Source of the DNA: Albugo candida
Taxonomy: Eukaryota
DNA: 64,000 bases
Assembly (NCBI GenBank): GCA_040437565.1
Contig: JBDOQK010000001.1
Coordinates: forward strand, 248,001 to 312,000
Direction: 5' to 3'
Shown here: positions 1-64,000 of the stretch, one piece after another
How positions within the stretch are numbered: the stretch's first letter is position 1
Layout: each line of letters starts with the position of its first letter
Translations under genes and position numbers: made by a program
The notes under the pieces: model-generated
The model's input: the letters and a program-made list of their open reading frames with translations, nothing else
Told to the model about the DNA's origin: nothing
The model's database searches: none

Positions 1-1750
1 ATTAGTTTTATTCAATCTTGTTTTAAGAGCAGCAAGAGGTATGCGCAGGAAGGACCGCATTTTTTGTTGCACTTGATATATTAACTGATGCAGAAGTTTT
101 ACCTCATGTCAAATAAAAGACTTTCGTTTGGTAAGTTCATAGTATTGGTTTCGGTTTCGGGTCGACCGCGGAAGAAACCGGCGTCGGTCACCCACTCTCA
201 GTTAGTGCATAAAAGCATAGGGTTAGCATGGCTGGTTGTGAGAGCACACGGCCAGTAAGCAAGAAAGGATAAATATAATCACTTTTACTTCTACTTCGAC
301 TTCTGTCCTATTTCTTCTGCATTCTAACATACAAGCGGCTCAGCTCGAATGGCGTTTACCACCGATGCTAAAAGTATATACGGTAGTAGTCCAAAATTTG
401 ACGCTATGGTCACTTTTGATTGCCTCGAGTCGCTTACGCTTATATGTTTCGTATTGATTCAATATAATATAGAGACCAAGATCGATGATAATATAGAAAA
501 TGCTTAAAGATTTTACGAAAGAATCAAAAGTGCTGAAGAGACTCAGTGATATACACGTCGCCTCGCGAGGCGCCAAGCTAACGCTTTATAAGCTTCTGTA
601 TCAATGTTGTTTATTTGCTTTGAAGTATCAACAAATTCTGGTTGTTGATAGCGTCTATGTACTTGTATTCGTAAAAGATGAGCGAATAAATCACCTTTAA
701 AAGAGACAAGTTAATCATGGTTGGAGCTTCGAAATCAATGAGTCGTGTACAAATTTGTGGGCGATAACAGTAATTTTAGAAGACTACCGGAAGTACAGGA
801 CGTGATCATTCAGCAATATAAAGTGATTATAGAGCCGCAGGCAACTTGCCAGAATGAAATTATATTAGTTCTATTCGTCGCATGTGCACCTTCCTTCGGT
901 ATCTCTGTACGCCCAAGGTTCTTGGCATGTGAAGAACTATGTGTTGGAAACGGTGAGAAAGCTGAAGGAGCAAGTGAATCTCGAGGAGCTTCGATGAGCA
1001 CGGAAGAGGCGGCTGTCAGATTTCGGAAGATAGCTTTAGGAATAGTTGCACGTTAGCTACAAAATTCAGGTAGAGCCAGAATAAAAGGAAGCTCGGTAAA
1101 GGTGGAGAGTAAGGCATAGAAGAAAAAAAATAGTAGGTAAGGACAAACAAATACACAGAATCGATTTCGCCATCAACAACGCACCCAACATTTACAGCAC
1201 TATGGGCATATGAACATGCTAGTTTTTATTTTATTTCCCGGCAACTCTCAGAATGGTTCGATACCGAAATACTTCTCGCGTGCTGTAGCATTCACATTTG
1301 CGATGCATCGTATCGAATATGCTAATAACACAAAAATTGTGACACATGGAAATAAAATGCTATTTATCCCCAACTTCAATTCGCGCTTTGTGACGATAAC
1401 CATAGAGACAGAATATTTTACAAAACAGCGGATTACATGATTCATTGCCTCTGCATGATCCTAATCCCTTTCTTGCACCTCAGCCCAGTATCAGAGGGTG
1501 ATATATTGTTGCTTGTTTTTATTAAATTTATCGCATAGAGCACACGCACTCTGTAATTGTCTTTTGTATGCGGGATCCAAAGCAAAACATTTCCAGACGC
1601 AATTTGTTAGGAGAGTATGTAAGGGAAATGAAACGGCTGAAAGGTTGATTTGCTGATTTTCCTATGAATAAAACTCAGTAGCTTTTCCTCTAGGAGTATC
1701 AAAAAAAATTCCAAAGGCATTTGATGCTGTAGAAAAGCTGTCATTTTTTA

Positions 1751-3267
1751 GGGAACTGCTGCGGACACACTCATTTTTTGCTACGGGCACACCCCTAAAG
1801 ACAAAAATTACATACCCCACCCCCTACATTCGTTCCGCTAATATAGTAGATTAAGAAGTCTATCTTTCCTCTTACACCTCCAGTCTCCCAACCACTCCTT
1901 CAACCACTACATCCACCACTCCTGGTGCCATGTTCTCAGCTGCTAGCACCACCAATCCCTAATTCACTACCCAGCCCACTAATCAGCCCACTCCCCAGTG
2001 CACTCTGTCCAGTCCAGCCACCTTTTCCATCACTCTCGCTCCTGCTGCTCTTCACGCATCCAATTCCGATATTTTGCTTGCAAATACTGCACCCATAGAT
2101 TTGATATAAAAACACATACTTTAATTCTCGAATCGCTATTGATGAGGCATTAAAAATTACGGATGCGACCTGGGTGGTGTTCAAAGAAATATTAGAGATT
2201 AACAGAAGATACCTGCCAGCGGGTATGATCCAGCCGTCAACATGTTTGCCATTTCGCTGGGTTGGTCGGCTAAAACAAGTAGTTTGGTTGCTCGATGACG
2301 TACGCTCGGAGCACAACCATGACATTGCTGTTGACCTCAGTGGCCATTCAGGTACGAAAAAGAATTATCGCTTCATCTGCAACAAATAGCTGTTATGTCA
2401 ACGGCAACTGCCCACCAAGAGAATTTACAACTGTTTGATGCAGATGCCGGATGAGGGCTCTCAAGTTGCGGTCATAACAAAGGACATCAGCAACCAAAAA
2501 GCTTCTATTCGAAAGTAGCACCTTGCAGGCCCCACATCTTCGAAGGCATTGATGGATGAGCTCAGTTCTGAGGAGAAATGGCACCACATCTCCACATCAG
2601 ACCAAGCAGGTCATATAAGCCAACTCTATATCAGTCACTTTGCATCAAAACATCTGGTTGAAAAATACCATCCTGTGTTTGTGATTGGCTGCATATATAC
2701 AACGAACCGTTATGGTTTACCACTACTTAATATTGTCGGGATTACCCCACTGAACAAGTCCTCTTTACGCACATCTCGGACAGATAACCTCCTTTCGAGC
2801 TGAGGGTGCACGTTCATTCCGCAAAAAACATGTCCACATGTCGACAGGGAACCTTTAACAGGTGGTAGGCCAACTTAACATCGCTATTCAACACCAGCTT
2901 GATGTAGTCCGAGCTGGTGAGGTAGCAGACCAGCTAAACATCCAGAAATACCAGGATACCCTTCTTCAGCTTCTTGGGTGTGTCCAGCTTTGCAATCGAA
3001 AAGGTGTGATACTTTTATTTGCAACAGGTCATAAAATGATAAGACGGCAATCGTGGCTGGATTTTTTCTCTCTGAAATGCCTGCCTACTAGGCTACTTTT
3101 ACTGTGCTTAAAATAAGTTAAGCTTTTCTTATGGTGTTCCTGCCACCAGCTAGAAGCGGACTTGAGAGCAGCAGACGCGGCGGTACGAAAGTAGGGGGTA
3201 TGTTTGTAATCTCTATTTTTAGGGGGGTGTCCGTAGCAAAAATTGAGTGTATCCGCAGCAATTTCCT
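1751..3267 (+). mobile_element. Degenerate Mutator-like (MULE) DNA transposon with about 88-bp terminal inverted repeats
   Basis: Left end 1751-1838 (gggaactgctgcggacacactcattttttgctacgggcacacccctaaa...cgttccgc) is an imperfect reverse complement of 3180-3267. Internal broken ORFs carry MULE motifs: VVWLLDDVRSEHNH (FAR1-like DNA-binding end) and VIGCIYTTNRYGLPLLNIVGIT (cf. D-x-TYKTNRY-x-LPL-x3-G transposase core). Confidence 0.85.
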
Positions 3268-5625
3268 TTTTTTATTATGATACTGTAAGCAGCACGTGCA
3301 GTATGTCCTCCGACGTCGCTTCTGCTCATCACTGGTACTGTTTCCATGTGCTGTGCTTTTAAGTCTGATCTTTAAAGAAAGCTGCCATATTCGCCACTCC
3401 TACTTGCGTATGCTTACAAAGGTTAACATTATTCATTATCAGCTTCTACTATAAGGATCGGTAAGCAGGAAGAAGCCAGGCATCTCGTGTTTTTCTACCG
3501 CCCTCGTACAGTTAATGGCTTCTGCACTCCGCCACGTACACACCTATCTTTAGATTCTCACTACAGATACGTCACTTCCCAAGTTTGTAATCCTACTCGC
3601 TTTATCAAATCACTCCTTCAAGCTCCTGGAATGGTTTGTTACATCTCCTAAGAAGAAAACATCGAGAACAATCCCATGATGAAATTCGTAGTGTAATCTT
3701 TCCAAATAGAGATTTTACCGAAAACAGATTGATGAAATAAATCGTCATACATACGATTCGGCAAGCGCGTTGATGATCAATGTGATGGGAACGGAGTTTC
3801 CTCTCATTCGAAGCCTTGGCTGAAAGTCGTATCAAAGAAAACCACACAAGGTTACCAATATCTTCCAATACTTGATGGTCGAGTACGCATCGCTTTAATG
3901 TAATCTTGTAGGCGAGCATCATGTTATTTAGCTACATTCTCAATCAGCTAATACTTATGCTTGTCGCAGTGCTACTGTTTCCAAATTATAGTCAGATTAG
4001 CGGTCCGAAAAACGTAGCTAGCATTTTATAGTATATTGTCAGTAGCAGAGATCCAATGTTCAAGGTTGATGCTATCTCATCTCAAGTGACACTTTGAAAC
4101 TCGTCAATCAGTACCTTTACTATCAAGTGTATCAATTGAAATTTATTTAGACTTTCATTTTGCTAATGAGATCTCTTGTAGCCGATTATTTTCGATGCAG
4201 CCGGTTGTGTCCGAAATTNNNNNNNNNNNNNNNNNNNNNNNNNNNNNNNNNNNNNNNNNNNNNNNNNNNNNNNNNNNNNNNNNNNNNNNNNNNNNNNNNN
4301 NNNNNNNNNNNNNNNNNNAGCTGGTGAGGTAGCAGACCAGCTAAACATCCAGAAATACCAGGATACCCTTCTTCAGCTTCTTGGGTGTGTCCAGCTTTGC
4401 AATCGAAAAGGTGTGATACTTTTATTTGCAACAGGTCATAAAATGATAAGACGGCAATCGTGGCTGGATTTTTTCTCTCTGAAATGCCTGCCTACTAGGC
4501 TACTTTTACTGTGCTTAAAATAAGTTAAGCTTTTCTTATGGTGTTCCTGCCACCAGCTAGAAGCGGACTTGAGAGCAGCAGACGCGGCGGTACGAAAGTA
4601 GGGGGTATGTTTGTAATCTCTATTTTTAGGGGGGTGTCCGTAGCAAAAATTGAGTGTATCCGCAGCAATTTCCTTTTTTTATTATGATACTGTAAGCAGC
4701 ACGTGCAGTATGTCCTCCGACGTCGCTTCTGCTCATCACTGGTACTGTTTCCATGTGCTGTGCTTTTAAGTCTGATCTTTAAAGAAAGCTGCCATATTCG
4801 CCACTCCTACTTGCGTATGCTTACAAAGGTTAACATTATTCATTATCAGCTTCTACTATAAGGATCGGTAAGCAGGAAGAAGCCAGGCATCTCGTGTTTT
4901 TCTACCGCCCTCGTACAGTTAATGGCTTCTGCACTCCGCCACGTACACACCTATCTTTAGATTCTCACTACAGATACGTCACTTCCCAAGTTTGTAATCC
5001 TACTCGCTTTATCAAATCACTCCTTCAAGCTCCTGGAATGGTTTGTTACATCTCCTAAGAAGAAAACATCGAGAACAATCCCATGATGAAATTCGTAGTG
5101 TAATCTTTCCAAATAGAGATTTTACCGAAAACAGATTGATGAAATAAATCGTCATACATACGATTCGGCAAGCGCGTTGATGATCAATGTGATGGGAACG
5201 GAGTTTCCTCTCATTCGAAGCCTTGGCTGAAAGTCGTATCAAAGAAAACCACACAAGGTTACCAATATCTTCCAATACTTGATGGTCGAGTACGCATCGC
5301 TTTAATGTAATCTTGTAGGCGAGCATCATGTTATTTAGCTACATTCTCAATCAGCTAATACTTATGCTTGTCGCAGTGCTACTGTTTCCAAATTATAGTC
5401 AGATTAGCGGTCCGAAAAACGTAGCTAGCATTTTATAGTATATTGTCAGTAGCAGAGATCCAATGTTCAAGGTTGATGCTATCTCATCTCAAGTGACACT
5501 TTGAAACTCGTCAATCAGTACCTTTACTATCAAGTGTATCAATTGAAATTTATTTAGACTTTCATTTTGCTAATGAGATCTCTTGTAGCCGATTATTTTC
5601 GATGCAGCCGGTTGTGTCCGAAATT
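2912..5625. repeat. Identical direct duplication across 100-N gap (2912-4218 = 4319-5625), probable contig-overlap artefact
   Basis: Offset 1407; the copies abut the gap 4219-4318 exactly. Confidence 0.9.
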
Positions 5626-8600
5626 CTTAAATCAACTGCGTGACTATACTTTGAATAAAATCAATAGAAGAGACATATGAATAGGGACGTCCGCAAGTAG
5701 TGGTGAAGAACTAGTACAGCATTGAGCTAAATAGCATTGCTAAGGCCTAAGCGATAGCTGGACATGTTTGGCACTTGTGATCCTGTCGGCTGAAACCTTT
5801 ACCCGATTACAGCCTACTAGTTGTGAGAAATTATCAATATCTTAACGCTGTCTCAGCTTTGATCTTAATGTCGCATGTGATCGATAACTTTGTTCAGTTG
5901 TTCGACGTGGCAGTTGATTGAGAAATTCAAGCAACCGCGACAAACTCCAGTTTTCAATTAGCGCACCAAAATGAAGATGGGTAAAACTGCCAATCTTCCA
6001 GGATTTCTCCAAAAGTGCGAGAAAGAGAATCTTGTTTTACCAGAGGTACCGATAGCTTCTATCATTTAAGTCTATAACCAGCTGAAAACCCCTTTTAGAA
6101 CCCTTATGAGGCAAGCATCGAAGCGGTCAACGCTCTTAAAGAGACCGGCGGCGACGAAGAGGTCTGATTTTGGCTCGCAGAGCTTACAATTCATATTTGA
6201 GAGAATTTGATAGGCGGCGATCGAGCAATTGAGATCCAAACTAGGCGGTAAGGATAGCCATAAACGTGGTCAAGATGGGTCGGAATTGGAACCCCATCAC
6301 GACCCCAAGCGTACAAGGCTCATGATGGAAGTGCGCGGACAACCTGCACGACGAAAAGAAAATCAAAAAATCGTGGATGCGTTTTTGGAATACGCTGAAG
6401 CTCAATTGGATCGTGGTCACACGGGGAAGGGATCGACGCACCTCCGTGCAGCAAAAGAAATACACGCTTCAGATATTGCACTTCATTCGGGCGCAGACGC
6501 TCGTCAGATCGGATTTATTGGAGATACGATGGCCCGACAAGTGGACCAGATTCTTGCTCATGGTAAAATTGAGGATGACACGGGTGAGTTGAATGTGAGC
6601 AAAGATTACCACCATAATCAGCCTCAGATCGTCCATGACATTCGTAATTCAAGTGCTAAACGTAAAGAGAATCAAAAGTTAGTAGATGTATTGGCTGATT
6701 TCGGTGAGCACGAGTTGGAATATGGAAACACCGGAAAAGGAACATCGCATCTGCGCGCTGCAAAAGAATTGCACAACACTGACGAAGTCATCACTTCTGG
6801 AGCTCAGGCTCGAGCTGTTGTCGGATTCATTGGTGATGTCATGGCCGATAAAATCGATCAAATTTTAGCGCACGGGAAAATCATACGGGATGACTCGGAC
6901 CAAGGATATCATCAGCATCGCCGGGTGGCAGGAGAGCCTGCACCCATCGTGCAAGATCTTCGTAATAATCCTGCCAAAAAAAAAGAGAATCAGCTAATTG
7001 TGGATAGGTTGACCGATTACGGTGAGAGTCATCTGACGTCGGGGCACCGTGGCACCGGAATTTCTCATTTACGTGCGGCAAGAGAAATCCGCAATGCGGA
7101 CACAGTGGTGCAGTCTGGAGCAAGTGCGAGGCAGATTGGTATGGTTGGAGGAAGAGTGGCGCAAAAAATCGATCAGATTTTGAGAGACGGCCACGCTGAT
7201 GACGATGAGGATTATCATCCCGGCGATGACGAAGAAGAGCCAGAGGGAACGGAGTACGGCAGCNNNNNNNNNNNNNNNNNNNNNNNNNNNNNNNNNNNNN
7301 NNNNNNNNNNNNNNNNNNNNNNNNNNNNNNNNNNNNNNNNNNNNNNNNNNNNNNNNNNNNNNNTTTCATTTTGCTAATGAGATCTCTTGTAGCCGATTAT
7401 TTTCGATGCAGCCGGTTGTGTCCGAAATTCTTAAATCAACTGCGTGACTATACTTTGAATAAAATCAATAGAAGAGACATATGAATAGGGACGTCCGCAA
7501 GTAGTGGTGAAGAACTAGTACAGCATTGAGCTAAATAGCATTGCTAAGGCCTAAGCGATAGCTGGACATGTTTGGCACTTGTGATCCTGTCGGCTGAAAC
7601 CTTTACCCGATTACAGCCTACTAGTTGTGAGAAATTATCAATATCTTAACGCTGTCTCAGCTTTGATCTTAATGTCGCATGTGATCGATAACTTTGTTCA
7701 GTTGTTCGACGTGGCAGTTGATTGAGAAATTCAAGCAACCGCGACAAACTCCAGTTTTCAATTAGCGCACCAAAATGAAGATGGGTAAAACTGCCAATCT
7801 TCCAGGATTTCTCCAAAAGTGCGAGAAAGAGAATCTTGTTTTACCAGAGGTACCGATAGCTTCTATCATTTAAGTCTATAACCAGCTGAAAACCCCTTTT
7901 AGAACCCTTATGAGGCAAGCATCGAAGCGGTCAACGCTCTTAAAGAGACCGGCGGCGACGAAGAGGTCTGATTTTGGCTCGCAGAGCTTACAATTCATAT
8001 TTGAGAGAATTTGATAGGCGGCGATCGAGCAATTGAGATCCAAACTAGGCGGTAAGGATAGCCATAAACGTGGTCAAGATGGGTCGGAATTGGAACCCCA
8101 TCACGACCCCAAGCGTACAAGGCTCATGATGGAAGTGCGCGGACAACCTGCACGACGAAAAGAAAATCAAAAAATCGTGGATGCGTTTTTGGAATACGCT
8201 GAAGCTCAATTGGATCGTGGTCACACGGGGAAGGGATCGACGCACCTCCGTGCAGCAAAAGAAATACACGCTTCAGATATTGCACTTCATTCGGGCGCAG
8301 ACGCTCGTCAGATCGGATTTATTGGAGATACGATGGCCCGACAAGTGGACCAGATTCTTGCTCATGGTAAAATTGAGGATGACACGGGTGAGTTGAATGT
8401 GAGCAAAGATTACCACCATAATCAGCCTCAGATCGTCCATGACATTCGTAATTCAAGTGCTAAACGTAAAGAGAATCAAAAGTTAGTAGATGTATTGGCT
8501 GATTTCGGTGAGCACGAGTTGGAATATGGAAACACCGGAAAAGGAACATCGCATCTGCGCGCTGCAAAAGAATTGCACAACACTGACGAAGTCATCACTT

Positions 8601-9067
8601 CTGGAGCTCAGGCTCGAGCTGTTGTCGGATTCATTGGTGATGTCATGGCCGATAAAATCGATCAAATTTTAGCGCACGGGAAAATCATACGGGATGACTC
8701 GGACCAAGGATATCATCAGCATCGCCGGGTGGCAGGAGAGCCTGCACCCATCGTGCAAGATCTTCGTAATAATCCTGCCAAAAAAAAAGAGAATCAGCTA
8801 ATTGTGGATAGGTTGACCGATTACGGTGAGAGTCATCTGACGTCGGGGCACCGTGGCACCGGAATTTCTCATTTACGTGCGGCAAGAGAAATCCGCAATG
8901 CGGACACAGTGGTGCAGTCTGGAGCAAGTGCGAGGCAGATTGGTATGGTTGGAGGAAGAGTGGCGCAAAAAATCGATCAGATTTTGAGAGACGGCCACGC
9001 TGATGACGATGAGGATTATCATCCCGGCGATGACGAAGAAGAGCCAGAGGGAACGGAGTACGGCAGC
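5560..9067. repeat. Identical direct duplication across gap (5560-7263 = 7364-9067); creates a false truncated copy of the HhH-repeat gene
   Basis: Offset 1804; gap 7264-7363. Confidence 0.9.
7749..7766 (+). promoter_or_regulatory. Oomycete Inr/FPR-like core promoter element
   Basis: ctccagttttcaattagc lies just upstream of ATG 7775 and resembles the oomycete YCAYTYY-n-CAWTT initiator. Confidence 0.4.
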
Positions 9068-9337
9068 TGGGAAAAAGGTCACATTCCTCCAATTGTCGAG
9101 GATATACGTTCGCGTTCAGCGGCGAAGAAGGAGAACCAGCGCTTGGTGGACGCTCTGACCGATTACGGGGAAGAGCAACTGAAACAGAAGCATACAGGGC
9201 GAGGGATCACATATCTGCGCGCTGCACGCGAGATTCAAAACACTAGTGAGGTTATCAAGAGTGGGCAGGATGCGAAGAAAGTGGCTGTTGTCGGTGACAA
9301 AGTCGCGGATTTTGTTGAGAATTGTTTAAAGCAATGA
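7775..9337 (+). CDS. About 485-aa protein: N-terminal UBA-like helical motif plus four tandem DNA polymerase beta-type 8-kDa (HhH) domains, with no polymerase core
   Basis: Exons 7775-7849, 7903-7965 and 8018-9337 are joined in frame by GT-AG introns. Four repeats of KENQ-x-IVD-x-L-x2-YGE...HLRAA-x-EI...IGFIG-x2-MA-x-KIDQIL-x-HGKI resemble the Pol X N-terminal domain (N-x-EI-x3-L...AYRKAA...LPGIG-x-KIA-x-KI-x-EIL-x-TGKL). Confidence 0.8.
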
Positions 9338-9470
9338 AGAGCGTTTTTGATTGGCTACAAATTGCATGGCTATTAAGACTGTAATTGTGTGCTTTAATTA
9401 ATGTCAAATATAGTGTGACGAGGCTCGACTTTACGCGTTGTGTACACTACTTTATGCGAATGCTACTACA

Positions 9471-10724
9471 ATGTCATATTTGCATCGATCGACGCACTTG
9501 AATAACTGGATATTCACGCAGGAGGAGCTGATTCTTGTTCGAGATTTACGTACAATCAAGTCGCAGACTACATCAAGCAAACATCATGCATCGAGATCTG
9601 GAGGTAATGCGGCAGAGAAGGAGGGCGCAGCGTTTTTAGGACGGCGACAAGCGCGATCATTTGCAGCACTCATTCCAAAGTCGACTCTAGCCATACCGAA
9701 TGTGAATGATTGGAATGACGAAACGGACTTAAAAAAAGCAAAGGATTTCGCTGTAGAAGCAAGTAAAGAAGCAGCGTTTGATACCTCACTCTTGCCAAGT
9801 CTGGAAGAAGAAAAAACTCTTGTCGAATTCTACGAGTCAAAAGTGCAGGAGAGTTGCACTCAGCTTTTTCGAACTTCAGAAAAAGTAAAATCGTCGGCCA
9901 TACAGCTTTTCAAGCGATTTTACTTATCGAATAGCGTGGCAGAGTTTCATCCCAAATATCTAGTCCCGACCGTTATCTACGTGGCAGCTAAAGTGGAAGA
10001 GCAGTATATTAGCGTGGAAACTATAGCGGAACATCTCAAAGTATATAAATCATTATGCATGCTCATATTTACGCTAAATGTGCGCTCTTAGATCGACCAT
10101 AAACATGTCATCGGTCATGAGATGATTCTATTGGAAGGCGTCCGATTTCATTTGATTATGTACCATCCATTTCGTCCTTTATTAGGCTTCGTTGACGATT
10201 TGCGACTGTATGCTAAAGCTAAAGGGAAGCAGCTACCACTCGAATTGCTACAAATTTTACATACAAAAGCAAGTGTTGTTGTCAATGAGTTTCTGCTTAC
10301 CGACGTACCGTTGCTGTATCACCCAGCACAGCTTGCGTTGGCCGCATTATTTGAAGCCATTGATCCAACTAACACAGACACGAGTCAAGTTTGCAGAGAG
10401 GATCTTATTGCTTGTATCCGCCTTCATGCCCCTGGGGGCGATTCTATCGTGAAGAGTATGGTAGACATTCTGGGCTCGATAGCAAAGCACCGCAAACGCA
10501 CTTTGCCAAGTACGGATGGCACAAACGATCAAGCCGACTTTGATCCAAAAGCAATCAAAGCAATTTATAAAAAGCTGAAGCCATTTCATGAAGTTTATGA
10601 GGAAGGAAATCCCGCTACTCAAGGGAAACATAAGACGAAAAAGTCAAAAGATGGAAAGGACGTGAAAAAACGAAAAAAATCAACCTCTAAAGATAATAAA
10701 AGTAGTAAGAAAGCGAAGAAATAG
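9471..10724 (+). CDS. CCNH: Cyclin H (CDK-activating kinase/TFIIH cyclin)
   Basis: STHLNNWIFT N-terminus; cyclin box FKRFYLSNSVAEFHPK...YVAAKVEE; EMILLEGVRFHLIMYHPFRPL; LLYHPAQLALAAL. Intron 10041-10091 joins the two ORFs in frame. Confidence 0.92.
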
Positions 10725-10770
10725 CAACTACTATTGACCAGAGTCGTCACTATACATCTTTACCAATAGC

Positions 10771-11193
10771 TTAGACTCTATCGCAATCTTCTTGCTGCTC
10801 TCTTGCAATTTTTTCGCCTACGAAACATGAGTTAGTCAACCGAATTATTTATCCCGATGACGTACGTAAGATTTCTACAATAGCGCGCTGTGTCCTCCGT
10901 TCTAATTTTTTCAGCATCGGTGCCAGATCACGTTCAATATCCCAATTCGCTCGTTTTGGAGCCAATAAGACGTCTTCGTCGTCGTCTTTATCTGTTTGAT
11001 CATTCTCTGTACTCACTACCTTCAAATCTTCTTTCGGCTCAATTCCGGCGTCGGCTTGTGATTTACAAGAGGATTTCTCATCTTCTACAGCCGTATCATC
11101 CTTTCCATCCACTGGTTTCTTTTCCTGTTTCTCCTTGCGCTCTTTTGCTTCACGAAGAAGACGCAAACGTTTTGCTCGTGGTAAATCCTCCAT
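10771..11193 (-). CDS. CCDC12: Cwf18/CCDC12 pre-mRNA splicing factor
   Basis: LAPKRANWDIERDLAPMLKKLERRTQRAIVEILR signature. A short 3' intron leads to the terminal exon REKIAREQQEDCDRV* (stop at 10771). Confidence 0.85.
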
Positions 11194-11396
11194 CACTACC
11201 CAAAAAAACCTCTAGTAACATATTTCTGACATATCTATATTTTTGGCTTAATCAGTATGGTCATCAAACATACCCTATTGTAATATATTCACTTCAAACT
11301 TGACGCTACGTGTGTATGTTAAACTCGAGCCGTAGGACACATCAATAAAGAATGAGCTCTGCGTTGATTGGACGTGATTATTGAGGGTCACTCGCA

Positions 11397-12686
11397 TTAA
11401 TCACTATCCTGCTTACTACGCCGCCCACACATTTGTTGACGTAAATGCTTGGAGCAGAGGCTTTTACGTCGACAGGGATTTAGGCAATTAGTAATTTGAC
11501 ATCGCCTTCCACCACCATGCGTAGCGCAGAAACCTCCACCGCGGTCGTTGCGAGTGCATCCTGGATACTCACACAGTCGCGATCCACCATGTGCGGCGCA
11601 ATGGACCCCTCGTTGGGTGCCTTTGTTGCAACCTTTCATCATACATCGCTTCCCTCCTCCATGACATCGACAGAATCCACCACCTTGCGAGCTTCTATAG
11701 CATCCATCATACTGACAGCGGGGACCGCCTCCATGAGCTTTGCATAGATATTTTGACTGAGCAGCTTTTCCACAACCTTCAATACTACAACGTTTGCCTC
11801 CACCGTGGCGAATGCATAAATTGCCACCTTGACTGCTCTTGTTACAGCCATCGTAGCTACATCGTTGACCACCACCATGCGATATACAACGACCATTTGA
11901 TCGGCAGCGTTTCAAACAACCTTCATGTTTACATAATCGCCTATTTTTATTCTCATGCGTCACCTCTTCTACTGGAAAAGAAGTTGCAGCGGGTGACGGA
12001 GCCGAAAAACGGGTACCTTCCAAAGCCATAAGACTTCTAGAGCTATCGTGTACGTGACCCTGCCATTCGAGTAAATTTAATTCTGTCTTTTCTTTATTAC
12101 CAGTCAGTTCGCAGTCTGACGTATTTTTTTCTTCAGGAGTATCAATCAAAATATTGTAAAGTAACGAAATGTCGGTGTCAGTCACATCGAAATTGTTTTC
12201 AAAAAGTGTACCTTGCTCTTTTCGTGCGCCATGGTACGTCTCAATATGTGACATTTCCGAACGATTATCCAATGTTGCATTAAAGTGGTGCGTGTGACCC
12301 GCATATTGAGTCGGTGCTGGTACGGGTACTGTGGAATAGCGACCACAACCATCAATAGATATCGAGTCGGGCCCTACTTGTGTGTGAATCTTCTTGAACG
12401 GATTTTCATCTGTTTCATAAACCGCGCCGATGTTATTCTCTTCTGGTTTTGAGCGCGATGTCGCTTTTGCTTTATTTACTGACCAAGAAGTCGTGTTAGG
12501 TGGAGAAATTTCTGGAACTGAGAAGTGAAAGTTGTCAAGCCATTCTTCGCTGTTGGATGCACTGGGTGCGAGCGCAAGATCGAAAGCAAAATTGCTTGAT
12601 ACTTGTGGGATGCTTGCGAGTAGCGCCACAGCGCTGTTATTAAAGGCTCCACGGTCACTGAAATTTGAATCGATAGGGCGACACAT
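11397..12686 (-). CDS. Cys/His/Gly-repeat zinc-finger protein (WRKY19-like C-x4-C-x9-C-x2-HGGG repeats), putative transcription factor
   Basis: 429-aa ORF with 7 C-terminal repeats such as KRCSIEGCGKAAQSKYLCKAHGGG after a long S/T/N-rich region. Confidence 0.85.
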   Translation of the reverse strand: MCRPIDSNFSDRGAFNNSAVALLASIPQVSSNFAFDLALAPSASNSEEWLDNFHFSVPEISPPNTTSWSVNKAKATSRSKPEENNIGAVYETDENPFKKIHTQVGPDSISIDGCGRYSTVPVPAPTQYAGHTHHFNATLDNRSEMSHIETYHGARKEQGTLFENNFDVTDTDISLLYNILIDTPEEKNTSDCELTGNKEKTELNLLEWQGHVHDSSRSLMALEGTRFSAPSPAATSFPVEEVTHENKNRRLCKHEGCLKRCRSNGRCISHGGGQRCSYDGCNKSSQGGNLCIRHGGGKRCSIEGCGKAAQSKYLCKAHGGGPRCQYDGCYRSSQGGGFCRCHGGGKRCMMKGCNKGTQRGVHCAAHGGSRLCEYPGCTRNDRGGGFCATHGGGRRCQITNCLNPCRRKSLCSKHLRQQMCGRRSKQDSD

Positions 12687-13162
12687 TAATCACTTTTTGC
12701 GTTTGAGTGAACAAGTAATATAACAAGTGGATGCTGATTATTATTATCGTTTTATTACGCACTGTTTGTTGCCAGAATCTATTTTGTTCGTGCAAATGCA
12801 CTTCAATGTAGGGTTGTGGTGTCACGTCTTAGGAAAGAGAGTTACGTTTCAAGTAAAAGGAAGTGTCGATACATTCTTATTATCAGATATGCGCGGTCGC
12901 AGTGGTACGTCAGAGCTGAGCAGCGAAAAGGACTAACGCCTGTATAGAAATCTGCGACGGGCGGTGCATCCTGGTCAATCGCATCCAACCTTTATTTGTA
13001 TATTACCGAGTGCATTTTTGGTCCTACGCAAATGATGAATTTTAATACCATCTGCAAAGTGCGTGTCCGGCATGTGCGTACGTACTTAAGTGTAACGACC
13101 TCTATTATGGATGACGTATTGCGTTCTGTATAATCTGATACGTATCTACTTAAGAAACCTTG

Positions 13163-13868
13163 ATGGCGTCGAAAGAAATGGTTGTGTTCTGCTTTGATAC
13201 CTTACATCACCATTTTTTCGAGACTGAAGAGCCGAAAGAAAATTTCGACACTTCGATCTCATTGTACGTCTCGCTGCGGCAATTGAGCGCTTGAAACACA
13301 GTCTCTTCTATAGTCCACTCTTTGTCACCTGGGAACTCGAATCGGATACTAGTTCTGCGCTCGAATTGCGTGGCTGCATTGGGACATTGATGGAGATAAA
13401 GTTACAAAATCTTCGTGCATTCGCACTGAAAAGTGCCTTGAAAGATCAGCGATTTGATCCAATCCAACCAAATGAATTATCGAAACTCCACTGTACAGTG
13501 TCTCTTCTTATAGATTTCGAAGCTGCCGAAGATTATAAAGATTGGCAGGTAGAAATCTTTTTTATTGCTTATCGCGGTTCCTTAGTTCTACAATGCAGAT
13601 CGAAATTCATGGCATTACAATTGATTTATTGGTTGATACTGTGCGTTATCATGCAACATATCTTCCTGGCGTGGCCCACGAGCGTGGATGGGATCATGTA
13701 GAGACTATCTACTCACTCATGAGAAAAGCAGGATTTCGGGGTGCACTTTCCACAACCTTGCTGGATGATATAAAAGTAACGAGGTATCGTAGTTCCAAAG
13801 AGCACCTAAGTTATCAGGATTACGTTGCATGTACATCAAAAATGGTATCGAATAATAGAGGTAACTAA
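13163..13868 (+). CDS. AMMECR1: AMMECR1-domain protein
   Basis: [14 protein letters not shown] start; [24 protein letters not shown] and [13 protein letters not shown] motifs; two short introns. Confidence 0.93.
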
Positions 13869-13957
13869 GAAATGAAAATATAAACGCGGTCAAAATGTTT
13901 ACCGAAGGTATTAGAAAAAGCTGCTCTAAGCCAACGGCTCACATTTTGCGGAGCAGA

Positions 13958-15117
13958 ATGAGTAGAGCTCGCGTATACTGTGATGTGAACGAGACACGCC
14001 CTCGCGAATATTGGGACTATGAGAATCTGCAAGTCACTTGGGGGTACGCTTCATTATGATAACGTTTATTATACTTCTATTAACTTTATAACACGCATTT
14101 ACGTAGTGATCAAGACAATTATGAAGTTATTCGTAAAATTGGTCGTGGAAAGTACAGTGAAGTGTTTGAAGGCTATAATGTGACCAACAATTCAAAGTGT
14201 GTCATCAAAATACTGAAACCTGTCAAGAAGAAGAAAATCAAAAGGTATGAAACATGGTGTCTTATAACCTCCGCTTTATGTCATTTTGTGATTATAGAGA
14301 AATCAAGATATTACAAAATCTGTCTGGAGGTGTCAACATTGTCCAGCTATTGGACGTTGTGCGAGATCCGCAATCCAAGACACCAAGCCTCGTTTTTGAG
14401 CATGTAAACAACACAGACTTCAAATCATTGTATCCGACATTGACAGATTATGATATCCGTTATTATATCTACGAATTGTTGAAAGCTTTGGATTATTGTC
14501 ATTCCAACGGAATAATGCATCGCGATGTAAAACCTCACAACGTCATGATCGATCATGAGAAGCGACAATTGCGTTTAATTGATTGGGGTCTCGCTGAATT
14601 CTACCATGCAGGAAGAGAGTACAATGTCCGCGTAGCAAGTCGATATTTCAAAGGTCCAGAACTCCTGGTCGATATGCAGGAATATGATTATTCGCTCGAT
14701 ATGTGGAGTCTTGGATGCATGTTTGCCGGAATGATATTTCGCAAAGAACCCTTTTTTCATGGACATGATAATTGTGATCAATTGGTGAAAATTGCTAAAG
14801 TGAGAGGAACAGAAGAATTGTTCGATTATTTGTCGACATACGATTTGGAAATGGATCCACAATATGACGGGATTTTGGGATCTCATTCAAAAAAGGCGTT
14901 GGAAAAATTCATAACCGCAGAAAATAAGCATTTGGTCTCACCAGAAGCATTGGATTTTTTGGATCGATTACTGAGATACGATCATCAAGAGCGGTTAACA
15001 GCAAAAGAAGCAATGCAACATGTTTACTTCCTGCCAATCCGCGATGCTCAAGACCTGAAAACGCGTGGAATTCAGCATGCAGAGGAGATAACGAGCGTTT
15101 CAGATTCTAGTGCTTAA
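13958..15117 (+). CDS. CSNK2A1: Casein kinase II catalytic alpha subunit
   Basis: [61 protein letters not shown] and [14 protein letters not shown]; two short introns. Confidence 0.98.
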
Positions 15118-15459
15118 GTTGTAGAGTCCCATTCGTCACATTATCATCCATTATGTAGCTAAAATGCATGGAAGTGTTCCATGCAGAGATACAGGTGATG
15201 ACAAAGTGTATCCTTTCGTGTCGCTGCTCTTATCACGCGTTATAGGGTACATTCATCACGTCCGAACTTTTCGCGCTAACCAAATTGATGTCAGAGTGTA
15301 GCTGAGCATCGCGCCTTGATTCGTATGTGATCTGCATTCTTCGCGAATATGCAATTAAGGTCGCATGAATTTTAGCCAATCTTTGAATGAATCCTTCGCA
15401 TCCAATCATTCCATGACGATGCGCAATAGAGAGCCAGCCACGTGTACAAGCACTTTGCA

Positions 15460-17268
15460 ATGTGTCGCAATTGTGGTACTGTTGATCACCATCATAATGT
15501 CATAATTATTGGGGCAGGTATCGCTGGCCTTCGCTGTGCGTATGAGTTACGCCACATTCACGAGATTGCAGACGTTCTAGTAGTCGAGGCATCCGATCGC
15601 ATTGGAGGGTACGTGTGTGGTAATGGCTGAATCATTCGCCACGAACCTTCCTGCTCGATATTGCTAGACGAATTATGCAGAACGATACATTCTCGCCCGG
15701 GATGAAAATCGACCTTGGCGCTGAATTTGTCCATGGCGACAACACAAGCTTGACAAAATTGGCGCGGAAAGAAGGTTGGGATATGTACGAAATCTTCACT
15801 TGGGCACAGGTAGTGGGTCCTTCCTCATAAGATTGTATACTGTTTCGCATCGATTAATCAGCCGTGAGATGGAATCGCATCGATTACCTCGTATCTTTTC
15901 GGCCTTCATACGCATGCAAGATGAATATTTGCTTCCTAATTAGCACGGCATGAAGGCCTAGCGATATAATCGTTGGCCATGTATGTTCTCGCGAAGCAGT
16001 TCTTGCTTTGTGGGTTACCATTGTCCACCATGTCGAGTCAAACCGATTGCAAACATAACCTGTTGCCATACGTAACATTGAAATAATTATCTTCGCCTAA
16101 CTGATTTTCCTTTGCTTCCTAGGGAGATGGTGGACCAGATCAGGCTTCGCATGTCAATGGTGCTGGATATTATTTTCTCGGTGAACAGAACCGAATGCTC
16201 CGATTCGATGATTCAGATCCCGACTTTTGCAGCTTTAATAGTGCTGTCGAGGCGCTTAGTGGCGTCCAAAATGTTGACCAAATATCAAAGAATCAGTCAA
16301 TGATGGACTACTTCAAGACGTATAATTTGTCGGACAGCATTTTGAAGCTCGCTGAAGCCGGCTATGGAAATACTGCTGGAGGTAGACTGGACGATATCTC
16401 GCTTCGGGTAACGTGCGAGTATGAAAAGCAGTGGCTACAAATCGAAGAAGACGGCGATTTTCGATTTGCCGATACATACCAATGCGTTGTCGATCGGTAC
16501 TCATCGGATATCGACATAAAGCTGAGCTCTCCGATCGTATCCGTTAATTACACAGACCCCAAGCGAATTTTACTTACGTTATCGAATAAACAGCAAATCG
16601 GTTGCAATCGACTTGTTATAACAGTTCCTATTGCCACTTTTAATGATATCAAATACGTTCCAGAGCTTCCAAAGGAGAAGCTTGATGCTGTCAATTCTTT
16701 CGGAATGACTCGCGCTATCAAAATCATTCTACTTGTCTCTGAGCAGTTTTGGCCATCTGACACGCATGGTGTCATCTGCTCCGACATGTTTATTCCAGAA
16801 TTCTGGATCAATTCCACTGCCGGAATTGGCTTCCTGCACAAATTCACATCCGCATCACAAGAATTCGCGTCAGAGGTTCTCTATACTATTACTGGTTTCG
16901 CGACCTCAGATTTTGCCGACAAAGTGTGCAAATTTTCAAAAGAAGACGTCATTGAGCAATTTGTGAGTCAATTGGATCGTATATATGGCGATGAAACACT
17001 TCCAACTCCCGCAACACTTTCTTTCATCAAAGGAATGTATTTCGACTGGGGTGATGTGCCATTCATACGAGGAGGGTATAGCTATCCCAAAGTTGGCCAA
17101 TGCGAAGGAGCATCCGAGAAAGTAGCAAAATCCATCGAAAATCGGATCTTCTTTGCTGGTGAAGCGACATCGTTTGAGCGGCCAGGAATGGCTGTACATT
17201 GCGCTATGGACACTGGTGAGCGCGCAGCCAGAGAAGTGTTGCTTTCGCTACGAGATCGAACTGTATAG
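15460..17268 (+). CDS. Flavin-containing amine oxidase (polyamine oxidase/LSD1-like family)
   Basis: VIIIGAGIAGL...VEASDRIGGR FAD-binding motif, IDLGAEFVHG, W-x4-FIRGGYSY and IFFAGEAT...VHCAMDTGERAA. Introns 15609-15667 and 15810-16122 are in frame. Confidence 0.92.
15898..16080 (+). ncRNA. Candidate intronic structured RNA (H/ACA snoRNA-like)
   Basis: 9-bp stem 15901-15909/15950-15958, ANANNA box at 15964-15969, second stem system with an 11-bp GU-rich hairpin, and ACA at 16075-16077, all inside the 313-nt intron 2. Confidence 0.4.
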
Positions 17269-17426
17269 ATCTCTTCCCAACTTCTACAATTTGCTCGCTT
17301 CAAACGAGATAGTGAAAATTCCCTGTATAAAATGTTAAAAAGCAATGACATCACATTTGTATTGTAGTTGTTTTCTACCAATCACGCAGTAGAACGTCTT
17401 CTTTATGAGCTCATACAAATTGAAGG

Positions 17427-20244
17427 AATTTGATTACTCTGTGCGCGTGAATATCGCCAATGACTCTGTTTGTTACAAAAAAGTATGCTCAGTCGTGATG
17501 AGATTGGAATTGGAGGACAGAGTGGGATCGATACGCAATGTATGTCTAACGATAAAGTATTGATACGTTTATGCTAAGCAAATATGTGTCCAGTTGATCT
17601 TGGAATTGAGTGCTCAAGAATTAGCACAGATGATCATGCAAATGACCAGTACGGTGCAGGTAGATCNNNNNNNNNNNNNNNNNNNNNNNNNNNNNNNNNN
17701 NNNNNNNNNNNNNNNNNNNNNNNNNNNNNNNNNNNNNNNNNNNNNNNNNNNNNNNNNNNNNNNNNNCTTTTTTGTAACAAACAGAGTCATTGGCGATATT
17801 CACGCGCACAGAGTAATCAAATTCCTTCAATTTGATTACTCTGTGCGCGTGAATATCGCCAATGACTCTGTTTGTTACAAAAAAGTATGCTCAGTCGTGA
17901 TGAGATTGGAATTGGAGGACAGAGTGGGATCGATACGCAATGTATGTCTAACGATAAAGTATTGATACGTTTATGCTAAGCAAATATGTGTCCAGTTGAT
18001 CTTGGAATTGAGTGCTCAAGAATTAGCACAGATGATCATGCAAATGACCAGTACGGTGCAGGTAGATCTTCAAGCGTCATACTTGATGGTGACCTTAATG
18101 TTTATGCATATACCATAGAGAATCAAAGAGGCAAAAGCCCAGAATTCGGAAATATATAATATCTCAGGTGGCAATGATGTCATTGCCACGAAATGAGACG
18201 ATCAAAGGATATTTGCTCGATAGGAAGACATACTCGTGAATACCTCGTATCTCGCTTTGATCCTTTGATAGAATCATGAGTTTCTGTAAAGTGACAGAGG
18301 TAGAATGCTGGTAATTGGGTCTGTTTTGTCCACATAAGTCAATATTACGTTGGTACACATAATTCTTGCTTGACAAAACGAATGTTTACAATCGTGTAAA
18401 CGCTTTGGTTTGCTGNNNNNNNNNNNNNNNNNNNNNNNNNNNNNNNNNNNNNNNNNNNNNNNNNNNNNNNNNNNNNNNNNNNNNNNNNNNNNNNNNNNNN
18501 NNNNNNNNNNNNNNNTCATTGCCACGAAATGAGACGATCAAAGGATATTTGCTCGATAGGAAGACATACTCGTGAATACCTCGTATCTCGCTTTGATCCT
18601 TTGATAGAATCATGAGTTTCTGTAAAGTGACAGAGGTAGAATGCTGGTAATTGGGTCTGTTTTGTCCACATAAGTCAATATTACGTTGGTACACATAATT
18701 CTTGCTTGACAAAACGAATGTTTACAATCGTGTAAACGCTTTGGTTTGCTGAGAATGCTCATATGAGAGTTGGCTGTGCATCTAGGACTGCAGCGTATGA
18801 TGAGCGTCTTTATCAAAGATAAATTTATTCTGGAAAGCAAGAAATCATTGTACATGTTGCACTAGTTGATAGTACGACTGAAGTAAGTCTGGATCGCACC
18901 TATTTTATCAAACTCTGTACAGGCACATCGGCATTCTTGTCGCTTTGTGCCAATTTGCATCCATAGATATTGATCTTTGCGTATAGATGCTTGCCTTCTT
19001 CAAAAATCTGTCAATTCGTCAATGGTCATCACTGGCTCTTGATCTCTAGATCATGGAAAGTAGTACATGACCGCCTTGTAGAGTTGTGACTCGATGCTAC
19101 TCTTTGACCAAAGTCGTAAGTTTTTCTAATAGAGGGGCGGCCCTTTGGAGAACAATATAGAACTAGGACGATGTCACACAGTTTTCATCACTACCAGGTC
19201 GTCATATCAGCCTGTCTAGCGCTTTCTTCGAATAGCACTCAATGGCAGGTTGTGTCCTAAGACCGGAGAAAACGTCTAGACTATTTCTCATTCTGTTTTA
19301 TAATTGAGAAGTCTGTAGAGTAGAGTCATTATTCTTCATGAGGATACCTTGTAAATCATTGCAATTCCAAAAAAGCTTGTGGACGTAGATAAGGAGTCCA
19401 TTGTAGTCAAATTGAGTCTCTTTCTCACACATTTCACAATCACGCTTGNNNNNNNNNNNNNNNNNNNNNNNNNNNNNNNNNNNNNNNNNNNNNNNNNNNN
19501 NNNNNNNNNNNNNNNNNNNNNNNNNNNNNNNNNNNNNNNNNNNNNNNNGAATGCTCATATGAGAGTTGGCTGTGCATCTAGGACTGCAGCGTATGATGAG
19601 CGTCTTTATCAAAGATAAATTTATTCTGGAAAGCAAGAAATCATTGTACATGTTGCACTAGTTGATAGTACGACTGAAGTAAGTCTGGATCGCACCTATT
19701 TTATCAAACTCTGTACAGGCACATCGGCATTCTTGTCGCTTTGTGCCAATTTGCATCCATAGATATTGATCTTTGCGTATAGATGCTTGCCTTCTTCAAA
19801 AATCTGTCAATTCGTCAATGGTCATCACTGGCTCTTGATCTCTAGATCATGGAAAGTAGTACATGACCGCCTTGTAGAGTTGTGACTCGATGCTACTCTT
19901 TGACCAAAGTCGTAAGTTTTTCTAATAGAGGGGCGGCCCTTTGGAGAACAATATAGAACTAGGACGATGTCACACAGTTTTCATCACTACCAGGTCGTCA
20001 TATCAGCCTGTCTAGCGCTTTCTTCGAATAGCACTCAATGGCAGGTTGTGTCCTAAGACCGGAGAAAACGTCTAGACTATTTCTCATTCTGTTTTATAAT
20101 TGAGAAGTCTGTAGAGTAGAGTCATTATTCTTCATGAGGATACCTTGTAAATCATTGCAATTCCAAAAAAGCTTGTGGACGTAGATAAGGAGTCCATTGT
20201 AGTCAAATTGAGTCTCTTTCTCACACATTTCACAATCACGCTTG
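17427..20244. repeat. Three gap-flanking identical duplications (17427-17666=17829-18068; 18180-18415=18516-18751; 18753-19448=19549-20244)
   Basis: Offsets 402, 336 and 796 across gaps 17667-17766, 18416-18515 and 19449-19548. Confidence 0.9.
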
Positions 20245-20640
20245 AAGACATCATTTTCGTACGAGACACACTTTTTCTCCTTCAATGGGACAGCTCATTT
20301 GGAAGGGCTTTTTTAATTTTCCAGACTCTATTGACCCTGAGGAAGCAATGGTGTTTTACAGCTAACGTGATATCTGTACCTTGATTCCTCTGTCAAACAC
20401 CTTACCTGAGCTTGGTTGCGAAGCGGTAAGGCTATGAGAACACTCCTACTAAAGCAAGAACATATCTTCCACCACAAGATCTTCATCCTTGCCTTGTTGG
20501 TCAGCTATTGAGCATGGTGTAAATATAAAAGTGGTTGGACTGCCAGATTAGGATATGAAACACCTATTGAAGCGTTACCTGACTCAAAGATTCTCGAATT
20601 TGGCTCATGCGCAATTTCAATATCAAAATGGGACACCTAG
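17427..20640 (+). mobile_element. Highly decayed Ty1/Copia-like pol remnant (tentative)
   Basis: Fragments appear in Copia order: VRVNIAND...VVMRLELE (protease region), WKVVHDRL (cf. WH-x-RLGH), KARTYL...ETPIEA...SNLAH (integrase tail). Many stops and frameshifts; no LTR seen. Confidence 0.3.
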
Positions 20641-22068
20641 ATGCCCGAAACCTGTCAGGTTCACCTAACAATCCCAAAGAGTTACATATTTCGTGAATGT
20701 GGAAGCGCACCTAACATTAAAAGGAGCGCAAAAAAGCATAGTAGCCAGTACCGTAATGTTTCGCCAAGAAACGACAACATGGCGACTCTTCTGCCTCTGT
20801 ATTCTGTCTAAAAAATCAATCTGACAAATCAAAGCTTCCCGAAGTCGTCTACTTGAGAGAAAAGCAGTCGCTCCATAACCTGAAAGGAAAAAGAGAGCCG
20901 AATAGATAACATCGTGGGTGACAAAAGAGGCATACATTTCGGTTCCTTCAATGTCCTACAATACAAGCCGTGATTTAAGCAGAGTTTCTCGACATTCAGC
21001 TTCACAGAAGTAAGCTTTGCTTCACCGCCGCATCGGGTGTACTCGATCCCATTGCCTAATGTAATCCGCTCATGTGTGAATTGATCGAATGAGCAATTCA
21101 TATTTATCTATAGGATGATTGCATGTCGAGGACAGAACCTCAATCTCTTTTACAATGTTTTATGGCAACATGTGTTTCGCCAGTCTATACAGGATGCCTG
21201 AAGTACGATCTGTACTGACCGATTTGAATCCCCTTAACAGCAAATAATTCTATAAGTAGGCATGCTCCGATATTCGACCATACTCTAGTCATAAGATTGT
21301 TATTCTTGGTCGTTGAGACTTCCACGCCGCAATCCTTTCTATACGAGATTCTCCTCGAGCATATTGATTAATTAGTACATCAAACGAACTAGGTTGGTCA
21401 GCATTTTCAGTGACTGTAAGAAAAACTCGTCCGCCGTATTTCGTATATGTAGCATACCGATTGCCGTAAAGCCACATGCAAAGTATCGAGCATTGAATGA
21501 GCAGTTCCGTTATAGTCTGGTTGCTTTAGGCAAGACAAAAATCCGATGACTCCAAATTGCAACCGCTCCCTTCATTCACATTCCAACCATCCTTGACATT
21601 CGGCCATACAAAGCATCACATTAGGCATTAAGTATCACACCAACACTAACGAGCCAACAGAAATGTGCGTTAGAGGATTTCTAGTTCGTTCGAATCAATA
21701 ACCGTCTGCTAAGGCTTACACCCAAATTCGGCTCGTATGCACTGAAAAAAATCAACAATTTGAGATCTGTACGATTTGACCGAATGAGAGATAGAAGAGA
21801 GTGGAATAGTGGAATCGACAAGGACAAGCTTACGAATCAATAGAGACGCTGTAATTCAATACAAAACATAGCGACGATACAATTTAACTTGCTTGTATGC
21901 GTTGATCAATCAAACCCATCAGTATCACGAGGAAAGCCTACAGATAGCAGTCATGTAGCTTTAAAAAAAAAAGCCGCTTCAAGTTGCACCATAACTTAAC
22001 GAGAACAGTTATGCGTATAAAGTTAATGAAAATGTTTGTTTCGCGTAAATCTTGGTTTCCCGCCAACA

Positions 22069-24394
22069 ATGCTATGGCCTCGTGAGGAATTTGTGGCTGC
22101 TTACAACCAAATCAAGCATGATAGTATACAACATGGTGGTTGCAGCATTCTCATCCTTGTTGCTATGGACGTAGACGCTCTTTGTGCGAGCGAAATCCTC
22201 ACCCAATTATTCAAAGCCGACTTTATGAGCTTCTCCTTAGTGGCTGTCCACGGATATGACGACATCCAACGCATCGGAAATGGACGTTTTCACGATGAAA
22301 ATGGAAAGGTACGAGAAGATACCGATTTACGGTCAGTTATATTTGTCAATTGTGGCGCAATTGTGAATGTTTCGTCGCTTTTCCAACTTCCAAAAATCGT
22401 AAAATGTTATATTTTGGACAGTCATCGGCCGATACATTTGTCAAATATATACGACACGTCAAAGCAAATTATAGTGTTTGAAGACGGCGGAACAGGCGTC
22501 GAAGCGATTCCCGAAGATGGATCTGACCTCGATATGGACGAATTCGATGATTCCAGCGTTGACGAAAGCGTAGAAGATGGAGAAGAGGTAGAATCAGAAG
22601 ATTTAAAAGCCAAAACGACGGACACAGATATTCAAGGTGGACATGATGCTGATATACTAAATCCGGATACTTTAGAGGAAAAAGTATTGTCCTCCGATAA
22701 AGCAGAGAAGCGTAGACGTCGAGAAGAGATTCTTCAGTACTATCGAGGGTCATATTGTGGAGCCCCAGTTGCTACGATCGCCTTTGAATTAGCTCAGCAG
22801 CTAAATTGCAGCCACAACGATCTCATATGGTACGCCATTTTGGGACTCACAAAACAATTTTTGCTGGAGCAAATCGATATGGACGACTACAATCTCTTGG
22901 TCCATTTCTTCCAGGATGAGATTCTCACAGTGGAATCCAGCTCCACAGAAGCTGGTAGCGAGTTCTCACAAGGTCGGAACTTGGACGGTACCGTCAAGAC
23001 AATGCCTCAGCCTCCCACGCTAGCGTCCAATCCAGCTTATGAGCATGAAAAAATCACATTTGAGGAAGAATACCGCTTCATGTTGTATCGACATTGGTCT
23101 TTATACGATAGCATGTATTATTCTGACTATATCGCGTCCAAATTAGGTCTCTACATGAGCCCTCATCCGCGTTCAAATCTGAGCGGAAATGCGTTCATTC
23201 CAAATGGGTCTATGGGTAACGAATCCGCACTTCATGTGTGGCTAGCTCGGATGGGATTCTCGCTCAAACAAAGTCAACAAATGTACATGTACATGCCTCT
23301 GCAGATGAAGACGCAACTGCGTGAAAAAACACAAGAGTTAGCCCAAGAATTTAAACTTGAAGATCTCTGCTACGGCTCTTTCAAACGCCAGTACGCGTTC
23401 CAATATCATCAAAGTGCAGCTGACGCAGTGTATGGTCTTCAAGCGCTCCTGGAAGCCCCGGCCTCGTGTATACTCCGCAATCTATCTGAGCAAAATAAGC
23501 GTCAAAGTCAAAAGACTTGTTTTGGTGGAGGCGCAAGTTTCCCTCACAGTAATCTGAGCAGTCTGCTCACTTTTGCGAGCAAAGATCACGCGAGTTTGAA
23601 TCCATCGATCGATACGTTTACGGGCACAACGAAACAGGACAGCTGCATCAAGTCTCAAAGTACTGAGAGCACTTTGCAAGAGCGTTCGGTGCCTCCATCG
23701 GAAGCACCTGAAAATGGTTTTTGGCAGCAGAATTTCATCCTAGCACACACAGCACTGTCTTGTAAAAGTGTTTTGTCCAGCAGTTTGATGGAGACGGGCA
23801 TTCATGTCGCGATGGAAATCAAGCAGGCGATTGTTCGTGTGGGACGCTCCATACTGGAACGCAAACTAATTCGTCGTGTAAAGCATTTTCGATACGCCAG
23901 TTTGTCGATTCCAGAGCGTGATCAAGAGCTATTTTGGAATCCAAATATCCTCACACAATTATCGCTATTCCTATTGTCCATGTATCGTGCCAGTGGACGA
24001 TGGCTTCATGACCCGAATTCCACTAAACGACAGCGGACAGCTGAAGACGTCGTCGAAGAAGATCAAGAGCATGAGAGCAACACGGGTATTGGTAAGCAGA
24101 TTGTTCCGCTCGTACTCATCACACAGCATCCTTCTCGTCAGTGCTATCTCGTCGTTGGAGTTACTTGTCCTCCATCGGCCGGACAAGTTTATCGCAAGTA
24201 AGCTTTGCTTTTGATACATGTCCTTTTCTCTGACTTGTATTCTATGTAGTACTCTTGGCACTGCATTCCGGCTAGCCGCTGAAGAAACAGGTGGTCAATT
24301 CCGACAGAATGGATTCACGAGCGCGGTAATGGAGCTGGAAATGCAAGATATATTTACATTTATCGAGCAGTTGCACAATGTCCTCGACGCGTGA
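22069..24394 (+). CDS. CDC45: Cell division control protein 45 (CMG helicase component)
   Basis: DVDALCA, VNCGA, LDSHRPIHLSN, WYAILGLT, RFMLYRHWSLYDSM and LARMGFSL motifs. A 3' intron near 24198-24249 leads to the terminal exon NTLGTAFRLAAEETG...NVLDA*. Confidence 0.96.
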
Positions 24395-24942
24395 GATCGA
24401 TACTCGTTTTTTTCCACTTACAAGGCTGCCATTGTGGCCCGCAGAGGTCGACACTGTAATGGCTTTTTTATCGAGCGTTTTAGCTGAATCAGCAGTTCGA
24501 ACGGCGAGGAGGAGCAGCTGGTTGGATACCATGACGAAATCCCACCGCGTGGGTGTCGTATTACTCAGCTCGAAGACGTTTGTGATTCGCACACATTGAG
24601 AAAATAGTAGCGCGATCGCGAGCTTTTATTCTTAGGCGTTTGTATGCTTATAAACAGAATTGATGGCTTATACTTTACCATAGAGCCCAATGTATTGTTT
24701 GACTGTGTATCGATAGCGATTAAAGACTCGTAATTGCGCCTAAAGTAAGCGTATATGTGGCTGTAGGAGGGAGCTGATTCCGCATATTGTCAGCAAGAAT
24801 AGTGAATACGCAATTGTGTAGGACAACTGCTTTATCACGAGCCTGTACCGATCGAACGAGCACGAGGCAATTGACACCATCAGTGTCGTATCGCCTTGAT
24901 TATTGTGAGCACACAAAAGCCTTAATCATAATAGAAATTCGA

Positions 24943-27900
24943 ATGCGATGTGTATTGCATCCAAAGCGCGTGCACAGCGCGATAACTCACTGTATCGATC
25001 GTACACACTGTCACGTTATCTATAAGCCGAATTCCTCTCTTTCTATCAGACTCAAAGACGCGTATCGATACGCTTCAAACACGAAAGAACTCAAACCAAT
25101 TATTGATAATGCACTCGATACCTCGCGCGTTCCTCAAACGTGGAAAATTATCAAACCAAATCGACAAAATGTCTCCAAAAAGCTATGGATTCTCAACAGC
25201 CAATTGGCAGCTCATCACAAAAACGGTCGAGTCAACGAAGCAATCGCGCGATTAGAAACGATGATCACAAAACACAAGTCGTACGACATGTCGAGTTTTC
25301 AAATTGTTCTATCACTGTGTAGTCAGCAACGGGATTACATCTCGGCTCTTACGGTCCACCAAAGGATGCATGAGCTCCATATACTACCGTCCTCGGCGCA
25401 GATATACTCGTACTTGATTAACAGCTGCATACAGCCCAATAGTAAGCAAAAAAGCATTGAAATAAACCCGCAATCCGATAAATTTGTGATGCAGGCGGAA
25501 AACTATTGGCAAGAAATGCTCGATCAAAATATCACTCCGACGCCTTTCGTCCTCAGATACTTACTTAAAGTATACAAGAGATACCCCGGTTATGCTACAA
25601 AGGCCTTGGAATTATTTCAGAGCTATTTTCTCGGGAAAGATGCTACTTTTCAAGCCAACTCGATAAACACTGCAATCATCATTGCGATTCTCTGTCGTGA
25701 ACCTCACGGTCGATATGGAACGGAAGCATTTAAAATTCTTCAAAATTATGCTCAGTATGCGTCAGAGAATCAAAAAGTGGGTAGAAAATATGATTCACTG
25801 GAGATTCAGACATACAATTACGTTTTAGACGCACTTCAGCGAGAATCGCAATGGTATCTCTTCCAAAATGTACTACAAATAAAAGCACAATTCGGTGCTC
25901 AAAATGATAAACGAACGGCGCAGCTATTGGAAAAGTATTATCAAAAAGACCCAACGTCTCTGCACGTTCCGCTTCGAAATTCGGAGAGTGTAAATTATCA
26001 GAAAAAACTGAAGGATTGGACCGCCGAATTGGAAAATATTGCTCAAGCCGATATAAAAGCACCATCCACGGTCAATGTACCCACACAAAGAGATTGGCAT
26101 TTTCTCTGCTCTCGTCAGCCAGCCATTCTTGTTCCAAAACTCGCTCATTATTTTATTCTTTTTCAAGCATATTGCCAGCGTCCTGATTGTCACTTGGCTC
26201 TGGGCGCTATGAAATGGAATACACAGAGTATGAATTCTCTTTTGTACGCTCATGCACGCCATGGAATGCTCGAAAAATCATTTCAACTCTTGGAGAAAAT
26301 GTGTCAATTGCAACAAGCAAATGAACAAAGCTTTGAGACTGTGCTTGCACTCTGCAGCCGTCGACAGGATTTGAAAACCGCTCGCAAAGTTTTCTCGCTT
26401 TTGGATGCGTCTTGTCCACCTATCGAGCCAACAATTCGCTGCTTTAACGCTCTTTTGCATTGTCATACAGCGTCACCAAAAAGTGTTGGAAATCGACTCG
26501 AAAATGCGTTAGAGATATTTTACCGCGTCGGCAATCGAGCCAATGTNNNNNNNNNNNNNNNNNNNNNNNNNNNNNNNNNNNNNNNNNNNNNNNNNNNNNN
26601 NNNNNNNNNNNNNNNNNNNNNNNNNNNNNNNNNNNNNNNNNNNNNNTGCACAGCGCGATAACTCACTGTATCGATCGTACACACTGTCACGTTATCTATA
26701 AGCCGAATTCCTCTCTTTCTATCAGACTCAAAGACGCGTATCGATACGCTTCAAACACGAAAGAACTCAAACCAATTATTGATAATGCACTCGATACCTC
26801 GCGCGTTCCTCAAACGTGGAAAATTATCAAACCAAATCGACAAAATGTCTCCAAAAAGCTATGGATTCTCAACAGCCAATTGGCAGCTCATCACAAAAAC
26901 GGTCGAGTCAACGAAGCAATCGCGCGATTAGAAACGATGATCACAAAACACAAGTCGTACGACATGTCGAGTTTTCAAATTGTTCTATCACTGTGTAGTC
27001 AGCAACGGGATTACATCTCGGCTCTTACGGTCCACCAAAGGATGCATGAGCTCCATATACTACCGTCCTCGGCGCAGATATACTCGTACTTGATTAACAG
27101 CTGCATACAGCCCAATAGTAAGCAAAAAAGCATTGAAATAAACCCGCAATCCGATAAATTTGTGATGCAGGCGGAAAACTATTGGCAAGAAATGCTCGAT
27201 CAAAATATCACTCCGACGCCTTTCGTCCTCAGATACTTACTTAAAGTATACAAGAGATACCCCGGTTATGCTACAAAGGCCTTGGAATTATTTCAGAGCT
27301 ATTTTCTCGGGAAAGATGCTACTTTTCAAGCCAACTCGATAAACACTGCAATCATCATTGCGATTCTCTGTCGTGAACCTCACGGTCGATATGGAACGGA
27401 AGCATTTAAAATTCTTCAAAATTATGCTCAGTATGCGTCAGAGAATCAAAAAGTGGGTAGAAAATATGATTCACTGGAGATTCAGACATACAATTACGTT
27501 TTAGACGCACTTCAGCGAGAATCGCAATGGTATCTCTTCCAAAATGTACTACAAATAAAAGCACAATTCGGTGCTCAAAATGATAAACGAACGGCGCAGC
27601 TATTGGAAAAGTATTATCAAAAAGACCCAACGTCTCTGCACGTTCCGCTTCGAAATTCGGAGAGTGTAAATTATCAGAAAAAACTGAAGGATTGGACCGC
27701 CGAATTGGAAAATATTGCTCAAGCCGATATAAAAGCACCATCCACGGTCAATGTACCCACACAAAGAGATTGGCATTTTCTCTGCTCTCGTCAGCCAGCC
27801 ATTCTTGTTCCAAAACTCGCTCATTATTTTATTCTTTTTCAAGCATATTGCCAGCGTCCTGATTGTCACTTGGCTCTGGGCGCTATGAAATGGAATACAC

Positions 27901-29810
27901 AGAGTATGAATTCTCTTTTGTACGCTCATGCACGCCATGGAATGCTCGAAAAATCATTTCAACTCTTGGAGAAAATGTGTCAATTGCAACAAGCAAATGA
28001 ACAAAGCTTTGAGACTGTGCTTGCACTCTGCAGCCGTCGACAGGATTTGAAAACCGCTCGCAAAGTTTTCTCGCTTTTGGATGCGTCTTGTCCACCTATC
28101 GAGCCAACAATTCGCTGCTTTAACGCTCTTTTGCATTGTCATACAGCGTCACCAAAAAGTGTTGGAAATCGACTCGAAAATGCGTTAGAGATATTTTACC
28201 GCGTCGGCAATCGAGCCAATGTCGTGACGCTCAACACAATGCTCAAAGTCTTCCAAACAAACACTCCGATTGCGTACAATGAAAGTTCCTTTGTTACACG
28301 CGGTATCCAAGCCCTCGAATTCTACCGTCTTTTTTCCAGGATCTCTCCTTCGGTGACTCTCGAAGCTCGGACACATTTTGCACTTTTTCGCTGTTTTGTA
28401 CCTCCTACAGAGCGGATCGACACGTCCGAAGTGGATCCTGCCAGCTTGGCCATACTCAAGGAATACATGCTCAAGACGCTGTCGGAGCTTCCCATTTGTG
28501 ACTTGACATCTGGTACTTTCCACACCGCTCTTGATTTCTCGCAGCGCGTTGGCGATGTGGATTTCGCATTCAGCATATTCGACATTTTCCAGGCTCGTCG
28601 TGAAGGAGCCCTACAGCCAAATGAGACCACTCTGACGTTGTTATTGTCAGTGTGTCGAAAAGCCCAGCAACCCGATTTAGGCCTTAATCTTCTCCATCAT
28701 TTACTCGATGGAACAATCACACACGATGGAGCTCTGACAATCGCGGTGTGGAATACGGCGATTCACATGTGTGGGGAACTTGTTCGAACAGATGATGCGA
28801 TCGCCTTATGGGAAGCTGTGCTCAATTTTGGCGTGTTACGGCCGAACGCGCACACTTTTGAGCATACTATCCAGGCCTGTGCGCAAGTAAAGTGGACGAC
28901 CAAGGCGATTGAAATCGCGCACAAGATGAACGAGCGGATGGGCTACACGAGTGCGACGGCCTGGCGACATGTACTGCTGAGTTGTGTGCGATCCGGTGAT
29001 TTGAAAACAGCGCTTTTTGTGTTCGAAAAGACAAAGAAAGATCGAAAATCATATCATTTAGTGTTTCAAGCCGCCATCGAAGCATTACGTTTGGGCAATC
29101 ACGACGTATTCTGGATCAAAAGCACTGTTGAGGCGCTGTATGAGGAGATGGAATCAAAGGTGACGCCCGCGACACTGATTCTAATGTGTCGGGTTTACCA
29201 AGTAGCCAAATACCCTCAATCAGTCATTCAGGTGGTCAAGCGATTCCAATCCGGTGGTCGTTCCATTGACGAGTGGACAAGTATCGCGTATCTGCGCGCA
29301 TGTGCGGCCTCGGACAACCTGGAAGGAGTAGAACAAATGCTCTCAATTCCGGATCAGTCGCATTCTTGTGCGGTACTGCTTGAGATATTCGACACGCTGC
29401 GCCATTTACACGCTTGGGATGTCGCCATGAACTTGTTCCGGAAACTGTCGACTGAAAAACGCTGTGTGTTCCCGGATATTGATAGTGAGACATCTTTGCG
29501 TTTACTGGAAAAGGTGCTGACAATGTGCAACGAATATGAACAGTTTGCGATTGTGACGGCGATGTTTCAGGCAATTCGGCACAGTTTGAAGCATTATGGT
29601 GCGATTCTCACACAAGAACGGTATTTTGTCGATAGACTCAGTGCAGAAGCGTACATTGAAGCCATTCTCGCTGCTGAAGCTGCTGAGAATTGGGTCGATG
29701 CAACAACGCTATTTTTGGAAATGCAGCAATGCTACCCGGAGATTCTTACCTCCAAACTGTGTGAGAAGATAGCACTTGGACGATATCAAAGTCGAAATGA
29801 CTCAATTTGA
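24943..29810 (+). CDS. Pentatricopeptide-repeat protein, probably mitochondrial (about 1063 aa after removing the artefactual duplication)
   Basis: PPR-like motifs (SMNSLLYAHARHGMLEKSFQLLEKM, PTIRCFNALLHCH, ANVVTLNTMLKV, VWNTAIHMCG, PNAHTFEHTIQACA). True CDS = 24943-26546 + 28223-29810. Confidence 0.88.
24971..28222. repeat. Identical duplication across gap (24971-26546 = 26647-28222)
   Basis: Offset 1676; gap 26547-26646. Confidence 0.9.
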
Positions 29811-30611
29811 TTGTTTTGGAATCCGATCGTAAGAATTGGCTGATTATAGCATATATTATACTATAGCTTCTTGGTATCGACGATCGACGCTCTTTTTTAT
29901 ATAAGAAGAGCGTTGATGCCGATAATAGCAGTACGGTACAAGTCGGATACAACTATACGGACGACTGAGGCGGTACTCGTCATTTGTATCAGTGCCAGAG
30001 GGTGATTTCGCATCGATCGATTACATATCCAGTGGACAATGCGTATACACATGTTCGCGTCAAATTTACGGAAGCTTTTCACCTCTTTTCGTAATCCTAC
30101 AACCCGATGAATGAGTGCAGCTGACTCGTTCTGCCTCAGAAGCGATGGCTCTGAGATTATAACGATGCTATGCCGCTTGCGACAGTCTGCATCGTTTCGC
30201 TCTTCACTGTGTTTCCGCTCAGACCCCATCATTCAGAATATTATATAGAGATTGACTTGTATACAATTCCACTCGATTGCTCTTGTCTGCTTTTGGTTTG
30301 CGGTCATGCAAATCGCGAATTATGCATTTTTGCATAAATTCCAAGAGCTGTTGACGATCGATAAGATTGCCGAAATTTCTAATGAAAGCATCAACTATTG
30401 GATTATTACCCTCGNNNNNNNNNNNNNNNNNNNNNNNNNNNNNNNNNNNNNNNNNNNNNNNNNNNNNNNNNNNNNNNNNNNNNNNNNNNNNNNNNNNNNN
30501 NNNNNNNNNNNNNNTTACCCTCGTAGCCGCTTGCGTTTTCGCGCTTCGATTTTGAAAATTCAAAGCGGCTTCCACTCAAACGAGCCTAAAAAGCTTCTGT
30601 CGTATCAAGCA

Positions 30612-33600
30612 ATGCCATCAGACGATACGGAAATGCAACAAGAGACCAATGTGCAAGTCGCTGTACGCTGTCGCCCTCTGAATGAACGGGAGAAACAGCA
30701 TAAGCGTACAGCAATTGTTCAATGCAAAACAAACACAAACGAGGTCGCAGTTTTGAAGCGAAAAACGTACTCATTCGACCATGTTTTCGGTCAGTATTCG
30801 ACACAGAAAGATATTTTCAAAACAAGCGTGAAAGGTGCTGTGGATGAAGCTCTGGCCGGCTACAACTGCACTGTTTTCGCGTACGGACAAACAGGCACGG
30901 GCAAGACGTACACAATGCTGGGAGCACTGGAGCCTGATCACGAACATGCAGGAATCATTCCCCGATGCATCCGATATATTTTCGATACATTACAATCGTC
31001 TCAGCAAGAATACAGTGTCAAAATCTCCTTCTTGCAGCTGTACAATGAAGAATGCAAAGACTTATTGGCCGCTGATGGAGGCAAAAAATTACGTTTAATG
31101 GATGATGTGCGTCGAGGTGGAATTTACTGTCAGAACTTACTCGAAGTTACAACCACGACGGCCTCACATGTTTTTCAATTACTTGAAGCCGGTGTGAAGA
31201 ATCGAATTACCTCAGAAACGTTGATGAATGAAAATTCCAGTCGATCACACAGCATTTTTACTGTTCGCATTCACAGTAAGGAGCATAATCCTGCAGGAGA
31301 AGATCTTCTCAAGGTAGGTGAAACCATGCAGTTTGATCCTTTCATCGCATCTAAGTGTCAATTGCTTAGATTGGTCAACTCAATCTCGTGGATTTGGCCG
31401 GATCAGAGTGCGTTGGTCGTTCAGGAGCTCGTAATGCGCGTGCCCGAGAAGCTGGAAACATCAATCAGAGTCTCCTGACGCTTGGCAGAGTAATTACCGC
31501 TTTGGTAGATAATCATCCTCACATTCCGTATCGAGATAGTAAGCTGACGCGATTACTGCAAGAATCACTTGGTGGTCGAGCTAAAACAACCATTATCGCG
31601 ACTCTGTCTCCGGGTGTCGAAAGTATGGATGAGACACTCAGTACGCTCGAATACGCTCATCGTGCTCGAAGTATCCGTAACAAACCCGAAGTGAATCAAA
31701 AAATGACCAAACACGCACTTTTGAAGGAGTATGGCAGTGAGATTGAATCGCTACGTAATGCTCTTGAGGCTGCACGTCAAAAGGACGGCATATATCTTCC
31801 TCCGGCCCAATATGACGAAATGCAGCAACGGCTGGCTGGTCAGGCCGCTCAAGTATTGGAGCTTGAGGATCAATTGGATGTGCGTAGTAAAACCTGTAAG
31901 GAATTGGAAGACCTGATTGACGATCAACGACAACAACTGGAGCAAGCCAAGAATACCCAACGCGAACTGGAAGGTGATATTGAGAAAAAAATGGGGCAGA
32001 TCTCGGAGCTTGAATTGCTGCGCGATGCATTACGGAAAAATCTCCGGATGTCCAATGAACGTGTCCATGCGTACGAACACCATGAAGCAATTTTGCTTGC
32101 GAATGGAAAGAAAGCTACGGAGCTGTTTGATGAGCGAAATAAGGCGATGGATCAACTTCTGCATGCGAATAAACGTAAAGAACGTGTTGAGAAATTGAAT
32201 TCGGAGTTGGTGGACGGATACACCGACAAAACTCTCTGTGAACTTTCCAACTTTGACACAAGCTTGATGGAACAAGAGCACACACATGCACGAATGGTCG
32301 AGGAATTTGGATCGTTGATGAAGAGAATGGAACTTGCACATGCTGATAAGCTGGTCGAGTTGAGAAAACAAGTCGAAGAACTCGAGTTTGGCTTGGATGA
32401 AGCTAACAAATTGGCTCAATCACAACATCAGAGCGCCCGGGCACTAGCGAGTGAGAATCAGGAGCGTAATGAGAGGCTGAGTAGGGAGAAGCTTGATAGT
32501 ACGATGCTGGCTCTTCATGTGATCGTAGAATCTGTAAAATCGCATTCGCAAACGTCGATGGAAGCATTGGCTGCAGCACAAAAACGACTGATGCATTGGA
32601 CCGAAAAATCCAGCGGGAGATTACGTACTGGCCAACAAAAGCTACAAACGTTTGTGCATGACGAAAAAGAGAGCTTGAATATGCTGATACGCGATCTTAA
32701 GTCGTTGACGGAACAAGAGCGTGGCAAGATCGCTGACCGTAGTAATGGCCTATCCGACCTGATCCAGCAGCATCGAGATGAAACGCGTGGTCAAGTTGAA
32801 GCTATCAAGGAGCAAATGTTACGACTGGTAAATGATTTGATGGCAACCCAGCAGGGACATAGCGAACGACAAGTCGAATTGATCCGAACACATTCGACAG
32901 AGCATTCGAAAGCTCTTCTCCAGGTTGAAAGTGAAGCATCCAAGGGTGTCGGGAACGCGATACAACAAATGGAAGTGTTTACTGATCAGAGTAAACAATC
33001 TGAAGAAGAGATGGAGGCTGAAGTACAGAAAGCATCCTCTCTGTTGCATGAATCCATTTCGAATGAGACTCAATCAATGGCTGAAAACTCCAAAAAGCAG
33101 CGTGAGAAGCTTGATGAAATCAAGGCACATGAGAGAGCTTCCGTCCAGGAACGAGAAGCTACAGACACTGCTCAACTCAAAAAGTGGCATGAGAGCTTCA
33201 ACGCGTGTGAATCGGAGCACAACGCTCTGACTGCTACGGAGAAGAAAAAGTGTGAGGATCTGAATGTAAATCTGACCGTGTTGGAGAAAGAATTTGTCCA
33301 AAGTGTCGCAAGCACCGCCAAAGTTCACGCGAATTCCCGCAGTTTGACTTGTTCGATTCTTTCCCACGGACGCCAAACTGCTCAAAACCAGTGTGCCGAA
33401 GTCAAATCATTCGTCCAAAGTCGAACGGTGTGTGAGAGTGCAATTTCCAGCCATTTAGCCATTTCAGTGACTTATACTTCTCAATGATATTTGTATAGGT
33501 GGATGAGCCGAATGGGACGACGCCGACCAAGCGTATACCAGTAGACTTTCCAGCATTTGAACAGCTTGTAGTGACAGGACTTGACAACTCAGCAAGCGAA

Positions 33601-33951
33601 TCGCTTGCAGCTGGGATCCCAAATGAGACTCGTTTGAACGATTCCAATCTCTCTCAGGAGGCTCCAATGACAAACAAAGAGAACATTGATTCCGCAAATA
33701 CGCCAAGGGAAATTGATACTGAGTCAACTTCATCGGTTGTCTCGCAGGAGAAAGCTGAAAGAGAGCCTCACAAAACCACAAAACGGAAATCGAGCGACAC
33801 CGAGACCGGGAAAGAAACAAGTCTGCTTGTTGCGCCACAAAAGTATAACAAAGCAACCAGATCTAGCAAAGCACGGAGCCTCCTTGCACATCGGAAGCGA
33901 GCTCGCCTGGCTGTGACAGAGTCATCTTCCGGACGTTCCAAGGCTCAATAG
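30612..33951 (+). CDS. KIF11: Kinesin-5 (BimC/Eg5) mitotic motor
   Basis: [53 protein letters not shown], long coiled coil and BimC box PNGTTPTKR; two short introns. Confidence 0.95.
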
Positions 33952-36900
33952 CGCCCCAAAAGCACATTGCTGCGTCTGAATTTGTAATAAAAGCCATTTT
34001 TGACAGTACAATACGCGACATGTACCGCCTTGGATAACTTACGCATCGGAAAGATTCATCATCGGCATTTTCCATAGTCAGTCCTTAACATCCGATATAC
34101 ACTCTATTTTGTTTCATTTCGGGTTCTTTATGTAATTCTATGATTGTATTGAGCAAAAGTTTGAATTTGGCGTCGTATGCGATCTACAGAAAGAGGTGAG
34201 CCATTCATGTATTTTGGCCTTTACGAAGCCAATCTCACCTTCGAGGTCTTCTTTCGTCGAATGCATATTTTCGAATTCCATGTTGAATGGGATTTTGGCG
34301 GTAGTCTATTTTCCCCAAGTGAGATTCAATGTACGATTCACAAAGGTTGGATGATAAGGCACTGACCTCAGCCTGAACTCGTCGGACAGACTGTAGAAAT
34401 GGATGGTTCAAAGCATCTGCGACACGTATCCTTGCATCGGGATTAAATAATAACATCTTTTGAAGTAAGTCCAAAGCTTCGGTAGGAGCCCCTGGATACA
34501 TTTCTTTGAGATCTCGCGGAGCTTTTTTTGGCAGCTGTTGTAAATACTCTCTCACTTCTGATGCATTTTCTATGTCAGTATCGTTGGGAGTACCGATCAC
34601 ACTGAAGATGACATTCAGTTGGTCCAACTTGTCCGAGTATGTTGTCGGGCGATCCGCACTGAGAGGGAAGCATGATCGACCCGGGAATAAAGGAGCTCGG
34701 TCTTGATAACGAGGGCAGCTCTCAGCTTGCATACTCAATAATTCTGCGAATATACACCCAACGCTCCATACATCGACTGCAAAGCTGTAATCTTGCAATA
34801 AAATAAGCTCAGGAGCCCTATACCATCGAGTCACGACGTGTTTGGTGAGTTGCCGGCGAACTGTTGGAGTATGCTGATGAGAGTATGCCGATGTTTCTGA
34901 TAACGGAATCGAAGATCGATTTGGAAGAAAATCACTCAGAGGGTAAAGATGTTTGCTCCGTTCTTCGCGAGTGCCTGTGACATCGACTACTCGGGCCAAT
35001 CCAAAATCACAAATCTGTAGTTCATACAACCACATCATTATCGCAAGGCACACTCAAGGATCGCAACTTTCGGTACCATTAACGTGCAATCTTCATTCAA
35101 AAGGATGTTGGCCGGTTTCAAGTCTCTATGAATTACGTTTGCTGAGTGTATATAGTTCAAGCCACAAAGTAGCTGGTAGAGGAAGACTTGTATATGCTTT
35201 ATTGTGAGGTACTGCGGACTCATAATAAGCTTTTGCAAATCGGTATCAAGAAACTCGAACACCAGATACAGATGATTGCCAAACATTTTGGAAACTGGAG
35301 GAAACACATCCAGCAGTCTGATCACCTGACCATGGCTGCACCAGTCAAATAGAAACTATGATTAAAACGAATCGGAGGGAAAAACGTAAAAGGCTCAGAT
35401 AACGTACTGTAAATGTTGAACGATATGGATCTCTCGATATATCCGCTTACAATCAAGACTCTGTCGAAAAACATCGATGACCTTCTTGATCGCAACTTTT
35501 TTGCCGCGGATGTTGTCGTACGCCTCGACCACTTGACCGTACGAGCCTTTACCCAATAAACGCACCAGACGGTATGAAGACGGTAGACTCCAATTACGAA
35601 ACTGCTCTGACAATAATGGAGAGATCCCAGGTGCCGATGGTGGTGCATTTTCTCTGAATTGAGTCCCATTTTTTGCAGGTGAGCTTACACGCTCATTATG
35701 TCCATCTAAAAAAGTCTCGTCCACCGCAGTCCGCTGACTTGCAACTGGCGTAGTCATACCAGAAACTTCCGGTACATCTGTTGACTCCACATCCATCAGT
35801 GTACTATTCAAGTCCGAAATCGTTTCTGAACTTATCGGAGTCGGAGGCATTTCATTTTGTGAGACATNNNNNNNNNNNNNNNNNNNNNNNNNNNNNNNNN
35901 NNNNNNNNNNNNNNNNNNNNNNNNNNNNNNNNNNNNNNNNNNNNNNNNNNNNNNNNNNNNNNNNNNNGAAATCAAGGCACATGAGAGAGCTTCCGTCCAG
36001 GAACGAGAAGCTACAGACACTGCTCAACTCAAAAAGTGGCATGAGAGCTTCAACGCGTGTGAATCGGAGCACAACGCTCTGACTGCTACGGAGAAGAAAA
36101 AGTGTGAGGATCTGAATGTAAATCTGACCGTGTTGGAGAAAGAATTTGTCCAAAGTGTCGCAAGCACCGCCAAAGTTCACGCGAATTCCCGCAGTTTGAC
36201 TTGTTCGATTCTTTCCCACGGACGCCAAACTGCTCAAAACCAGTGTGCCGAAGTCAAATCATTCGTCCAAAGTCGAACGGTGTGTGAGAGTGCAATTTCC
36301 AGCCATTTAGCCATTTCAGTGACTTATACTTCTCAATGATATTTGTATAGGTGGATGAGCCGAATGGGACGACGCCGACCAAGCGTATACCAGTAGACTT
36401 TCCAGCATTTGAACAGCTTGTAGTGACAGGACTTGACAACTCAGCAAGCGAATCGCTTGCAGCTGGGATCCCAAATGAGACTCGTTTGAACGATTCCAAT
36501 CTCTCTCAGGAGGCTCCAATGACAAACAAAGAGAACATTGATTCCGCAAATACGCCAAGGGAAATTGATACTGAGTCAACTTCATCGGTTGTCTCGCAGG
36601 AGAAAGCTGAAAGAGAGCCTCACAAAACCACAAAACGGAAATCGAGCGACACCGAGACCGGGAAAGAAACAAGTCTGCTTGTTGCGCCACAAAAGTATAA
36701 CAAAGCAACCAGATCTAGCAAAGCACGGAGCCTCCTTGCACATCGGAAGCGAGCTCGCCTGGCTGTGACAGAGTCATCTTCCGGACGTTCCAAGGCTCAA
36801 TAGCGCCCCAAAAGCACATTGCTGCGTCTGAATTTGTAATAAAAGCCATTTTTGACAGTACAATACGCGACATGTACCGCCTTGGATAACTTACGCATCG

Positions 36901-38719
36901 GAAAGATTCATCATCGGCATTTTCCATAGTCAGTCCTTAACATCCGATATACACTCTATTTTGTTTCATTTCGGGTTCTTTATGTAATTCTATGATTGTA
37001 TTGAGCAAAAGTTTGAATTTGGCGTCGTATGCGATCTACAGAAAGAGGTGAGCCATTCATGTATTTTGGCCTTTACGAAGCCAATCTCACCTTCGAGGTC
37101 TTCTTTCGTCGAATGCATATTTTCGAATTCCATGTTGAATGGGATTTTGGCGGTAGTCTATTTTCCCCAAGTGAGATTCAATGTACGATTCACAAAGGTT
37201 GGATGATAAGGCACTGACCTCAGCCTGAACTCGTCGGACAGACTGTAGAAATGGATGGTTCAAAGCATCTGCGACACGTATCCTTGCATCGGGATTAAAT
37301 AATAACATCTTTTGAAGTAAGTCCAAAGCTTCGGTAGGAGCCCCTGGATACATTTCTTTGAGATCTCGCGGAGCTTTTTTTGGCAGCTGTTGTAAATACT
37401 CTCTCACTTCTGATGCATTTTCTATGTCAGTATCGTTGGGAGTACCGATCACACTGAAGATGACATTCAGTTGGTCCAACTTGTCCGAGTATGTTGTCGG
37501 GCGATCCGCACTGAGAGGGAAGCATGATCGACCCGGGAATAAAGGAGCTCGGTCTTGATAACGAGGGCAGCTCTCAGCTTGCATACTCAATAATTCTGCG
37601 AATATACACCCAACGCTCCATACATCGACTGCAAAGCTGTAATCTTGCAATAAAATAAGCTCAGGAGCCCTATACCATCGAGTCACGACGTGTTTGGTGA
37701 GTTGCCGGCGAACTGTTGGAGTATGCTGATGAGAGTATGCCGATGTTTCTGATAACGGAATCGAAGATCGATTTGGAAGAAAATCACTCAGAGGGTAAAG
37801 ATGTTTGCTCCGTTCTTCGCGAGTGCCTGTGACATCGACTACTCGGGCCAATCCAAAATCACAAATCTGTAGTTCATACAACCACATCATTATCGCAAGG
37901 CACACTCAAGGATCGCAACTTTCGGTACCATTAACGTGCAATCTTCATTCAAAAGGATGTTGGCCGGTTTCAAGTCTCTATGAATTACGTTTGCTGAGTG
38001 TATATAGTTCAAGCCACAAAGTAGCTGGTAGAGGAAGACTTGTATATGCTTTATTGTGAGGTACTGCGGACTCATAATAAGCTTTTGCAAATCGGTATCA
38101 AGAAACTCGAACACCAGATACAGATGATTGCCAAACATTTTGGAAACTGGAGGAAACACATCCAGCAGTCTGATCACCTGACCATGGCTGCACCAGTCAA
38201 ATAGAAACTATGATTAAAACGAATCGGAGGGAAAAACGTAAAAGGCTCAGATAACGTACTGTAAATGTTGAACGATATGGATCTCTCGATATATCCGCTT
38301 ACAATCAAGACTCTGTCGAAAAACATCGATGACCTTCTTGATCGCAACTTTTTTGCCGCGGATGTTGTCGTACGCCTCGACCACTTGACCGTACGAGCCT
38401 TTACCCAATAAACGCACCAGACGGTATGAAGACGGTAGACTCCAATTACGAAACTGCTCTGACAATAATGGAGAGATCCCAGGTGCCGATGGTGGTGCAT
38501 TTTCTCTGAATTGAGTCCCATTTTTTGCAGGTGAGCTTACACGCTCATTATGTCCATCTAAAAAAGTCTCGTCCACCGCAGTCCGCTGACTTGCAACTGG
38601 CGTAGTCATACCAGAAACTTCCGGTACATCTGTTGACTCCACATCCATCAGTGTACTATTCAAGTCCGAAATCGTTTCTGAACTTATCGGAGTCGGAGGC
38701 ATTTCATTTTGTGAGACAT
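33116..38719. repeat. Identical duplication across gap (33116-35867 = 35968-38719); creates a false second kinesin tail and a false 5'-truncated MAPK copy (34128-35867)
   Basis: Offset 2852; gap 35868-35967. Confidence 0.9.
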
Positions 38720-38930
38720 GTGGAGTAGGCGCAATGTAGGCTCTTGAAGCTCTTGAAATAGGATCAGTCGTAGCGAGACGTTGATGTTTTTCAAAGGCGT
38801 ATGCCTCGAAGCAATCTTGCGCGCGTAATTTTGAGGACGCTACAGATGACGTGCTCATAAACTTACGCTTACGATTCGGTGCATCATTTATGTCTGTTTC
38901 GCTGTGGTTCTGAACGCTTTGGGTTGTCAT
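36980..38930 (-). CDS. Atypical MAP kinase with T-K-H activation motif (Plasmodium MAP-2-like)
   Basis: LGKGSYGQV, VAIKK, HRDLKPANILL, CDFGLAR, LTKHVVTRWYRAPE and LFPGRSCFPLS; several short introns; stop at 36980. Confidence 0.92.
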
Positions 38931-39188
38931 TTGAAAAGCGGCAACGCGCTTTAGTACCTTTAGTTTGCTTACCTTTTCGTAATGATAAAAGAAAAGTAAA
39001 GTTGCAGTTGCGAAAAACCTCAGCAGATTTGGATAAAAACCCCTCGATCGCGTGGAAGAGTGATTGCGAGAGAGAAGCGCTACTTGCTCTAATCTGCATG
39101 TTCATCTTTTGCACCAATTATAGTTTCACAAACACCCTACTCCTTTTGTTCTTTACCCCGATAAAGAACACTGATTGGAAGATATATG

Positions 39189-39569
39189 CTACATCTCGAA
39201 TTCTTGCTCCAGCAGACCGCTTACATCACTCTCGCTCTCATTTGTTTCTAATCGCACTTGTAGCTGCGACTCGCGCAACTTTGCGAGATTTTGACTCTGC
39301 ATAATGTCCTTTTCCTGGGCAATCTGCATACGGATTTTTTGCTCATCTCGTATACGAATCAATCGCGTTGAATGAGTTTGTTGACCGGCCTTTACTGAAG
39401 ATTGCAGACGCTTTTTCGCATAAAGTAATTGCCGCTGCTCTTCTGTCAATACCGCCAAGAGTTGAGATATTCGATCGGAAGTACTGCTCAAAAGTTCGAG
39501 CTCATATTTAAGACATTTTAATTGCTGATCAAGCCCTTCCTGACTCTTTTCTTGTGCATCAAGCGGCAT
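39189..39569 (-). CDS. Hypothetical coiled-coil protein (126 aa; 5' end next to a gap)
   Basis: ATG-initiated ORF rich in L/Q/E/K heptads, lying between two real genes. Confidence 0.55.
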   Translation of the reverse strand: MPLDAQEKSQEGLDQQLKCLKYELELLSSTSDRISQLLAVLTEEQRQLLYAKKRLQSSVKAGQQTHSTRLIRIRDEQKIRMQIAQEKDIMQSQNLAKLRESQLQVRLETNESESDVSGLLEQEFEM

Positions 39570-39741
39570 CTCAAGCGCAGGTTCCGATACCTTATGGGCA
39601 AATTCTNNNNNNNNNNNNNNNNNNNNNNNNNNNNNNNNNNNNNNNNNNNNNNNNNNNNNNNNNNNNNNNNNNNNNNNNNNNNNNNNNNNNNNNNNNNNNN
39701 NNNNNNTACATTACCTCTCAAATTGGTTACCCTTCGCAGAT

Positions 39742-42223
39742 TTATACTTTTGTATCAGTACTCAATTTCGATTTGATGCTTGGCGACAGTAATGAACACC
39801 AGTAGCTTTCTTTAGATGTTTCTCCGTACGAGTCTGAAAAATCCACAGTTCGAAGGACATACTTTGGTTCATCGCATACTTTCATCACAGCTTGTACGCC
39901 ATAATCCAGCGGGACAGAGTAAATGCCGTCCAAAGTGACTCGCATATCCCAGCCAAGAGATCGCATGGACACACGACGCGCCTTTCCTCTAAAAAACAAT
40001 TTCAGCCGCGATGTAGAACGCACTGCACGATCAATACCAACCTTCGAAAGCGGATATCCCCGAACGTCTCATTGATGATTGGTTCCCGAACGATGTATCC
40101 CAAATCAACAGAATCTTCGGAATAGACCGATTCTTTGTTGAATAGCTCTGTGAGCTCCGTCACTGTCTCATTCGTATGCGTATGGTGCATAGCTTGAAGC
40201 ACCTTGGCGACTTGCTCACGATACATTTGACACTACGAAATTCACGTCAAGGACACAGGTTTTTGACGGGTCGAGGGTGTACACTTACAGCACTATAGTA
40301 CCAAGCAGAAGATCCCGTCCCGGTACATACGATGATACCACTGCTTCGTTGTGATTCTCTCTGATGCTGGTCGACGCCAATGTTATAATGTGATGGCCGT
40401 GATGCATCACTTTCCGCAATGAAAACTTCATTCAATGCGTAACGAGGCAGTTCATACCAGAAGCCGTCCTGATTGACCATTCCGACACGAATACGCTGCC
40501 GCAGTCGCCAATTGAATTTCCCCTCAAGAAGGCGTTCCAAGACCGTCGAAAAGCGATTACATACTTGATCGACAGCGTAGCAGCACAATTTTCCTTCACT
40601 CCGTACAGGATCCGTATTCAAACCTGCGACCGGAATCGGAGTGTTGACAAAGCTCGCAGCTTTGAGAAAGGTACCGTCACCACCTGCCGAAAAGACCATA
40701 TCTGCACTGTTGACAGCTTCGTGGTTCAAGCGATCTGCAGAAATGACATCAACTTGAATGGAATGCTGCTTCAGTGTCGACGTGATATCTTCCAAAGCTT
40801 CAACATGGTGATCATGACTTGCTTTCAATCGATCATACACAAATCCACGCATCGACATTTGCTTCCGGAGTGCGTCCCTGCATCAAAGAAGAAACGGATG
40901 CATCAATCGCTTGTGAAGTTCCAAGTTAAGAGCCTACTCACCCGCTATTCCCGTGGAGCTCGCATTCATGCTCAAATCGCGTCATTTTGTTCACCACAAG
41001 AACCTTTTTCAAGTCAAGTGCCTTTTTGGCAGAATTGTACATCGGTTTGACGTCAGATGGAGCATTTTGCGAAGTACTTGCCATCAAGGTATTCATCGCT
41101 ATCGAAGAGGTTATACTTTGCTCCGCCCGTGCTGCTTTGGGGATCATGAACGATGATTTTGCTCTCTTGTACGTCTCTTCAATATACTCCTCGGAAACGA
41201 TCATTCGTGGCACACGCTCTGCAATTGCCAGTAGCATTTCGTTATCATACACCGGTCGTTCAATCTTGATCCAGCCTTTTGGACTCAGTTTTTCATTCCA
41301 TGGGCAAACTGATCGCATGTACGAAAAACTGGGAGCTACTTCGCCAGTAAACGGATCGGTTCGCGTATAATGTAAGATATGGCCATTATGGATCTGGTCC
41401 ACCATTCTTCCAGAGTCCTGAAGCTCCCTGAATGTATCTTGTGACATTCTTTCCAGCCTTGTACGCATCGCCCAAATCACTTCGCCATGACAAACAACAA
41501 TCGCTTTCTTGGCATTGCACTCACGATTTAAGGAGCAAAAAAGTCGATCCACACGCTGAGCAACTGCAGCCAGAGATTCACCACCGGGAGGAGCATAGTA
41601 AAATCGGTCGAGATCTCGTCGTTGTAATTCATGTTGCATGGTGGATATGCGTTCTTGCTCCGACATCAGATCCATCTGGCCCCAATCCCGCTCACGAAGA
41701 AGCATCTCCGCGTACCATTTCGCATCTGGCAGTTGCAATCGAGAGGCAGTTTCCATCGCACGTAGATATTCCGACACAAAATATCGATCAAAATGAACCT
41801 ATCCAAAAAAGTTTGATGACGGATGAACCTAATGGCTCGATGAAAACGTACCAAATTATTCTCTCGGAGCCATTCTCCCGCCGCCAGAGCCTGCTGCCTT
41901 CCGCGATCAGTCAAGCGCCAATTGGAGCTATGACGATTTTTGAACTCGCCATAGAACAAACTGTCATCTCCTTGCAGCGACTTTTGTCGTGCAACATTTC
42001 CTTCGCTTTCACCGTGTCGAATTAGTACGAGTTCCTTCAGTCTGGGAACTGGCAATGGTGCGTCATCGTCGCTTCCGAGTGGTCCTGTACTGGCATGGAG
42101 GACGTGATATCGCAAAAGAGATGTCGATCGAGATGATTGCCGCATGCCAGGAATCGCCTTTTGTGAGAGTAAAGCGCTCCAAAACATCACGTTTTTATGC
42201 GTGAGTGCTGAATCCAAATACAT
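39742..42223 (-). CDS. Fusion protein (about 751 aa): putative mitochondrial presequence, histidine phosphatase (PGM-family) domain, NADK2-type NAD kinase
   Basis: Exons 42223-41852, 41798-40942, 40877-40289, 40232-40042 and 39988-39742 total 2256 nt in one frame. Phosphatase motifs: LIRHGESEGN, LTDRGRQQA, SEYLRAMETA, LRERDWG, PPGGES, VVCHGEVI. Kinase motifs: VLVVNKMTRFE, SAGGDGTFL, ALNEVFI, SSGIIVCTGTGSSAW. Confidence 0.88.
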
Positions 42224-43156
42224 CAGAAGCGATATGAATATGAAGTGTACAATTATAAGCGCCTTGGGCGTGATTGGCTTGTTATTCCTTCGCTACTTTC
42301 AGCAAAAAAGCAGATGTAAATGTGTTTGCATATGCTTCGAACGGAACGTGATTGGGGCATGAACCCGCTCGTGGAGGGCGCTTATTATGAATGGTACGGT
42401 AAAAGCGGATTAGGTGAATGTGGGTGATGACGATAGCGGCGTCATCGATAGTGTGTGACAAGGATGTCTGAGTCAAAGGTAAGAATCAGACGACCACTGA
42501 AAACTTCAATAGCGAGACGATCTGCCTTTTCAATGCAGTTTTTGCAGTCTCTGCGCGTTATTGCTTTCATCTTTCAAAATGATGCTTTCCATGCGGGTTA
42601 GAGATCGTGCGTTGGATCAAAATGAGCATCAATGCATTCAAGTTTCAGTTGAAGCATATCGTCGCTGAATTACATCTCGAAGTAGGCCATGACCTACCAA
42701 ATTGAACGATAATTTGCAAGATCCGTGTGCCAAATCTTCTCCTCCTAGGTGGCTCAACGAATTCTGATGTCAATTGATCGACTGCACAAAGACTTGACTG
42801 AAGCTGCATTTCATACCGTGTTACCAATGTCCAGATGGATCAATTGTTAAAGCGTTCATCGAATAAGGTCAATTTTTTCAAAGTTAATTCGGCGCCGACG
42901 TCGGACTGATGCAGTGAATTGATCACCGCGCAAGACAACCAATATGTAAGAGTGGCCATTCTATTCAATCGGTAATGTATTGATCTGCACGAAGAAAACG
43001 CACTAGTCGATGAAGAATAATGCGAGTTTTTAACGCCACTAAGAATTTCCCAGAAATTCCTATACTATGCGATAATTATAAGCACGCACCATACTATACT
43101 ATAGCAATATATTATAAATCGGCGTTGATGCCGCGCTTTTTTGCTCCTAATTTTCA

Positions 43157-45834
43157 ATGCGTAATCGTTCTCTAACCGAAGCACAAGCAATCAAATTACT
43201 CGCTGCTGCTGCCACTCGTTGGCTTACCAAAGACGAAATTCTTTTTCTGCTTCTCCACGCAAAGTTTTTAGAGTGTATCTCAATCATTTCCGACAGCGTA
43301 AAACAGCGTCCACAGAGTACGTGCAGCATCTCAACGCGCTATTTCTGCTATTCCAGCAGCATATGATCTTCTATTATCGTCAAAGGCGGCCAAATCCTCT
43401 TCTACGACGCCTCCGAGAGATCTGATTATAAGAAAGACGGCTGGACTTGGCAAACGCGCAAAGATCAAAGCGGTCGCGTACGTGAAGACCGCGCAAAGCT
43501 CGTTGTCAATCGCCACACTGTCATTTTGGGAAGCTACGTTCACTCTCCGAAGAACTCAGTACGTCAACGCCCTCACATTCTCCTTAAGACTCATTTCTCG
43601 CTGTCAGACGTTCCATCGGCGGTGCTATTGCATCCGCGATCACCAGCAGATCGTCCTGGTGCATTATTTGGACCTGACCCATAAAGAGCGTCTTCGGAAC
43701 GAGAAATGCATACTGGAACGAAATGAACAGCCAAATGGGAGATACAGCGCTCTTCAAGCCACAGAAGCCGGCATACCGGGTACGCTTCTATTTTGTATAC
43801 ATTTCCATGCTGATGTTTCCATACAGACTTGACTAGCATCTTCACGGACGAGCATGAAGAACAACAAGTGAAGAATGAGTGCAGAGGCTCCAGGGGACTC
43901 GAAATAAGTGATTTTTCTCCGGAATGGGATTTCGTCAGTGGAGGTGCCAAAGTTTTGATTTGTATGGCACACCAAGTACCAATTCTCGCGGAAATTGCCT
44001 CCATTTTCGTGCAATTTGGACCGTACGGAAGCGTCCCAGCACAGATTCTCACGCCGACAGTACTTCGGTGCACTGGTACGCATCCAATTAAAAGGAGGTG
44101 TCAACCTCATAATCTTTGACAGCTCCTCAGGCAACAGCGGCCGGCACAGTCGACTTGTTTATCTATTGCGCGAATAACGCAATTGTCTCTGAGAAGCGCG
44201 CATTTGAATACAAGTTGGCCAACACTTTAGAGCCGATCGAGTACATCGGAGAGAAGCGTGGACGAAGTTTAGAATCGAAGCCGAAGACGAATCTCGAGAC
44301 GCTGTTGGCAGATACAGAGCCTTGGATGCTCGCATCTTTTGCCGAAAACGCATGTACCCATGTCGTCTCCGCTTTGAATTCAACAACTCATTTGTCTGTA
44401 TAGTCGATGAGCGCCAGTGTAAAATCCGCGTTGTCGAACGTCTTTCCGAATTCCGACAAGCAATTCATAACAACAGTGTGAATAAAGCTGACACAGCTGC
44501 AGAGAACGTAATGGACGATTTTGTGGACGTTTGCAATGAAGACCTCACATTTGACGATCGTGCGGTCGATGGGATGACCGACAAGGAGATTGAGGTATAC
44601 TCGGAAATGCTTCTGGAACGCGTATTGGAACAGCTCGTGAGAATAGCACATACGGACGAGGAGTTGATGGAAGAGCTCAATTGCGTGGATGAAACGGGCT
44701 TGAGTCTGCTGCATTACGTTTGCTTTTACAAGTATGCTCGATTCGTTCCATTCTTGGTAGCTCATGGAGCACAGGTCAATCAGCAGAGCACACAAGGCCA
44801 GACAGCATTGCATATTGCAGCAGGATGTGGTCATCAAGATGTTGTTCAAGTCTTGCTCGAGTATCAAGCCGATCTGTTCGTGTACGATCATTTAGGACTT
44901 ACTGCAGCTGATCGAGCCGAGTCTGCCGGTCATTTTGATGTTGCCCTTCAGCTTCGACAGCTCATGACCATCAGCCCAGGCGATGGAATCCAGGAGTGCC
45001 AAGACAATGGTTTTGCAGAATCCAATGCGCTAGTAAGAAGATACTATATCCACCCTTGGATATCAAGTAACGTGCGTCATGTAGGTCGGCGAGAGAGATC
45101 GCGACAACCGCAAATTTCTGTTGGGAGCCTTCTCGATCATGAGCTTGCACGATAAATGCGCTTTATCACTTGGCATGATGCGCGATCCTGACGTTCTGTG
45201 CAATTCTGATAGCTCCAAGAACCCGACAAAGGAATGGATGACATCCGACGCGTATTCTGATGTCGAGTCATGCACCAAATCCTCTTCTACGTGGCTTCCA
45301 ACAAGGTCACGACCGGAATTTTGCGATGTGAAAAGTGTGATAGCCGATGACGAAGGAAAGCACAAACTTGTGGCAGCCATGGAGCTCATGGACCCAGAGG
45401 AGCTTCAGTGCCTGGAAGAAGAAGCGAGGGTCATTCAGCATAACGTCCGCGCGTGGCTGCTCAAACGCAACTATCATCGTATGCGAGACACCACTCAAAA
45501 ACTCGATGAAGTCGCCCAATCTATAGAAAAAGAACGTCGAGGCCAAACACCACGATGCAATATCGTCTCTGATGCTCGCTATCCATTGTCCAATTCTAGC
45601 GATACTGAGGTGTTCGAGCGAGCTGCTGTCACTGTTCAGGCTGCAACACGCACAATGATTGCCCGTAAAAACTTTCTCCAAGCCAAGAATGTGACCATCA
45701 AAGTCCAGGCGGCGACACGAGGAGCACTCTGCCGAAAAAAATTTGCGAGGATGAAAAGGCAAGCGCTTGCTTCTCTAGTGATCCAGCGTAATGTTCGTGA
45801 GTGGTGGAATAAGCAGCCGGTACCTTCACATTGA
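43157..45834 (+). CDS. CAMTA: Calmodulin-binding transcription activator (CG-1, TIG/IPT, ankyrin, IQ motifs)
   Basis: TRWLTKDEI...YKKDGWTWQTRKD...VREDRAKL...TFHRRCY...IVLVHYL (CG-1); ISDFSPEWDFVSGGAKVLIC (TIG); GQTALHIAAGCGH (ankyrin); IQHNVRAW, VQAATR and IQRNVREW (IQ). Multi-exon. Confidence 0.93.
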
Positions 45835-48309
45835 CAGCTTGTTGCAACGATACTCTTTCAGATTGATACAATACTACTTGTACTCTACTTAGTCATTGTA
45901 CTCCTCCCGAAGCTCGATCGCTTGATCTTTCAGCCGGAATCCTTTGATCGGCGGCGTCCACGAGGGAATGTAGGAGCCTGGAGGAATGGGGTCATAATCT
46001 TCTTCAAGCGCTTCTTCTTGCAGTTCTTTCGGCAATGCATTGATCGCTTTCCATTTCAGATCGATTTTTGTCTGTAAATCTCTTTGCCAATGATTGTGTT
46101 TGATAGAAGTCATGCGATTGTATCGATGTCCAATGATGCGATGTTGTTCCTTTTCCTCTTCAGTGAACGGTTTTCTACGAAGATTGATAGAGAGTTAGTG
46201 TAAAGAATCAACTGAGAGCTTTTCGTACGCATTTTCAGGCGGGACGCCGCGTAAAGCGCGTAGCGTGAGCTCAAAGTCCGCGTCGTCGCTCTTGTTTTTG
46301 TGACTGGACGCAAATCGACAAAATAATGAGTTCACGCTTCGTCTGTTGAGAACGACGCTGCTGTGACGCACTGTTGTGGCACTGCAAGTACGAGAAAAAG
46401 GAAATGTTGCGCGCCAGCAACTCATTTCAATGAAAGAGTCCAAGATATCCGTTATACAGTTTGTATCAGTCATGTTATAACGTCTCTAGTTATGGGTACG
46501 TTGCAGGGGCTGACACGCATTCTGACTCTTACTTGATTGTTCAAGATGTAGCAAATCTTCTTTGTATGTAAACTATTCAGATGGTCCATACGTGGCGATG
46601 AGTCGTAACTGAGTGAAGGATGACCTAGCAGCCCCACACCATGCATCATTGTCTTTGTTGNNNNNNNNNNNNNNNNNNNNNNNNNNNNNNNNNNNNNNNN
46701 NNNNNNNNNNNNNNNNNNNNNNNNNNNNNNNNNNNNNNNNNNNNNNNNNNNNNNNNNNNNAAATTTCTGTTGGGAGCCTTCTCGATCATGAGCTTGCACG
46801 ATAAATGCGCTTTATCACTTGGCATGATGCGCGATCCTGACGTTCTGTGCAATTCTGATAGCTCCAAGAACCCGACAAAGGAATGGATGACATCCGACGC
46901 GTATTCTGATGTCGAGTCATGCACCAAATCCTCTTCTACGTGGCTTCCAACAAGGTCACGACCGGAATTTTGCGATGTGAAAAGTGTGATAGCCGATGAC
47001 GAAGGAAAGCACAAACTTGTGGCAGCCATGGAGCTCATGGACCCAGAGGAGCTTCAGTGCCTGGAAGAAGAAGCGAGGGTCATTCAGCATAACGTCCGCG
47101 CGTGGCTGCTCAAACGCAACTATCATCGTATGCGAGACACCACTCAAAAACTCGATGAAGTCGCCCAATCTATAGAAAAAGAACGTCGAGGCCAAACACC
47201 ACGATGCAATATCGTCTCTGATGCTCGCTATCCATTGTCCAATTCTAGCGATACTGAGGTGTTCGAGCGAGCTGCTGTCACTGTTCAGGCTGCAACACGC
47301 ACAATGATTGCCCGTAAAAACTTTCTCCAAGCCAAGAATGTGACCATCAAAGTCCAGGCGGCGACACGAGGAGCACTCTGCCGAAAAAAATTTGCGAGGA
47401 TGAAAAGGCAAGCGCTTGCTTCTCTAGTGATCCAGCGTAATGTTCGTGAGTGGTGGAATAAGCAGCCGGTACCTTCACATTGACAGCTTGTTGCAACGAT
47501 ACTCTTTCAGATTGATACAATACTACTTGTACTCTACTTAGTCATTGTACTCCTCCCGAAGCTCGATCGCTTGATCTTTCAGCCGGAATCCTTTGATCGG
47601 CGGCGTCCACGAGGGAATGTAGGAGCCTGGAGGAATGGGGTCATAATCTTCTTCAAGCGCTTCTTCTTGCAGTTCTTTCGGCAATGCATTGATCGCTTTC
47701 CATTTCAGATCGATTTTTGTCTGTAAATCTCTTTGCCAATGATTGTGTTTGATAGAAGTCATGCGATTGTATCGATGTCCAATGATGCGATGTTGTTCCT
47801 TTTCCTCTTCAGTGAACGGTTTTCTACGAAGATTGATAGAGAGTTAGTGTAAAGAATCAACTGAGAGCTTTTCGTACGCATTTTCAGGCGGGACGCCGCG
47901 TAAAGCGCGTAGCGTGAGCTCAAAGTCCGCGTCGTCGCTCTTGTTTTTGTGACTGGACGCAAATCGACAAAATAATGAGTTCACGCTTCGTCTGTTGAGA
48001 ACGACGCTGCTGTGACGCACTGTTGTGGCACTGCAAGTACGAGAAAAAGGAAATGTTGCGCGCCAGCAACTCATTTCAATGAAAGAGTCCAAGATATCCG
48101 TTATACAGTTTGTATCAGTCATGTTATAACGTCTCTAGTTATGGGTACGTTGCAGGGGCTGACACGCATTCTGACTCTTACTTGATTGTTCAAGATGTAG
48201 CAAATCTTCTTTGTATGTAAACTATTCAGATGGTCCATACGTGGCGATGAGTCGTAACTGAGTGAAGGATGACCTAGCAGCCCCACACCATGCATCATTG
48301 TCTTTGTTG
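45112..48309. repeat. Identical duplication across gap (45112-46660 = 46761-48309); false second CAMTA tail and mL40 copy (47538-48074)
   Basis: Offset 1649; gap 46661-46760. Confidence 0.9.
45889..46425 (-). CDS. MRPL40: Mitochondrial ribosomal protein mL40-like
   Basis: R/S-rich presequence (MSCWRATFPFSR...CRFASS), one intron, and C-terminal KAINALPKELQEEALEEDYDPIP...SWTPPIKGF typical of mL40. Confidence 0.72.
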
Positions 48310-48464
48310 TGAGAATTCAACTGACAAGAGACAAATGCTTTTTTGATCTCAAGTGTTAATTTCATCATTGCAGCTGTCTCGATTGGCTTAAAATAGAATA
48401 GCCGCGCGAACAGAAGTGTTTGAGAACAGAATCAGAAACCAAAAGGCAACTACGAATTAGCAGA

Positions 48465-50379
48465 ATGATTGCGAGTAATGAAAGCTTTATAATTATGGAA
48501 GATGAAGACTTGTATGGTATGTCGAGCTTCCGAATCAACAAATTTGCACCTATTACACCCATTGTGAACCCAACAAGAGAAGAAGTGCTCTATGAAGAAA
48601 ACGATGCCAAAGCTGAAGCTATACAAGCGCTTATTGCGCGCACGGATAGCGCGCTGAGTCGGATTGTCACTATCCGAAAATCAATGGAGTCTTCGGTTGA
48701 TTTTAAGCAATTCCAAAGCCACCGAAAAATGGAAATAACAAGCCAATCGAAACAAACACTATTTCGACAAAATAGTAACAGCAGCCAGGCATCGACAATT
48801 GGTTCATGTGATACACACGATACAGTCATGCTGTCTTCTGGCGATTCTTTGCTTTTGGGTGATTCAAAAAGTCAAATGGACGATTTACAATTGTCGGCTC
48901 AGCGTTTTCTTGACAAGAAGGAATCTTCGTACTCTAGCATATCGATATTCAAATCAAAAGAATCGACGCATTCGCTAGTCCCATCGAGCTGCGCGAGTAC
49001 GGAATTTACCGAGTCAGGGTCGATTGATACGATAGGACGAGAATTATCGGCATCTGATGACTCTATGTATGCTTCTATCCACACATCANNNNNNNNNNNN
49101 NNNNNNNNNNNNNNNNNNNNNNNNNNNNNNNNNNNNNNNNNNNNNNNNNNNNNNNNNNNNNNNNNNNNNNNNNNNNNNNNNNNNNNNNTCGACAATTGGT
49201 TCATGTGATACACACGATACAGTCATGCTGTCTTCTGGCGATTCTTTGCTTTTGGGTGATTCAAAAAGTCAAATGGACGATTTACAATTGTCGGCTCAGC
49301 GTTTTCTTGACAAGAAGGAATCTTCGTACTCTAGCATATCGATATTCAAATCAAAAGAATCGACGCATTCGCTAGTCCCATCGAGCTGCGCGAGTACGGA
49401 ATTTACCGAGTCAGGGTCGATTGATACGATAGGACGAGAATTATCGGCATCTGATGACTCTATGTATGCTTCTATCCACACATCAACTGGAGATGATGAA
49501 CTTTTGGGCTCATACACGGGTGAAGCTCAAATGATCGGTAGGAATGAGGCGATGGACAGCATGCATTATGACGAAGATCGATTCAGCTGTTTTTCATCAC
49601 TTTCGCTATGCGACGAAGAAGCAAACATGTCGCTGCACAAACAAAGACGACTGGAGAGACTACGAAATATTGAAATTATGTATATCGAAGGTTACCCAAA
49701 GGATTTTTACGCCACAATGGCTCGATTTTTGCATGCCACTATCGAGACGAAACGGCGTTATGTTCGTCTCAGCTTTATCAAGGATACGTTCACTGGCTAT
49801 GACTGTATAGTACGAATATTTGGAGATGGATTTGCAGACAATCAAGTGATTGCTTTGCAGTTTGGACAGACTTTAATGCGTCAAGGCTATATCGAACATG
49901 TCGATCACAAGATTAAGGAACTTCGAAATTCGCATGAAGATTTTTATCGGTTCTCGAGACGATATCAGCGGCGTGTTTCAGAAAGCAAGCAAAGTCGTGA
50001 GACAATCAATGCTGCACATTATCGAGAATGCGTTATTGCTCAGGAGCTGATGGTTTGTGATGATTACGACTTTGATCAAGCTTCCGATCATGTTCACACT
50101 CTCGTTACAGATGAATGTCTGAGAATTCTGGCTCGTTTATTACGTCGTCTTTTCAAGCAGAGAAACAAGCTTCTGCTGTACAAAGGTCTCAACTATTGCT
50201 TTTTGGGTGCAGAAGCTGTCAATGTGTTGCGACATACAGAGATTGCTACTTCTACTTTGGATGCGATTCTCATCGGCCAGGCGCTGTTCGACGAAGGAAT
50301 CATTGAATCAGTAGCGAAACACGTCACTACATTTCAGGACAAGTATATTTTTTATCGATTTACAACCGATGCGACATAG
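48465..50379 (+). CDS. Protein with Ser-rich N-terminus and two C-terminal DEP domains (true CDS omits duplicated 49089-49485)
   Basis: DTFTGYDCI...ALQFGQTLMRQGYIEHV...FYRF and CFLGAEAVNVL...AILIGQALFDEGIIESV...FQDKYIFYRF match the DEP consensus. 48792-49088 is repeated at 49189-49485 across the gap. Confidence 0.85.
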
Positions 50380-51209
50380 AAATCGTCGCGACATAAGCCT
50401 TGAAGACCGCTCGAATCGATGTGATGTACAATTGTGTTTGGAATCATACTGCCATAGCAAAGAACCCGACTTGTATGACGAAACGCACAACTTCATCATT
50501 GGCGTTCATACTTGTGTTCAGTTTTGTCGAGTTTTTGTATGATCGATGGGTTCGGAAATATCAATTGGTGGTCTTTTGATAGCATATAACGAAATCTATG
50601 GAATGAAAGTTTTAATTGAATGAGTTTCACCGTCTAGCTCATCGTACTGGAGACAGCACGACCGCATGCAGATAAATCTTTTTGGTTCTTTACAAGATAC
50701 GACGTCAACTCACCAGTTTTCGTGTACTTGATCGCTCTACATATCAACCAATTTTTTTCAAGTTTTCGGCGGAAGCGACGCAAAGCCGTGGGAAAGATGA
50801 GTCGCTCAAGTTTTGTACCGACACAGCTGGACTTGACTATATCTATGAAACAAGCAGACATTCGCTTTTTTCTGGTATCATATTGACACCGAGCCGCTTT
50901 GGCGAGTACGGCTCTAAAACCCACCGAGACTCCGGCATTGCCTTCTTGTTTTCGATCGCATTGCTTCGTAAGTCGTTAGCTGACTGAGATGCTTTTTTGT
51001 TAATTATACGTTCCAAGTGGCAGTAATTATGCGCTGATTTACCATAAGAGATTATGATATGATAAGCGAAATGAATTTGTACACCAATTGTATCAGCACA
51101 TATTTGTCAAAGTCTCGTCGCTAGTTCCACACTCAAAGCTACAGGGCGCAGATTCAGTACGTTGAGTTCCGAACAACTTTAAGCATATCTTGCAGCGCTT
51201 TCGCTTTAT

Positions 51210-52028
51210 CTAAAGATATTGATGTATGAGAATTCCACTCTGGCTAGAATCAATACTTTGGTCGTCCACATCAATATGGACATCAGGCTCATCAGACGCA
51301 GCGCCATGTGGCTCAGAGATACGATCTACAGTAGTATGTGCAATCGCCTTAAGGGTCGGAACGGTAAGGAAGAAACACCGACAGGGGATGTGTTTACGCG
51401 ATCGAGGTTTGAAGCTTGGCTCTGCATTGCTATTATACGATCTACTAGACTCGAAAAGAAGATTGAACCAGATCAGACTTTGGTGTCGAAGGAGTAAATC
51501 ATCAATGTGGATTTATTCGTGCTTTAACAAAATACTCACTGCGAGGTGGGCGCTTCCGTCCGATGTTCAGAGAGCCTGTTCTGAGCACGGACTATGGCGT
51601 CTGTTATCGATTGTGGAAAAATCGTGTACGATCCCAGGTAATCCGCCAGAAGGTTTATGTTCTCTGAGTTGCATCTCCCGGGAGGTTTTCGATTAAATGT
51701 AACACCGCCTCAATAAGTGCCGCTCCAATACCATTTCGGTGAAGCTCTTCGCGAGGATAATTTTGTAGGATATGTATGATGCGATCTAGGGCATCTCGAA
51801 AGGGTACGCCGCGAATTGCATTCAATTGATTTATGTCAGCTTGATGGGAACTTAGTTGACCAACATTCGTTTCATCATTTGGATTGACTCGAAGCCTTCG
51901 AAACAACGTATCTCTTTCCAATACGTGTCTGTCAAATCTTGAGATTGATCTCGTCATAGTCGCAGGTTCAACGAAGGTATAATGTGCCAAGTAGAGAGCG
52001 ATAACGGCTATGGTATGGCATTTTGCAT
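51210..52028 (-). pseudogene. Frameshifted secreted/RxLR-like protein gene (tentative)
   Basis: Hydrophobic IAVIALYLAHYTFVEPA followed by RRLR (51889-51900). ATG 52028 is out of frame by one base in an A4 run; further frameshifts downstream. Confidence 0.35.
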
Positions 52029-52699
52029 ATTCGCTCTTGGTATCAAGTAAATCTATAAATGACAACTGTGAGCAAGGAATTCAATATCAGGAAAGGCTGC
52101 GTGATGCCCTCATGATATGATCAGAGATAACGGGCTGAATATCTCACGGGGATTTTTTCTAAAAGTCGAGCAACACGAAGTTTAATACATATTACTTGGT
52201 ACATCACATTATTATATTGGAAGATTCAAAGGTAGCTTAACAATTTCAAAATGTCAGAAAGGCACAGAACGGCGCAAGAGAACAATTTTTCAGATACCTA
52301 GCTTTATACATGAAAGCGATGATATATCATTTACAAAGGAGATGGTTGCCCACGTAATAGTCATTTTTTCAACCAATCAGGTTTGTTCGGCGCTGGAGTA
52401 TNNNNNNNNNNNNNNNNNNNNNNNNNNNNNNNNNNNNNNNNNNNNNNNNNNNNNNNNNNNNNNNNNNNNNNNNNNNNNNNNNNNNNNNNNNNNNNNNNNN
52501 NCAGGTTTGTTCGGCGCTGGAGTATATGCTTCTATTGACTGTCTGATCTTCGACCTGTACCTATGAAATTGCACTTGAGCAGAATGCATCGACAAGCTTC
52601 GATCTAATGCGTCCGTTGAAAGCACCATAACGAGCAGTGCCGCCTACATCGAAAGACTGTGAGCGTAGTTGTATGACATAGTGTCTTTAGAGGGAAGCA

Positions 52700-55145
52700 G
52701 ATACGCTTCAATGCGTTCATAGCACGTCTTACAGACAAATTAATAGGGGAATTCGTATATGTACTAACTCAGGCGATTGTATTCAATGTAAATGACTACT
52801 GAGAGAAGAAAAGCATTCGCATTCGCATTCCTGTCTCAAATTCTGATGAATCGTCGGAACGCTATATGATCGTCGGAAAAAAGGCTTTTTCTTATTCAGG
52901 GATGTGCGACCAAATGGAATCGCATTGCTTTTTGTTGATTGATAGCTGCTGCATTATCACGACGCAATATCGGTCCACGTTGGAGCACGGTATCATTATG
53001 AAGAAAGATATGGGTATCGACTCAGGAGAGGTATTTGGGCAGTGGAGTGCAATGAATGGTGTCGAAGTAAGTCGTGCCATTGCAGTTCGAGATATTTCAG
53101 TTCTTGGCTTGGAAGGAGATTGAACTGATCCGAACTATTACTCGGAGATGATTTGTGGCCGAATACTTTCGAGATGTTGAGACTGGCTGGTTAAGCACAA
53201 AAATAATCAAGAGAAGAGGTCCTGGAAAGAATACAATAGCTGGGTTGGATAGACATGAGGGAGTCGGGCTTCTTATGTGGGTTCTTTTCTTGGTTGTACT
53301 GTATTGTGTTATGATTTCATGGAGATGGGAAACAGTCACGCAATCGTATATGCATTGTGTGGTTGCTGGTGGTGTTATTCATCCGGCTACATGATTGCTT
53401 GGATATGACCCAATGGTGCATTTATTCACCACAGCTTGCGGCTCTAGAGGTACGAGTGATCGCCATAATCGACAATGTTATGGAAAAGCGTTAACGTGGG
53501 TGCCATGTCACTTCTCGCACATCAAAATGGAATACGTGGTGAGTCATGTTGAAGGCTCTAGTGCGCAAAATTACGTAATGTCTGCAGAATACCCGTAATT
53601 GGAGGATGGTATGGAAGTACGGCTAATGAACTAGCGGACCGAGATCAGGCACAAGGTACAGATCTTTATACATCTGCAGTAATCAGGCCGGCCGAATTGT
53701 ACCTCCTTTGTGACTTCTTCTACAAAGGCGCTTACTTTATTATGTTTATGAAAGATATGTGGTTTCACAATGTGTCGACATCGCTCCATATCTCGAAATT
53801 GGATCGATACCGCTTCCAACTATGACCATTTCGAAGACTTTAAGTGCAATATTGTACAAGAGTATGCATACCTGTATCCCTTCAAAAAATATATGGAACG
53901 ACATGCAGAGCTTTGGCTCAAAATTCAATTGTGCTTAAACTCGAAGCTGTTCAGCATTGCATCAAGTCCGACAGGAAAAATCACGGTTTTTGATGGAGTC
54001 GTTCCATGAAGCTGACTCATCATTACGCATGACGAAAAGAGAGTTGTATTCACATCCATTTGAGAGATGAAGCGACCCTCGGCGGCCAGACTGTCGACAT
54101 CATTATTTGTTCGCACAGTATTGTTTTCCTCGTCGTTCATATTCATTGCTTGCACTTTAACATCTCGAGTCTCGTTCCATTCAATTCAACAGCCCATACC
54201 TTCCACTATTCTCATTAAATGACACAGTGACGGCAACGGTTGGAAGACATTCATTATATTTCGTTCAACTTTAAACCATTGTCGACGCAACCGCATTGTG
54301 ATTCACGTGCTCTCCCGATTGCATTTGATCGACTATGGCTTCTGGTAGAGCCCTTACAATACACTTCAAACAGCGCTCCATTCTGCGCTCAACCAACACA
54401 TTTGCTGAAGCTCTTCACTCGACTCACAATCGCAGCCAGATATATCCGAGTCGGGAAGTCTTCTTAGTGATCCATTAAGAGGATACTCACTAATCTTCAA
54501 AATTTGGTGTTGCGGCCATGTGTCTTTCAAGCGAAAAATTGAGGAAAGCACTCAGTCTTAAAGAATATTACTCGGAACACAAAAGTTGCTCTGCATGACA
54601 CCTTCACCTCACCGAAATATCGTAGCTTAATTTTCACTTGCAAGCGTGTGTATCACGCACAAAGCAATTACGGGATCTTATTGTGTACCTTGGTAAATCC
54701 TAGCTACTTACATCAAGAATTTCGGCAAAAATTGGCTTTACAGAAAATTAAGATAACTCAGATGCCGGAATTCATTCCTTTCGTGAAGGTTTAGATCNNN
54801 NNNNNNNNNNNNNNNNNNNNNNNNNNNNNNNNNNNNNNNNNNNNNNNNNNNNNNNNNNNNNNNNNNNNNNNNNNNNNNNNNNNNNNNNNNNNNNNNNACT
54901 CAGTCTTAAAGAATATTACTCGGAACACAAAAGTTGCTCTGCATGACACCTTCACCTCACCGAAATATCGTAGCTTAATTTTCACTTGCAAGCGTGTGTA
55001 TCACGCACAAAGCAATTACGGGATCTTATTGTGTACCTTGGTAAATCCTAGCTACTTACATCAAGAATTTCGGCAAAAATTGGCTTTACAGAAAATTAAG
55101 ATAACTCAGATGCCGGAATTCATTCCTTTCGTGAAGGTTTAGATC
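52700..55145 (+). mobile_element. Decayed MULE transposase remnant
   Basis: Ordered fragments KAFAFAFLS/DESSERY (cf. AFAFL-x2-E-x2-E-x-Y), TSFVTSSTKAL...MCRHRSISRNW (cf. VTD-x3-AL...LC-x-WHI-x2-N) and NTLQTALHSALNQHI (cf. NTTTNRVESAH-x2-LK). Confidence 0.5.
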
Positions 55146-55249
55146 AGAAGCTCACCAGAATCTCATGTTATCCATCACTCTTTTGGATTGATCTTCATCG
55201 TCTACTCGACCGTGTCGTAGACGCGTACGTCTACGAGTTGAAGTGCTTC

Positions 55250-55919
55250 ATCACTCCCAAATATTAAACCCTCCCTCAAGTTCTAGAGCCCTGATGCGAC
55301 CCCAATCCCATTTATTGAAGCTGAATAGCTTTATTGGAAGCTGGTATAACGGTTATGATGATGACAGTCGATTCAGCTTCGACATCTTTTGTATGCACTC
55401 CGTATTTCCAAGCTTCTCTGTAGAAGATACTCTTATGAGCATTGTCAATAACAATGATACTCCATTTAAACGCGTCCGCTTTTCGGTGCTGCACGTGCGA
55501 TCATATCTTTCACTGGCTATGCGAGCTTTGGCGGCGACAATATCTCGGAACACGTTGCCATTGCGCTTATACTTGTTCACACGTACTCCAATTTATATAA
55601 TCCTCTGGTTTGATGATCTGTATCGGATCAAGATATAGGTGCGCATCATACAGCTTTCCGGACGACCTTCCACGTATCTTCTCGAAACGTACTACCCCTC
55701 CTGTACATTCCGAGCACCGCATCGCTACATTCAGTCTGGAGAATGTCCCGCGGGGATCTCTTCTCGTCTGTCGATTTGTACATGGAACACCACCTTCGCT
55801 CCATCCTCTAAGAAGCCTTGCTGATGTCCTTTTTTCCACCAACTTAGCTTGTCAAACCCGTTTTGAAACTCATTAGTCGCTTCGTTGCAGAGACGCTTCC
55901 CACCACGCTGGCCCTTCAT
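55250..55919 (-). mobile_element. Possible pogo/CENP-B-like transposase N-terminal remnant
   Basis: MKGQRGGKRL... and DIVAAKARIASERY (cf. CENP-B HTH II-x2-KA-x2-IA); frameshifted, weak similarity only. Confidence 0.25.
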
Positions 55920-58304
55920 CTTAAATTGTAATGCTTGCCGGAATGAGAAGGTCGTGTCGAGGACACGTTGGAAGATGCTGCATTAAGACTTTAAACCACT
56001 TCTTTTATCGAATGTATGGCTTCCGACTCGAGATTTTCAATTGAGATAGCGAAAGCCAAGGTTATCGTGGATTCCGTATGGGTTTGCACCTTTCTTCTAA
56101 CCACCAACACTTGAAAGAGTGAATATATTTCATACTTTGCACTATGGCAGCGACAGCCAAGTCAAGACAAGTCGTTCTTGTGGCTATGTTATTCCCCGGG
56201 TATCAAAAATGGGTCCTTAGTGACGCCAGAATGTACAAGCCGAATCGTTGTTTCCTACACACAAAGTGTGCTTTCAAGGCTTGCAATCTGACATGGATAA
56301 ATCCAGCGACGTCCTCGCTTGTGCACGAGCTCGTATTGACTACGATAAACTTGATGTAATTCAGTACAAATCCCAGAGCCATCCTGTTTTTAACACACGA
56401 CGCAGCCCATGGATTTCTTGGAATTCCATCACGCAGTGGAACGATGTTGATCTCAAATTTTGGACCAGCATTTTCGTACGCATGAATGGATAATCGAATC
56501 GATAGAGGGTAAATCTCTCCGCCCAATTGAGAATACTTGATTCTCCTCCCGATCCACTTGAATTGTTTTTCTGCACGTTCTCGACGCGAGTACGAGCACG
56601 ATATCTTCGTCTATAGAGGTAGCATATATCGCAAGCTGAATGACGCTGCAAGACTTTGAGCTATCTAGCAAGCTCTCAATACACCAATGTCTAAAAGTGC
56701 AAGCAACCATAGTTTTATCGCACTCGTTCATTTCTCGGAACGAAGTCTAGTGCAATTATACCATTGATGCGTCATAGTTCTCTCGCTTTGCAATATGATA
56801 ATAGAGCCGATTCGTAACATAATGCCTTTTGATTAAAGTACTGCGAGACTCACGCAGAAAGAAGGCTAGATCGTCATCATTCATCTCTCCACGCGTTTGA
56901 GATGTACCGCAGAGAGCTCGTCTACTTGATGCTGAGCAGCCGTAAATGGTGGATGCATACGAATGCATCTCCACTTTTAACCCTTGGAACTTCGAAAAGA
57001 GCTATGGGCATTCGCTTCAAACACTCTATTGTCATGGATCATGTCGGGATGCATCGATCTTAGGCGATGATAATGAAATAAATGGAGTTGAACTGTAGGA
57101 GTTTCTGAATGCAGATCTCAAATCTGTGCGATCTTGATTACAAGAACGATGAAATCCGCTCTTGAAACTGAGTATTTGACGCTCGCACAATATATCTTGG
57201 ATGATGGTTTGGTAGTTAAGCTTCCAAAACTGACTAGCTGATGGATAAATTTATCATTAAATATTTGATTTACATTATTAGATAGATATAAATCGCCCTC
57301 ACTATAGAAGAACGTCAACGCGAGCTGATACTTATAATCAGCCGAAATTGACTAACTGATGAATATATATTTGTATCGGGCGTCGCTCTTACAGTATGCT
57401 TCCATCCTTGCGTTTTCCTTCCATTTTATGTGGCTCTGATGNNNNNNNNNNNNNNNNNNNNNNNNNNNNNNNNNNNNNNNNNNNNNNNNNNNNNNNNNNN
57501 NNNNNNNNNNNNNNNNNNNNNNNNNNNNNNNNNNNNNNNNNAGAACGTCAACGCGAGCTGATACTTATAATCAGCCGAAATTGACTAACTGATGAATATA
57601 TATTTGTATCGGGCGTCGCTCTTACAGTATGCTTCCATCCTTGCGTTTTCCTTCCATTTTATGTGGCTCTGATGCGGACCTAAAAAATACCGGTTTTATA
57701 CATCAGCTTCTCGATTTCTTAGCAAGTGGTTTGATCTAGATTATCAATGGCCAAGTTGGCTATTTCCGAAAAATACGCTACCATCAAGAATACAGCGTCT
57801 AGCAAATGTCAAAAAGAATGGTTTCTTCGGTAAGTCTATTATTCGAAAACGATGATTGATGATGCGAAGGCAACAGCAAGCAGAATTATATTCCGAGACT
57901 CAGTTTAGGTGCTGCACTCGAATTAGTGTGGTTGGCATCCCGCTTTGCTAGCCATTGTTGCCGAGTCCATACATTGTTGCAAGGATAGACTATACGACGT
58001 GATATAATATTTTATTCATTTCTATGTACTGCAACAAATCAATTTTCTTATCTAATACAACATGTAAAGTATACACACCATCTATGATAGTCTAGGAACT
58101 TGATGATAGGAAACCATATTCTATTCATCAGAAATATTTGGGGGCATGTGCTGGTGTGTATTGCAATATTATGGGAGAAGCGTTGCAATGCATTAGGAAA
58201 CGAANNNNNNNNNNNNNNNNNNNNNNNNNNNNNNNNNNNNNNNNNNNNNNNNNNNNNNNNNNNNNNNNNNNNNNNNNNNNNNNNNNNNNNNNNNNNNNNN
58301 NNNN

Positions 58305-59120
58305 AAGCGTTGCAATTTTTTTAAGAACGAAGAAGTGTGTTGGATTTTATCAGAAAATTGAGGGGCATGCGTTGGCCTGCATGAGGCAAGTACGGTCAAG
58401 CGTTGCAATTTTTTTAAGAACGAAGAAGTGTGTTGGATTTTATCAGAAAATTGAGGGGCATGCGTTGGCCTGCATGAGGCAAGTACGGTCAAGCGTTGCA
58501 ATTTTTTTAAGAACGAAGAAGTGTGTTGGATTTTATCAGAAAATTGAGGGGCATGCGTTGGCCTGCATGAGGCAAGTACGGTCAAGCGTTGCAATTTTTT
58601 TAAGAACGAAGAAGTGTGTTGGATTTTATCAGAAAATTGAGGGGCATGCGTTGGCCTGCATGAGGCAAGTACGGTCAAGCGTTGCAATTTTTTTAAGAAC
58701 GAAGAAGTGTGTTGGATTTTATCAGAAAATTGAGGGGCATGCGTTGGCCTGCATGAGGCAAGTACGGTCAAGCGTTGCAATTTTTTTAAGAACGAAGAAG
58801 TGTGTTGGATTTTATCAGAAAATTGAGGGGCATGCGTTGGCCTGCATGAGGCAAGTACGGTCAAGCGTTGCAATTTTTTTAAGAACGAAGAAGTGTGTTG
58901 GATTTTATCAGAAAATTGAGGGGCATGCGTTGGCCTGCATGAGGCAAGTACGGTCAAGCGTTGCAATTTTTTTAAGAACGAAGAAGTGTGTTGGATTTTA
59001 TCAGAAAATTGAGGGGCATGCGTTGGCCTGCATGAGGCAAGTACGGTCAAGCGTTGCAATTTTTTTAAGAACGTAAAAGTGTGTTGGCTTTTATCAGAAA
59101 ATTGAGGGGCATGCGTTGCC
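58305..59120. repeat. 93-bp tandem repeat: 8 identical units plus a diverged partial ninth
   Basis: Unit aagcgttgcaatttttttaagaacgaagaagtgtgttggattttatcagaaaattgaggggcatgcgttggcctgcatgaggcaagtacggtc starts at 58305, 58398 and so on to 58956 and 59049. A degenerate unit lies before the gap at about 58125-58204. Confidence 0.97.
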
Positions 59121-59529
59121 TGAATCTTGTAAGAAAAACCTAAAACGCTGCTGGAGTGTATCGGAAAAACGAGGAAATTAAGAATTGGAATAAATTATAA
59201 TGAAGACGTCGGCGCTCCCGGTCGCGAAAGCTATATCTTGCTGTTTTGGTCATGTGTTTTGCTTTACCATTCTTTCTTCGATTCCGACTCTTTCCATTTA
59301 ATCGAATATTAGCCTAGAATTGGGACATTACGTTGACTTCCAGATTCCAACCTGTCCCTAGCAGTAGTATTCTTCACTCTAGATACGATAAGATTAAACA
59401 GGTCTTATTGTACTTACTAATTGGGGTTTATTCGTCCGAACTCTTCCATAAAGCAAATTTGGCAGCCTTAGAAGACTCATTTTTCAACACACGCTCGACT
59501 GCTCACACCATATCAAACGAATTGATCAG

Positions 59530-60012
59530 ATGGTTCGAATGACGTCTCAGAGGTTGGCAATGGTTGGTACCGTTTTGCTTTACTCGACTGCCCAGCACCC
59601 AGTGTTGGGTAAGCAATCACAATCAGAACAAGACGAATATTATAAGAGACTTGATACTTACACCAAGGCCACTACTGATCGTCTAAAGGGACTTGTGGGA
59701 GCTTTGCAAAGCGGTAACGTGCCTAGTTTTCATGAAATCGTAGCTCATAGAGTGATTTCTCTTCGAATTTGATCAGATCCTAGTTCTGTGGATACAGAAG
59801 ATCTGGTTTCGCAGCTAAAAGAGATCAGTCTACTCGCGTCGGAAACAGAAGAAGCTGCAATCAGCCTGTCATATAGAAAAACCAATGATAACATGATAGC
59901 GAGAAAAAGCAGCCTCGAAAATTACCAAGAAGAGGAGACATCTTCCAGCTCCGCCTCCCCCAGTCAAAATCGAAAATCAAAAAATAAAAAAAAGAGAAAG
60001 ATTCTTCGATAA
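59530..60012 (+). CDS. Small putative secreted protein, paralog 1 (139 aa, basic NLS-like tail), candidate effector
   Basis: Exons 59530-59713 and 59777-60012 are in frame across a 63-nt GT-AG intron. Signal-like MVRMTSQRLAMVGTVLLYSTAQHPVLG; tail RKSKNKKKRKILR*; Inr-like ctcatttttcaa at about 59476. Confidence 0.7.
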
Positions 60013-60804
60013 TTTCAACTTACACATTGGTAAACACGGGTTAGACAACTCCGACAATCATGTGTTTTCTTTACAAACCTGAGACTTGGAACAAATCAAG
60101 CAGCATGAAATAAACTTATTTTCCAAGATTATGAAACATTAGTAACTAATTCTCCCTTCGCGAGATATTCTGAAGTCTGTTCCAGTAAGGCTGCCGCTTA
60201 TCTGTAAAGCGAGCCTCCCTACGCACTTAATCGATTCCTTCACTCTTCGATGTAGTCACGTTCCCCTGCATACTCATATGTTATACCATTCGTTTGGCAT
60301 AATCCAATCAACGAGGTCTGTTGTGCCCTCTTTTAGCGCACCAATGTGTGATCTTGCTCTGCTTTTGCTCTGAAGTATTATTCTATTGCAATATATCCAA
60401 CTACCACTGATTGACATATTGCCAAAAATCAGAAAGATGCAAAGTGCATGTAGAAGAACGCCTACATTATCAAATCTGCACGCTAAATTTCTATCGTCGC
60501 TAAGTGCATCATCAACGGCGCCGGAACTGCTTTGCGATTCTTTCTTTCATTCCTTACCAAAGGTGTCTCTTTCCATATAACGGAAACTTGGCGCACAATT
60601 AAGACATAACGTTGACTTCAGATTCCTCCAAAGTTGTAGCATTCTTCCTGCCTAGAAACGATAGAAGTATACAGGTTTTATTGTACTTAATAAGTTGGGT
60701 TTTATTCGTCTGAACTCTCTCATAAAGCAAACGTCGCAGCATTAGTTTACTCATTTTTCAATACACTTTCGACCACTCACACCGAATCAAATCAATTAGC
60801 GGGA

Positions 60805-61266
60805 ATGGTTCAAATCATGTGGCAAACGTTGACAATGGTCGGATCCGTTTTGCTTTACTCGACTGAGCAGCACCGAGTGTTGTCCAAGCGATCACGATCA
60901 GGTCGGAATGATGAAGTACAATGGAGCCAACTACTTCTTGACACAGTTCAACGTGCATATGACGAAGGTTTAAAGATTGAAGTAGATGAACTCCGCAAGG
61001 AAATCTCCGGATTGCAGAAAGAAAACGATTTGAGTAAAAGAATTAATGAAAACATCAATCACGGTAATGTATCTAACCTCCATTACCCGTAGCCTGAAGT
61101 ATATTGCTCACTTCAAATACCATCAGATATTGAAGCTCTGGTGGAACGAATAGAAGCGGCGGCACAACGCTTCCACAATACTAACAAGCTTCAAGCTGAC
61201 GAGTTACATCCGCTATCTTCCACTTCTCAGTCTAACCGAGAATCACAGAAAAAACTTCTTCGATAA
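60805..61266 (+). CDS. Small putative secreted protein, paralog 2 (132 aa), candidate effector
   Basis: Exons 60805-61063 and 61127-61266 are in frame across a 63-nt intron in the same phase. MVQIMWQTLTMVGSVLLYSTEQHRVLS...SQSNRESQKKLLR*; Inr-like motif at about 60750. Confidence 0.7.
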
Positions 61267-62749
61267 TCTTTATACCTCCACTCTCGTCAACACGTATTGG
61301 GCACCCGTCGAAAAAGCATGTTTTCACAACCTGCTCTAAAATTGGAAGATATTACATAAAATATACTCACTCTTTCGAGTTTATGATATCTTAGGAACCG
61401 ATTCTCATTGCGTTAGTTATTAGAAAGTCTGTTCCACCTTCAGCTACCGCTTTTTGGTTTCGCCACACTCCCTACGCAATGCCTTGTTTTCCTCTATTGC
61501 TCAATGTAACCACGTTCCCTATTACATTCCCATGCTAAACTGCTTGTTTGGCATAATCCAATCAGTGCTTTGTTAATAATCTAATTCCAGATTCCAAAAA
61601 CTTCTTTTGTTATCAACTCCTTTTAGTTCACCTATAGTTGCTCTTGCTCTGCTTTTGCTGTGAATTATCATTCTATCGCAATATAGCGTAACTACCACTG
61701 ATTGACACTTCTTTAGACAAGAATTTACAGAGGAAAGTTGTCAAGGATTGTTGCGATAATTCTGCTCGTCAACTTCTACTAAGGCGATGAGGGGAATTCA
61801 GCACCGACCTTCATCTTCTCTGAGCAAGTGCTCCTGTAGCCTCAGACCAATTTTATCTAGATACCCTGGAATCTTTGACAATCGCGGCTTCTCGGATTCT
61901 TGAGACGCCAAATCGGTTTCGGTCGTATTGCTTTCCCTGCTCTTTTCCAAACAAATCGAGCACCGGTAAATACTAATTCACGAGTACGGATAAAGGAAAC
62001 ACCGAACAGAATTATTGAGGTTTTGTATAATGCCAAACAATCCGGAAGACACAAATCGTATAGAGAACGACGCCTCCATTATCAAATCTACAAGCAATAT
62101 TGCTGTCGTCACTAAATGGATCATCAGCGGTGTCGGAACCGCAAGATTTTGCACAGTATTCAATGGCGACATACTATGAGGTATTGAAGACGTGACACAT
62201 GTGTTCGAATGCCAGCGGTGCAGGGAATGTAATACAATCAATGTAGACACATACAAGAGATAGGGATTGATATTGTACTACCTATCATCTTTGTCCATAC
62301 TCAGATAGCGGCGAGATAATGGTATAAAGTAGCAGGTCTGACTCATATAGGCTGGGATCATCTTTGATTCGCAAGGTTGAGTGTTTCCGTAGGTCGAAGT
62401 GTGTGCACTACCGTAATCGCAGCAAGTTGGCGCTATGGAGTCCCAAATGCAAGTAGAACCAGAAATGAGCTCAATTTCCACTGTTGGCGTGCAATAAGCG
62501 CGTGCGGAATTCGCATCGTCGATCCTTGCGTACAAACTCCGAAAACTCTACGGTAGAGTTCAAAGTTTGCTAATAGCAAGACTATAATTGCGTTTGTGTC
62601 AAAGCGCAGGCCATGTAGGATATATCGTAACGCAATATTCCGCTCCAAAAAGAGTAGAAGCATTACTGTTCCAACCGTGAACGTAGTCAAGCATTACGCC
62701 TTTGCTGCTCTAAATGGTGTAGCTCATTGAGCAAATGCAGGACGAGATA

Positions 62750-64000
62750 ACGTTTCGATGTGTATAAAGCTCGCGATTTAAGCAGCGTTATCGGTTGGTC
62801 CTTCGTCTCCGCCTTGATTCCATCGGAGAATAGCGTACATTGTATCTAGAGGGTCACCAGAGATTCATGTACATGTATCGATACAACTTTGGAACTCTAA
62901 TTGCGCTCAACACCGCCTTGAGCTCAATATATTTTGCAATTGATACCGCTGGGTGCTGCAAAGTGGCTAGCATCCTACAACAAAACTGCTACCTTCACGA
63001 GACAGGGTCTTTCGCTAGTCATCTATCTCTTGTGCGTCCCAAACAATAAAGCAGGTCTAGAAAGCGAAGTTGGAGGCATTAAATCCCCACGGTCGCCAAA
63101 AGCTGCATGCTGATAATATCTGTTTGCAATCACTTCGAATTCACACGATGCATCCCACCTCCGAAATTGCGAACTCGTACGCTTGTCACCCGAAATGTGA
63201 TATGTCTTGGCTGAGATCGCACAAGCAATCATAACACGCTTGAAATGTTCAGACACTCAAGAAGAAAAAATAGGTCCAAGAGTGCATCATCCAACAAACC
63301 GCTCGAAAGTGCTCTCCAAATCGAACAATTCGGTTGTACATACAGAAGAGCTTTCACGGTCAAAGTCATAAAGTTCTCGCTCCTCACGGAACAATTTCTA
63401 TTCCATAATCAAAGATATTGACATCAACCAAACGTTTGGACATCGTACTAAATTCAGCAAAAAAAAAGAATAAGAAATTCCTTCATTGGAAAATCCTGGA
63501 AATGGAGCTGATCGTAAATTTAATGAATTCCTGGTTTCTCAGTGTCTATCCTTTGATCCACAATTTTTCGGTAATTTCCTTCTGTTCGATGTCGCAGTAT
63601 ATAGCCTTTGCTGAATATATCGCTAATCAAGCATTCTTCTTTATATCGCAAGACACTACAGTGGACCACCGTGTCTTTGCGGCCCAAGGTAGAAATCCAG
63701 TTTTCATCGCAAGGAGTGGATCGCTGTAGCCAAGCCTTGAAGCAGATACACCAACACCTCATTCAGCAGTTCTTCTCATTGATACGACTCAGCATTTAAA
63801 ACAGAAATTTCGAAATAAAAAAAGTTGCATCGAGAATTCTCTGTGGTGAGCTTCCTTTCAGCTTTGTCGACGAACCTCTATCAGCTTCCTATCGGTTCCC
63901 ATTCGACTCCCTTTCCTTTAAAGTACAATCCGAAAGCAGGCCATTAATAATGGATTTCGCCACGTTCAGGCGAATTCGACTTTGTAAGTTACATTTCTGA
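62750..64000 (-). mobile_element. Decayed pogo/Tigger-like (Tc1-mariner superfamily) transposase remnant
   Basis: Ordered fragments ENWISTLGRK (cf. S-x-GWL-x2-F-x2-R), ELYDFD/ALLYVQPN (cf. IYN-x-DETALFY-x2-P), KRVMIACAISAK...GDKRTSSQFR and LATLQHPAVSI (cf. TS-x-LQP-x-D-x-GI). Confidence 0.45.

What the first reader, a model, noticed from the sequence alone, without database searches (positions are those of the whole stretch)
7775..9337. Polymerase-less protein of four tandem Pol-beta 8-kDa (dRP-lyase/HhH) domains behind a UBA-like cap
Seen: four repeats with a core of about 75 aa resembling the Pol X N-terminal domain, joined by His/Asp-rich linkers, with no fingers, palm, thumb or nuclease domain. 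Two small upstream exons missed by the ORF track add EASIEAVNALKETGGDEEAAIEQLRSK, which resembles UBA/EF-Ts-N three-helix motifs. The lysine equivalent to the Pol-beta Schiff-base nucleophile (IAEKIDE) is kept in repeats 2 and 3 (MADKIDQ, VAQKIDQ) and replaced in repeats 1 and 4; the YRKAA helix reads HLRAA in three repeats. Established: this domain normally occurs once, attached to Pol X or Mus81. Inference: a stand-alone multivalent ssDNA/gap/abasic-site binder or lyase, or a DNA-packaging/protection protein, possibly recruited through ubiquitin.
Basis: partly seen in the sequence, partly recalled or inferred. Interest (0 to 1): 0.75.

Follow-up and report, generated by a model that had tools for sequence, protein, structure and literature searches.

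The report
Four-lyase-domain DNA-repair-like protein, no polymerase
A white-rust oomycete gene encodes a conserved but unstudied protein made of four copies of the small DNA-end-binding domain of repair polymerase beta, with no polymerase attached, so it probably binds or trims broken DNA.

Summary
Window 7775-9337 (+) is a three-exon gene of 485 codons. It differs at 4 residues from an annotated Albugo candida protein. Pfam finds four HHH_8 (Pol X 8-kDa) domains and no catalytic domain. The predicted folds superpose on the Pol beta 8-kDa domain at 1.3-2.0 A.

The Schiff-base lysine (Pol beta K72) is kept in repeat 2 (48 of 49 orthologues) and repeat 3 (49 of 49). It is replaced by Gln in repeat 1 and by Phe/Tyr in repeat 4.

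The family is conserved across oomycetes. Two shorter paralogue classes share its three-helix N-terminal cap. Polymerase-less tandem HHH_8 proteins also occur in giant viruses.

The UBA/ubiquitin idea is not supported. The upstream partial copy (5560-7263) is an unmerged contig overlap at an N gap, not a second gene.

Most likely function, inferred only: a nuclear binder of nicks, gaps or abasic sites at several sites at once, with possible dRP/AP lyase activity in repeats 2 and 3. I found no paper on the family. Interest is moderate.

The parts
7627..7701 (+). 5'-UTR intron (75 nt, GT..AG)
   Evidence: Joint 7626->7702 in contigs of runs X16 and X17 (RNA by guess). It is absent from DNA run X2.
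7775..7849 (+). Coding exon 1 (25 codons): start codon and first helix of the cap
   Evidence: P0002 starts at the second Met, 7781.
7850..7902 (+). Intron 1 (53 nt, GT..AG)
   Evidence: The joint is seen in one X16 contig (28 letters on the shorter side). Unspliced contigs are also present in X16 and X17.
7903..7965 (+). Coding exon 2 (21 codons): second helix of the cap
   Evidence: tblastn of P0002 residues 24-44, 100% identity.
7966..8017 (+). Intron 2 (52 nt, GT..AG)
   Evidence: agreement with P0002 and conservation across the junction. No RNA contig shows the joint. X16 and X17 contigs retain the intron, and the X17 contigs break exactly at 7966.
8018..9337 (+). Coding exon 3 (439 codons plus TGA)
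   Evidence: P0001.
7775..8053 (+). N-terminal cap, residues 1-58 (spliced): a three-helix bundle shared with the short paralogues
   Evidence: AF2 helices at P0002 residues 7-16, 25-38 and 43-54, pLDDT 78. A cap HMM also hits the S- and X-class paralogues. Alignment A3.
8054..8155 (+). Basic linker, residues 59-92, with two KR clusters that look like a nuclear localisation signal
   Evidence: Net charge +2, pI 9.7. Low pLDDT at P0002 residues 56-73. The NLS reading is inference from the sequence.
8156..8377 (+). HHH_8 repeat 1 (residues 93-166); the K72 position is Gln
   Evidence: Gln in 46 of 49 orthologues.
8465..8689 (+). HHH_8 repeat 2 (residues 196-270); the K72-equivalent Lys259 is codon 8654-8656
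   Evidence: Lys in 48 of 49 orthologues.
8783..9001 (+). HHH_8 repeat 3 (residues 302-374); the K72-equivalent Lys364 is codon 8969-8971
   Evidence: Lys in 49 of 49 orthologues.
9002..9124 (+). Acidic linker 3 (residues 375-415), net charge -12, with a conserved GHAD(S/D)DEDY stretch
   Evidence: Low pLDDT at P0002 residues 376-398.
9125..9334 (+). HHH_8 repeat 4 (residues 416-485); the K72 position is Phe
   Evidence: Phe or Tyr in 43 of 49 orthologues and never Lys.
5560..7263 (+). Artefactual exact copy of 7364-9067. It holds a truncated duplicate of the gene that runs into the N gap at 7264-7363.
   Evidence: Identical over 1704 nt, and both copies abut the gap. The same pattern occurs at 10 of 15 gaps.

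Best explanation
Shown:
- This is one real gene of Albugo candida. It encodes a 485-residue protein with a small three-helix cap, a basic NLS-like linker, and four Pol X 8-kDa-type (HHH_8, helix-hairpin-helix) domains joined by flexible linkers, one of them strongly acidic.
- There is no polymerase or nuclease domain.
- It belongs to a family conserved across oomycetes. The four repeats are positionally orthologous between species, so the array is old and each position is under its own constraint.

Inferred mechanism:
- The protein enters the nucleus and uses its HHH_8 modules as Pol beta and Pol lambda use theirs: to grip the 5'-phosphate side of nicks, gaps or abasic/dRP sites through the hairpin backbone contacts and a conserved basic/glycine pocket (the GHTGKG..HLRAA signature).
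- With four modules on flexible tethers it could hold several lesions or DNA ends at once.
- Repeats 2 and 3 keep the lysine that forms the Schiff base in Pol beta. They are the candidates for dRP/AP-lyase chemistry.
- Repeats 1 and 4 have lost that lysine in a conserved way and would bind only.
- The cap, shared with two shorter paralogues, would dock an as yet unknown partner.
For: Identity and architecture:
- Pfam HHH_8 x4, E 2.8e-38, and nothing catalytic.
- AF2 mean pLDDT 79.6. Foldseek matches the Pol beta 8-kDa domain at rmsd 1.3-2.0 A over 69-76 columns, 29-31% identity, probability 1.00, and TM 0.86 to the 71-residue dRP-lyase design 6h5h.
- A profile of the four repeats hits Pol beta at E 7e-7 to 5e-6, TdT at about 5e-4 and Pol lambda at 1e-3 to 0.014.

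Conservation in 49 four-repeat orthologues:
- K72 equivalent: Q 46/49 in repeat 1, K 48/49 in repeat 2, K 49/49 in repeat 3, F/Y 43/49 in repeat 4.
- K35 equivalent: K or R in 47, 48, 48 and 45 of 49.
- K41 equivalent: R in 49/49 in every repeat.
- Hairpin Gly (G66 equivalent): 48-49/49 in every repeat.

Evolution and relatives:
- Repeats cluster by position in a quick tree of a chosen subset (SH-aLRT 96, 93, 97, 94).
- No long fused relative: the 21 best library proteins are 115-559 aa.
- An Atlas cluster label reports diatom proteins that combine zf-PARP (49% of members) with HHH_8. This is a lead only.

Established knowledge:
- Lys72 is the critical lyase residue of Pol beta (PMC6616571, passages seen).
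- A tandem (HhH)2 array in topoisomerase V carries AP/dRP lyase sites (PMC3592480, abstract seen).
Against: - There is no experimental datum on any family member.
- The domains are not basic. Net charges are -1, -3, +3 and +2, and the whole protein has pI about 6.0. By my recollection the Pol beta 8-kDa domain is strongly basic.
- No repeat keeps all four basic pocket positions. K68 is Val in repeat 2 (41/49). K60 is mostly Ser or Thr in repeat 3. The H34 position is Gly in all four repeats.
- A conserved lysine may serve phosphate binding only.
- The nuclear localisation signal is read by eye.
- Contigs of two RNA-guess runs retain intron 2, which would end the frame after exon 2. How much cap-bearing mRNA is made is therefore unknown.
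Confidence: 0.42

Rival explanations
1. It is a non-catalytic architectural or scaffold DNA-binding protein. The four helix-hairpin-helix modules bind the DNA backbone without sequence or lesion preference. The conserved acidic, aromatic-containing linker 3 contacts histones or other basic proteins. The lysines in repeats 2 and 3 only bind phosphate.
For: - Beads-on-a-string model with pTM 0.33 and disordered linkers.
- Linker 3 has net charge -12 and a conserved GHAD(S/D)DEDY stretch.
- Every repeat has lost at least one basic pocket residue.
- TdT and Pol mu carry the same domain without lyase activity (recalled, not from a call).
Against: - The K72-equivalent Lys is fixed at 48/49 and 49/49 in exactly two positions. 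The other two positions fix different residues. This looks like more than general phosphate contact.
- The domains are near neutral, which is poor for a general DNA coat.
Confidence: 0.28
2. It is not a DNA binder. The HHH_8 modules have been re-used as protein-binding or small-ligand modules (for example for a phosphorylated partner, poly(ADP-ribose) or a nucleotide), and the array acts as an adaptor.
For: - Near-neutral or acidic domains and a whole-protein pI of about 6.
- The family-specific, almost invariant GHTGKG..HLRAA signature differs from Pol beta at the same place.
- The MUS81 N-terminal HhH domain is reported to bind a protein partner (recalled, not from a call).
Against: - The hairpin glycine and the K35, K41 and K72 equivalents that contact DNA in Pol beta are the most conserved positions.
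- The nearest sequence and fold relatives are all DNA polymerases.
Confidence: 0.15
3. One reading: the N-terminal cap is a UBA domain that recruits the protein through ubiquitin.
For: - The cap folds as a three-helix bundle.
- Many of the weak fold hits are UBA, CUE or EF-Ts N-terminal domains (TM 0.45-0.6; VIA Z 4.0-5.5).
- The Albugo cap gives a weak Pfam UBA hit over 18 residues (E 0.012-0.2).
Against: - The hit is below the Pfam cut-off (12-15.9 against 22.4 bits).
- Only 2 of 16 caps give any UBA hit.
- A cap profile finds no UBA chain in the PDB; the best hits are DnaK lid, RFC and RPN8 at E >= 0.2.
- No Foldseek E is below 0.8. VIA Z is below 8 and tied with GluRS, Sec14 and RFC helices.
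- The helix 1-2 loop is LP-centred, with an invariant Pro. It is not the hydrophobic Met-Gly-Phe/Tyr type of loop that I recall for UBA.
Confidence: 0.07
4. The locus holds a true tandem duplication of the gene (a second, partial copy at 5975-7263), or the gene is a pseudogene.
For: - Two exact copies are present in the window.
- RNA-guess contigs retain introns.
Against: - The copies are 100% identical over 1704 nt. One ends and the other starts exactly at the 100-N gap.
- 10 of 15 gaps show the same overlap.
- The frame is open, conserved at 45-61% identity across oomycetes, and covered by RNA-guess contigs.
Confidence: 0.03

Closest known systems
N-terminal 8-kDa (dRP lyase) domain of DNA polymerases beta and lambda (Pfam HHH_8, PF14716)
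   Same: - Same Pfam family and same five-helix fold with a helix-hairpin-helix.
- The hairpin Gly and the equivalents of K35 and K41 are kept in all repeats.
- The Schiff-base Lys72 equivalent is kept in repeats 2 and 3.
   Different: - Four copies in tandem, with no fingers, palm or thumb.
- Each repeat carries an extra N-terminal helix and the family signature GHTGKG..HLRAA.
- The domains are near neutral rather than basic.
- The H34 equivalent is Gly. Repeats 1 and 4 lack the nucleophile.
C-terminal array of 12 (HhH)2 domains of Methanopyrus topoisomerase V
   Same: It is a tandem array of helix-hairpin-helix domains, some of which carry AP/dRP lyase sites with a lysine nucleophile (PMC3592480, abstract seen). 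It is the closest analogue in how the oomycete protein may work.
   Different: - No detectable sequence relation. Topo V is not among the 40 chains listed or the 60 of 70 chains listed.
- It is attached to a topoisomerase domain, and it is archaeal.
Short oomycete/diatom paralogues: cap plus one HHH_8. S class is about 200 aa (for example Albugo candida P0243). X class is about 210-240 aa (for example Pythium oligandrum P0083).
   Same: - Same cap, same linker type and same HHH_8, with the K72 equivalent kept: S class 40/45, X class 10/10.
- By locus-tag numbers the X-class gene lies 2 genes from the four-repeat gene in Pythium and about 10 genes away in Phytophthora.
   Different: - One (rarely two) repeats instead of four.
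- S class is also named in Saprolegnia, Aphanomyces and Achlya, whereas no named four-repeat hit comes from those genera.
- S class lacks the HLRAA signature.
Polymerase-less multi-HHH_8 proteins of giant viruses (Nucleocytoviricota), for example 'Helix-hairpin-helix domain protein' of Marseillevirus LCMAC201
   Same: They carry three to four HHH_8 domains in tandem without catalytic domains. P0118, P0124, P0125, P0142, P0148 and P0175 have 3-4 stretches. Atlas clusters of 290-447 aa are 100% viral. BFVD hits reach E 1.8e-6 to 7.6e-4.
   Different: - No cap.
- Their repeats group apart from the oomycete four-repeat family in the quick tree.
- The lysine-rich GIGKGIAKKIDEF type is closer to Pol beta.
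- They also appear to be uncharacterised.
MUS81 N-terminal HhH domain (source of the UniRef name 'Crossover junction endonuclease MUS81-like HHH domain-containing protein')
   Same: Same Pfam family. There is a weak match to PDB 7bu5 (E 0.83).
   Different: - No ERCC4 nuclease domain.
- Pol beta, TdT and Pol lambda all score far better than MUS81.
- The database name reflects the Pfam/InterPro label, not orthology.

Membership tests
HHH_8 / Pol X 8-kDa domain (PF14716) | Matches the Pfam model above its gathering score | tested here: met
   130.6 bits against a cut-off of 30, E 2.8e-38, four stretches. The same holds for orthologues.
HHH_8 / Pol X 8-kDa domain (PF14716) | Five-helix fold with a helix-hairpin-helix that superposes on the Pol beta 8-kDa domain | tested here: met
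   Foldseek rmsd 1.3-2.0 A over 69-76 columns, probability 1.00, TM 0.86 to 6h5h. E-values are only 0.04-0.2 because the match is short.
HHH_8 / Pol X 8-kDa domain (PF14716) | Conserved hairpin glycine (Pol beta G66 position) | tested here: met
   Gly in 49, 49, 48 and 48 of 49 orthologues for repeats 1-4.
dRP lyase active site of Pol beta/lambda | Schiff-base lysine (Pol beta K72) | tested here: inconclusive
   Present in repeats 2 and 3 (48/49, 49/49). Absent in repeat 1 (Gln 46/49) and repeat 4 (Phe/Tyr 43/49). Presence of the residue does not show activity.
dRP lyase active site of Pol beta/lambda | Complete basic 5'-phosphate pocket (K35, K60, K68 with K72; residue list recalled) | tested here: not met
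   No repeat keeps all four. The consensus residues, given as K35/K60/K68/K72 equivalents, are: repeat 1 K,R,K,Q; repeat 2 K,R,V,K; repeat 3 K,S,R,K; repeat 4 R,K,K,F.
dRP lyase active site of Pol beta/lambda | Lyase activity or a NaBH4-trappable intermediate | not testable with these tools
   Biochemical assay needed.
Family X DNA polymerase | Fingers, palm and thumb domains with catalytic aspartates | tested here: not met
   No PF10391, PF14792 or PF14791 hit, even at E <= 10. The stop codon is at 9335-9337 and the next gene, cyclin H, starts at 9471. For comparison, 35 of 55 more distant representatives do carry these domains.
MUS81 endonuclease | C-terminal ERCC4 nuclease domain | tested here: not met
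   Not found by Pfam.
UBA / TS-N domain (PF00627) | Matches the Pfam model above its gathering score | tested here: not met
   12.0 bits (whole protein) and 15.9 bits (cap alone) against 22.4, over residues 31-48 only. 2 of 16 caps give any hit.
UBA / TS-N domain (PF00627) | Compact three-helix UBA fold | tested here: inconclusive
   The three-helix model has pLDDT 78. UBA, CUE and EF-Ts hits have TM 0.45-0.6 at E >= 0.8 and Z 4.0-5.5, tied with unrelated helical pieces.
UBA / TS-N domain (PF00627) | Ubiquitin binding | not testable with these tools
   No ubiquitin test was made.

The most novel reading that the evidence does not exclude
Oomycetes (and, with one-copy forms, diatoms) have separated the Pol X lyase/5'-phosphate-binding module from the polymerase. 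They turned it into a family of free-standing repair factors that share a dedicated docking cap. The four-repeat member would be a multi-site dRP/AP lyase and break-tethering protein. Repeats 2 and 3 would be catalytic and repeats 1 and 4 would be binding-only. It would supply or concentrate end-cleaning activity at clustered lesions. Giant viruses would have arrived at, or acquired, the same solution.
Probability: 0.2. Interest if true: 0.7.

Novelty: new variant of a known kind. Interest (0 to 1): 0.5.

Why it matters
The 8-kDa domain is one of the best-studied DNA-repair modules, but it is known almost only as an appendage of a polymerase. Here it forms a conserved, polymerase-less array. 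Two positions keep the catalytic lysine and two have lost it in a fixed way. That gives a clean natural experiment on what the module does alone: end recognition, lyase chemistry or tethering.

The family with its cap is restricted, as far as these searches show, to oomycetes, with one-copy relatives in diatoms. It may therefore mark a lineage-specific branch of base-excision or strand-break repair in a group that includes major plant pathogens.

The predictions can be tested directly with recombinant protein. For annotation, the database names ('MUS81-like', 'DNA polymerase beta', 'PolX') are misleading.

Tried and rejected
- Link to the Phytophthora sojae effector PsCRN108, found by a paper search. 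The passages I read describe one generic HhH motif in a secreted CRN effector compared with MutY, OGG1 and EndoIII (PMC4695088). Our protein has no signal-peptide-like N-terminus and a different domain, so I dropped the link.
- UBA membership: see the membership test.
- Other weak Pfam hits are all below their cut-offs for the Albugo protein and overlap the HHH_8 repeats or linkers: TPR_14, DUF7124, YtfJ, Arginosuc_synth, Cauli_DNA-bind. I did not pursue them. DUF7124 passes its cut-off only in Pythium P0005 (39.8 against 27 bits), over repeat 3 plus the acidic linker.
- Whole-genome search of the window's own assembly: no genome is held. I therefore could not test whether Albugo has a true Pol X, or an X-class paralogue elsewhere.
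- Literature. Eight searches used domain names, UniRef names, six locus tags and repair terms. None found a paper on this family. Subscription journals and supplements were not covered.
- The look-up of sequencing runs: no RNA holder listed. Runs X16-X18 are RNA only by guess.
- Read laying: no joint was listed for intron 2. X18 left parts of the gene uncovered.
- Earlier findings of this scan: nothing near the place or by sequence. A look-up by words failed on a badly formed word.
- The careful tree did not finish. Only the quick tree (92 chosen domain rows, 85 columns, many open forks) is used. Deep relations among the L, X, S, viral and Pol X domains are not resolved.


Full report
**What is in the sequence**

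The window is eukaryotic, with short GT..AG introns. The long ORF at 8033-9337 and its N-terminal extension by two small exons give a 485-codon reading frame:
- exon 1: 7775-7849
- exon 2: 7903-7965
- exon 3: 8018-9337

The best database hit is 'unnamed protein product [Albugo candida]' (P0002, 483 aa, 99% identity). From its third residue my spliced model equals P0002 except at 4 residues. One of these is W against R, caused by T at 9068. All three runs that cover this base (X16, X17, X2) read C there, which gives Arg. It is also matched by conservation of the residues that span both junctions in Pythium, Lagenidium and Phytophthora orthologues.

**RNA evidence is mixed**

No run that holds the stretch is on record as RNA. 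Three are RNA only by guess. I laid those three together with DNA run X2.
- Two of them (X16, X17) show a 5'-UTR intron at 7627-7701. DNA run X2 does not.
- One X16 contig shows the intron-1 joint.
- No listed contig shows the intron-2 joint. X16 (7901-9351) and X17 (7966-9319) contigs run through intron 2, and an X17 contig also retains intron 1.
- The X17 contigs break exactly at 7966. That fits a branch between spliced and unspliced forms but does not prove one.

Retention of either intron would end the frame within a few codons. The cap-bearing product thus rests on homology and annotation plus one junction contig.

Positions 5560-7263 are identical, base for base, to 7364-9067. The first copy ends, and the second begins, exactly at the 100-N gap (7264-7363). 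The same 'sequence after the gap repeats the sequence that ends at the gap' pattern holds at 10 of the 15 gaps in this window. These are overlapping contigs joined with Ns instead of being merged. The truncated second copy of the gene (5975-7263) is therefore not real. The window holds no other HHH_8 gene (tblastn with L-, X- and S-class queries).

**Domain identity**

- Pfam finds HHH_8 (PF14716) four times (E 2.8e-38, 130.6 bits, cut-off 30). It finds no polymerase, nuclease or other family above cut-off.
- The repeats are 41-55% identical to each other.
- AlphaFold2 with a 20-sequence alignment gives mean pLDDT 79.6 and pTM 0.33. The picture is four confident helical domains, a three-helix N-terminal domain and three disordered linkers, like beads on a string.
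- Foldseek against the PDB returns the Pol beta 8-kDa domain at rmsd 1.3-2.0 A over 69-76 columns, with 29-31% identity and probability 1.00. TM is 0.86 to the 71-residue designed dRP-lyase domain 6h5h. E-values are only 0.04-0.2 because one short domain of a 483-residue query is matched.
- A profile of the four repeats hits Pol beta chains at E 7e-7 to 5e-6, TdT at about 5e-4 and Pol lambda at 1e-3 to 0.014. MUS81 is far weaker (E 0.83). The UniRef name 'MUS81-like HHH domain-containing protein' is thus a label of the Pfam/InterPro entry, not a statement of orthology.

**Active-site positions**

The HMMER alignment to full-length Pol beta chains (positions 12-83) combined with the repeat alignment gives these equivalents in repeats 1-4:

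| Pol beta residue | Repeat 1 | Repeat 2 | Repeat 3 | Repeat 4 |
|---|---|---|---|---|
| K72 | Q | K | K | F |
| K68 | T | V | R | K |
| K60 | R | R | R | K |
| K35 | K | K | T | R |
| Y39 | H | H | H | Y |
| H34 | G | G | G | G |

I then looked at 49 family members that have exactly four full repeats. These came from the hits. I left out the window's own two ORF forms and every hit with another repeat count.
- The pattern is fixed by position. K72 is Gln in 46/49 for repeat 1, Lys in 48/49 for repeat 2, Lys in 49/49 for repeat 3, and Phe or Tyr in 43/49 (never Lys) for repeat 4.
- The K41 equivalent is Arg in 49/49 in all four repeats.
- The K35 equivalent is Lys or Arg in 45-48 of 49.
- The hairpin Gly is kept in 48-49 of 49.
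- No repeat keeps all four basic pocket residues. For example, K68 is Val in 41/49 for repeat 2.

That Lys72 is the critical lyase residue is stated in PMC6616571 (passages seen). [quoted passage not shown]

**The family and its relatives**

*Four-repeat class (L).* The word-index search gave 66 hits at E <= 0.001 among 8000 scored candidates. Every hit that carries an organism name is an oomycete: Albugo, Pythium, Lagenidium, Globisporangium, Phytophthora, Peronospora, Hyaloperonospora, Peronosclerospora or Nothophytophthora. Typical length is 420-540 aa with four HHH_8 domains. Two members (P0004, P0013) carry an extra fifth repeat.

*Exhaustive profile search.* It found 264 proteins at E <= 1e-3, 62 at <= 1e-10 and 21 at <= 1e-30. 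Those 21 are 115-559 aa long, so no close relative is fused to a large catalytic domain.

*More distant representatives.* I scanned 55 of them with Pfam:
- 35 are true Pol X enzymes with palm, thumb or fingers domains.
- 20 have HHH_8 only.
- 6 of those 20 carry 3-4 HHH_8 stretches.

Atlas look-alikes of one of the six (P0124) are clusters of 290-447 aa proteins that are 100% viral, mostly Nucleocytoviricota. The BFVD fold search of my model gives three viral multi-domain hits at E 1.8e-6 to 7.6e-4. One is a 'Helix-hairpin-helix domain protein' of Marseillevirus LCMAC201.

*Two shorter oomycete paralogue classes share the cap* (a cap HMM hits them at 1e-5 to 1e-10).
- S class, about 200 aa with one HHH_8. 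It is present in Albugo candida itself (P0243) and also in Saprolegnia, Aphanomyces and Achlya. An Atlas cluster of similar proteins is labelled mostly Bacillariophyta.
- X class, about 210-240 aa with one HHH_8, or two in some unnamed records. It is named in Pythium, Globisporangium and Phytophthora.

By locus-tag numbers and equal contig lengths, the X gene lies two genes from the L gene in Pythium oligandrum (006618 and 006620) and in two Pythium insidiosum assemblies. It lies about ten genes away in two Phytophthora species. This is an inference from tags, not from sequence.

*Quick tree.* I built a tree of 92 domain rows from proteins I chose (10 L, 8 S, 5 X, 25 others). It had 85 columns and many open forks, and the careful search did not finish.
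- The L repeats group by position (SH-aLRT 96, 93, 97, 94).
- The X domains are their sister (94).
- The S domains and the viral ones fall elsewhere.

So the four-repeat array predates the split of Albugo, Pythium and Phytophthora. It probably grew from an X-like cap-plus-one-domain gene. Deeper relations are not resolved.

**The cap**

Residues 1-58 fold into three helices (P0002 residues 7-16, 25-38 and 43-54), both in the whole-protein model and when predicted alone with 16 diverse caps (pLDDT 78, pTM 0.59).
- Foldseek gives no hit below E 0.8. Many of the weak hits are UBA, NAC-UBA or EF-Ts N-terminal domains, with TM 0.45-0.6.
- The Foldseek-independent search gives Z 4-6. EF-Ts, Ddi1 UBA and Tollip CUE are tied with GluRS, Sec14 and RFC helical pieces. 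The tool's own note says Z below 8 may reflect only a common arrangement.
- By sequence, Pfam UBA reaches 12-15.9 bits against 22.4, over 18 residues. Only 2 of 16 caps hit it at all.
- A cap profile finds no UBA chain in the PDB.

The cap is a real, conserved small helical domain, most likely a docking module. Calling it UBA, or inferring ubiquitin recruitment, is not justified.

**How it most likely works (inference)**

A basic linker with two KR clusters follows the cap (pI 9.7). By eye it looks like a bipartite nuclear localisation signal.

Each HHH_8 module keeps the hairpin and the K35 and K41 equivalents. An almost invariant glycine-rich turn (GHTGKG) sits at the start of the helix that carries HLRAA. 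This is the place where Pol beta binds the 5'-phosphate. I therefore favour a nuclear protein that binds 5'-phosphorylated nicks or gaps, or abasic/dRP sites, at up to four places at once. Repeats 2 and 3 would be candidate lyase sites, and repeats 1 and 4 would be binding-only modules.

The closest working analogue is the tandem (HhH)2 array of topoisomerase V, which carries AP/dRP lyase sites (PMC3592480, abstract seen). It shows no sequence relation to this protein.

Against this reading:
- The domains are near neutral (net -1, -3, +3, +2), linker 3 is very acidic (-12) and the whole protein has pI about 6.0.
- No repeat has the full basic pocket.
- Nothing has been measured.

Two alternatives cannot be excluded: a non-catalytic scaffold, or a re-use of the fold for protein or ligand binding.

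**Novelty and verdict**

The domain is known, and databases already tag these proteins with HHH_8. Eight full-text searches found no study of the family. Subscription journals and supplements were not searched.

I see no sign in print of the following points:
- a conserved four-copy, polymerase-less architecture;
- the fixed split into lysine-bearing and lysine-less positions;
- the shared cap across three paralogue classes;
- the parallel in giant viruses.

I file this as a new variant of a known kind, of moderate interest. It is an ordinary-looking but testable lead for repair biochemistry, not a new kind of system.

Noticed in passing
window, all 15 N gaps (for example 4219-4318, 7264-7363, 26547-26646, 35868-35967): At 10 of 15 100-N gaps, the sequence right after the gap exactly repeats 133-2752 nt that end at the gap. 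These are unmerged contig overlaps. Genes near gaps appear duplicated or truncated, for example the identical ORFs at 3605-3922 and 5012-5329.
   Followed up: yes
window 9068: The window has T (Trp codon), while contigs of three runs (X16, X17, X2) have C (Arg), as does P0002. The base is the first one after the duplicated block, so it is a strain difference or an assembly error.
   Followed up: partly
window 5506-5588 (equivalent to the stretch up to 7392): An X16 contig that lies on 7393-7502 carries 62 loose letters before 7393. The 30 shown match 5506-5535. This would be a further upstream GT..AG intron (5536-5588, 53 nt) and a further 5' exon of this or another transcript. It depends on the 30 letters shown being the ones next to the joint.
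   Followed up: partly
window 9471-10724 (+): A cyclin H-like gene with an intron near 10047-10121. Cyclin_C_2 scores E 3.1e-11, and Cyclin_N only E 5.9e-4, below its cut-off.
   Followed up: partly
window 10849-11196 (-): An ORF with a cwf18 pre-mRNA splicing factor domain (E 2.3e-11), convergent with cyclin H.
   Followed up: no
P0121 (library representative, 420 aa): A Pol X with two HHH_8 domains in tandem ahead of fingers, palm and thumb. P0176, P0184 and P0199 are Pol X enzymes with an N-terminal WWE domain. P0170 is a Pol X fused to PNK3P phosphatase.
   Followed up: no
P0017 (Phytophthora boehmeriae, 726 aa) and P0066 (Nothophytophthora, 409 aa, partial): These longer database entries look like merged gene models. 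P0017 holds a fifth HHH_8 and a second cap-like stretch before the normal four-repeat protein. P0066 joins RCC1 repeats to HHH_8 in a partial record.
   Followed up: no
Atlas cluster (about 466 aa, mostly Bacillariophyta): A cluster is labelled 'PARP-type domain-containing protein', with HHH_8 in 85% of members and zf-PARP in 49%. This is a possible natural fusion of a nick sensor with a stand-alone 8-kDa domain in diatoms.
   Followed up: no

What the first reader, a model, noticed from the sequence alone, without database searches (positions are those of the whole stretch)
39742..42223. Histidine phosphatase fused to a NADK2-type NAD kinase: candidate bifunctional NAD+/NADP(H) switch enzyme
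Seen: four ORF-track fragments plus the 5' ORF splice through four canonical short GT-AG introns into one 751-codon frame. The first kinase motif (KKVLVVNKMTRFE) is already in the same exon as the phosphatase domain, so the fusion does not depend on the splice model. Both active sites look intact: RHG, RA-x-ETA, E-x-DWG and VCHG for the phosphatase; GGDGT, NE and TGTGSSAW for the kinase. The N-terminus is R/S-rich, like a mitochondrial presequence. Established: PFK-2/FBPase-2 pairs a kinase with a histidine phosphatase that reverses it; archaeal MJ0917 fuses NAD kinase to an NADP phosphatase of the unrelated inositol-monophosphatase fold; the eukaryotic NADP(H) phosphatases nocturnin and MESH1 use other folds. 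Inference: this may be an independently evolved single-chain NAD kinase/NADP(H) 2'-phosphatase that sets the mitochondrial NADP pool. I know of no characterised enzyme with this architecture but cannot search.
Basis: partly seen in the sequence, partly recalled or inferred. Interest (0 to 1): 0.88.

Follow-up and report, generated by a model that had tools for sequence, protein, structure and literature searches.

The report
Histidine phosphatase fused to NAD kinase
One spliced oomycete gene joins an intact histidine phosphatase to a mitochondrial-type NAD kinase, which may make and unmake NADP in a single protein, though the phosphatase's substrate is still untested.

Summary
A minus-strand gene (42223..39742) has five exons and four GT..AG introns of 53, 64, 56 and 53 nt, and encodes 751 aa. 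Assembled contigs from two runs skip exactly these four introns in one piece. The model aligns end to end with fused homologues. Residues ~60-340 are a His_Phos_1 domain. Residues ~385-722 are a NADK2-type NAD kinase, whose best solved relative is human NADK2 (E 2e-35). Catalytic residues of both domains are conserved in 38-39 of 39 and 32 of 32 fused homologues.

The fusion occurs in many oomycetes and in two haptophytes. It forms one clade nested among ~268-aa standalone bacterial phosphatases. That phosphatase subfamily reaches no named NCBIfam family. In 2 of 119 bacterial loci it lies inside a complete NAD salvage cluster, once beside an NAD kinase gene.

My best reading is a NAD(H) kinase / NADP(H) 2'-phosphatase, at about 0.45; the substrate is inferred, not shown. 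Ten full-text searches found no description of this enzyme. I rate it a new variant of a known kind (the MJ0917 type), interest about 0.7.

The parts
42224..42309 (-). 5' untranslated region covered by the spliced contig. An in-frame stop lies at 42293-42295, upstream of the first ATG.
41852..42223 (-). Exon 1 (residues 1-124): presequence-like N-terminus and the start of the phosphatase domain, including R69-H70-G71.
41799..41851 (-). Intron 1, 53 nt, GT..AG, phase 0.
   Evidence: Skipped by contigs of X1 and X12. The Pfam profile runs 43 to 44 across it without a break.
40942..41798 (-). Exon 2 (residues 125-410, the last codon split): the rest of the phosphatase domain, the linker, and the first strand of the kinase (KKVLVVNKMTRFE).
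40878..40941 (-). Intron 2, 64 nt, GT..AG, phase 2.
40289..40877 (-). Exon 3 (residues 410-606): kinase core with GGDGT (40670-40684), NE (40427-40432) and TGTGSSAW (40301-40324).
40233..40288 (-). Intron 3, 56 nt, GT..AG, phase 0.
40042..40232 (-). Exon 4 (residues 607-670, the last codon split): NADK2-specific insert of the kinase C-terminal domain.
39989..40041 (-). Intron 4, 53 nt, GT..AG, phase 2.
39742..39988 (-). Exon 5 (residues 670-751 plus the TAA stop at 39742-39744): end of the kinase domain and a 29-residue unconserved tail.
42047..42223 (-). N-terminal extension (residues 1-59). From Met13 on it is basic, Ser/Leu-rich and free of acidic residues up to residue 51, which is a presequence-like composition.
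   Evidence: Composition only; no targeting predictor was run.
41151..42046 (-). Histidine phosphatase domain (residues 60-340; interrupted by intron 1). Catalytic residues are R69, H70 (42014-42016), R137, E160 and H228. It includes a C-terminal extension specific to this subfamily.
41019..41150 (-). Ser/Thr-rich linker (residues 341-384). The matching stretch of homologue P0005 (residues 319-356) is predicted to be disordered.
39832..41018 (-). NADK2-type NAD kinase domain (residues 385-722; interrupted by introns 2-4).

Best explanation
The locus is one nuclear gene of an oomycete. It encodes a 751-aa protein in four parts: a presequence-like N-terminus; a catalytically intact histidine phosphatase of a distinct subfamily that is probably of bacterial origin; a flexible Ser/Thr-rich linker; and a complete mitochondrial-type (NADK2) NAD kinase.

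Shown: the gene structure, its splicing into one message, both domain identities, the conservation of both active sites, and the single origin and wide retention of the fusion.

Inferred: the phosphatase removes the 2'-phosphate that the kinase adds, converting NADP(H) to NAD(H) plus Pi. The chain would then set the size and phosphorylation ratio of the organellar NAD(P) pool. This mirrors PFK-2/FBPase-2 for fructose-2,6-bisphosphate and MJ0917 for NADP. A futile cycle would be avoided by regulation through the linker, or by opposite redox preferences (NADH kinase against NADP+ phosphatase). Both of those last steps are speculation.
For: Gene and fusion:
- Five-exon model of 751 aa.
- Contigs of X1 and X12 bridge all four introns in one piece from 42309 to beyond 39710.
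- Single-HSP alignments to fused homologues.
- The kinase homology starts inside exon 2.

Domain identities:
- His_Phos_1 scores 73.7 bits against a cut-off of 21.7; NAD_kinase scores 31.6 against 25.5.
- The best solved relative of the kinase is human NADK2, E 2e-35, against 8e-9 for classical NADKs.
- The modelled kinase half of homologue P0005 fits NADK2 with TMt 0.84-0.88 and rmsd 2.6-3.9 A.

Both sites under selection, in 39 fused homologues:
- R69 39/39, H70 38/39, R137 39/39, E160 39/39, H228 39/39.
- GGDGT 32/32 and N559 34/34, counted over the rows that have residues at those columns.

Retention:
- 26 of 39 long hits carry both Pfam domains in the precomputed annotation. They include Pythium, Phytophthora, Peronospora, Saprolegnia, Aphanomyces, Lagenidium and the haptophyte Diacronema lutheri. 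Prymnesium parvum (P0037) is listed with His_Phos_1 alone, but it aligns over both domains (residues 60-722) and gives a sub-threshold NAD_kinase match (23.5 bits against 25.5).
- All 16 fused rows fall in one 20-row clade (SH-like 98; SH-aLRT 96).

Independent link of the phosphatase subfamily to NAD metabolism:
- In L009 the standalone orthologue sits in a same-strand run: Nudix, NadD, NadK, PncB, phosphatase, NDT-like, Prs, NadE.
- In L036 it sits between PncA-PncB-Nudix and NrtR-NadE-NadD.
- None of 41 control loci holds such genes.

Other points:
- Fused homologues have N-terminal extensions of 30-60 aa, with 6-11 K/R and 0-3 D/E in the first 40 residues.
- NADK2 enzymes are mitochondrial and use both NAD+ and NADH (PMC9873681, passages).
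- There is precedent for a bifunctional NADP phosphatase/NAD kinase in MJ0917 (PMC8553519, passages).
Against: - No assay exists. Substrate specificity cannot be read from sequence in this promiscuous superfamily.
- The NAD gene context is rare: 2 of 39 genome loci and 0 of 80 metagenome loci (698 kb; 51 loci of 6 kb or more). That is 2 of 119 in all.
- The 138 nearest neighbour genes of 37 loci share no conserved partner. The commonest Pfam family was matched by only 3 members.
- A salvage cluster would equally suit an NMN/NaMN 5'-nucleotidase or another nucleotide phosphatase.
- The closest sequence relatives with a known function are only generic. The FBPase-2 domain matches at E 2e-7, and CobC scores 50-57 bits against a cut-off of 163.
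- The fused model has pTM 0.51 and a disordered linker, so no fixed geometry between the two active sites is predicted.
- An unregulated kinase and phosphatase in one chain would burn ATP.
- Localisation rests on composition only.
- The runs with the spliced contigs are labelled RNA only by a guess, and may be one data set filed twice.
Confidence: 0.45

Rival explanations
1. The phosphatase works in pyridine-nucleotide metabolism but does not simply reverse the kinase. It could dephosphorylate NMN or NaMN (acting as a 5'-nucleotidase), 2'-phospho-ADP-ribose, 3'-NADP, or a damaged or mis-phosphorylated NAD(P) derivative. It would then act as a salvage or proof-reading module attached to the kinase.
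For: - The two bacterial clusters (L009, L036) are Preiss-Handler salvage clusters with PncA/PncB, NadD, NadE, Prs and Nudix. In such clusters a mononucleotide or ADP-ribose-phosphate phosphatase would fit as well as an NADP phosphatase.
- In L009 the next gene, 13 nt downstream, is related to nucleoside 2-deoxyribosyltransferases, which suggests nucleotide breakdown.
- The best NCBIfam partial match is CobC, a phosphatase of a ribose-5'-phosphate nucleotide.
Against: - Fusion to a kinase whose only known product carries a 2'-phosphate makes direct reversal the simplest reading.
- A 5'-nucleotidase has no obvious reason to be tied to NADK2 in one chain across oomycetes and haptophytes.
- No evidence singles out any of these substrates.
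Confidence: 0.25
2. The phosphatase has a substrate unrelated to NAD(P). It could be a sugar bisphosphate or phosphoglycerate (as for FBPase-2, TIGAR or dPGM relatives), or a phosphoprotein (as for PGAM5 or Sts). The fusion would serve co-localisation, or regulation of the kinase by dephosphorylating it or its linker.
For: - The best solved sequence relative is the FBPase-2 domain of PFKFB3 (E 2e-7).
- Foldseek lists PFKFB3, PspA, dPGM and glucosyl-3-phosphoglycerate phosphatase at similar scores.
- 117 of 119 bacterial loci show no NAD genes nearby.
- The linker is Ser/Thr-rich and disordered, so it could be a phosphorylation site.
- Unfused, eukaryote-looking paralogues exist without any kinase.
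Against: - No named family is reached. dPGM models score 53 bits against a cut-off of 316, and TIGR01258 scores 36 against 82.
- Structural identity to every solved relative is only 17-22%, with TMq 0.55-0.65.
- This reading does not explain the two NAD clusters, or why the only recurrent fusion partner with a recognised domain family is NADK2.
Confidence: 0.2
3. The phosphatase domain is mainly a sensor. It would bind NADP(H) or another phosphorylated metabolite and control the kinase allosterically, with little or no turnover.
For: Kinase feedback by NADP(H) is common in NAD kinases (general knowledge, recalled). The flexible tether would allow the domain to dock on the kinase.
Against: - Every catalytic residue (R69, H70, R137, E160, H228) is kept in 38-39 of 39 fused proteins, and also in the standalone bacterial enzymes. 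That is the pattern of an active enzyme.
- The standalone forms have no kinase to regulate.
Confidence: 0.07
4. The fusion is an artefact of assembly or gene modelling, and two adjacent genes have been merged.
For: A 100-N gap lies 36 nt beyond the stop codon (39607-39706). The transcript contigs come from an assembler that can merge neighbouring genes.
Against: - The phosphatase domain, the linker and the first kinase strand lie in one uninterrupted exon.
- Independent DNA contigs of two other studies span the region colinearly.
- The same fusion is annotated in many genera.
- All 5 of 5 exonic polymorphisms are synonymous.
Confidence: 0.02

Closest known systems
MJ0917 / MMP1489 bifunctional NADP phosphatase/NAD kinase of methanogens (NCBIfam NF010678)
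   Same: The domain order is the same: phosphatase at the N-terminus, NAD kinase at the C-terminus. The proposed logic is also the same, with synthesis and breakdown of NADP in one chain (PMC8553519, passages).
   Different: The phosphatase there has the inositol-monophosphatase fold and the kinase is the classical prokaryotic type. Here the phosphatase is His_Phos_1 and the kinase is the NADK2 type. Homologue P0005 matches NF010678 only over the kinase part, at 57.6 bits against a cut-off of 493. This would be convergence, not homology. NADPase activity is shown for MJ0917 and not for this protein.
6-phosphofructo-2-kinase/fructose-2,6-bisphosphatase (PFKFB1-4)
   Same: A kinase is fused to a histidine phosphatase that reverses it. 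The FBPase-2 domain is the closest solved sequence relative of this phosphatase (E 2e-7) and is among the top Foldseek hits.
   Different: The domain order is reversed. The kinase there is a P-loop fold and the substrate a sugar bisphosphate. Identity is only about 21%. This phosphatase has an insert after RHG and a C-terminal extension of about 70 residues that FBPase-2 lacks.
Human NADK2 (C5orf33), the mitochondrial NAD kinase (PDB 7n29, 7r4j)
   Same: The kinase half aligns over the whole NADK2 fold, with model residues 380-722 against residues 66-442 of a 442-aa NADK2. Identity is 33-34%, TMt 0.84-0.88. The GGDG, NE and TGTGS.AW motifs are present.
   Different: Animal and other unfused NADK2 proteins (344-500 aa) carry no phosphatase domain.
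Standalone bacterial histidine phosphatases of about 268 aa (Patescibacteria, Gammaproteobacteria, Planctomycetota, Armatimonadota, Actinomycetota MAGs); uncharacterised
   Same: They are 49-59% identical over the entire phosphatase domain, including the subfamily-specific insert and C-terminal extension, with the same catalytic residues. The eukaryotic fused clade nests among them.
   Different: They have no kinase domain and no presequence. JGI labels many of them 'NAD+ kinase', although they hold only a phosphatase domain.
Nocturnin, Arabidopsis CCR4C and MESH1 (known eukaryotic NADP(H) phosphatases)
   Same: The proposed reaction is the same. Nocturnin is partly mitochondrial (PMC12557515, passages).
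   Different: The folds are unrelated (endonuclease-exonuclease-phosphatase and HD domain), and these are standalone enzymes. Pfam finds none of these folds in this gene.

Membership tests
Histidine phosphatase superfamily, branch 1 (Pfam PF00300) | Profile match above the gathering score. | tested here: met
   Exon 2 scores 73.7 bits and exon 1 scores 24.2 bits, against a cut-off of 21.7. Profile positions 1-43 and 44-170 follow on across intron 1.
Histidine phosphatase superfamily, branch 1 (Pfam PF00300) | Catalytic core: the RHG nucleophile His, two Arg, the Glu proton donor and the second His. This residue list is recalled from knowledge of dPGM and FBPase-2. | tested here: met
   R69, H70, R137, E160 and H228 are present, and conserved in 38-39 of 39 fused homologues. 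The same residues are invariant or at least 90% conserved in 70 standalone homologues.
2,3-bisphosphoglycerate-dependent phosphoglycerate mutase (the name UniRef gives the homologues) | Score above the cut-off of the NCBIfam dPGM models. | tested here: not met
   For P0161 the best dPGM model, NF002339, scores 53.3 bits against 316, and TIGR01258 scores 35.7 against 81.7. The window's exon 2 scores 30.3 against 316.
Alpha-ribazole phosphatase CobC (TIGR03162) | Score above the equivalog cut-off. | tested here: not met
   50.2-56.9 bits against a cut-off of 162.9.
NADK2 (mitochondrial-clade NAD kinase) | Closer to NADK2 than to classical NAD kinases, over the full length. | tested here: met
   By sequence against the PDB: NADK2 at E 2e-35, the best classical NADK at 8e-9, POS5 at 4e-4. 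BLAST to unfused NADK2 proteins covers model residues 380-722. Foldseek gives E 2e-35 and TMt 0.84-0.88 to 7r4l and 7n29.
NADK2 (mitochondrial-clade NAD kinase) | Catalytic GGDG motif, the NE motif and the glycine-rich TGTGS.AW loop. | tested here: met
   GGDGT is at residues 475-479, NE at 559-560 and TGTGSSAW at 595-602. GGDGT is identical in 32 of 32 fused homologues that have residues at those columns.
NADK2 (mitochondrial-clade NAD kinase) | Mitochondrial localisation. | not testable with these tools
   Only composition was examined. The extension is basic, Ser-rich and acid-poor in the window protein and in most of the 28 fused homologues printed. No targeting predictor or experiment was available.
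MJ0917-type bifunctional NADP phosphatase/NAD kinase (NF010678) | IMPase-fold phosphatase half plus kinase half; score above the cut-off. | tested here: not met
   P0005 matches profile positions 342-481 of 570 only (the kinase half), at 57.6 bits against 493. The phosphatase here is His_Phos_1.
PFK-2/FBPase-2 | A 6-phosphofructo-2-kinase domain N-terminal to the FBPase-2 domain. | tested here: not met
   Pfam finds no 6PF2K domain in any exon. The FBPase-2 likeness is remote: E 2e-7 and about 21% identity.
NADP(H) phosphatase (functional class) | Hydrolysis of the 2'-phosphate of NADP+ or NADPH. | not testable with these tools
   Inferred from the fusion partner and from two bacterial gene clusters. 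No biochemical data were found.

The most novel reading that the evidence does not exclude
The whole phosphatase subfamily would be a previously unrecognised, widespread family of dedicated NADP(H) 2'-phosphatases. It comprises the ~268-aa bacterial proteins, the unfused eukaryote-looking forms with low-complexity tails, and the NADK2 fusions. It would be a further, unrelated fold for this activity, beside IMPase-type MJ0917, the EEP enzymes nocturnin and CCR4C, and HD-domain MESH1. In oomycetes and haptophytes its fusion to an NAD(H) kinase would create a single-chain switch for the mitochondrial NADP pool. If the kinase prefers NADH and the phosphatase prefers NADP+, the protein would also run an ATP-driven cycle that moves reducing power from NADH to NADPH, doing the work of a transhydrogenase.
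Probability: 0.35. Interest if true: 0.85.

Novelty: new variant of a known kind. Interest (0 to 1): 0.72.

Why it matters
NADP is made by NAD kinases everywhere, but the enzymes that take the phosphate off again are poorly known. A 2025 paper still lists only MJ0917, MESH1, nocturnin and now CCR4C, and notes that residual activities remain unassigned (PMC12557515, passages). I recall that the enzyme behind the NADP phosphatase activity reported in rat liver mitochondria in 1987 was never identified; the paper only cites that report.

A phosphatase welded to the mitochondrial-type kinase in two large eukaryotic lineages is a concrete, cheaply testable candidate. So are its hundreds of standalone bacterial relatives, two of which sit inside NAD operons. 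If the candidate is confirmed, it would give a new NADPase family, a handle on the NADP(H) balance in organelles and bacteria, and a second natural example of PFK-2/FBPase-2-style design for a cofactor pool. It would also correct widespread misnaming of these proteins as 'phosphoglycerate mutase' and 'NAD+ kinase'.

If the phosphatase turns out to act on something else, the fusion still marks an unknown regulatory link to NADK2.

Tried and rejected
- Whole genome of the window: none is held. Other NAD kinases or a transhydrogenase in this organism could therefore not be looked for.
The taxa of unnamed fused proteins (P0025-P0028, P0032, P0036, P0038, P0039, P0240, P0243) and of the unfused eukaryote-looking clade remain unknown.
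- ESM Atlas search with P0005 gave no usable hit.
- The look-up of sequencing runs: no RNA holder listed. Only contigs could be laid, so transcript ends, strand and expression level cannot be stated.
- Conserved-operon search. The 138 neighbour genes of 37 loci were scanned against Pfam. The commonest family was matched by only 3 members, so there is no conserved partner.
- Eighty further metagenome loci held none of the NAD genes.
- Viral contigs: 18 relatives, of which only one is full length, at 33% identity (L081). It was not pursued.
- A first greedy gene caller failed on high-GC loci and was replaced.
- L020 was dropped from the trees because its match holds stops or a frameshift; L010 was kept with X at one stop.
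- The fused model gave no confident inter-domain packing (pTM 0.51). No claim of domain contact is made and no complex job was run.
- Names rejected as family assignments after the NCBIfam cut-offs failed: phosphoglycerate mutase, PhoE and CobC.
- Supplementary files of papers were closed and were not consulted. The supplementary trees and tables of PMC6675116 might list the oomycete mito-clade genes.
Full report
**What is there**

The finding lies on the minus strand. Stop-to-stop ORFs in three frames and the sequence itself give a five-exon gene:
- Exons: 42223-41852, 41798-40942, 40877-40289, 40232-40042 and 39988-39745, with a TAA stop at 39744-39742.
- Introns: four, of 53, 64, 56 and 53 nt, each GT..AG.
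- Product: 751 codons.
- Start: an in-frame stop at 42293-42295 precedes the first ATG. A second ATG (Met13) matches the start of the Lagenidium homologue.
- Gap: a run of 100 N (39607-39706) begins 36 nt beyond the stop codon and does not touch the gene.

**Is the model real?**

Three independent lines say yes.
- Contigs. Contigs of 2889 and 2890 nt in runs X1 and X12 cover 42309 down to 39710 and run on for 515 nt. They skip exactly the four predicted introns, each with CT..AC ends on the + strand. The 13-kb contigs of runs X10 and X11 keep the introns, with 11 differences from the window. The tool only guesses that X1 and X12 are RNA, and their near-equal sizes suggest one data set filed twice. 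Even so, a contig that lacks four GT..AG introns which other contigs keep is what a spliced message looks like.
- Homology. The spliced protein aligns as a single HSP with full-length homologues: P0001 at 79% over residues 60-723, and Lagenidium P0005 at 75% over residues 13-721. The Pfam His_Phos_1 match runs from profile position 43 at the end of exon 1 to position 44 at the start of exon 2.
- Polymorphism. Of the differences from the DNA contigs that fall in the gene, 5 of 5 exonic ones are synonymous and 3 lie in introns.

Homology to unfused NADK2 proteins begins at residues 380-388, inside exon 2 (residues 125-409).

**The two domains**

*Phosphatase, residues ~60-340.* This is a His_Phos_1 domain scoring 73.7 bits against a cut-off of 21.7. 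Its closest solved relatives by sequence are FBPase-2 domains of PFKFB enzymes, at only E 2e-7. A high-confidence model of a standalone homologue (pLDDT 97.3) finds only generic superfamily members at 17-22% identity and TMq 0.55-0.65. These include mycobacterial hydrolases, PFKFB3, PspA, CobC, dPGM and Rv2419c. No NCBIfam family is reached: CobC scores 50-57 bits against 163, and dPGM 53 against 316. The UniRef name 'phosphoglycerate mutase' for the homologues is therefore not supported.

*Kinase, residues ~385-722.* This is a complete NADK2-type NAD kinase. Human NADK2 matches at E 2e-35, the best classical NADK at 8e-9 and yeast POS5 at 4e-4. Unfused NADK2 proteins of animals and unicellular relatives are 30-44% identical over exon 3 and 32-38% over the whole fold. 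The modelled kinase half of P0005 fits NADK2 structures with TMt 0.84-0.88.

*Linker.* About 40 residues, Ser/Thr-rich. The matching stretch of P0005 is predicted to be disordered, and with pTM 0.51 no fixed inter-domain packing is predicted.

**Conservation**

In 39 fused homologues the catalytic residues are kept as follows:
- Phosphatase: R69 39/39, H70 38/39, R137 39/39, E160 39/39, H228 39/39.
- Kinase: GGDGT 32/32, N559 34/34, G598 and A601 33/33, counted over rows that have residues at those columns.

Both halves look like working enzymes.

**Distribution and origin**

- A search with exon 2 among proteins of 500-2000 aa returned 39 hits. Of these, 26 carry both Pfam domains in the precomputed annotation, 11 show His_Phos_1 only and 2 show NAD_kinase only.
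- Several of the 'phosphatase only' rows nonetheless align with the kinase half of the model, or show weak NAD_kinase matches.
- Named sources include Pythium, Globisporangium, Lagenidium, Phytophthora, Peronospora, Hyaloperonospora, Peronosclerospora, Saprolegnia and Aphanomyces, and the haptophytes Diacronema lutheri and Prymnesium parvum.
- The window's organism is thus an oomycete. Its nearest relatives are at 73-86% identity, and the genus was not determined.
- A search among proteins of 156-499 aa gave 402 hits. Most of the 120 listed are ~262-285-aa standalone proteins, 49-57% identical over the whole phosphatase domain.
- A full scan of 1.84 billion cluster representatives gave 170 hits at E <= 1e-30.
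- In species-representative prokaryote genomes, full-length orthologues (L001-L039) occur in MAGs of several Patescibacteria lineages, Gammaproteobacteria, Planctomycetota, Armatimonadota, Acidobacteriota and Actinomycetota.

*Trees of the phosphatase domain.* In both trees all 16 fused rows fall in one 20-row clade: FastTree on 212 rows gives SH-like 98, and IQ-TREE quick on 78 rows gives SH-aLRT 96. At least two of the four other rows in that clade (P0138, P0141) are fragments from contigs of 1.1-1.9 kb. Its sister is a clade of unfused proteins with eukaryote-like low-complexity tails and no N-terminal extension. The union of the two (support 95 and 93) is nested among the bacterial standalone proteins when rooted on distant actinobacterial histidine phosphatases.

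I read this as one fusion event, with a bacterial origin of the module being likely. The caveats are quick search methods, a long-branched outgroup and unknown taxa for many rows. L020 was left out of the trees.

**What the phosphatase does: gene context**

The fusion partner is the main clue, so I looked for independent evidence in the bacterial orthologues.
- There is no conserved operon. Among 138 genes flanking 37 loci, no Pfam family was matched by more than 3.
- Two loci are striking. In L009 (a gammaproteobacterial MAG) the phosphatase is the fifth gene of a same-strand run: Nudix, NadD, NAD kinase, PncB, phosphatase, a protein related to nucleoside 2-deoxyribosyltransferases, Prs, and glutamine-dependent NadE.
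- In L036 (Saccharibacteria) it lies between PncA-PncB-Nudix on one side and NrtR, NadE and NadD on the other. NrtR is the Nudix-related regulator of NAD genes.
- Seeds from these genes found nothing in 41 control loci around unrelated histidine phosphatases. They also found nothing in 80 further metagenome loci of the family.
- The context is therefore 2 of 119 loci. Prs alone occurs in two more loci, L008 and L017.
- By my own rough estimate (an inference, not a computation), a random gene would lie inside such a cluster in well under 1 locus of 119. The signal is suggestive but thin.

**Mechanism**

The most economical reading is a NAD(H) kinase / NADP(H) 2'-phosphatase in one chain, imported into mitochondria.
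- The extension is presequence-like in composition in the window protein and in most fused homologues (6-11 K/R and 0-3 D/E in the first 40 residues).
- NADK2 enzymes are mitochondrial and accept both NAD+ and NADH (PMC9873681, passages).

*Shown:* the architecture, the intact active sites, and retention of the fusion.

*Inferred:* the substrate, the localisation and any regulation. The disordered Ser/Thr-rich linker, or opposite redox preferences of the two halves, could prevent a futile cycle. Both ideas are speculation.

*Rivals:*
- Another pyridine-nucleotide phosphoester, such as NMN or NaMN, 2'-P-ADPR or 3'-NADP. This fits the salvage clusters equally well.
- An unrelated sugar-phosphate or protein substrate, with a regulatory role for the fusion.
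- A sensor domain, which the conserved catalytic residues and the standalone forms argue against.
- An artefact, which is excluded.

**Comparison with what is known**

Functionally the closest systems are MJ0917 and PFK-2/FBPase-2.
- MJ0917 is an NADP phosphatase/NAD kinase with the same domain order, but it pairs an IMPase-fold phosphatase with a classical kinase (PMC8553519, passages; NF010678 not met).
- PFK-2/FBPase-2 pairs a kinase with the histidine phosphatase that reverses it, but the order is reversed and the kinase and substrate are different.
- The known eukaryotic NADP(H) phosphatases (nocturnin, CCR4C, MESH1) use other folds (PMC12557515, passages).

*Literature.* Ten full-text searches combined NAD kinase or NADP phosphatase with histidine phosphatase, phosphoglycerate mutase, His_Phos_1, PGAM, oomycete or bifunctional. 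None found a description of this architecture or of a histidine-phosphatase NADPase.

A 2019 phylogeny of eukaryotic NADKs discusses cytosolic-clade genes of oomycetes and holds no occurrence of 'phosphatase' or 'fusion' (PMC6675116, term counts and passages). A 2023 NADK2 review holds no occurrence of 'phosphatase' (PMC9873681). All four papers were read in passages only.

**Verdict**

The gene is an ordinary member of a fusion family that already sits, automatically and inconsistently named, in public records. The window itself is therefore not unique. The family as a whole appears uncharacterised and is a good, directly testable candidate for a new kind of NADP(H) phosphatase. I rate it a new variant of a known kind, with interest 0.72.

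Noticed in passing
window 39607-39706: A run of 100 N (a scaffold gap) starts 36 nt beyond the gene's stop codon. The spliced contigs of X1 and X12 continue 515 nt past 39710, so they could close this gap.
   Followed up: partly
window 39189-39606 (-): A same-strand ORF directly downstream of the gap encodes a Gln/Glu/Leu-rich sequence that looks like a coiled coil. The transcript contigs probably run into it, either by read-through or by merging of neighbouring genes in a compact genome.
   Followed up: no
window 38247-39101 (-): This ORF ends with a protein-kinase glycine loop and the VAIKK motif (LGKGSYGQVV...VAIKKV), so it is the start of a Ser/Thr kinase gene. The motif reading is from recall and was not tested.
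   Followed up: no
proteins P0127, P0131, P0143-P0235: JGI names scores of ~268-aa standalone phosphatases 'NAD+ kinase', although they hold only His_Phos_1 (P0161 and P0180 were checked). This is probably annotation carried over from the fused eukaryotic proteins. UniRef names the fused proteins 'phosphoglycerate mutase (2,3-diphosphoglycerate-dependent)', which the NCBIfam cut-offs do not support.
   Followed up: partly
L009 4437-12988 (+): A near-complete Preiss-Handler NAD pathway plus an NAD kinase lies in one same-strand array of a gammaproteobacterial MAG. It also holds an unassigned 387-aa protein related to nucleoside 2-deoxyribosyltransferases (8820-9983), which has no NCBIfam match. 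A 6-phosphogluconate-dehydrogenase-like gene follows at 14266-15174.
   Followed up: partly
L036 9601-10568 (-): The NAD synthase gene of this Saccharibacteria locus is read as two ORFs (131 aa and 179 aa). The cause is a frameshift, a sequencing error or a split gene.
   Followed up: no
proteins P0261, P0284, P0285, P0307, P0273, P0287: These unfused members of the phosphatase family start MYRNMPVD or MHRNMPVD, with no N-terminal extension. They carry long low-complexity tails (up to 1959 aa in total) with no Pfam domain. They look eukaryotic and cytosolic, and form the sister clade of the fused proteins. Their taxa are unknown.
   Followed up: partly
protein P0249 (577 aa): This protein holds two His_Phos_1 stretches. 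The sequence before its second RHG ends like the C-terminal extension of the family, so it is a tandem duplication of the phosphatase.
   Followed up: no
proteins P0116, P0118, P0119: Apicomplexan proteins of about 1100 aa, annotated 'DNA-directed RNA polymerase III RPC8' (Toxoplasma, Hammondia, Besnoitia), match the NADK2-type kinase core at 48-50% identity over 24% of the query. They are possibly merged gene models or another NADK2 fusion.
   Followed up: no
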